Made by a program: the position numbers and the translations under genes. Source: a virus (lineage: Duplodnaviria; Caudoviricetes). From it: DNA of 24,186 nucleotides. Positions 1 through 24,186 of the stretch are shown piece after piece. The notes beneath the pieces were generated by a model. It was not told the origin of the DNA. It was given only the letters and a program-made list of their open reading frames with translations, and did no database searches. The stretch's first letter is position 1, and each line of letters opens with the position of its first letter. The stretch covers positions 1 to 24,186 of the IMG/VR virus record IMGVR_UViG_3300027774_000011; one strand, 5' to 3'.

Positions 1-86
1 TGTAACGCTTGAGCTTGGCACTCATCTGTTACATAGTGTAATGTTCTGCCGAAGGCTGTCTTAGGTTGAGTCTTGATGTTTGTCAT
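1..86 (-). CDS. 5' part of a hypothetical protein, probably the first early gene (runs off the window)
   Basis: ATG at 86 preceded by AAGGAG Shine-Dalgarno (95-100). The frame MTNIKTQPKTAFGRTLHYVTDECQAQAL is open to the window edge, and a sigma70-like promoter lies just upstream. Confidence 0.65.
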   Translation of the reverse strand, partial: MTNIKTQPKTAFGRTLHYVTDECQAQAL

Positions 87-115
87 GGTTGGATCTCCTT
101 TGCTCTTACATACTA

Positions 116-145
116 ATTATAGCAGTATTATCCTGAGTCTGTCAC
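116..145 (-). promoter_or_regulatory. Host sigma70-type promoter with extended -10 (early promoter)
   Basis: Minus strand reads GTGACA-18 nt-TATAAT with TG-n-TATAAT, about 30 nt upstream of an ATG with a strong RBS. Confidence 0.7.
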
Positions 146-354
146 GAGATTTGTCCGTTCCCACACGATTTATTCTGGACTCAAACTGGAACGCCAACAG
201 ATCGCGTCTCATGCACCACACGAGTCAAATGCGTCCATGTTGCGAATGATTGTGAACGGTGTACCGCACTTGACGAGTCTCACCCTGCGTCTTACGCGTG
301 TTACGTCCATGTTGCGGTGAGACTCATGCAACTCACGCGACTCAGTGAGACTCA
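135..354. repeat. Cluster of short direct and inverted repeats in the genome-end non-coding region
   Basis: CGTCCATGTTGCG at 232-244 and 304-316; GTGAGACTCA at 317-326 and 345-354, with inverted GAGTCTCAC at 275-283; CCACACGA at 161-168 and 216-223; CTCATGCA at 208-215 and 323-330. Confidence 0.7.
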
Positions 355-561
355 CATGCTATATTATACACACCCCCCTATGGGACATTTGCGACCGTGT
401 ACGTACGTATAACGACCTCACAAATTTTTACCATTTTTTATCAGCTATGAGCCGGTTGAGTGGTAGTTGGTGGTAGTAGATAAAGAATTATCACCTCATA
501 TGATAATAGGTACAGAGGACGAGTCCACCCTTCTCCTCCCCTGTATAAGTGCGTGATCGAC
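355..561. other. Probable genome end / terminal-repeat (concatemer junction) region
   Basis: Non-coding stretch between the last late gene (terL) and an early-type promoter. Contains a C-run near 373-378, the palindrome TACGTACGTA (400-409), T-tracts and two hairpins (487-507, 511-545). T7-like gene order puts the genome ends here. Confidence 0.5.
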
Positions 562-2310
562 TTAAACCCAGTTGTGACCGCTGGTATGGTCTTCTAAGCC
601 TCTAGCCTCTCTACGCTGCTCTATATCCATACCCAACACCATATGATTTGCAGATGCTTGAGGGTCATCTAGGAACTCTTCGAGCATTGTATTCCATTCT
701 TCTGCTTTTCTCAGGGCTATTTGCTTCTCTGCACTGATAGAAAGGGCATCTGTGAAGTATTTTACCCCTTGTGCAAGGCAATCTATCCTATCATCGTGTT
801 TTACTGCCCGTTTTTCACGGCACATACGGCTCATTTGGTAGAAGAGCATGTAAAGAAGCCGCTGTTCTGGGGCTTCAGTTGGATTACTGTTGTAGTCCCA
901 GTCAATAACGCCACGGTCGACGATAAGACGATGCTGGTTAAGCACAGGTTCAAGAGAATCAATAATCCTGTCCTCTTTTCTAACATTCGCTCGTACTTCT
1001 TCAATAAATATCGCCTGTTTTGTGTTCTGTAGATGTTTTTTAAATAGTTCACCAACAATTCCGTCTCCAAAGTTAGTCTCTACTACAAGTGAACTTACAT
1101 CATACTTCTCACACCCCTTGAGTATGTCTAGGAGTGTAGTGTCGCTGTATCCGTCTCTGTAAGCCCGCATTTCATGTAGATAGATGAACCCGTTTCGTTG
1201 TGATAGATAAGCAGCGGTCGTCTCGTCAGAGCCTCTACCGGAGGGATCGACAGAGCAAATGGTTTCTGTGTATCCACTCCACTCCCCACTAAGTTGCATC
1301 GGAGAGTAAAAGTAATCTCCGGGGAGTCCGACGCTTGGTGCGTCTTTGATAACGTTTGCTGGGTCTGAGCACCATACGACATTTTCGGGTGCAGAGTTAG
1401 GGTTAACGCTAGTAACAACGAGATCAGCCATCTTAAGTGGGAACTTCGCTGCATCGGATAGTGATGTATCAAGTTGAAATTGTAATAGGTAGTTTGATCT
1501 GCCCATTGAAGCCTCTCGCTCCAACAGGTCTTCGTCTGAGAATCTGTCATCTGTAGGAGTCCATTCTTCGGCTCCCTGTTCGATGTCCTCCTGTATCTCA
1601 AAGGCTAGCAGTCCTTCGTACTTGGACAGCTGCTTCTTTCTTGGGTATCTTGCAGGCCAGACCAAGGGCTTGTAGTTACGCTCAGCCAACCTACGGTAAA
1701 TAGTAAAAGTAGTCTGAGGAGTCCCGAGATACATAATACGGCTATCACTTTTTGGTGTGAGGATAGATTCAGCTTCCGTACATAGTTGTAAAAGTTTTTC
1801 ACGCATGAACTCCGTTAAGCTGTTACCGGGTACTTCGATATCGTCGAGAATCATTAAATCTGCTCTGCTTCCGGTTAGCTGTCCAGTGATGCCCACCGAC
1901 TTTACGCTTGGTGCTTGGTGGGGTGAGCAGTTCACATCGAAGCTTATCCGCGACCATCTTGCATCGTCGGACTTCGGTTGTAAATGAGAAAGCCATGGTG
2001 TGTCTATAATAAGTTTTTGTAGAAAGATGGACATGTTGTCTGCACGTTCTTTTGACGCAGAGATAATCATAACCTTTCTTTCTGGGTCATTGAATAGTGT
2101 CCATAGTACGAACGCACCAGTAATCCAGCTCTTACCTACACCACGAAACGCCTGCACTTGCAAACGCTTCGGGCCGTTCTGTAGGTAGTCTGCTATCGCA
2201 TACTGTGCCCTTGTAGGACTAGGCAAGTCTAGCTGTGCCCACAATGCCTGTAGAAACAGCTTAAAGTCTTGCTGTAGTAAAACTAGAGAATTTTTTTCGG
2301 TGTTACTCAT
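562..2310 (-). CDS. terL: Terminase large subunit (T7 gp19-like DNA maturase B)
   Basis: Walker A AFRGVGKS, Walker B LMILDDIE, motif YLGTPQ, nuclease-domain SVDPSGRGSDE and HDDRIDCLA. Confidence 0.97.
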   Translation of the reverse strand: MSNTEKNSLVLLQQDFKLFLQALWAQLDLPSPTRAQYAIADYLQNGPKRLQVQAFRGVGKSWITGAFVLWTLFNDPERKVMIISASKERADNMSIFLQKLIIDTPWLSHLQPKSDDARWSRISFDVNCSPHQAPSVKSVGITGQLTGSRADLMILDDIEVPGNSLTEFMREKLLQLCTEAESILTPKSDSRIMYLGTPQTTFTIYRRLAERNYKPLVWPARYPRKKQLSKYEGLLAFEIQEDIEQGAEEWTPTDDRFSDEDLLEREASMGRSNYLLQFQLDTSLSDAAKFPLKMADLVVTSVNPNSAPENVVWCSDPANVIKDAPSVGLPGDYFYSPMQLSGEWSGYTETICSVDPSGRGSDETTAAYLSQRNGFIYLHEMRAYRDGYSDTTLLDILKGCEKYDVSSLVVETNFGDGIVGELFKKHLQNTKQAIFIEEVRANVRKEDRIIDSLEPVLNQHRLIVDRGVIDWDYNSNPTEAPEQRLLYMLFYQMSRMCREKRAVKHDDRIDCLAQGVKYFTDALSISAEKQIALRKAEEWNTMLEEFLDDPQASANHMVLGMDIEQRREARGLEDHTSGHNWV

Positions 2311-4132
2311 CTAATCTTCCTTTAAGTTGTCCTTGTATATATTTTCTTTGCTGAGTTTTGCTAGGAAATGGGCCTACATTCTGATCTAATCCTCTATTTG
2401 TTATTTCACTTATATACTTTGGTTTAGGTAAGAATGGGTATTTTTCATATAGCTTTATAAGATCATCCTGTAATGCCTTATCTATAATTAATCTTCTTTG
2501 CTTATTACTCTTACGACTTAAATTAGGAGCGTCATTTACAATAATCTCAATACGTTTTCTAATAATATAGTCACGGAACTCATCTAAGCTTGTAAATCTT
2601 GCACCAGTATCTGGATTTATTTGCTGAAGAACATTACTTTGTAATAAAGACCTAGCATTGTTATTTTGAGGATAAAGAACATCTAAATAATTTCCTATTT
2701 TACCTATTAATTTATTGTCACCAGCTCTTCTGATTACCACGTCACCAAGCTGTGTGCGATTAAATATAAAAGATCGTTTATCAATATCTTCTACGGATAC
2801 AATAAGCCTATTTTCTAGCTTAGGGCTTAGCGTACCAATACCCGGTGCAGCTTCTGTACCATACAAGATATTTTCAGTTACATCTTTTAAGGCTTTGTAG
2901 CGATTATTAAAGTTTATACGAACGTTTTTACTAGCATTTCTATCACCTTTATTAAGTCCGGGTCGTGTAATTCCGTTTTGATCTATATAAGTATCACTCC
3001 AATACCAGTCCATATCAAATGAGTTTTGAGATCTTCGACTTAACTCGCTTGCAAGATAATCTTCATCCATAGATAAAACAGGCATCTGTTGCCTTAGTCT
3101 TTCTAGTCTGTTCTTCTTACTAGCCTTAGCTATCATATGTTCAATATAACCGGTTTGTAAGTTTTCACCTTCCTGTAGTTCTTTAAAAAGTTTAAGTTTA
3201 TCACCTTCTTTTAGTTCATCAAGAACTTGAACTTTAAAATCAGCTAAACTTTTATACCCTGACTTTTTAGATAAATTATCAATGTATCTATCCAGTGCAG
3301 ATGCCATTTCAAACTGTGTAAAACCACGTTTAGGTTTAAGAGTAACTGGATCTACAAATAAACTAGGAGCAGTTCGTTTGTTTCTCATAACTTTCTCTAC
3401 AACTCGTTTGAAGAAACCACCGTCTCCACCGAAGTCAGAAGATGTTGGTGGTGGTATGTTAACCGAACCACCCTGTTTTACTATACTGTCATCGGATATA
3501 GCAGCATTTACTAAATCAGTATATAAATTTGACTTGCCTCTATTCATCTTTTCAGCTAAGCCTTGAAAAAACTGAGTTTTACTTATACCTTTACCAGCAA
3601 AATCAAACCCAGTACCAAGAACACCGCCAGTAGCAAAGGCTGATACCTGATCTCCAAAGCCTAACACTTTATCATCATCAACTATAGATCGAATGTTCTG
3701 CTCGACTCCAGCTGTAGTAGCACCTCTAAGTGCAGATCTAGCTACACCCTTACCTGTAACAGCTCCGGGTATAAGACTAGCAGCTGATGTACCTACAAGC
3801 TCGCCTAAGCTAAACTTGTCACCACGCATTTTTTGAGCAATAGCGTTAATTATAGCAGACCCACCCACGTTTGCAATACCATAAAGACCTTTAGTTAAGA
3901 AACCTTCAGGTACACCAAGAAGCCAGCTAGTACCAGCATCTAAAGCTAAGTTAGCTCCTATTTCAAAAGCGGTTCCTCCTAGCTGTTGATCTAAACCGGG
4001 AATGTCTAACTGCCTTCCTTGCTCTTGTTTTTTACGTAGTTCTTCGTTAGCTTTTGTTTTTTCTTGGTACTCTTCGTTTATACGTTTATTGTACTCATCT
4101 ATATCTTTTTGAGTTAGTTCATCTTCGTTCAT
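2303..4132 (-). CDS. Hypothetical 609-aa protein: Gly/Ala-rich helical N-terminus, AT-rich basic C-terminus with a possible divergent HNH-like motif
   Basis: Long ORF with an ATGA overlap to the upstream HNH gene and an 8-nt overlap with terL. Function not recognised. Confidence 0.8.
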   Translation of the reverse strand: MNEDELTQKDIDEYNKRINEEYQEKTKANEELRKKQEQGRQLDIPGLDQQLGGTAFEIGANLALDAGTSWLLGVPEGFLTKGLYGIANVGGSAIINAIAQKMRGDKFSLGELVGTSAASLIPGAVTGKGVARSALRGATTAGVEQNIRSIVDDDKVLGFGDQVSAFATGGVLGTGFDFAGKGISKTQFFQGLAEKMNRGKSNLYTDLVNAAISDDSIVKQGGSVNIPPPTSSDFGGDGGFFKRVVEKVMRNKRTAPSLFVDPVTLKPKRGFTQFEMASALDRYIDNLSKKSGYKSLADFKVQVLDELKEGDKLKLFKELQEGENLQTGYIEHMIAKASKKNRLERLRQQMPVLSMDEDYLASELSRRSQNSFDMDWYWSDTYIDQNGITRPGLNKGDRNASKNVRINFNNRYKALKDVTENILYGTEAAPGIGTLSPKLENRLIVSVEDIDKRSFIFNRTQLGDVVIRRAGDNKLIGKIGNYLDVLYPQNNNARSLLQSNVLQQINPDTGARFTSLDEFRDYIIRKRIEIIVNDAPNLSRKSNKQRRLIIDKALQDDLIKLYEKYPFLPKPKYISEITNRGLDQNVGPFPSKTQQRKYIQGQLKGRLDE

Positions 4133-4455
4133 TGTATGTGTGCCTGTATAGTTTGCTCTCGGTCGGTGACACCGAATCGACCTCTCATCCAGTTGAGCCA
4201 GTCAAGGCTACCTTTCTCCTGATTGCACCGGGTACACGAGGGTACAACATTCCTCGTAATGCTTTGACCACCCTTGCTCTTAGGGCGTACGTGGTCGATA
4301 GTAAGGTTGTGTAGTTCATAAAATCCTCCGCAATAAACACATTGACAATTAAAATGCTCTTTTATAGCTCTTCTCCATAGTCTCTTTGACTCTGAACTTG
4401 TCATGGTTATTAAGTTGTGTAAGTAGTAATCAGGTGTTGGTAGTAATGGGGTCAT
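4129..4455 (-). CDS. HNH endonuclease
   Basis: CVYCG...LTIDHVRPKSKGG...NVVPSCTRCNQEKG, a canonical zinc-binding HNH signature. ATGA overlaps at both ends. Confidence 0.93.
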   Translation of the reverse strand: MTPLLPTPDYYLHNLITMTSSESKRLWRRAIKEHFNCQCVYCGGFYELHNLTIDHVRPKSKGGQSITRNVVPSCTRCNQEKGSLDWLNWMRGRFGVTDREQTIQAHIQ

Positions 4456-4694
4456 TTCTTACGGCTTTTTCGGTTAATAGACGGCTTTTGCTTTCTGCCC
4501 TTGGTTGTGCTACCCTTATAATGTGCGGCATCGAGGCCGTCACGGTTGCCATATGTACCAAGTTTCTTATTAAGTTTGTTCGCATTAACTCGTATTGCTA
4601 ACCCTTTGGGTGTTTTGTTGTATTTTGCCTGCTGCTTGCGACGTTTAGCCGCAGCTTTAGGGTTTTTCTTGTAATAACTAGAAGTTCTTGCCAT
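4452..4694 (-). CDS. Small basic protein, possibly a minimal HNH-like DNA-binding protein
   Basis: 80 aa, very Lys/Arg-rich, with DGLDAAH...SINR. Overlaps both neighbours. Confidence 0.75.
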   Translation of the reverse strand: MARTSSYYKKNPKAAAKRRKQQAKYNKTPKGLAIRVNANKLNKKLGTYGNRDGLDAAHYKGSTTKGRKQKPSINRKSRKK

Positions 4695-4941
4695 AGACTT
4701 TCCTCTTGACTAGCGATGGATCAACAGTTGGGATGATTTTGTTTAGCTTATCAAGGGGGCTGCCTTCGTAAGCAACACCCGTTATATCATTAGTCTTTAG
4801 CCAGTCAGCGGCTGCTTTTAAATCTTGTGTAGTAGCTTCACCGCTACGTATTCTGCGTAGAAAATCCTCTGTTACAAGGTAGTGTAGCTCGTTAAAACTG
4901 TCCTCGGTAGCCTTCTTAGGTATTACCCTTGGATTTGTCAT
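4678..4941 (-). CDS. terS: Terminase small subunit (T7 gp18-like DNA maturase A)
   Basis: 87 aa; FNELH..VT..FL.RI.SGEAT..DL.AA..WLK.NDIT pattern typical of gp18-like proteins; lies upstream of terL. Confidence 0.8.
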   Translation of the reverse strand: MTNPRVIPKKATEDSFNELHYLVTEDFLRRIRSGEATTQDLKAAADWLKTNDITGVAYEGSPLDKLNKIIPTVDPSLVKRKVYGKNF

Positions 4942-5096
4942 TCTATGTCTAGTCCTTTTTTAACTATAGCTAGTGCTTTATCGTCTAGGTCGTTATCTGT
5001 TTGCTCGACAAGCTTTTCTAATAAGTCTACGACGAAGCCTTTAAACTTGTCACTTTTTAAAAAAGCCAAAACGATTGGTTTTAGAATTGCTAGCAT
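4938..5096 (-). CDS. Small 52-aa protein with amphipathic N-terminal helix (holin-like candidate); not in the ORF track
   Basis: Translated by hand: MLAILKPIVLAFLKSDKFKGFVVDLLEKLVEQTDNDLDDKALAIVKKGLDIE*. Its TGA overlaps the terS ATG (ATGA 4941-4938). Confidence 0.8.
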   Translation of the reverse strand: MLAILKPIVLAFLKSDKFKGFVVDLLEKLVEQTDNDLDDKALAIVKKGLDIE

Positions 5097-5613
5097 TTTC
5101 TTTAGGTAGTAATGTTTGTATTGGTACTATATCTGAGCATATGTGATATACTCTTGTATTGGGCCGTACAGTAAAGCCCCTTTGTTGCAACTCTGCACAC
5201 TTCAATGCTCGTACAAGCTCGAAGTCTAGCTGCATTTTTTCTTCTTGACGTTTAGCTATGCGTCTACATTGTCTAAGACCTTCTCTGTCCAGTGGCACCA
5301 TAAAGTTAATCTGGAATCCCCAGTTCTCACTTATAACGTATCCATCTGGATCTACAGGTTGAGTATCATTGCCCATGTAGAACGGGCTAAAAGTCATGGT
5401 TGACCCATTGCATGCAATGTTTGGGCCGTAGTTTTGACGTGATGATGCACCGTTGTTTTGGAACTGTACAGCTTGGTTAGTCACGTTGCCTGTAGCTGCT
5501 GCCACAGGGTTGCTTACGTTATCATTTTCTGCGTAAGCTGGGCTGCCTATTGCGAGAAGACAGACAAGGAGTTTGTAGTGGAGTTTATGGTATAGGTTGT
5601 GTTTATATCCCAT
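5050..5613 (-). CDS. Predicted secreted protein (about 187 aa; real start probably near 5613, not 5895)
   Basis: Signal-peptide-like KLLVCLLAIGSPAYA/EN, an Asn/Gln-rich segment, a beta-hairpin-like region, then a Cys-containing helical C-terminus. The upstream part of the 281-aa ORF overlaps another gene. Confidence 0.75.
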   Translation of the reverse strand: MGYKHNLYHKLHYKLLVCLLAIGSPAYAENDNVSNPVAAATGNVTNQAVQFQNNGASSRQNYGPNIACNGSTMTFSPFYMGNDTQPVDPDGYVISENWGFQINFMVPLDREGLRQCRRIAKRQEEKMQLDFELVRALKCAELQQRGFTVRPNTRVYHICSDIVPIQTLLPKENASNSKTNRFGFFKK

Positions 5614-5903
5614 TGCTCTACTAAACCAGCTGGTCTGGTTGTTGTTTCTAAAGTCCAAGGCAGTGTGTTGTCTGTTACGGAAAATGTTGTACCAGTTGCG
5701 GATATATCTGCTGATGGAGTTACATTGGTTCCTGACCATGTGTTGACTTCCGCACCAAAGACTTGCTTCTGGGTTACTTCCGTTATAGTTTGGGTAGTTG
5801 TCGTTGTGCTGTTCATCGACCCTGTGGTAAACTGGGGCGTGACAGTATTCGCTCTCGCTACTGCGGGTGACAACAGGGCTAAGAGTAGAATCCATTTCTT
5901 CAT
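5547..5903 (-). CDS. Predicted secreted Thr-rich protein (118 aa)
   Basis: Classic signal peptide MKKWILLLALLSPAVARA/NT. The ATG at 5903 overlaps the stop of the upstream gene (ATGA). Confidence 0.8.
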   Translation of the reverse strand: MKKWILLLALLSPAVARANTVTPQFTTGSMNSTTTTTQTITEVTQKQVFGAEVNTWSGTNVTPSADISATGTTFSVTDNTLPWTLETTTRPAGLVEQWDINTTYTINSTTNSLSVFSQ

Positions 5904-6202
5904 ACTTTTGGTTCGTCTTGTTTTTTCATCATTGGACAAGAAGTTGGCTTATTACCGTTATTTTTACCTGTAGTAAGCCCAAATGTTGCCAGAGCTCCAG
6001 TAAAGATCGAAGCGACGAAAGTTATATCGCTATTGCCAGACTTCTTAACCATTGGTATTTCTACATAATTTAAAGTAATAATAAACCCAGACCAGACAAC
6101 TACAGTTAGCCGCACGATTGCAGCTAGTATAGCCATCTGTTCGTCATGGTCATCTATACCTTCTTTTATTTTTGTAAGGATACCTTTCTTTTTTTCTTCC
6201 AT
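5900..6202 (-). CDS. Two-transmembrane small protein (holin-like topology)
   Basis: Hydrophobic segments MAILAAIVRLTVVVWSGFIITL and ITFVASIFTGALATFGL, with charged termini. Confidence 0.75.
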   Translation of the reverse strand: MEEKKKGILTKIKEGIDDHDEQMAILAAIVRLTVVVWSGFIITLNYVEIPMVKKSGNSDITFVASIFTGALATFGLTTGKNNGNKPTSCPMMKKQDEPKV

Positions 6203-6531
6203 TTATCTATCTTGCCTTGTAAAAACTTCTGTACTCGTTTCTTGATTATATCAAAGAAAGGTTGGGCAAGGGTGGTTGTAGCCACAGCTGCCACCGCCGT
6301 CGTTACAGCTGTAACCATAACTTCTGGCGACGGTATCGGCATCTGTATATCTATAATAGGTATATCTAACTTTCTTGTTTGAGGTTGCACCTCGGCGGTT
6401 TTTGCTGGTTGTGTCCCCTCTGGATTGCGAAGATCGCTCGGAGGTACAACCAACGGGATGTAGGATGGAACATCTGCTGTAGGGAGAGGTATTGAGGGGG
6501 TTTGTATAGTAGGAAAGGTGGGTATTTCCAT
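6166..6531 (-). CDS. Pro-rich protein with one C-terminal hydrophobic helix and a basic tail
   Basis: Pro-rich N-terminus, VMVTAVTTAVAAVATTTLA, Lys-rich end. TAATG coupling with the upstream gene. Confidence 0.75.
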   Translation of the reverse strand: MEIPTFPTIQTPSIPLPTADVPSYIPLVVPPSDLRNPEGTQPAKTAEVQPQTRKLDIPIIDIQMPIPSPEVMVTAVTTAVAAVATTTLAQPFFDIIKKRVQKFLQGKIDKWKKKRKVSLQK

Positions 6532-6704
6532 TAATCAGCAGCTTCGGCTGTGTTCCCCTCTGCTACCCACAATAAGTAGGCTTGGTAATGCCTGTTAGCT
6601 TCATCAAATGGAACATTATAGATAACATTATCTATAGTTAAATTTACGTGAGTAACTTCGTTAGTAAGCACATCTTTTGCTAATTTTGCTTTTGTAATAA
6701 TCAT
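6531..6704 (-). CDS. Small 57-aa tail-fibre-associated (assembly/chaperone-like) protein; not in the ORF track
   Basis: Translated by hand: MIITKAKLAKDVLTNEVTHVNLTIDNVIYNVPFDEANRHYQAYLLWVAEGNTAEAAD*. The P.D..N..Y..YL.W...GN motif is common in small genes that follow phage fibre genes. Fills the intergenic gap exactly. Confidence 0.8.
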   Translation of the reverse strand: MIITKAKLAKDVLTNEVTHVNLTIDNVIYNVPFDEANRHYQAYLLWVAEGNTAEAAD

Positions 6705-6706
6705 AA

Positions 6707-7798
6707 TTATAACTCCGCATCTAAAGCAATAGTTCCATCAACAAAGCCATTACCATTGGTAAGAGCAAGTCCTTGAACAAGTACACGGTCAGTTAAAGGC
6801 GAAACAGTAGGAGTAAAATTTGTTCCACTACCGCCACTATAGTATCTACATTGACTAACTACTGAGCCTGCTCCATTTGCTCTCTGTCGGACAGGTAGTA
6901 AATAAGTTTGGTATATATAGGAACTGTTAACGCCATTAGCGTAATGTTTAGGAAGCGTTAATTGTAGATAATACCTCTGACATAAAGCAAGCTCCTGTCC
7001 GAATGACCTATGCTCAAAATCTGTTGCCACGCTGCCTACTTCTAATTGAACTCCTGTTATATAAAAATAGTTATCAGCACTAGAGAATAAATTTACAGTC
7101 TGTCCATTTGCCCAGCCTGAACTTGTGAAATTTGCCCATTGGTTAGTATTTGCGGATGAGCCTACATAATTACTTCCAGCAGCTAAAAAGAAGTATATAT
7201 AGATCCCTGCACCATTATCATCATTTATACCTCCTCCTCCTGTGTCTCCGACAAAAGTAATCGTTTTCTTTTCCCATGTAGCACTTTGATTGACTGTGTA
7301 AGTACTCGTAATTGATCTATTGGTATTATCTGGGTATTTATTTAAGTTAACAGCAAAATCACCTGTTTGATAAGACTTAACCCAAAAAGATAATGTTACA
7401 CTTCTAGCGTTAGAGGAATTATAGTTTAGAACTTGACAGTCCTGAGCTTCAAGAACGTAATTTATCCAAGCATATTCATTAGCGTCTAAAGTATTTTCCG
7501 CAGTAGTAATATCTATTTTATAAGACTTTGAAAAATCAGGAGGTGCATCTGTAGATTGAGATTGCGTCAGAGCTACTTGATCTGTATTATACCAATTCAT
7601 GTAAAATCTATCAAGAGTTTTACGGCCTCCTTGCGTAGATGACACGCCGCGTTGGGCCACTTGCATGGCTCCGTTGATTATTAAATTACGATTAGGTTTA
7701 TTAGTAATATTGGCAGTACACGTTCCATCGGTTGCTAACGTCACTGCATCGCTTGTTGCCAATACATTTCGTATGGCATTTACTTTTAATGTACTCAT
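6707..7798 (-). CDS. Accessory tail fibre / receptor-binding protein with carbohydrate-binding-like beta-sandwich
   Basis: NRNLIINGAMQVAQRG ... VTLSFWVKS ... GVQLEVGSVATDFEHR...ELALCQRYY motifs typical of marine phage fibre proteins. Confidence 0.8.
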   Translation of the reverse strand: MSTLKVNAIRNVLATSDAVTLATDGTCTANITNKPNRNLIINGAMQVAQRGVSSTQGGRKTLDRFYMNWYNTDQVALTQSQSTDAPPDFSKSYKIDITTAENTLDANEYAWINYVLEAQDCQVLNYNSSNARSVTLSFWVKSYQTGDFAVNLNKYPDNTNRSITSTYTVNQSATWEKKTITFVGDTGGGGINDDNGAGIYIYFFLAAGSNYVGSSANTNQWANFTSSGWANGQTVNLFSSADNYFYITGVQLEVGSVATDFEHRSFGQELALCQRYYLQLTLPKHYANGVNSSYIYQTYLLPVRQRANGAGSVVSQCRYYSGGSGTNFTPTVSPLTDRVLVQGLALTNGNGFVDGTIALDAEL

Positions 7799-8010
7799 GG
7801 TTTAGGGTATTTATCTTTTGTTTCCTTTATTTTTGCCTTCCAAGCATCAATGCCCGAATGGTAAATTAAATCCAACTGATCGACCACAGAGGGATATTCT
7901 GATTTTCGTTTTGATACATAACTATTATTGTCTGCATCCCACGCAGCTTGTGCTTCTGCAAGATTTGATCCGTGATCAGATTCTGAAGGTCTAGTTCTTA
8001 AATCTTTCAT
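7795..8010 (-). CDS. Small tail-fibre-associated (chaperone-like) protein
   Basis: C-terminal R..EYPS..DQLD.IYH.G...WK..I...K.KYPKP motif. Coupled by ATGA and TAATG overlaps. Confidence 0.75.
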   Translation of the reverse strand: MKDLRTRPSESDHGSNLAEAQAAWDADNNSYVSKRKSEYPSVVDQLDLIYHSGIDAWKAKIKETKDKYPKP

Positions 8011-8612
8011 TATGCTCCTATTCTAAACATTGAAAAAGTTGATGAAGTAAACATAGTTGCATTACCATTACCGTTATGACTTCCCCTCATGTCAACATAG
8101 TCACTGCTTCCATTCATTGAAACCATTGCTTGACAAGTTAGAGAATCGTAATGCCCTCCACCGTAACTAATGATGTTACTTGCACTTACAAAATTAGCAC
8201 CATTTTTATAAATATAAACTGTAGGAGTGTATTGACCTCCACCATGTGAAAAATGTAATACTGCTTGAACTAGATATACACCCGCAACTGTGGGAGTAAA
8301 CCTTTCACTTCCTGATCTAGTTATTGTTACTCCAGAAGATTGATCATTAGTTGTGCTATTATTAAATTGTAATAAGGTAACACTACCTGTAAAATATTGA
8401 CTATCCATAAACACAAATGCGTGAGGAAGTGTTGGGAGAGTACTAACTGTTGCAAATGAAAGTCCACCACTTCCATCGGTTTTTAAGAATTGTCCACTAC
8501 TACCATCTTCATTAGGTAACTTAAAAGCTACTTCACTAGATGTAGGTGCGGATGTAGGTGGGTTAAGCGATACGCTGTTACCACCCGAATGAACTAATTT
8601 TAATTTACTCAT
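8010..8612 (-). CDS. Accessory tail fibre protein with C1q/TNF-like head
   Basis: Shares the LP..DGS.GQFLKTDGSG.LSF motif with gp17. C-terminal RFTPTVAGVYLV...IYKNG...DYV...STFSMFRI fits a C1q-like jelly roll. Confidence 0.7.
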   Translation of the reverse strand: MSKLKLVHSGGNSVSLNPPTSAPTSSEVAFKLPNEDGSSGQFLKTDGSGGLSFATVSTLPTLPHAFVFMDSQYFTGSVTLLQFNNSTTNDQSSGVTITRSGSERFTPTVAGVYLVQAVLHFSHGGGQYTPTVYIYKNGANFVSASNIISYGGGHYDSLTCQAMVSMNGSSDYVDMRGSHNGNGNATMFTSSTFSMFRIGA

Positions 8613-9518
8613 TTATGCAGCCTCCAGTGCAGCGACTTTTGTTTCCAATACTTCAATTTTAGCAACTGCTTCTTGTAATGCAGCAGTAAGTAAAGGTATG
8701 AGTTTTGATTGATCTATTTGTTGAATTATTGGATCGTTATTACTATCAACAGCATCTTTTTCACCTGTTATAGCTTCTGGAACTGCTGGTGTTACCTCAT
8801 GTGCAAAAAAACCATCAACTTTTGTCGAAGCATCAGCTTTCCAATTAAACCTATATGGTTTTAAAATTTTTAATCTCGTAATACCATCTATAATTAGAGA
8901 TTCGTTTTCTTTTAATCTATAATCTGAAGCTGAATAGTATGATACACCAGTTGTTCCAGATTTACCTATACTTCCAATTTGTGTTCCGCTACTTCTAAAC
9001 TCGGTAAATCCCTGATTAGCTGGAATTGTATTAAAACTCATTACTGGGCCATAGCTAGTTGGGCTTGATTGTCTTACTGTAATACCGCCAGTACTAGAAG
9101 GGTCGACACCATTTGGACTCAAAGCAATATGACCATTGTGGTCAATACGCATCCGCTCGTTATTTGAACCACCATCTGCTGTATAAAAAGTTAATGGAAC
9201 ATTATTAATAACTGATGTAACACCTCCTACACCAATTCTCCCTTCTGAACTAGAAGTAAACGCATATACTTTTACATTGGCTTCCGAGCCAAAATAAGAT
9301 GTACCTTCTACGTTTAAAAGCCCCGCAGACTGTGTAGTGCCTATTGCCAAACAACCATCAGATTTAACGGTTGCCTTTGTTGAACCACCTGTATTTATAT
9401 TGACAGTATCAGTTCCAAAACTTACTCCTGTATTACTGTCTGAACCCTGTAAAGCTGGTGTGGAAGCTGACCCATCAACTCCAGAAATACCAGTAGTTCC
9501 ATTAATTGTTATTGCCAT
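8613..9518 (-). CDS. Tail fibre/spike protein with C-terminal intramolecular chaperone (peptidase S74-like)
   Basis: SDYRLKEN autocleavage motif, GFFAHEV..AVPEAI.G, terminal coiled coil. ERMRID fibre repeat upstream. Confidence 0.85.
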   Translation of the reverse strand: MAITINGTTGISGVDGSASTPALQGSDSNTGVSFGTDTVNINTGGSTKATVKSDGCLAIGTTQSAGLLNVEGTSYFGSEANVKVYAFTSSSEGRIGVGGVTSVINNVPLTFYTADGGSNNERMRIDHNGHIALSPNGVDPSSTGGITVRQSSPTSYGPVMSFNTIPANQGFTEFRSSGTQIGSIGKSGTTGVSYYSASDYRLKENESLIIDGITRLKILKPYRFNWKADASTKVDGFFAHEVTPAVPEAITGEKDAVDSNNDPIIQQIDQSKLIPLLTAALQEAVAKIEVLETKVAALEAA

Positions 9519-9521
9519 AAT

Positions 9522-11975
9522 TTATACTATTGTAAATACTGACCCACTAGGGATCGTTAATGTGTAGCTTCCTGTTGAAAATGGCCCAGCTACTAAAGCG
9601 TTGTTACCTGTTCCTATTGTTCTATCAGCTGTTAGTGCTGCTTTATGCTCTAGTATGTCACCCGTCGCGGCGGCAGGCAAGTTAGTTAAGTTTGCACCAC
9701 TTACCGCAGGCAAAGTTGCAGGGAATCTTGCATCAGGAATCGTACCAGATGCTAAATCAGATGCATCTAAGTTTGTTAAGTTTGCACCACTAACTGCTGG
9801 TAAAGTTGCAGGGAATCTTGCATCAGGAACTGTTCCAGATGTTAAATTAGAAGCACTTAAAGCCGTTAAGTCTATAGTCCCAAAACTTAAAACACCACTA
9901 CCATTAGTTTTTAAAAACTGTCCGTTACTGCCATCTGCTGCTGGTAATGTAAAAGTAATATCGTTAGGTTGAGTAGAAGGTGCTTGAAACGCTACTTTAT
10001 TTGCGTTGTTTGTATCTCTATCAAATGCAAGTTTATTATTACCACTAATCTCCAAATGACCGTTTGAACCTAGAGCAACAATATTGCTGGTATTTGCACT
10101 GTCAACTATTCTTGTACTTTGAAGATCACCAAAACTTAATACACCGCTACCGTTAGTTTTTAGAAACTGTCCGTTACTACCATCAGCAGAAGGTAAAGTA
10201 AATTCAACAGTAGCAGATAATGTATCAACAGGTTTAAATTTTAAAAAGTTAGCTGTTGTTCTATCTCTAAACATCAACTTACTAACAGCAGCAGAAGTTC
10301 CCTGTACTGTTACACCTTCTGAACTGGCTAGTAATCTTTGAACTGGAGTAGGGCTTGATTGATCAAAAAGGGAAATAACTGAATTTGTTGAAGTTACAAC
10401 ATTACCAAAACTTAAATTACCAAGCCCATCTGTTTTTAATGCTTGACCATTAACTCCATCATCATTAGGAAGAGTCAAAGTATAAGTTGCACCGGCAGAA
10501 TGTGGTGGAGATTGTATTTTTACACCATGATTATTGTTTGAACAGTTAAGCTGTATTGCACCAGTTGTACCGCTGGTAGTGCCGTCACCTAAGACTTCTA
10601 GACAACCTGTACCGTTTGGATTTACTTTTATGTTTCCGTTAGTTGTACTTGTGTTGATTTCTCTTGCTTGAACATCAAGATTACCGCCAAGCTGAGGTGT
10701 AGTGTCATCAACAACATCAGTAGCTACAGTAACAAACTCAATAGCATTACCACCAGAGTTTACTTTTAAGGTTTTGCCTGCTGCACTTCCGTAGTTGGAT
10801 GGAGTGTCAGATAATCCTGTAAAAGCTGTTGCTCCACCAGAGCCAGAACCACCATCATCAGCAATAATAAATTCAGATGCAGAAGCATCATATTTAAGTA
10901 TTTTGCCATCAGCTACACCAGAAGTATTTACATCTGATAAAGCATTTAAAGATCCTAAATTACCAAGTTTAGTTTTTTCTGCGTCTGTAAAAGCGTTAGT
11001 ATCACTTTCACCTTCATATGCAGCTTTAATTTCTGCACCAGTTTGATCTCCAGTTGCTCCGGCTTCTATATTATTTAATTTAGTATGGTCTGCATCGGTA
11101 AATACATTACTATCAGTTGCAGCTTCTACTGCTGCTCTAATTTCTGCATTACTTTGATCTCCAGTTGCTCCAGCTTCTATGTTGTTAAGTTTAGCATGAT
11201 CTGCGTCAGTAAACACGTTACTGTCGTTTGCTGCTTCTACAGCTGCTCTAATCTCTGCATCTGTTTGATCTGCGGTCGCTGCGGTTTCAATACCGTCTAG
11301 TTTTGCCTTATCAGCTGCTGCCATAGTACCAGCTACGGAAGTTGTTGCTGCGACTATTTTTGAAGCATCTATTGCTGCACTAGGGCTTATGTCAGCATTA
11401 ACAATAGTTCCGTCTACAATTTTAGCTGACGTTACAGAGTTGTTAGCTAATTTATTTTGAGTCACAGCTGAGTCGTCTAGGTCAGCTTCGACTATTGTCC
11501 CGTCAACAATGTTAGCACTTGCAACTGTAATGTCTGTAGGTAATGCACCGCTACCTAACTTAGCCATTGTAACACTATCGTCTAATATTTTAGATGTAAC
11601 GATAGCGTCATCTCGTATATTAGCAGTTTGCTCTAGTTGATTCTGCTCTTCTTGTGCGTGAAACAGAAGTTGTTTTTGATTAGCATTTAGATCCTCTGCT
11701 TTTACAGAAGCCCCTGCTGTGTAAGTAGCAGCTGCTGACTCTAAGTCTGTATCTCTAAAAATGCGTATAAGGGCGGGACTCGTGGGTATGTTGCCTGATG
11801 TAAATACTACATTACCACCACCTGTAGTTGTGTAGCTTGTAATGTTGTAATGTGTACCTGATGACTTAGTTGTGCCATCTACGGTTACTTTTATATCAGA
11901 TTCTTTTATGGAAGGGAAAGAAAACGCCTTAGTCGCATTTCCATCCCCAGTAAATTCTACGAATGTTGTTGCCAT
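9522..11975 (-). CDS. Tail fibre protein (T7 gp17-like N-terminal anchor)
   Basis: N-terminal GDG..K.F.FPS......KV...IRIFRDT.....A.Y..G.SVKAEDLN.N..QLL tail-attachment domain, multiple internal repeats, position directly after gp16. Confidence 0.92.
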   Translation of the reverse strand: MATTFVEFTGDGNATKAFSFPSIKESDIKVTVDGTTKSSGTHYNITSYTTTGGGNVVFTSGNIPTSPALIRIFRDTDLESAAATYTAGASVKAEDLNANQKQLLFHAQEEQNQLEQTANIRDDAIVTSKILDDSVTMAKLGSGALPTDITVASANIVDGTIVEADLDDSAVTQNKLANNSVTSAKIVDGTIVNADISPSAAIDASKIVAATTSVAGTMAAADKAKLDGIETAATADQTDAEIRAAVEAANDSNVFTDADHAKLNNIEAGATGDQSNAEIRAAVEAATDSNVFTDADHTKLNNIEAGATGDQTGAEIKAAYEGESDTNAFTDAEKTKLGNLGSLNALSDVNTSGVADGKILKYDASASEFIIADDGGSGSGGATAFTGLSDTPSNYGSAAGKTLKVNSGGNAIEFVTVATDVVDDTTPQLGGNLDVQAREINTSTTNGNIKVNPNGTGCLEVLGDGTTSGTTGAIQLNCSNNNHGVKIQSPPHSAGATYTLTLPNDDGVNGQALKTDGLGNLSFGNVVTSTNSVISLFDQSSPTPVQRLLASSEGVTVQGTSAAVSKLMFRDRTTANFLKFKPVDTLSATVEFTLPSADGSNGQFLKTNGSGVLSFGDLQSTRIVDSANTSNIVALGSNGHLEISGNNKLAFDRDTNNANKVAFQAPSTQPNDITFTLPAADGSNGQFLKTNGSGVLSFGTIDLTALSASNLTSGTVPDARFPATLPAVSGANLTNLDASDLASGTIPDARFPATLPAVSGANLTNLPAAATGDILEHKAALTADRTIGTGNNALVAGPFSTGSYTLTIPSGSVFTIV
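9679..9839 (-). repeat. 90-nt-period tandem duplication in the tail fibre gene
   Basis: SGT(V/I)PDARFPATLPAVSGANLTNL twice; DNA copies at 9679-9749 and 9769-9839. Confidence 0.9.
10960..11310 (-). repeat. 111-nt (37-aa) tandem repeat, three copies, in the tail fibre gene
   Basis: KL..IE..AT.DQ..AEI.AA.E...D.N.FTDA three times; TTTGATCT anchors at about 11042, 11153 and 11264. Confidence 0.9.
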
Positions 11976-14900
11976 TTATTTGTATATGTTGAGGATGTTT
12001 CTTGATTGGATTTCTTTAGACTCTTTAGCTGCCTTCTTCATTAGATACTCTTTACGTAGTTTTAAAACTTCAGAGTTGTCTTTAATACTGTACCAAGCTG
12101 CTGCACGTGCTTTACTGAATATTCTATCAATCTGTTGGTTATGCCAATAATCTCTAGCATCATATTCTCCACGTCGGCCTGATTTAATATCTTCGTACAT
12201 AAGTTTCATAGACGCTATAGCTTTAGGATTTTTAGCTAATTTAGCAAGTTGTTTCTCTAAATTTTGCAACCCTATAGCACGTTGAAACTCAGATCTAACA
12301 TTAGGAGAATCTGTTAAGTTTGTACCGTCTGGAGCATAGTATGTTGATAAACGTAAATCATAACCACTATTAAATAGAAACTCTCTGCCTTCTCCTTGAT
12401 CTAAATTTAAAGATATAGGACTTATAGCGTTATATGCACGAGTAAGAAAGTCCCAATCTTTTAAAGGTTTACCGTTTAGTATATCATACTTTATAGGCAA
12501 AGCTGTGTTTCCAGATGCACCAGCTACAGCTTCTGTAATTAAGTTACGGTTACGTACTGATTGTATTATACCTGAGTTTATCTCACGCATGTATGGCGTA
12601 AATAATCTACCTAGATCATTACGTAAACCAGCTAGTGGTACTTGGTTGTTAAGTAATCCAGCTACAATACGACCAGCCTGACCCGGCCTGCCTGCAAATA
12701 AATCAACAAAAGACTGTATACCGGCTAAATATGACTTACTTGTTACAGCTTGTGCTATGACAAGAGATATTTTACCTAGTTCATTTTCTGTCCATTCTTG
12801 ACCCATAAGTTGACTCGCATCACCTACGTCAGCTATTGTAGACATAATAAGGTTAAACGGTTCAAAGTTATCATAACCTACACGTACAGCACCAAGCTTT
12901 ATAGTTCTAGGTTCCCACTTACCGTCTAGCCACATCTGTCTTTTTTGTCTATCTACTGGGCCGTTGCCGTTAAGATCACCACGCATCCAAGCTTGTGCAG
13001 CCATAAATACTACAGCAGATCCTATAGAAAGTCTACCTACTTGCAGTGCTTGTGCATTAGCTAGTTCTTCTACGGTTGTAATACCATACTTAGCTACACT
13101 ACCTAAATTGTTTGAGTTAGCAAATGCTATATCGTTCCATTCTTTAACTAAAAAGTTAAATCCGGGTGTATACTTACCTGTAAGTGCAAGCCCGTTTACA
13201 CCAGTTCTAGCAAACAGAAAGAATGGTTTAGCTAAAGGTGCAGCTGTAAATACATCGTTAAGACCCTTAGCAAATCCTGTAAGGTCTTGTGTTAGTGTTA
13301 CCTCTTTACGTGCAAAGGTAGTAGCTTCATCTACAATATTACCGTTAGCGTCAAACACTTGTGCGTAAAAATCATCTTCGTACGCTTTCATCAACTCTTT
13401 GTTAATTTTAGGTAGTTCAATACCGTTACCTTGTAACTCTAAAACTCTACGCATAGCTTTTTCTCGCATCTTAGCACGACCTAAAATATACGCAAAAGCG
13501 TCGTCAGTCGCAGCCATGATCTTTGTAGAGTATGTAAATATGTTACTGTTGTTTAGATTTCTAGCCATGTTAGCCATAGCAAACGCAGCTTTATCACCAT
13601 CAGTAGCTCTACCACTATCTTCTGCCCAACGTCTAAGTATCTCCCAGTTGTCGTCTCCTTGTGTGTACTCAGAAAAACGTGTTTTTATTTGTCTTATATC
13701 ACCTTTCCAGTAAGAGTTTAGTTTACTTCTAAACAAAGTAAACGATTCTGGTATAGCTTCTATCATAGCATTTACAGAAGCTAAACTAGATCTTACTGTT
13801 GCAGCATCACCGTTAAACGGAAACTTAAGAGTTGCACCTATAGCCGTAGCTACTGGTCTTAAAAATGTTGCAGCAGATGTACCCATAATAGCACGAACTG
13901 GTGTTTTAGGGCCAGATAGTACACTATTGGTCATAACACCTTCGAGTTCTCTTATTAAAGCACCTGTTCTATCGACACCATTTGGTTCTAGCTTACCACC
14001 TTTAATAACAGTTCTTGCCCAGTTATCAAAATCATCTAGAGAGTTTACGTTCTCCATCATAGAGAAAGCTTCAAACACTGCATTGAGTAGATTGTCGTCT
14101 GGGTCATCTTTAGCTATTTTAAGTACGGAAAGTATAGATTCTCTAGCGTCAGCCATGTCTTGTGTTAAGGCTTCTTCTACAGCTTGCTTTCTAGCTTTGC
14201 CTGCTCCTAATGCTCTAAATGAGTCTGACTTTATAAATCTTGCTTTTTTAGTTTCGTATAAAGCTGTAAGCATAGTATCAACAACCTGTTTAGCTGGGCC
14301 GTCAATATCTTGTATATCTACTATATCAATAATTTCTCTGCCTGCTGTACCTAAGTCACGAATCTGTCGTAATAATGTTCCTATCACTAAATCAGCAACA
14401 ACAACATTCTTAGCTGTCCAGTTTTCTACACCGTCAATGACATCATTTGTTTCAAATAACTCTTTTAGGTATTCTTGTGGTGACATATCGACAGCACTTC
14501 TACCCTGTGTAATTCTTTGGTGAGCTTCAACAGCTTCTCTATATGTAGCAGCTAGTTTTTTTCTATCACCTTTAGCGGCTTCTAGTTCTTTAGCAAACTT
14601 TTCGCTACTCATCAACCCACGCAGTATTCTTTCAACCGTAGCATCGTCTGTACCGCCTTCTAAGCCTATTCTTTCCCTCTCTACGGGTGTAGTGACCGAT
14701 CCGGTAGAACCTTCCTCTGAGCCCCATTGTTTACGTGTTTTTGATAACTGTTGACGAGCTACTTCTGGTTCAACCTCGGATACGTGTGCCCCTTGGTGTG
14801 TATTAGCTATAGGTGCGTTTTTGTCAGCTCTAAATTCTATTTCACCTTTACGTATTTGAGCTATACCAGCTTGAACTGTTTGATCTTTTAAACTTTTATT

Positions 14901-15677
14901 GCGTTTACTAATTTGATCTATCGCTTTACTACCACCCTTTTTAAGTGTATAAGCTACACCATCAAAGACTAGCCCTATGCCCATACCTTCAACGATGTTT
15001 TTTAGTTTCATCATTACAGGATGGTCAGTATCTTTAGTAGATATTGGTGTATCTATCCAACCATATCTATCGCGTAGTGCACCTAATGCGTTCTGTTCGT
15101 CTGATTCTTTTGATACAAGATCAGATACAGCTCCAATAGCTGCACCCCTGACTAGATTACCTTTTGTAAATGCTAGTATACCAGCTGGTACAGTAACTGC
15201 ACCTGTGGCGGCTACAGCTTTTGCTGCTGCAACTGTACCTAGAGCCAAGCTACCAAAGTGTACTAAACCTCGTAACTGTTTACCCCACCATGTTCTTGTT
15301 TCTATAGGATTACTATACCCACCAAACGGTTGCCAGTCTGGTCGGTATGTTCCTGTTGTTGATCTTTCCTCTTCCATTTCTCCAGATAACGCATCTATTG
15401 TACGTTCTGGAAAAGTAGCTATGGAAGATGCTGTGTCTTGGAGGCCACCTGATAGTATAGATTGACCTTCTTTTATATAAGCCTTAGCTCCCCAAGTTTC
15501 TGAATTGCGAGGGTCGATAGCTTCTGCGTCAGCTTGTTGCTCTAACGCCTGCTCGTCGTTTAACGCCGCGTTTCTTTCTTCTATTCTTTTTTGATAAGCT
15601 TCGGTAGCCTTAGCTGCTTCTTCGGCTGCGATGTCTAGATCTTCGCCGGGAATCTCGAAGCTATATGAGTCTGTCAT
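11976..15677 (-). CDS. Internal virion (ejection) protein, gp16-like
   Basis: 1233 aa, helical and Ala-rich; last of three core genes before the tail fibre in T7-like gene order. Confidence 0.85.
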
Positions 15678-18316
15678 TGAATTAGTCGTCCTCGTCTGTT
15701 ACGTTTTATTTTAGACTGTTCTAGTCTTCTTTCTTCCCTTTCTTTAGCTCGTTGCTCAACATCGGATAATGCCAGTAAACCAACTTCACGTTGAAAGGTA
15801 TCAAAGTTATTAAATGGTTGATCTGCATATCCGGGAAACACTTGAGCTAATAACTCAGCTTCTTGTTTATTAAATTGAGTTCTTTGAAGCCATTTATCAT
15901 TACCTATAATAGCACCAGAGGAAGCCTTACTTTGGTTTGCTTGTATCATGTACAGCTCAAGAATACCTGTAGATTGTGTATCTTCGTTAAATACATCATT
16001 TTTATCGTATCTGTCTGAGTCATAAATCTGTAAGAACTCTTCTGTACTATAGCTGTATCTGCCAATCTGATCTATTTTACCAGCTTTAGCTAGTGCAATA
16101 AGCTGACCTATTGTTCTTTTTTCTATTCCTGTTCTACGAAAACGTTTACCGCCTTTATAGTCGCTTATCATAATATACTCACCATCGCCTTTAGCAATAG
16201 TTTCGCCTCTTCTATTTTTTATAGCCTTACCATTTACATCACGTTTAACATCACGCAATGTAGCAAGAGCGTTAGCTAAGATTTTTTTATCTTTGTAAAC
16301 GACACCTATAGTTTTAGCGGGCGTGTTTAATCTTTCTAGTTCTCTTATATCTTCTTCACTGATGTCATAGTACTCATCATTTGCTTTTAATGTACTACCG
16401 TCTTTACTCATACCTCCGGTTTGAATTAGTCTTAGTCTAGCAAACTCGTAAGGACTATAAGTTTTGCCATTAACCACGACTGTTCCTATAGCTTTCCAGT
16501 AAGCTGGAATATCCATACCGTTTTCTATATTATAAACAAGCTGATCTAAGCCTTGTTTTTCATGTATGTTTATAGGTTGTTCTGCAAGAGCAGCACCAGA
16601 GTTAGAGTACTCTTTTTGAGTAGCAACTATGTCATTTTGATCTGTTGTAATACTACGTTCATAAGGTTTGTATCCACCTTTTTTTAGTTTTTCTAATACA
16701 TTCTCTCCTATAGTTTTACCGTTAGCTTCTTTAGCAACAATAGCTTCTTCATAAGTCATAGTTTCATTCTTCATTTTTTGAAGGACTAACTCGTTTAACT
16801 CATCTTTTGCCATCTTTAATTCTAGTTGCTGTGTGTCGTTTAGTTGGCTGTTTTTCTTGGGTATCGCTTGTTTAAGAAACAAATCTTCTCTATATAATCC
16901 GTCTAGTGTTTCAACTGCACTTGTAAAAGTTGGATTAGCTTTACCAGCCCTGCCGGGGTAGCTACCATATTTACTACCTGTTTCTATACCACCACTTTGT
17001 ATATACTCAGGAAACGGCCTGTCTGGAAACTGTTTAGACCACTTAGCTCTTAAGTCGTAATAGTTTTCATCACTAATTGCTATTGGATTACCCTTAGCAT
17101 CTTTTAATAATGGATCAAAAAACTTTTCTTTAAAATTTTGACTTTCAGCTCTAAACACTAAGTCTGGGTCAGTATTACCATAAGCAAAAGCTCTATCTAG
17201 TTTACCAAGAAAAGACTCTACAAATCTATCTTTACCATTGCCGATCAGTAAGTCTCTAAAAGGCACTAATTTATCTTGTGCACTTCCTTGCCTAAAAACA
17301 GCAACATCTTTTAAAAGAGTCAGCTCATTAGCACCTAAACTACCGTTTCTTAAAAGAACATCAGATCTTTCTAATAAATATCTGAGAGCTTGCTTACGTC
17401 CAGCTGGTGTATCTTCATAACCTTTTGCAACTTGTATTCTAGTTATCAAGCCGTTCTCACCATCTAGGTCAGGAATAAACGCTGGTCTGTTTTCATTACT
17501 ACCATCACTATAACTTTGTAGTGTTGATTCTATATCTCTATCAAGATTATCTGTTAAATCTTCTTCTTCTTTTCTTTCTTTACTTCTTTCCCATTTTAAT
17601 AAGTTAGCTTCTGTTCTAGCTACTATTTTAGGATATAGTTTTTGACGAAACAATCGTCTAAACTGACGGCTATCTATATTTACACCAGCATCTTTAGCTT
17701 GTTGTAACATCGTAGCTACAGCTAAGATATTTGACTCAGTATGTTTATCTACAGCTTCTGATCTAAGAGCTGTATTAATAAATCCTAGCTTTTCGTTATG
17801 TGTAGTTATAGAATCATAAAAACCTTTTTCTTCTATACCTTTAACAAAATCTTTTGTTGATACTTCTTCAGCAGATGGTTGTGTAAGTGCAGTAGCTAAA
17901 TCCTGTGCACTTGACGATCCTTCTGCTTTTAATTCGTTAATCTGTTTACCTTCTTCAATTTTTAATTTATTTATAGCATCTTCTTCGAGTTTATTAGCTC
18001 CTTTTTCGAGTAAGTCATTGGACTCTCTCATTAGCTCCCTGCTTTGATTATAAGCGTCGTTAGCCTTTTTAAACTCATTTACACCCTTAACTAAGCCACC
18101 TAACGCTTTTAAGTTATCGTCAAAGTTTTTCTGACGCAACTCAGCTATTCTTATCATCTGATCGTGAAAATCCTTAGTGTCAAGAATGTTTCTATCTATC
18201 TGATCGTTGACGGACTTAGTTAAGTCTACTTCTGTTCTTAAATAATTGGTACTACTAATATCGGGCAATTCATCCCGTGGCGTACCAATGACGTTTCCAA
18301 ATGATGATGATGTCAT
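15674..18316 (-). CDS. Internal virion (ejection) protein, gp15-like
   Basis: 880 aa charged helical protein between the gp14-like and gp16-like genes; ATGA overlap with gp16. Confidence 0.8.
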   Translation of the reverse strand: MTSSSFGNVIGTPRDELPDISSTNYLRTEVDLTKSVNDQIDRNILDTKDFHDQMIRIAELRQKNFDDNLKALGGLVKGVNEFKKANDAYNQSRELMRESNDLLEKGANKLEEDAINKLKIEEGKQINELKAEGSSSAQDLATALTQPSAEEVSTKDFVKGIEEKGFYDSITTHNEKLGFINTALRSEAVDKHTESNILAVATMLQQAKDAGVNIDSRQFRRLFRQKLYPKIVARTEANLLKWERSKERKEEEDLTDNLDRDIESTLQSYSDGSNENRPAFIPDLDGENGLITRIQVAKGYEDTPAGRKQALRYLLERSDVLLRNGSLGANELTLLKDVAVFRQGSAQDKLVPFRDLLIGNGKDRFVESFLGKLDRAFAYGNTDPDLVFRAESQNFKEKFFDPLLKDAKGNPIAISDENYYDLRAKWSKQFPDRPFPEYIQSGGIETGSKYGSYPGRAGKANPTFTSAVETLDGLYREDLFLKQAIPKKNSQLNDTQQLELKMAKDELNELVLQKMKNETMTYEEAIVAKEANGKTIGENVLEKLKKGGYKPYERSITTDQNDIVATQKEYSNSGAALAEQPINIHEKQGLDQLVYNIENGMDIPAYWKAIGTVVVNGKTYSPYEFARLRLIQTGGMSKDGSTLKANDEYYDISEEDIRELERLNTPAKTIGVVYKDKKILANALATLRDVKRDVNGKAIKNRRGETIAKGDGEYIMISDYKGGKRFRRTGIEKRTIGQLIALAKAGKIDQIGRYSYSTEEFLQIYDSDRYDKNDVFNEDTQSTGILELYMIQANQSKASSGAIIGNDKWLQRTQFNKQEAELLAQVFPGYADQPFNNFDTFQREVGLLALSDVEQRAKEREERRLEQSKIKRNRRGRLIQ

Positions 18317-18319
18317 AAT

Positions 18320-18877
18320 TTATCCTAAGCCTGCTAAGAAAGTTTGTGTACCAGTTGCAATTCCTACAACTTGACTTGCTATCTGTAAAGCACCACCTAA
18401 TCTATTTGTAGGAGGCATCATAACAGGAGCACCGTAGGCAGCTGGTATACCAAGAGCTTCTCTAGCTTGTACATTAGCAGCTTGGTACTTACGTTTAGCT
18501 CCTTCTTGGAAGTAAGCAAAGTTTCTACCAAATGTGGTGTCAACAATAGCATCTACTTCAGCTCTTTTTTGTAATAATGTTTGGTAATCTTTTACACCAA
18601 ACCTTCTGCTACGACCACCTTCGTTTACTTTTGCAGTTGCAAAGTAAGTTCTAGCAGCTTTTTCGACAGCAGATCTACCTTTTCCTTGAGTGTATAAAGC
18701 TTGTACGTAAGCATCACTTACGTCACGGCCATATCCTATAAGGTTTGTATTTAAAGCTCTACTAAAAGACGCTTCTTTGTTAAAATACTTTAGCTTTTCT
18801 TGAGCAAAGATTGCGTTTTTTTGTGCAGCTCGTTCTCTGGCAGCTTGTCTTTGAGCTGCATTAGCATCTACGCACAC
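18320..18877 (-). CDS. Internal virion protein, gp14-like
   Basis: 185 aa; MC start, Ala/Gln-rich, hydrophobic Gly-rich C-terminus; syntenic position. Confidence 0.75.
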   Translation of the reverse strand: MCVDANAAQRQAARERAAQKNAIFAQEKLKYFNKEASFSRALNTNLIGYGRDVSDAYVQALYTQGKGRSAVEKAARTYFATAKVNEGGRSRRFGVKDYQTLLQKRAEVDAIVDTTFGRNFAYFQEGAKRKYQAANVQAREALGIPAAYGAPVMMPPTNRLGGALQIASQVVGIATGTQTFLAGLG

Positions 18878-19301
18878 GGCAAAATTCTATAAATGTTACA
18901 TTGTTCGGCCCATGTTTTAACTTACGTAAAAACTTGAAGCCAAGAAACTTCAGCAGTTTTAAATGTGCTGTGTTTCTACTATCAACTATATTCCAAAGGA
19001 GTCGCTCTTCGCGGCTATCGACATACCGCTTCGCTTCTCTTGCGAATGTAATTGGGTATCGGTGTATATCAGGAGTGCATAGCATCCATATATCACCATC
19101 TTCTCCTACTCCGGCCATGCCAGCAGTCTTGCCGTCAGGCACTGTGAAATACACGTAGGATGAGTTGTGATCCATCAAAAGAGGTAGAAGGGTAGGATCT
19201 ATCCCGTGACCTTCTTGTACCTCTCTGAGGTCGTCTGGACGGAGATTAGAGGCCACCTCTTTAGCAGCCTCCAATGTGAGTGGGTGTATGTATTTAGACA
19301 C
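18861..19301 (-). CDS. gp13-like internal virion/assembly protein (acetyltransferase-like fold)
   Basis: LR.DD.REV...G, IWMLCT, LWN.VD.RN..H.KLLKFLGF motifs. Likely start is GTG at 19301, overlapping the gp12 stop. Confidence 0.85.
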   Translation of the reverse strand: MSKYIHPLTLEAAKEVASNLRPDDLREVQEGHGIDPTLLPLLMDHNSSYVYFTVPDGKTAGMAGVGEDGDIWMLCTPDIHRYPITFAREAKRYVDSREERLLWNIVDSRNTAHLKLLKFLGFKFLRKLKHGPNNVTFIEFCRVRRC

Positions 19302-22068
19302 GTTTGTAAAATCTGGGTGAAAAGTCTCCTTCCCAAGCCAATGCACGAAGCGTAGCTGGAGCGGGGTGTGATGATCTAAGTATTACATCGACATTTGTGT
19401 TTCTTTCATATACAGGTATAGTCTTAACGAACTCATCTAGGTATGGTGCATCAGATACATCGTATTCATCCATAACTGAAGATTCATATACTTCTACATA
19501 GTCAGGTTTACCAACACGCTTAAGTGTAGTTTCGTAAAGACCTATTTTACCGAAGTGTATTTTAATTCTATGTATTACTAATGATGCGTTTACATCAGCT
19601 CGGCTAGCGTTACCTTGCTGTCTAGTTGGATAGAATCTAGGAAACTTAACCTCGTATGGATAGATATAACCTATCACAAGAGTTGCTCCAGACCAGTTAC
19701 CCGGTAATGTAAAGCTTGTACCAGATACTGTGGGTTTAGCATATCTACCAACGCGTGACGCACTGGTGTTTGTGTCAATGACTACTAGATCGTGGTTTGG
19801 TGTAGTAACTGTATTTAGCCACCCCACACCACTGAAGGTGGTGATATTCGTAGTTGCGTTAAAGCTGCCACCGCTAACAGTAGTATGATTATCCACGTGT
19901 AATAAGAAATCTGTTTCATCTTGTACTATACTTGGATCGTTTGATGTTTGCACTAGCTTGATACTCTGTAAATAGTAATCACTATCTAAAAAGAAATACT
20001 CATCATTTATAATAAAATGATATGTTAATGGATTATTTAGTTTCCATTTAAACCATGCAGCTTGTTGTCGTTGCTCAGATACTTGAAAATACCTATAACC
20101 AAATACTTCATCTGATCCAGTTTTACTCATTAGTATTATAGAGTTTTCTCTGGAGTTAGTCAGTAAGTCTATATCTTTCGGTAATAGTGTAGGTACAACT
20201 TTACTAACGTCAACTATTGATGGTTCTCCTTCTCTTCGTATATTTGCCATTTCATTGAAACGACTAAACTTACCAGAGTTATCAATGTAAGCTATTGTAG
20301 TGCCTAGTGATATTGGAGCTATAGTTTCGTTATAATTAAAGGTAGATATACTTCTAAGCTTAGCTGTATCTGGGTTAAATACTGTATCGTCTGCTGCAAG
20401 TAAAAACTGTTGGTTTGTACTAAATATCAGTAAACCTGTGTTAGTCTCGATACCATCAAATAATTCTGATGGAAACATCGACGCGGCAGATATATCAACA
20501 GGGTCGCTAGCTGATACTGTGAGAGCTGTTTCTATAAAGAAGTCAGGGTTTCCTAATGATCCCGGGCGTGACGTTATTACGTTTTCTCCTGACAGGAGTG
20601 CTAGCCTGTTTCGGAAAAACAGTACTTTATTAATACGAGCCCCAACAAAAGACGGTAAGGGGTTAGTTAAATCATCACCGACCTCCCTATCTTTATATGT
20701 AAACTGCTTGACAGTAAATGTTGTAGTAGCTGTACGCTGTATAACCAGCGGCATGTTAGTTAAAGTTTTAGCTATACCCGGTTTCGCACACTCAGTCCAA
20801 GAGCCCACACCATCTTTGTTATTTTGACCGTCAAATCTAAGATAGTAGTCATCTTCATCTGCTCGTAGAGCGTTAGATACTTTTACTATATACCCATGTT
20901 TACACTGGTTAGGTAAGTTTTGAACATCGTTTATAGATGATTGAAAGCATCTCATCAAGTCTTCTTCTACAACATCGACGGTAAAAGGGTTAGCACTTGA
21001 TAGATATATACCTGTACCTATATGTTTACCTGTAATACCACTAGGTAAATCTGCTAAAATACCACCAATAATAGTGTCAGCTGTTACTGCTGTATCTGCG
21101 TCAAAAGGTGTAGGTTCTGGACGTATAAGACCGTCACCAGCTGATGAAACAGTTGCGTTAACTTGTGTAGATTCGTGATCTTCTACGCGTATAGTATAGT
21201 CAAAGTTTTGTGAAGCAGAGTCTAGTGTTACTGTAACAGTATCACCTGTAACCCAACCTTCCCCGCCATGTAGTAGGACGACTTCTCTGTTGTAGCTACA
21301 TCTATAGTTATTACCACCGGGGCCGTTTTGACTAGCACTATAGTTAGGACTAACACCTTGTTGTCCCAAAGTATTGATTCTAAATATTAGATTCTTTTTA
21401 GATCCTGAGTCTATACTAAACACCTGTGTACCGATACCGGGGCAGTGGCCTGTACCATCTGACTCGTCTAGTGTATCACTCTGTATCTTTATACGTGTAG
21501 CTCTGGTTACTGTTGTAACTGTTGTATTAGCACCGTGAATATTAAGGCCATACTGCCTTCCGTTTTCTGTACGTAGTAACTCTACGAACCCGAAGTGAGC
21601 ATCTGGAGTAGCATCTGTAGTTCCCGTTGTCCCAACGAGAGTGTTAGCATTAGAAGTATCACGGCTGTTAACAAAGGTGGTATCATTGATAGTAAGAAAT
21701 TGTAAGTTTTCTGGGTTGCTTGTTGCTAAATAGTTTTGTATAGCTGTTTGGCCTCCTGTGCCGTAAGCTGTAGTCATCTGTTGACCGTCACTACAACGCC
21801 ATACTCTTACCTGACCATCAGCTGCTACTTGACCTATGTAAGATCCTTCAGTCTTATCACGAAAATAATGAAACCACGAACCACCACTCTGTACGTTAGC
21901 TAGCTTGTCAGTTCCAATTCTTTTAGCACCCGGTCTTTTAAATAGACCTCTGGTTATATCTGGTATTGCGTTTGTTACCTCTGTTACCTGACCGGGAAAT
22001 TTTAGCTGGTCAGGCTGTTCTGACATTCCTAGTGAGTATTGAGGTATAGTTTGTGTAATGCCTGCCAT
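19294..22068 (-). CDS. Tail tubular protein B (gp12-like nozzle)
   Basis: GMSEQPD...N.IPD...GL.KRPG at the N-terminus, PSFVG..I....FFRNRL, Q.AW.KW, and C-terminal WEG. Confidence 0.95.
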   Translation of the reverse strand: MAGITQTIPQYSLGMSEQPDQLKFPGQVTEVTNAIPDITRGLFKRPGAKRIGTDKLANVQSGGSWFHYFRDKTEGSYIGQVAADGQVRVWRCSDGQQMTTAYGTGGQTAIQNYLATSNPENLQFLTINDTTFVNSRDTSNANTLVGTTGTTDATPDAHFGFVELLRTENGRQYGLNIHGANTTVTTVTRATRIKIQSDTLDESDGTGHCPGIGTQVFSIDSGSKKNLIFRINTLGQQGVSPNYSASQNGPGGNNYRCSYNREVVLLHGGEGWVTGDTVTVTLDSASQNFDYTIRVEDHESTQVNATVSSAGDGLIRPEPTPFDADTAVTADTIIGGILADLPSGITGKHIGTGIYLSSANPFTVDVVEEDLMRCFQSSINDVQNLPNQCKHGYIVKVSNALRADEDDYYLRFDGQNNKDGVGSWTECAKPGIAKTLTNMPLVIQRTATTTFTVKQFTYKDREVGDDLTNPLPSFVGARINKVLFFRNRLALLSGENVITSRPGSLGNPDFFIETALTVSASDPVDISAASMFPSELFDGIETNTGLLIFSTNQQFLLAADDTVFNPDTAKLRSISTFNYNETIAPISLGTTIAYIDNSGKFSRFNEMANIRREGEPSIVDVSKVVPTLLPKDIDLLTNSRENSIILMSKTGSDEVFGYRYFQVSEQRQQAAWFKWKLNNPLTYHFIINDEYFFLDSDYYLQSIKLVQTSNDPSIVQDETDFLLHVDNHTTVSGGSFNATTNITTFSGVGWLNTVTTPNHDLVVIDTNTSASRVGRYAKPTVSGTSFTLPGNWSGATLVIGYIYPYEVKFPRFYPTRQQGNASRADVNASLVIHRIKIHFGKIGLYETTLKRVGKPDYVEVYESSVMDEYDVSDAPYLDEFVKTIPVYERNTNVDVILRSSHPAPATLRALAWEGDFSPRFYKRV

Positions 22069-22724
22069 TATCTCCTTAGATTTCTGAATGGTTGATAAGT
22101 TCTATAGTGAGTTTCATCTTCAAAGCCCATCATACTATGATCTGCTTGATTGCACTCATACTCCATAAGAGCTGCACGAGATAGAGCCTCTTGCTGAGCC
22201 AGTAGTTTTACAAGCTGTGGGTTAGCAACAAGCTGTGTAGCTGCTGCTCTAGATGCCCTATATGTAATGTAACGTCTAAATTGTATAGGTAGCTCTTCAA
22301 ACGCATATAAACGTACAACATCTAAAAGTAAGTTGGTTTCAAATACATCTGTATGTTTTATTTTATCATATAGTTTACCGTTACGGCGTACTAGATCTTT
22401 ACTTCTATCAAAACGGTTATCGTGTAAATCCATAGATAGTATATCATCACCTATTAATATATTACCGTTTGCGTCTATAGGAAACTCTACATGTTTTTCT
22501 GTGTTAAAGTGCCATCCTTCTGCCTGCGTGTCTACGTTGGCATCGCGGAGCAAGTTAAAAATTATTGCTATTTCTGGGTTATCAAAAGGCGATACACCTT
22601 GTATAACTTGGCCTGCGGCGTTTTTTACCGTTCCTAAAGTTGTTACAGGTGCTTGACCTATAGCCCCCAGTATATTATTTACTGCGGACAGTTCTGTGTC
22701 GATGTCAATAGTTGTGGAAGCCAT
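22068..22724 (-). CDS. Tail tubular protein A (gp11-like adaptor)
   Basis: TELSAVN.IL.AIGQAPV, Q.EGWHFN.E, F..LP..FR.YI..RA. Confidence 0.95.
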   Translation of the reverse strand: MASTTIDIDTELSAVNNILGAIGQAPVTTLGTVKNAAGQVIQGVSPFDNPEIAIIFNLLRDANVDTQAEGWHFNTEKHVEFPIDANGNILIGDDILSMDLHDNRFDRSKDLVRRNGKLYDKIKHTDVFETNLLLDVVRLYAFEELPIQFRRYITYRASRAAATQLVANPQLVKLLAQQEALSRAALMEYECNQADHSMMGFEDETHYRTYQPFRNLRR

Positions 22725-22752
22725 AAGAAAAAAAGGGGAGCCGAAGCTCCCG
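22725..22752 (-). terminator. Intrinsic terminator after the major capsid gene (T-phi analogue)
   Basis: Minus strand GGGAGC-TTCG-GCTCCC followed by CTTTTTTTCTT: a C(UUCG)G tetraloop stem plus U-tract. Confidence 0.9.
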
Positions 22753-22763
22753 TATAAAGTGAA

Positions 22764-23915
22764 TTAACCAAATGCTGTTGGTTTTGTTGCTGTACCAGCG
22801 AATAGCTCGACGGCAGCAGCTGGGTTTAAGAAATCTGCACCCATAGCTAGACGACCTAAGATAACGTCTCCTTGGTATACCACTGAGATGTCTCCAGATG
22901 TTGTCTGAACTTGAGGGCCGATTGCCTCAACACATGCAGCAGCTTCCTTCTGGAAGATAAGTCCACAAGAGTTGTTGAACTTAGCCTGCTGACCGTAATC
23001 GTTTACGGTTACGTTGTGGTCATCACCCATAGCCTCTTCTACGAAGCTACCTGTGTTTCCGGGATCTGCTTTACCGGGGTTTGTTGCAGAACCTGTACCG
23101 TACTTAGTACCGAAGTTTCCGAAGAAAGGAATATTCATTGACTTGAAGATCTGGATTCCAGCGATCTCGATGATGCCTTGTCCTGACTGCAATGCGTCTC
23201 CTCTTTCGTTACGGTTGATTAAGCCGTTTGATTCTACGTTTTGTATAAGTGCGTAGTACTGTCTTGGGTTAAGTACAGCTACTCTACCGTCACCAGATAC
23301 GCCCTTCTCGTCTAACGCAGCAGCTGCATCATAGAACGCGTTGATTAATAATCCAGCGTCGTAAGCATCAGATGCGTTAGTTCCTGTTGTACCTACACGT
23401 ATTTGTGTTCCACCGGGCTCTACAAAGTTAGTCTTTGTAATTGGGTGTGCCTTACGTGCAGCTTTTGTGATAGCTCTGAAGATCTTTCTATCATACTGCT
23501 CTGCAAGAGCGTATCCGATCTTTCTAGAGATCTCACCTCTCAAGTCATAGTGTGAGAGTGTTTCATCTAGCTCATAAACAAAAGCTGAACTGATTAATAA
23601 ATCATCAACAGTTATTGTTTTTTCTGCTACTGGTGGTGCACCATCGTCGTTTCCTAAGATGCTTTTTCCGGGTGTATGATACTCGGCTTTTGTGCGTCCA
23701 GTATAGATGAACTGAAGACTCTTCCCGTTTGTAAGAGTTCTTCTCATAACAAGGTCACGTGCTATCGTGTTCCTTTGGAAGCCTTTGAACATCTCTCCTG
23801 AAAACAGTTTCAGGTAGAGGGCTCTGGCGTCGGTTCCCGGAGTACCGTTGGCGGTTCCGGAGTCAATACCACCTCTAAATAGAGAGGCGTTATTGCCTGC
23901 TGATTGTTGTGCCAT
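22764..23915 (-). CDS. Major capsid protein (T7 gp10-like)
   Basis: ALYLKLFSGE, RTL.NGKS.QF..TGR, EK.IT.DD.L, YDLR.E.S...G.ALA...D, and G..AMG...L.P.AA. Confidence 0.97.
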   Translation of the reverse strand: MAQQSAGNNASLFRGGIDSGTANGTPGTDARALYLKLFSGEMFKGFQRNTIARDLVMRRTLTNGKSLQFIYTGRTKAEYHTPGKSILGNDDGAPPVAEKTITVDDLLISSAFVYELDETLSHYDLRGEISRKIGYALAEQYDRKIFRAITKAARKAHPITKTNFVEPGGTQIRVGTTGTNASDAYDAGLLINAFYDAAAALDEKGVSGDGRVAVLNPRQYYALIQNVESNGLINRNERGDALQSGQGIIEIAGIQIFKSMNIPFFGNFGTKYGTGSATNPGKADPGNTGSFVEEAMGDDHNVTVNDYGQQAKFNNSCGLIFQKEAAACVEAIGPQVQTTSGDISVVYQGDVILGRLAMGADFLNPAAAVELFAGTATKPTAFG

Positions 23916-23944
23916 TTCTAAGAATGAATATTAGTTTACTTTTC

Positions 23945-24030
23945 TCAGATCTGAAATTTTTGGCCAGTTTTTTGTGGTCTATCCCACCGTCTAGACGGCT
24001 TAAGGTATCCTCCGTAGAGGGCAAAAGCCA
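23945..24030 (-). promoter_or_regulatory. Structured 5' leader of the capsid gene
   Basis: GGCTT...CCTC-TACG-GAGG...AAGCC stem with UNCG loop; palindromes CCGTCTAGACGG (23987-23998) and TCAGATCTGA (23945-23954); GTGG-GATAGA-CCAC hairpin. Confidence 0.5.
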
Positions 24031-24031
24031 A

Positions 24032-24082
24032 TAGAGTAGGGAGGAGTTGCACCTCCCAAGTCAACTATTTCTTGACTACTCT
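24032..24082 (-). other. tRNA-like mini-structure (7-bp acceptor-like stem plus T-arm-like hairpin)
   Basis: AGAGTAG(24082-24076)...GGAGG-TGCAACT-CCTCC-CTACTCT(24039-24033)-A. Confidence 0.5.
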
Positions 24083-24121
24083 TGTGTACTCAATGCCACG
24101 ATATACGTAGGTTACAGTCAT
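24065..24121 (-). CDS. 18-aa YRG-motif peptide (DUF4278-like 'downstream peptide')
   Basis: MTVTYVYRGIEYTRVVKK*; GGAG RBS at 24131-24128; directly follows the riboswitch-like RNA. Confidence 0.75.
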   Translation of the reverse strand: MTVTYVYRGIEYTRVVKK

Positions 24122-24137
24122 TGTAAACTCCATATAC

Positions 24138-24186
24138 CCAAGCCCCGTTCCATGCTTGGATCTCATGCGTCCCGAAGGATGAACGG
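24138..24186 (-). ncRNA. Glutamine-II riboswitch (Downstream-peptide motif)-like RNA; 5' end at the window edge
   Basis: Minus strand CCGTTCA-TCC-TTCG-GGA-CGCATGAGAT-CCAAGC-ATGGAACGGG-GCTTGG. The 5' CCGTTC can pair with loop GAACGG to form a pseudoknot, and a YRG peptide gene follows. Confidence 0.8.

Follow-up and report, generated by a model that had tools for sequence, protein, structure and literature searches.

A glutamine-II riboswitch with a short YRG peptide, and a separate conserved RNA leader headed by a tRNA-like element, upstream of the capsid gene of a T7-like cyanopodovirus

A glutamine riboswitch that lies a short distance upstream of a phage major capsid gene raises the question of whether the switch governs capsid production or only the short peptide encoded between the two. 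The sequence analyzed (referred to below as the window) is a contig of 24,186 bases, which carries, on the minus strand, the late region of a T7-like phage: genes for the terminase, tail fibres, internal virion proteins, tail tubes and the major capsid protein (383 aa). The phage is a P-SSP7-like cyanopodovirus, and the last 487 bases of the window match the Prochlorococcus/Synechococcus podoviruses P-GSP1, P-SSP7 and P-SSP3 at approximately 78%. The contig ends one base short of the first conserved C of the aptamer, and the upstream promoter context lies outside the window; in the aptamer-anchored set of relatives, the end of psbA was found less than 1 kb upstream in 28 of 44 loci.

For comparison, we used 120 loci collected via a leader pattern, 80 via capsid homology and 120 via an aptamer pattern, together with named phages. 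The aptamer-pattern set overlaps the leader-pattern set, and the counts given below rest on related sequences and overlapping sets of loci. The features at the two ends of the locus are as follows:

24137..24185, minus strand: Glutamine-II (Downstream-peptide, DP) riboswitch aptamer (RF01704, 41.5 bits, gathering threshold 33, E 3.8e-07)
24181-24186 and 24145-24150, minus strand: pseudoknot strands of the aptamer, from sequence reading
24170-24179, minus strand: UUCG hairpin of the aptamer, from sequence reading
24154-24159/24138-24143, minus strand: stem P2 of the aptamer, from sequence reading
24128..24131, minus strand: Shine-Dalgarno (SD)-like GGAG directly 3′ of the aptamer, from sequence reading
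24065..24121, minus strand: 18-codon YRG ORF with its stop, MTVTYVYRGIEYTRVVKK at 24121-24068 and TAG at 24067-24065
22764..23915, minus strand: T7-like major capsid protein gene (PF21703, E 1.9e-72; phrog_267)
22736..22751, minus strand: intrinsic terminator-like hairpin behind the capsid gene, kept in 97 of 101 loci

RF01704 was the sole match in the window to reach an Rfam gathering threshold. Read against PMC6698751, the aptamer contains all of the bases C1, G2, G18, C19, A33, G35 and A37-G42 (crystal numbering), and its P1-pseudoknot-P2 arrangement includes the contacts C1, G18, C39 and G40, the pair C19:G41 and A33:G42 given there. The preliminary description of this DNA had recognized the pseudoknot, the UUCG hairpin, a CCAAGC/GCTTGG stem, a ribosome-binding site and the ORF, and had assigned the RNA to the Downstream-peptide/glutamine-II class; every one of these features is in place on the minus strand, and the Rfam model search bears out the assignment. 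The riboswitch class has already been described (PMC2864571) and glutamine riboswitches are known in T4-like cyanophages and in Melnitz (PMC9964418, PMC9004378), and the riboswitch and peptide of the window are a phage member of this known kind.

The phage locus resembles the Glutamine-II/DP type of Prochlorococcus MED4 Yfr6 in having an aptamer above the Rfam cut-off, a complete set of ligand-contact bases, and an SD sequence and short YRG ORF right behind (of 79 unique copies of the aptamer, 56 have an SD-like 4-mer after them). It differs from that type in being carried by a phage within a late transcript, in the rarity of an NtcA-like box (3 of 81 copies within 120 nt upstream of the aptamer), in a peptide shortened to 13–42 aa, and in the tRNA mimic and capsid leader that come after the peptide. 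Translation of a fusion to the own ORF of the MED4 DP aptamer rose after ammonium (PMC6212724), so a glutamine-ON translational switch is the expected action on the phage peptide; by this analogy, the phage aptamer likely switches peptide translation on at high glutamine. Binding of glutamine and expression that depends on it are known from the host copies of MED4 and RS01. The SD sequence of the peptide was hidden in a single-sequence fold, which leaves the switch undefined because the pseudoknot lies outside such folding.

The aptamer is tightly linked to the peptide. Upstream of capsid genes, it is followed by a YRG ORF in 102 of 103 unique copies (97 with ATG and five with GTG starts), and in the aptamer-anchored set in 107 of 109, with two duplicates dropped and nine further pattern matches set aside as non-riboswitches. 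In the window, the ORF starts 13 nt past the aptamer, and an alternative in-frame ATG at 24133 would give a peptide of 22 aa. The GTG-started YRG peptides (L047, L097, L106, L122 and L199) are overlooked by an ATG-only search. In the one exception to the linkage, L164, the aptamer at 878-940 runs straight into the 3′ half of the leader, and the peptide, the tRNA mimic and the 5′ strand of the leader stem P1 are missing; either a deletion that arose in nature or a chimeric assembly joined at a short word common to both parts may account for this.

The distance between aptamer and capsid gene is, in contrast, variable. Where 1500 nt or more of upstream sequence was available (62 unique loci), the two were adjacent in 26 (24 plus two with GTG), separated by 201–450 nt in 14 and by more than 450 nt in 14, and no aptamer was seen in eight; the switch was further from the capsid gene (mostly behind extra genes) or none was seen in 36 of these relatives. 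The 27 capsid-anchored loci alone comprised 11 adjacent, seven at 201–450 nt, five further away and four with none seen, while the aptamer-anchored set (n = 61) comprised 30 adjacent, 26 further away and five without a leader match. Counts of loci with no riboswitch seen may include copies diverged below detection, as in S-CBP3 (L209:1105-1240), where an aptamer-like sequence below Rfam detection is accompanied by a YRG ORF and a T-loop mimic. Four genes separate aptamer and capsid gene in P-SSP10, and two genes plus a tRNA in NATL1A-7. On a quick tree of 102 capsid proteins, adjacency switches 17 times. It had been proposed that the switch is wired directly to the capsid gene and tunes capsid output, but synteny across cyanopodoviruses, with its variable distances and repeated changes, the near-complete linkage to the peptide and the presence of a separate leader before the capsid gene all speak otherwise, and direct capsid control by the aptamer is not supported by these sequences.

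Several further observations concern the cargo of this region. Between peptide and leader, a 118–123-aa protein with a signal-peptide-like start (annotated gp222) and peptides of 46–61 aa with a Cys-x2-Cys motif recur in L004, L006, L044, L063 and others. IMG/VR contigs, including the window at 24186 and many of L127-L206, very often stop no more than a few hundred bases upstream of the capsid gene, which is consistent with near-invariant RNA blocks flanked by swappable cargo. Elsewhere in the window, just upstream of the large terminase gene, a 609-aa ORF at 2303-4132 that matched no PHROG adjoins a free-standing HNH endonuclease at 4129-4455.

The capsid ATG at 23915 lies 149 nt past the peptide stop, close to the 150 nt estimated in the preliminary description. 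That description had noted no clear U-tract terminator in the spacer, and no such terminator was found between peptide and capsid gene in the window or in any of 36 adjacent-type loci. The spacer is far from empty: it contains a tRNA-like element and a conserved, structured leader. The tRNA-like element comprises:

24032..24082, minus strand: tRNA-like three-way junction (minimum-energy fold, z −3.38, none of 200 shuffles as good)
24077-24082/24033-24038, minus strand: acceptor-like stem, 6 bp
24060-24076, minus strand: side hairpin of the fold, containing the peptide stop codon
24039-24057, minus strand: T-arm of the fold, 6 bp with a 7-nt T-loop
24032, minus strand: discriminator-like A, following the acceptor-like stem

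The same three-way junction fold was obtained for P-SSP7 and S-SBP1. The element in the window has a 12-bp acceptor/T stack, a 7-nt T-loop, a discriminator-like base and a fixed register, and lacks D and anticodon arms; ARAGORN called no tRNA gene there and RF00005 gave no match. Among 111 unique 5′ neighbours of the leader, 53 belong to this T-loop class, 56 to a second hairpin class and two to neither. The T-loop class lies 15–16 nt from P1 in all 53 loci, the register in which real tRNAs are also found, and its acceptor-like stem has at least 5 bp in 43 of the 53 compared with 19.5 in shuffles. The slot of the mimic is occupied by a real tRNA called by ARAGORN in 5 of 167 loci, namely tRNA-Gly(TCC) or tRNA-Leu without CCA (L006:3735-3805, and L009, L065, L170 and L173). 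In the second hairpin class (L004:2465-2500 and 55 other loci), the 15-nt loop is conserved and the distance to P1 is always 13–14 nt; this class gave no Rfam match and is possibly a variant T-loop module. Tracts of tRNA length that ARAGORN left uncalled also occur in the slot (L015, L063, L083 and L160).

tRNAs and tRNA-like elements are known to punctuate long transcripts via RNase P and RNase Z, as in mascRNA and the tRNA punctuation of mitochondria. The phage element shares with these the 12-bp acceptor/T coaxial stack, the 7-nt T-loop, the fixed register and the ability to be swapped with real tRNA genes; it differs in belonging to a bacteriophage mRNA, in the missing D and anticodon arms and in overlapping a coding stop, and its cleavage is a prediction. 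We infer that a fixed 12-bp ruler placed 2–3 nt before a stable stem is what a tRNA 3′-end nuclease would read, with recognition by RNase Z or RNase P made uncertain by the missing arms. Contigs from RNA libraries, which are silent on ends, strand and level, covered the region in 4 of the 16 runs listed, and one such contig of 143 nt spans the predicted cut. A peak of depth over the leader in one RNA run was discarded as a signal, being a pile-up of many phages.

Immediately downstream of the mimic, the leader itself contains the following elements:

23997..24029, minus strand: leader stem P1, interrupted by a 1x4 internal loop (C opposite AYAM), and P2, capped by a tetraloop (covariation, 107 of 109 leaders parsed)
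23987..23998, minus strand: near-invariant palindrome with a 0- or 2-nt centre, candidate RNA self-dimer site (linker types 94, 10 and 3 of 107, all self-complementary)
23974..23987, minus strand: hairpin P3 with a purine-rich loop (99.5% of cells paired; three of four pairs changed on both sides, in few sequences)
23961-23966, minus strand: 6-nt palindrome, from sequence reading
23945..23954, minus strand: second perfect palindrome, whose sequence varies between phages while the symmetry is kept (locus counts)

The core of this leader was present in all 62 capsid-anchored loci with at least 150 nt of upstream sequence, ending 63–85 nt before the ATG. Of 109 unique leaders, 107 parse into P1, the 1x4 loop, a tetraloop hairpin, a self-complementary linker of 6–8 nt and P3 (L164 and L198 did not). 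Among the 107, the 1x4 loop places C opposite AUAC in 86, ACAC in 18 and another sequence in three; the P2 tetraloop is UACG in 86 leaders. Two variable pairs of P1 are kept in 98 and 103 of the 107, compared with 52 and 62 after shuffling, and the middle pairs of this stem are often U-U. The excess of G-U over A-C (23 vs 2) in P1 fixes the strand as that of the mRNA. In a plain alignment of 96 leaders (13 near-duplicates or aberrant rows being left out), 96.8% of cells pair and none of 500 shuffles reached the covariation score, under controls that ignore kinship. RNAalifold recovered just eight pairs from a sequence-only alignment because the stem lengths vary, and the counts above therefore come from a parse that takes structure into account.

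A descriptor of the 1x4-loop stem, devised after the cyanophages, HTVC011P and CRP-171 had been seen, matched in the 200 nt next to the capsid start in 143 of 149 unique loci. Of 23 named phages, 19 had such a match, the background elsewhere being 0.028 per 200 nt; the Ralstonia phage DU_RP_I, with its split capsid gene, was excluded for that reason. The window and HTVC011P fail the strict form by one outer U-U pair. Eight phages were fetched afterwards, and five of them carry the descriptor (Ralstonia P-PSG-11, Rhizobium TRX32-1, HTVC019P, Caulobacter S2B and CRP-804); it is missing from Lo5R7ANS and from two T7-proper phages, which have a phi10-type promoter. By this sequence pattern, the 1x4-loop stem is located before the capsid genes of cyano-, pelagi-, roseo-, Rhizobium, Ralstonia and Caulobacter phages and not of T7 proper.

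Rfam (4227 models) gave no match to the leader in window positions 23700-24186 at E up to 10 (the best other match, 18.4 bits, lay on the opposite strand), or in 13 distant loci at E up to 1. HDV-like theta ribozymes, which lie 3′ of phage tRNAs, form a nested double pseudoknot with the 5′ strand of P2 and P3/L3 inside P1. In the leader, by inspection, the interior of P1 is a variable tetraloop hairpin with no downstream partner, and no Rfam ribozyme model matched; nor did the features of self-cleaving ribozymes (HDV-like, twister, pistol, hatchet) fit by inspection. A T7-type RNase III site was ruled out by inference, the stem past the internal loop being only 3–4 bp. The 80 loci listed from bacterial genomes by a loose pattern were non-cyanobacterial chance matches.

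Two observations on individual phages belong here. SS120-1 and S-CBP42 (L211 and L212) have, in the 200 nt before the capsid start, a common longer leader, in which an additional stem with a similar bulge at its end and a 10-nt palindrome precede the 1x4-loop stem. In DU_RP_I (L223:1-1380), the annotation splits the capsid gene into two parts that flank an endonuclease VII gene, possibly an intron or a mobile insertion.

The palindromes are a further conserved property of the leader. The one at 23987..23998 is too tight to fold as a hairpin; its computed homodimer (−26.6 kcal/mol) is stabler than the monomer (−4.8 kcal/mol), as is true of any palindrome. Among cyanophage loci, a perfect palindrome of at least 10 nt occurs between P3 and the ATG in 131 of 157 compared with 18.1 expected, with 12 different central 4-mers, and the first flanking mismatch beyond the palindrome is U-G in 110 of 154, against four for C-A/A-C, its opposite-strand equivalent. 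Symmetry kept despite sequence change, the wobble extension and, in the first palindrome, the 0- or 2-nt centre are better explained by self-pairing between RNAs than by a DNA site or an ordinary hairpin, and the palindromes look selected for it. Dimerization of palindromic RNA has precedents, including the phi29 pRNA (PMC7357161). As in the retroviral DIS, oskar and the phi29 pRNA, self-complementary segments are kept while their sequence changes; here, in contrast, they occupy the 5′ UTR of a dsDNA-phage capsid mRNA, with two or three sites per leader, and the dimer is predicted only.

The capsid start has no SD sequence (an SD-like 4-mer precedes 2 of 130 unique starts) and lies in a region of 81% A+U. 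As in the T7 gene 10 leader (phi10 promoter, 5′ stem-loop and SD; IME390, ICP3), a structured 5′ leader and a strong terminator bracket the capsid gene. The two arrangements differ in that the T7-type promoter and SD are absent here, their place being taken by the 1x4-loop stem, the palindromes and the tRNA-like 5′ neighbour, and in that the T7-proper phages lack the 1x4-loop descriptor.

The explanation that we prefer, and hold with about even confidence, is that the aptamer switches the YRG peptide, whereas the capsid gene has its own conserved leader and the tRNA mimic, cut by RNase Z, frees a capsid mRNA that is independent of glutamine. A long late transcript would run through the psbA island, the switch, the peptide and the capsid gene. 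Genes for RNase Z, RNase P, RNase E and RNase J occur in cyanobacteria (PMC10989914) and the related Syn5 polymerase transcribes more than 37 kb from one promoter (PMC3950665), which makes processing a plausible route to a separate capsid message. Cleavage by the host RNase Z would fall behind the discriminator-like base (24032) and leave 2 nt ahead of P1, which would protect the 5′-monophosphate end against RNase J and RNase E. A conserved protein (scaffold, capsid or host ribosomal protein) would likely bind the 1x4 loop and set capsid translation from the SD-less, AU-rich start, and the palindromes would likely pair capsid mRNA molecules with one another. Glutamine would set translation of the peptide only, the freed capsid mRNA being likely glutamine-independent. 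The second hairpin class, with no standard T-loop, counts against this explanation, as do the missing D and anticodon arms of the mimic, the frequent U-U in mid-P1, the outer U-U pair on which the window fails the strict descriptor, the eight pairs from RNAalifold and the RNA contig that spans the predicted cut. The explanation is also weakened by two findings that fit a coupling of the capsid message to glutamine: the association of mimic type with adjacency, and the stop codon within the mimic.

These two findings suggest an alternative in which, in adjacent-type phages, ribosomes translating the peptide at high glutamine stop inside the mimic, unwind the acceptor stem and so alter the cutting of the capsid mRNA, in either direction. 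The three-way mimic was found in 42 of 47 adjacent but only 9 of 44 non-adjacent loci, an association that persists beyond kinship on the capsid tree (7.2 vs 0.0 of 10 independent pairs; median p 0.016, range 0.004-0.22); in 51 of 52 adjacent T-class loci, the mimic contains the end of the peptide stop codon, and adjacency is the commonest single arrangement (26/62 and 30/61). However, the last codons of the peptide form the acceptor strand, so recombination would move mimic and peptide together even without function, and in non-adjacent loci unrelated ORFs were also seen, without a count, to end within the element or shortly ahead of it. Peptide and mimic lie apart in more than half of the relatives, and the predicted openness of the capsid start is unchanged without the upstream part (0.49 with and 0.47 without it, 34 loci; pseudoknots lie outside the model). 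We regard such gating as unlikely, though worth keeping in view.

A second alternative dispenses with the cut site: the invariant block would be, or include, a phage or host promoter of the capsid gene, and the tRNA-like fold would merely protect the 3′ end of the psbA-peptide message. A local promoter does precede the capsid gene in T7-proper phages and in LUZ100 (PMC10134795), the leader includes a nearly invariant part, and a single copy is compatible with a promoter, given that Syn5 has just two (PMC3950665). The single stem-forming copy, before the capsid gene, in each of five whole genomes read by eye nevertheless also counts on the other side, as do the variable positions, which covary as RNA stems with strand-specific G-U pairs, and the palindrome centre of 0 or 2 nt, which would be hard for a DNA-reading protein. 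A sigma-70-like site matching at 9 of 12 positions is present at 24127-24098, but it is one of four found where 2.1 were expected, and it overlaps the Tyr-Arg codons of the peptide. Taken together, we consider a promoter in this block rather doubtful.

What the peptide does is a separate matter. The motif Y-R-G-x-x-Y was present in all 84 unique peptides, with synonymous codon variation (the peptide filter demanded YRG and left the second Y free), and the phage peptides shrink to 13 aa around it. DUF4278 (PF14105) was matched by 32 of 41 relatives of at least 30 aa at 14–24.5 bits, none reaching the gathering threshold of 25.3, and the window peptide gave no match; the sequences suggest a peptide that works like a DUF4278 fragment while falling short of formal membership. 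The preliminary description had linked the YRG motif to the glutamine synthetase (GS) inactivating factors IF7 and IF17. The DUF4278-like identity stands, but the link to GS inactivation is weaker than claimed, as DUF4278 is the N-terminal part of IF17, is absent from IF7 and is dispensable for inactivation, GS being bound in both factors by a C-terminal domain with three arginines (PMC6316151). That domain is absent from the phage peptides, which end about 15 residues or less from YRG.

A minimal GS inactivating factor is nevertheless suggested by the weak DUF4278 matches, by the name IF17-like given to picocyanobacterial DUF4278 proteins (PMC6212724) and by a glutamine-ON logic like that of gifB. 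Those host proteins also lack the GS-binding C-terminal sequences (PMC6212724), which, with the dispensability of DUF4278 in IF17, makes a direct GS inhibitor a minor rival; peptides as short as 13 aa and the lack of an obvious gain from halting nitrogen assimilation during virion synthesis add to the case against it, and we judge it improbable. The peptide would more likely copy the glutamine-induced DUF4278 peptides of the host, as a further item of cargo in the psbA/hli island.

Weakest is the proposal that the aptamer itself governs initiation of capsid transcription or translation, which we consider very improbable: adjacency in P-SSP7, P-GSP1, P-SSP3, S-SBP1, S-TIP37 and SS120-1, the unterminated spacer and the aptamer-leader fusion of L164 favour it, but attenuation would need a terminator that is absent, the aptamer already has an SD and ORF of its own, 149 nt of separately folded and separately conserved RNA intervene, the capsid-start openness, predicted without pseudoknots, does not depend on the upstream part, and L164 is possibly an assembly chimera.

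In the open literature (subscription papers being outside its scope), we found no account of this riboswitch in T7-like cyanophages or of the capsid leader, and the available parts of PMC7885011, PMC12695635 and PMC10134795 do not mention such a leader. Part of the leader may already be among the unannotated aquatic candidate RNAs of PMC10690425, in which DNAVirus_231, 3706, 3823, 3864 and 5397 lie upstream of PHA00201 capsid genes, at most 25 nt away. Compared by description and not by sequence, these share with the leader their origin in aquatic phages and their position within 25 nt of T7-like capsid starts; they differ in that the available part of that source gives no function, tRNA mimic or link to a riboswitch. 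What is new here lies in the spacer, which had been overlooked: by sequence comparison, it carries a widely conserved and apparently undescribed leader that combines a tRNA mimic, a 1x4-loop stem and palindromes predicted to self-pair.

Podoviruses of this kind are among the most abundant viruses of the surface ocean, and the searchable literature does not explain how they make capsid protein in excess from a single long transcript while lacking late promoters of the T7 type. Very tentatively, and with low confidence in the whole, T7-like marine and soil phages without phi10 may make their capsid message by an RNase Z-cut tRNA mimic, a 1x4 operator read by a virion protein and messages joined through palindromes into dimers or chains, with a glutamine switch that in about two fifths of cyanopodoviruses couples capsid supply to the nitrogen state of the host by way of ribosomes that stop within the mimic. 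A leader common to cyanophages and to SAR11, Roseobacter, Rhizobium, Ralstonia and Caulobacter phages offers exact predicted cut sites and pairings, and the unannotated glutamine switch and peptide carried by most clade-B-type cyanopodoviruses make viral nitrogen sensing directly testable.

Follow-up and report, generated by a model that had tools for sequence, protein, structure and literature searches.

What does a 51-nt tRNA-like element do at the boundary between a small peptide gene and a phage capsid gene? The window, by which we mean the whole stretch of 24,186 nt that was analysed, is a fragment of a marine T7-like cyanophage with genes mostly on the minus strand. Its major capsid protein shows 68-76% identity to named cyanopodovirus capsids (the nearest being S-SBP1, S-RIP2, P-GSP1 and P-SSP7), and the tail tube and nozzle genes lie behind the capsid gene. 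About three quarters of the last 287 nt of the window can be matched, at about 80%, to P-SSP7, P-SSP2/3 and P-GSP1, and the matching stretch is unannotated in those records. Here a riboswitch aptamer and a peptide ORF are followed by the element, which we call the mini-tRNA, and by the capsid leader (Table 1). The aptamer and short peptide upstream of the mini-tRNA are the known Glutamine-II/Downstream-peptide/yfr6 cassette (RF01704; PMC2864571, PMC2518516); the available parts of these two papers mention no tRNA-like 3′ element, and the mini-tRNA is not confined to the cassette. An alternative 33-aa frame for the peptide opens at 24166, and a search of it in Pfam and NCBIfam gave no match.

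Table 1. Features of the window and further phage copies of the mini-tRNA
Feature	Position	Strand	Remark
Mini-tRNA, a mimic of the tRNA top half made of an outer stem, a short hairpin in the linker, a T-arm (UGCAA in its loop) and an unpaired A	24032..24082	minus	51 nt; immediately before capsid leader
Outer stem, 5′ strand AGAGUAG	24082-24076	minus
Linker	24075-24057	minus	19 nt; holds UCAA/UUGA hairpin
Linker hairpin replacing D and anticodon arms	24061..24075	minus	loop ends in peptide UAG, 24067-24065
T-arm GGAGG-UGCAACU-CCUCC	24040..24056	minus	5-6 bp, 7-nt loop; best conserved part
Outer stem, 3′ strand CUACUCU	24039-24033	minus	unpaired A at 24032
Discriminator-like A and UU spacer	24030..24032	minus	predicted cut between 24032 and 24031
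Capsid leader	23916-24029	minus	covarying stem domain, small hairpin, loop-less palindromes
Leader 5′ domain: long stem, C/AUAC internal loop, UACG hairpin	23997..24029	minus	would be 5′-terminal structure after the cut
Leader palindrome 1, GUCUAGAC	23989..23996	minus	relatives: AU or no centre
Leader hairpin GUGG-GAUAGA-CCAC	23974..23987	minus	paired variants among relatives
Leader palindrome 2, UGGCCA	23961..23966	minus	second palindrome of at least 6 nt in 63/158 leaders
Leader palindrome 3, UCAGAUCUGA	23945..23954	minus	sequence freely variable among relatives
Major capsid protein gene (T7 gp10A-like)	22764..23915	minus	Pfam PF21703, E 1.9e-72
Terminator-like hairpin and U-run, 3′ of capsid gene	22736..22751	minus	consensus scan only
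Glutamine-II (Downstream-peptide) riboswitch aptamer	24137..24185	minus	Rfam RF01704, 41.5 bits, E 3.8e-7
18-aa YRG peptide ORF	24065..24121	minus	start picked from relatives and GGAG 6 nt upstream
Extra copies, P-SSP7	600-651, 1001-1048	coding	model/descriptor; between early genes
Extra copies, S-TIP37	near 1015, 1468	coding	model/descriptor
Extra copies, Syn5	near 2728, 19865	coding	model/descriptor
Extra copies, S-EIVl (two)		coding	model/descriptor

Fold and geometry of the mini-tRNA

The two stems, the 7-nt loop, the peptide UAG and the unpaired A described by the first-pass annotation are all found on the minus strand. Its statement that the element is not a tRNA gene also holds: ARAGORN called no tRNA in the window at the mini-tRNA, and Rfam placed no family over it (tRNA, tmRNA, Y RNA-like, ribozymes and others), the aptamer being the only match in the window. 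There is no cloverleaf with an anticodon arm, the linker being merely 8-20 nt among relatives. A T-arm with a U-(U)-C-R-A loop is present, G replacing U at position 55, and a D-loop GG is not in a clear position for a tRNA elbow. Folded as a single sequence, the element reaches -19.1 kcal/mol (z = -2.62; 5 of 200 shuffles as good), and the opposite strand also scores z = -2.32. Because folding of a single sequence is weak evidence, the case rests on comparison with relatives.

In a sequence-only alignment of 28 copies, 98.2% of the T-arm cells are paired and double changes occur at five of the six pairs. In two further alignments (A2 and A3) part of the T-arm pairing is a product of the selection, because the T-arm itself had retrieved 32 of the 43 A2 rows. 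The outer stem held in one register is only 49-52% paired in unfitted alignments, because the stem slides. When it is free to find its best site, it forms 4.98 Watson-Crick pairs versus 4.06 (sd 0.09) in shuffled strands, and crossing 20 distinct strands gives 4.35 versus 3.45 pairs. When 22 copies from hosts and phages, picked by hand, are aligned by sequence alone, 91.9% is paired with double changes in 12 of 14 pairs, and the score is 0.42 versus 0.157 when shuffled and 0.06-0.14 when slid. A model-fitted alignment of 65 copies agrees but leans toward the model, and kinship inflates all these controls. Paired changes, the kind of evidence that had been proposed as a check on the fold, are thus seen in the T-arm and in most pairs of the hand-picked alignment. 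These paired changes indicate that the mini-tRNA fold is real, conserved and under selection, that is, a non-canonical tRNA-like fold with a T-arm and an acceptor-like stem.

The 7+5 geometry first proposed for the element needs revision, although the likeness to a tRNA top half stands. Energy minimisation prefers a 6+6 fold in which the linker forms a hairpin of 5 bp. Of 54 distinct relatives, 35 have a T-side stem of 6 bp, 14 one of 5 bp and 5 one of 7 bp; the outer stem supplies the rest of about 12 bp. The 7+5 split is particular to the lineage of the window, the 6+6 split is commoner, and the feature that is kept is the length of about 12 bp from the T-loop to the unpaired base, not the stem junction. 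Across 54 distinct mini-tRNAs and full tRNAs, the T-loop ends at one of two distances from the G that opens the leader helix, 15 nt (42 elements) or 16 nt (12 elements), the parser having permitted 13-19 nt. None of these 54 encodes CCA. The base after the helix is A in 40, U in 5 and C in 2 of the 47 distinct mini-tRNAs, and UU or UUU follows in all 47. On the 5′ side, the outermost pair is formed in 28 of the 47, G stands at +1 in 3, and 10 have an imperfect outer stem with four of six pairs. The elements range from 40 to 52 nt, and many T-loops bear G at position 55; the loop pattern U[U/G]C[A/G]A was built into the parser and is not in itself a finding.

A predicted RNase Z cut and the occupants of the slot

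RNase Z clamps the tRNA elbow and measures to the 3′ end, CCA acting as an antideterminant (available text of PMC4919913), and the accessible part of PMC10989914 reports that cyanobacteria encode the enzyme. By such processing plant mitochondrial t-elements and tRNAs generate mRNA 5′ ends, according to the portions available of PMC1920247. We propose, with a probability of about 0.55, that host RNase Z cuts after the unpaired A of the mini-tRNA, leaving the upstream mRNA with a protected 3′ end and the capsid mRNA with a hairpin-capped 5′ end. In this proposal the T-loop and the 12-bp helix would be measured by the host enzyme and the long phage message would be cut just 3′ of the unpaired A (24032). 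The upstream mRNA would then be closed by a compact structure able to withstand 3′ trimming, possibly bearing an added CCA, and the capsid mRNA would start with two free U's and a stem that slows attack by RNase J/E. The cut is inferred because the parts that the RNase would read are kept and the rest is dropped, the 3′ side is fixed, and true tRNAs substitute at the same distance. Against it speak the imperfect outer stem, the lack of a well placed D-loop GG, and the G at position 55 of many T-loops, which occurs in none of the 26 host tRNA arms checked. With its fixed 3′ side and loose 5′ side the element suits RNase Z better than RNase P; moreover, an RNase P cut at 24082 would strip the upstream stop codon in most loci, which argues against RNase P as the main event. 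The earlier suggestion of an RNase P/RNase Z processing or mRNA-stabilising signal is thus narrowed: selection for the mimicry, and the fact that real tRNAs take this slot with identical spacing, make a role in processing or stabilisation most likely, and RNase P is the less suitable partner. The element lies at a gene boundary, and among contigs from four metatranscriptome runs of one study, which carry no information on ends or levels, one bridges it (23968-24109); this contig may be precursor RNA or DNA.

To compare the slot before the leader, we gathered 80 loci through their capsid proteins, a further 120 through the leader motif, which is conserved, and five named records. The leader anchor is present in 195 of 206 loci including the window, 27 were too short, and 168 were analysed; some contigs are counted twice and many are close kin, so that these are loci and not independent events. 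The slot holds a mini-tRNA in 77, a full or eroded tRNA in 9, another capped hairpin in 81 and nothing in 1. (The raw parser output was 81 other hairpins, 75 mini-tRNAs, 11 tRNA-sized elements, two of which are misparsed mini-tRNAs, and 1 without an element; the parser misreads L009/L157, L001 and L026.) On a quick capsid tree of 59 rows at least 12 switches among the three slot types are needed, and the mini-tRNA accounts for at least 5 switches on well supported branches. Since the types switch so often and yet 167 of 168 slots are filled, the parts appear to be often swapped and the slot hardly ever vacant. The sole locus without a slot element (L038) has the peptide, the element and half of the leader stem deleted, and may be an assembly artefact.

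True tRNAs in the slot include tRNA-Gly(UCC), called by ARAGORN in 3 of 52 loci, and Rfam finds a tRNA there in L094, L088 and L146. Two tRNA-Gly(UCC)-like genes have shrunken D arms (L034:882-948 and L146:348-415) and are possible intermediates from tRNA to mini-tRNA. Elsewhere the place ahead of the capsid leader is taken by an abiF RNA with an unusual tRNA directly behind it (L088:509-622 and L329). The shrunken-D-arm genes make descent from a tRNA plausible, and they are what speaks for a neutral remnant of a tRNA gene or att site, which had been raised as the alternative in the first-pass annotation. A neutral remnant is disfavoured by the paired changes and by the slot being vacant in only 1 of 168 loci. 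It also finds no source in the host: in a search of host tRNA 3′ ends in five genomes, 30 similar arms include 26 that belong to tRNAs, and every one of these has a UUC loop and a different stem; none has GGAGG/CCUCC with the loop of the window. Nor, in P-SSP7, is an integrase adjacent, as expected of an attP site: its int gene (4896-5768) lies 15 kb from the element at 20630 (the window ends 100 nt upstream of the element). We regard a remnant as the least probable of the readings considered here.

The second slot occupant has a stem of about 10 bp and a nearly invariant 15-nt loop, CACCUCARWGUMGGA (L120:374-419, L084:3460-3505 and 79 more). It has no Rfam match and lacks the U[U/G]C[A/G]A loop. 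In 65 of 66 distinct cases a gap of 3-4 nt separates it from the same G that opens the leader helix. Its CAGWGU presumably resembles the loop of the iron-responsive element. It is found in about 1400 IMG/VR stretches by estimate, and in 2 of 121 host genomes versus 22 control matches, which is not above chance. The same hairpin also stands before another long uncatalogued stem-loop (L405, L419, L449), with two copies on one contig. The presence of a different hairpin in 81 of 168 loci means that either this hairpin is also a substrate or the slot needs just a stable helix. It leaves room for RNase E or a plain decay barrier, that is, a structure that involves no tRNA enzyme, shields the upstream mRNA from 3′-to-5′ decay and directs RNase E toward the AUU between the helices. 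Such a barrier would account for two unlike helices with the same 3-4 nt spacer; cyanobacterial RNase E prefers U two bases past its cleavage site, and structure close by can steer it (PMC8682795, available part), a preference that the AUU spacer suits, and the enzyme is induced in P-SSP7 infection (PMC10989914, accessible part). On a pure barrier, however, the T-loop consensus, the fixed 12-bp length and the exchange with true tRNAs would all be needless, and we consider it rather unlikely.

The stop codon of the upstream gene falls within the 5′ half of the mini-tRNA (5′ strand or linker) in 48 of 50 loci, at positions +1 to +18, and in 36 of 50 loci the upstream gene is the YRG peptide, which is an undercount from an ATG-only script; psbA or other genes stand there in the remainder. 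Both counts speak for a relay, in which RNase P and/or RNase Z would act only with ribosomes off the peptide ORF, so that glutamine controls the processing of capsid mRNA and an RNase P cut strips the upstream stop. The mini-tRNA is, however, also found 3′ of psbA, a 182-aa gene, scaffold genes (behind the scaffold region in S-CBP42 and Syn5), early genes and host PM-3 genes, all of them lacking a riboswitch peptide, and 4 of the 70 loci with the riboswitch-peptide cassette carry the other hairpin behind it. The element is therefore not specific to the riboswitch peptide. With the stop codon wandering, the first pair often broken, G at +1 rare, and the overlap explained by tight gene packing, the proposed relay of riboswitch state to the capsid gene loses its footing and now seems improbable. 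Ribosomes finishing the peptide may open the 5′ strand of the mini-tRNA, as an optional overlay on RNase Z processing and not as its core function.

Copies elsewhere in phages and in hosts

Further copies were sought with a covariance model and a descriptor. The descriptor gave 10 matches (the window and one training copy included) versus 0-1 in eight shuffles, and 13 matches versus 0-2 in six shuffles in ten more genomes. In two of these ten only the other hairpin stands at the capsid gene and neither descriptor nor model finds an early copy; early copies are therefore not universal. All 23 descriptor matches, when inspected, lie at a gene junction on the coding strand. P-SSP7, S-TIP37, Syn5 and S-EIVl all have extra copies between early genes. 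Nearly all extra copies are followed by N-UU or N-U and a hairpin, and most of them then by an A/U- or A/C-rich spacer and a start codon. One genome (G006) bears four mini-tRNAs in a stretch of 800 nt, where they separate short ORFs; behind each comes a small hairpin, identical for all four, and then a start codon. In a pattern scan of IMG/VR, 55 distinct matches lie before the capsid leader and 55 elsewhere, a slot ahead of psbA among them; some of these other 55 are variant leaders or unrelated. The size and shape of the mini-tRNA and its several copies per genome could suit an RNA excised at both ends that acts in trans like mascRNA, for instance as a decoy for tRNA-binding or defence proteins. 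The constant placement at gene junctions on the coding strand, the wide variation in sequence and linker and the ill-defined 5′ end argue against it, and we hold such a small RNA to be very unlikely.

In the same phages a second mini-tRNA precedes a conserved structured psbA leader (L219, L231, L073:1507-1551, L080:251-295), which has no Rfam match, and a tRNA-Ala is inserted in this psbA slot in L231 and L265. A search for the host-type arm in other viral contigs gave 50 matches, comprising clear members and many weak ones in non-cyanophage contigs. Three contigs that are not cyanobacterial-looking (L625, L642, L634) show mini-tRNA-like folds followed by a strong Shine-Dalgarno and ATG. The mini-tRNA family may reach other phyla.

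In hosts, the covariance model finds matches in 11 of 41 genomes of the Prochlorococcus family, and PM-3 family genes have 12 of the 14 host matches at their 3′ ends. The host copies have no evident downstream hairpin and no Rfam match, and some are followed by U-rich tails. Among 50 PM-3 genes chosen by protein from 78 positive genomes (30 best loci and 20 more distant), 10 carry a mini-tRNA 6-27 nt behind the stop codon and none of the 20 distant ones does. Eight other PM-3 paralogues, read by eye, carry a hairpin and U-run at the same place. PM-3 genes (L505:980-1495, L513:1559-2095) are rich in Lys and Ala and resemble histone H1 in composition alone; a genome can have as many as five matches. 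Because some PM-3 paralogues bear a mini-tRNA and others a terminator-like hairpin, the mini-tRNA appears to behave in the host like an mRNA 3′-end signal. The same alternation and the U-rich tails might suggest a site at which host or phage RNA polymerase terminates or pauses. In phages, however, merely two or three U's follow and then an essential gene, and in the window a terminator scan does not call the mini-tRNA, which is followed by AUU and not by the tract of an intrinsic terminator. Termination or pausing is thus hardly probable, and host RNase Z remains our preferred partner of the element.

The capsid leader and comparison with known systems

The leader that would begin the released capsid mRNA is present in about 1900 IMG/VR stretches by estimate and has no Rfam match. 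A loop-less palindrome of at least 8 nt is found in 145 of 158 distinct leaders versus 28.7 expected, with 11 centres and 60 different sequences, which vary yet remain self-complementary; the leaders are related, so that these counts are not independent. The enrichment is limited to zero-loop stems, and the gain in dimer energy exceeds that of shuffles in 60 of 60 leaders tested. The first imperfect flank pair of the palindrome on the mRNA strand is G-U in 50 of 75 cases and A-C in none, which points to RNA pairing on the sense strand, though strand composition could add to the bias. Sequence and folding energies suggest RNA-RNA self-pairing of capsid mRNAs through the leader palindromes.

Two other identities of the leader were rejected. 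Inspected by eye, its helices are in the wrong order for an HDV-like (theta) ribozyme or another ribozyme, and Rfam has no such match; as a repeated phage promoter it also fails, the palindrome occurring exactly once in the window with near-matches at about chance level. In L389 and L347 the leader modules are permuted (small hairpin, palindrome, then stem domain), and Rfam does not call a pistol-like stretch in L389. Six non-cyanobacterial MAGs (L328-L330, L332-L334) contain a cyanophage capsid leader and are probably mis-binned phage contigs.

A wider reading, which we put forward tentatively and consider unlikely on present evidence, is that T7-like cyanophages punctuate the whole transcript with host-type mini-tRNAs and not with RNase III sites, and that released capsid mRNAs pair with each other via two or three palindromes, clustering for shell assembly or protection. 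Punctuation by tRNAs is known from mitochondria. If the cut is true, tRNA punctuation would also run gene expression in very abundant ocean viruses, mini-tRNAs would end some Prochlorococcus mRNAs, the lone tRNA genes ahead of capsid and psbA genes would be explained, and the elements would form a family of natural RNase Z substrates of 45-50 nt. The predictions specify exact cut sites in the cultured, genetically tractable P-SSP7, S-TIP37 and Syn5. The palindromic capsid leader is a second uncatalogued RNA. A literature search, with subscription papers mostly outside its coverage, found no description of the mini-tRNA or the capsid leader.

In coliphage T7, early and late mRNAs carry RNase III sites, which are long double-stranded hairpins between genes. 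Both these sites and, by prediction, the mini-tRNA are signals for a host nuclease between genes of a T7-like polycistronic message, and the mini-tRNA would serve T7-like cyanophages as RNase III sites serve T7; the mini-tRNA, however, is a tRNA mimic and not a double-stranded hairpin. In mascRNA and menRNA, which are likewise shrunken tRNA mimics acting as a processing signal within a longer RNA, RNase P makes the useful end at the 5′ side, whereas in the mini-tRNA the 3′ side is fixed. These two RNAs, at the ends of MALAT1 and MENbeta, are named as RNase P substrates in the available text of PMC4919913. With a canonical tRNA (RF00005), such as the phage tRNA-Gly(UCC) in the slot, the mini-tRNA shares the T-arm, a top half of about 12 bp, the discriminator, the lack of an encoded CCA and the distance to the leader; it differs in having neither an anticodon arm nor a proper D arm and in its movable stem junction.

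The mini-tRNA would work like the t-elements of plant mitochondria (Forner et al. 2007, PMC1920247). As far as the available part of that paper goes, both fold like a tRNA and have a T-arm motif, t-elements within a long transcript and the mini-tRNA presumably so; in both the 3′ end would equal the 5′ end of the next mRNA, and true tRNAs do the same job at other genes. In contrast to t-elements, the mini-tRNA occurs in phages and bacteria, measures 40-52 nt, has no anticodon arm and often has UGCAA in its T-loop; it also overlaps the upstream stop codon and is then followed by a dedicated hairpin.
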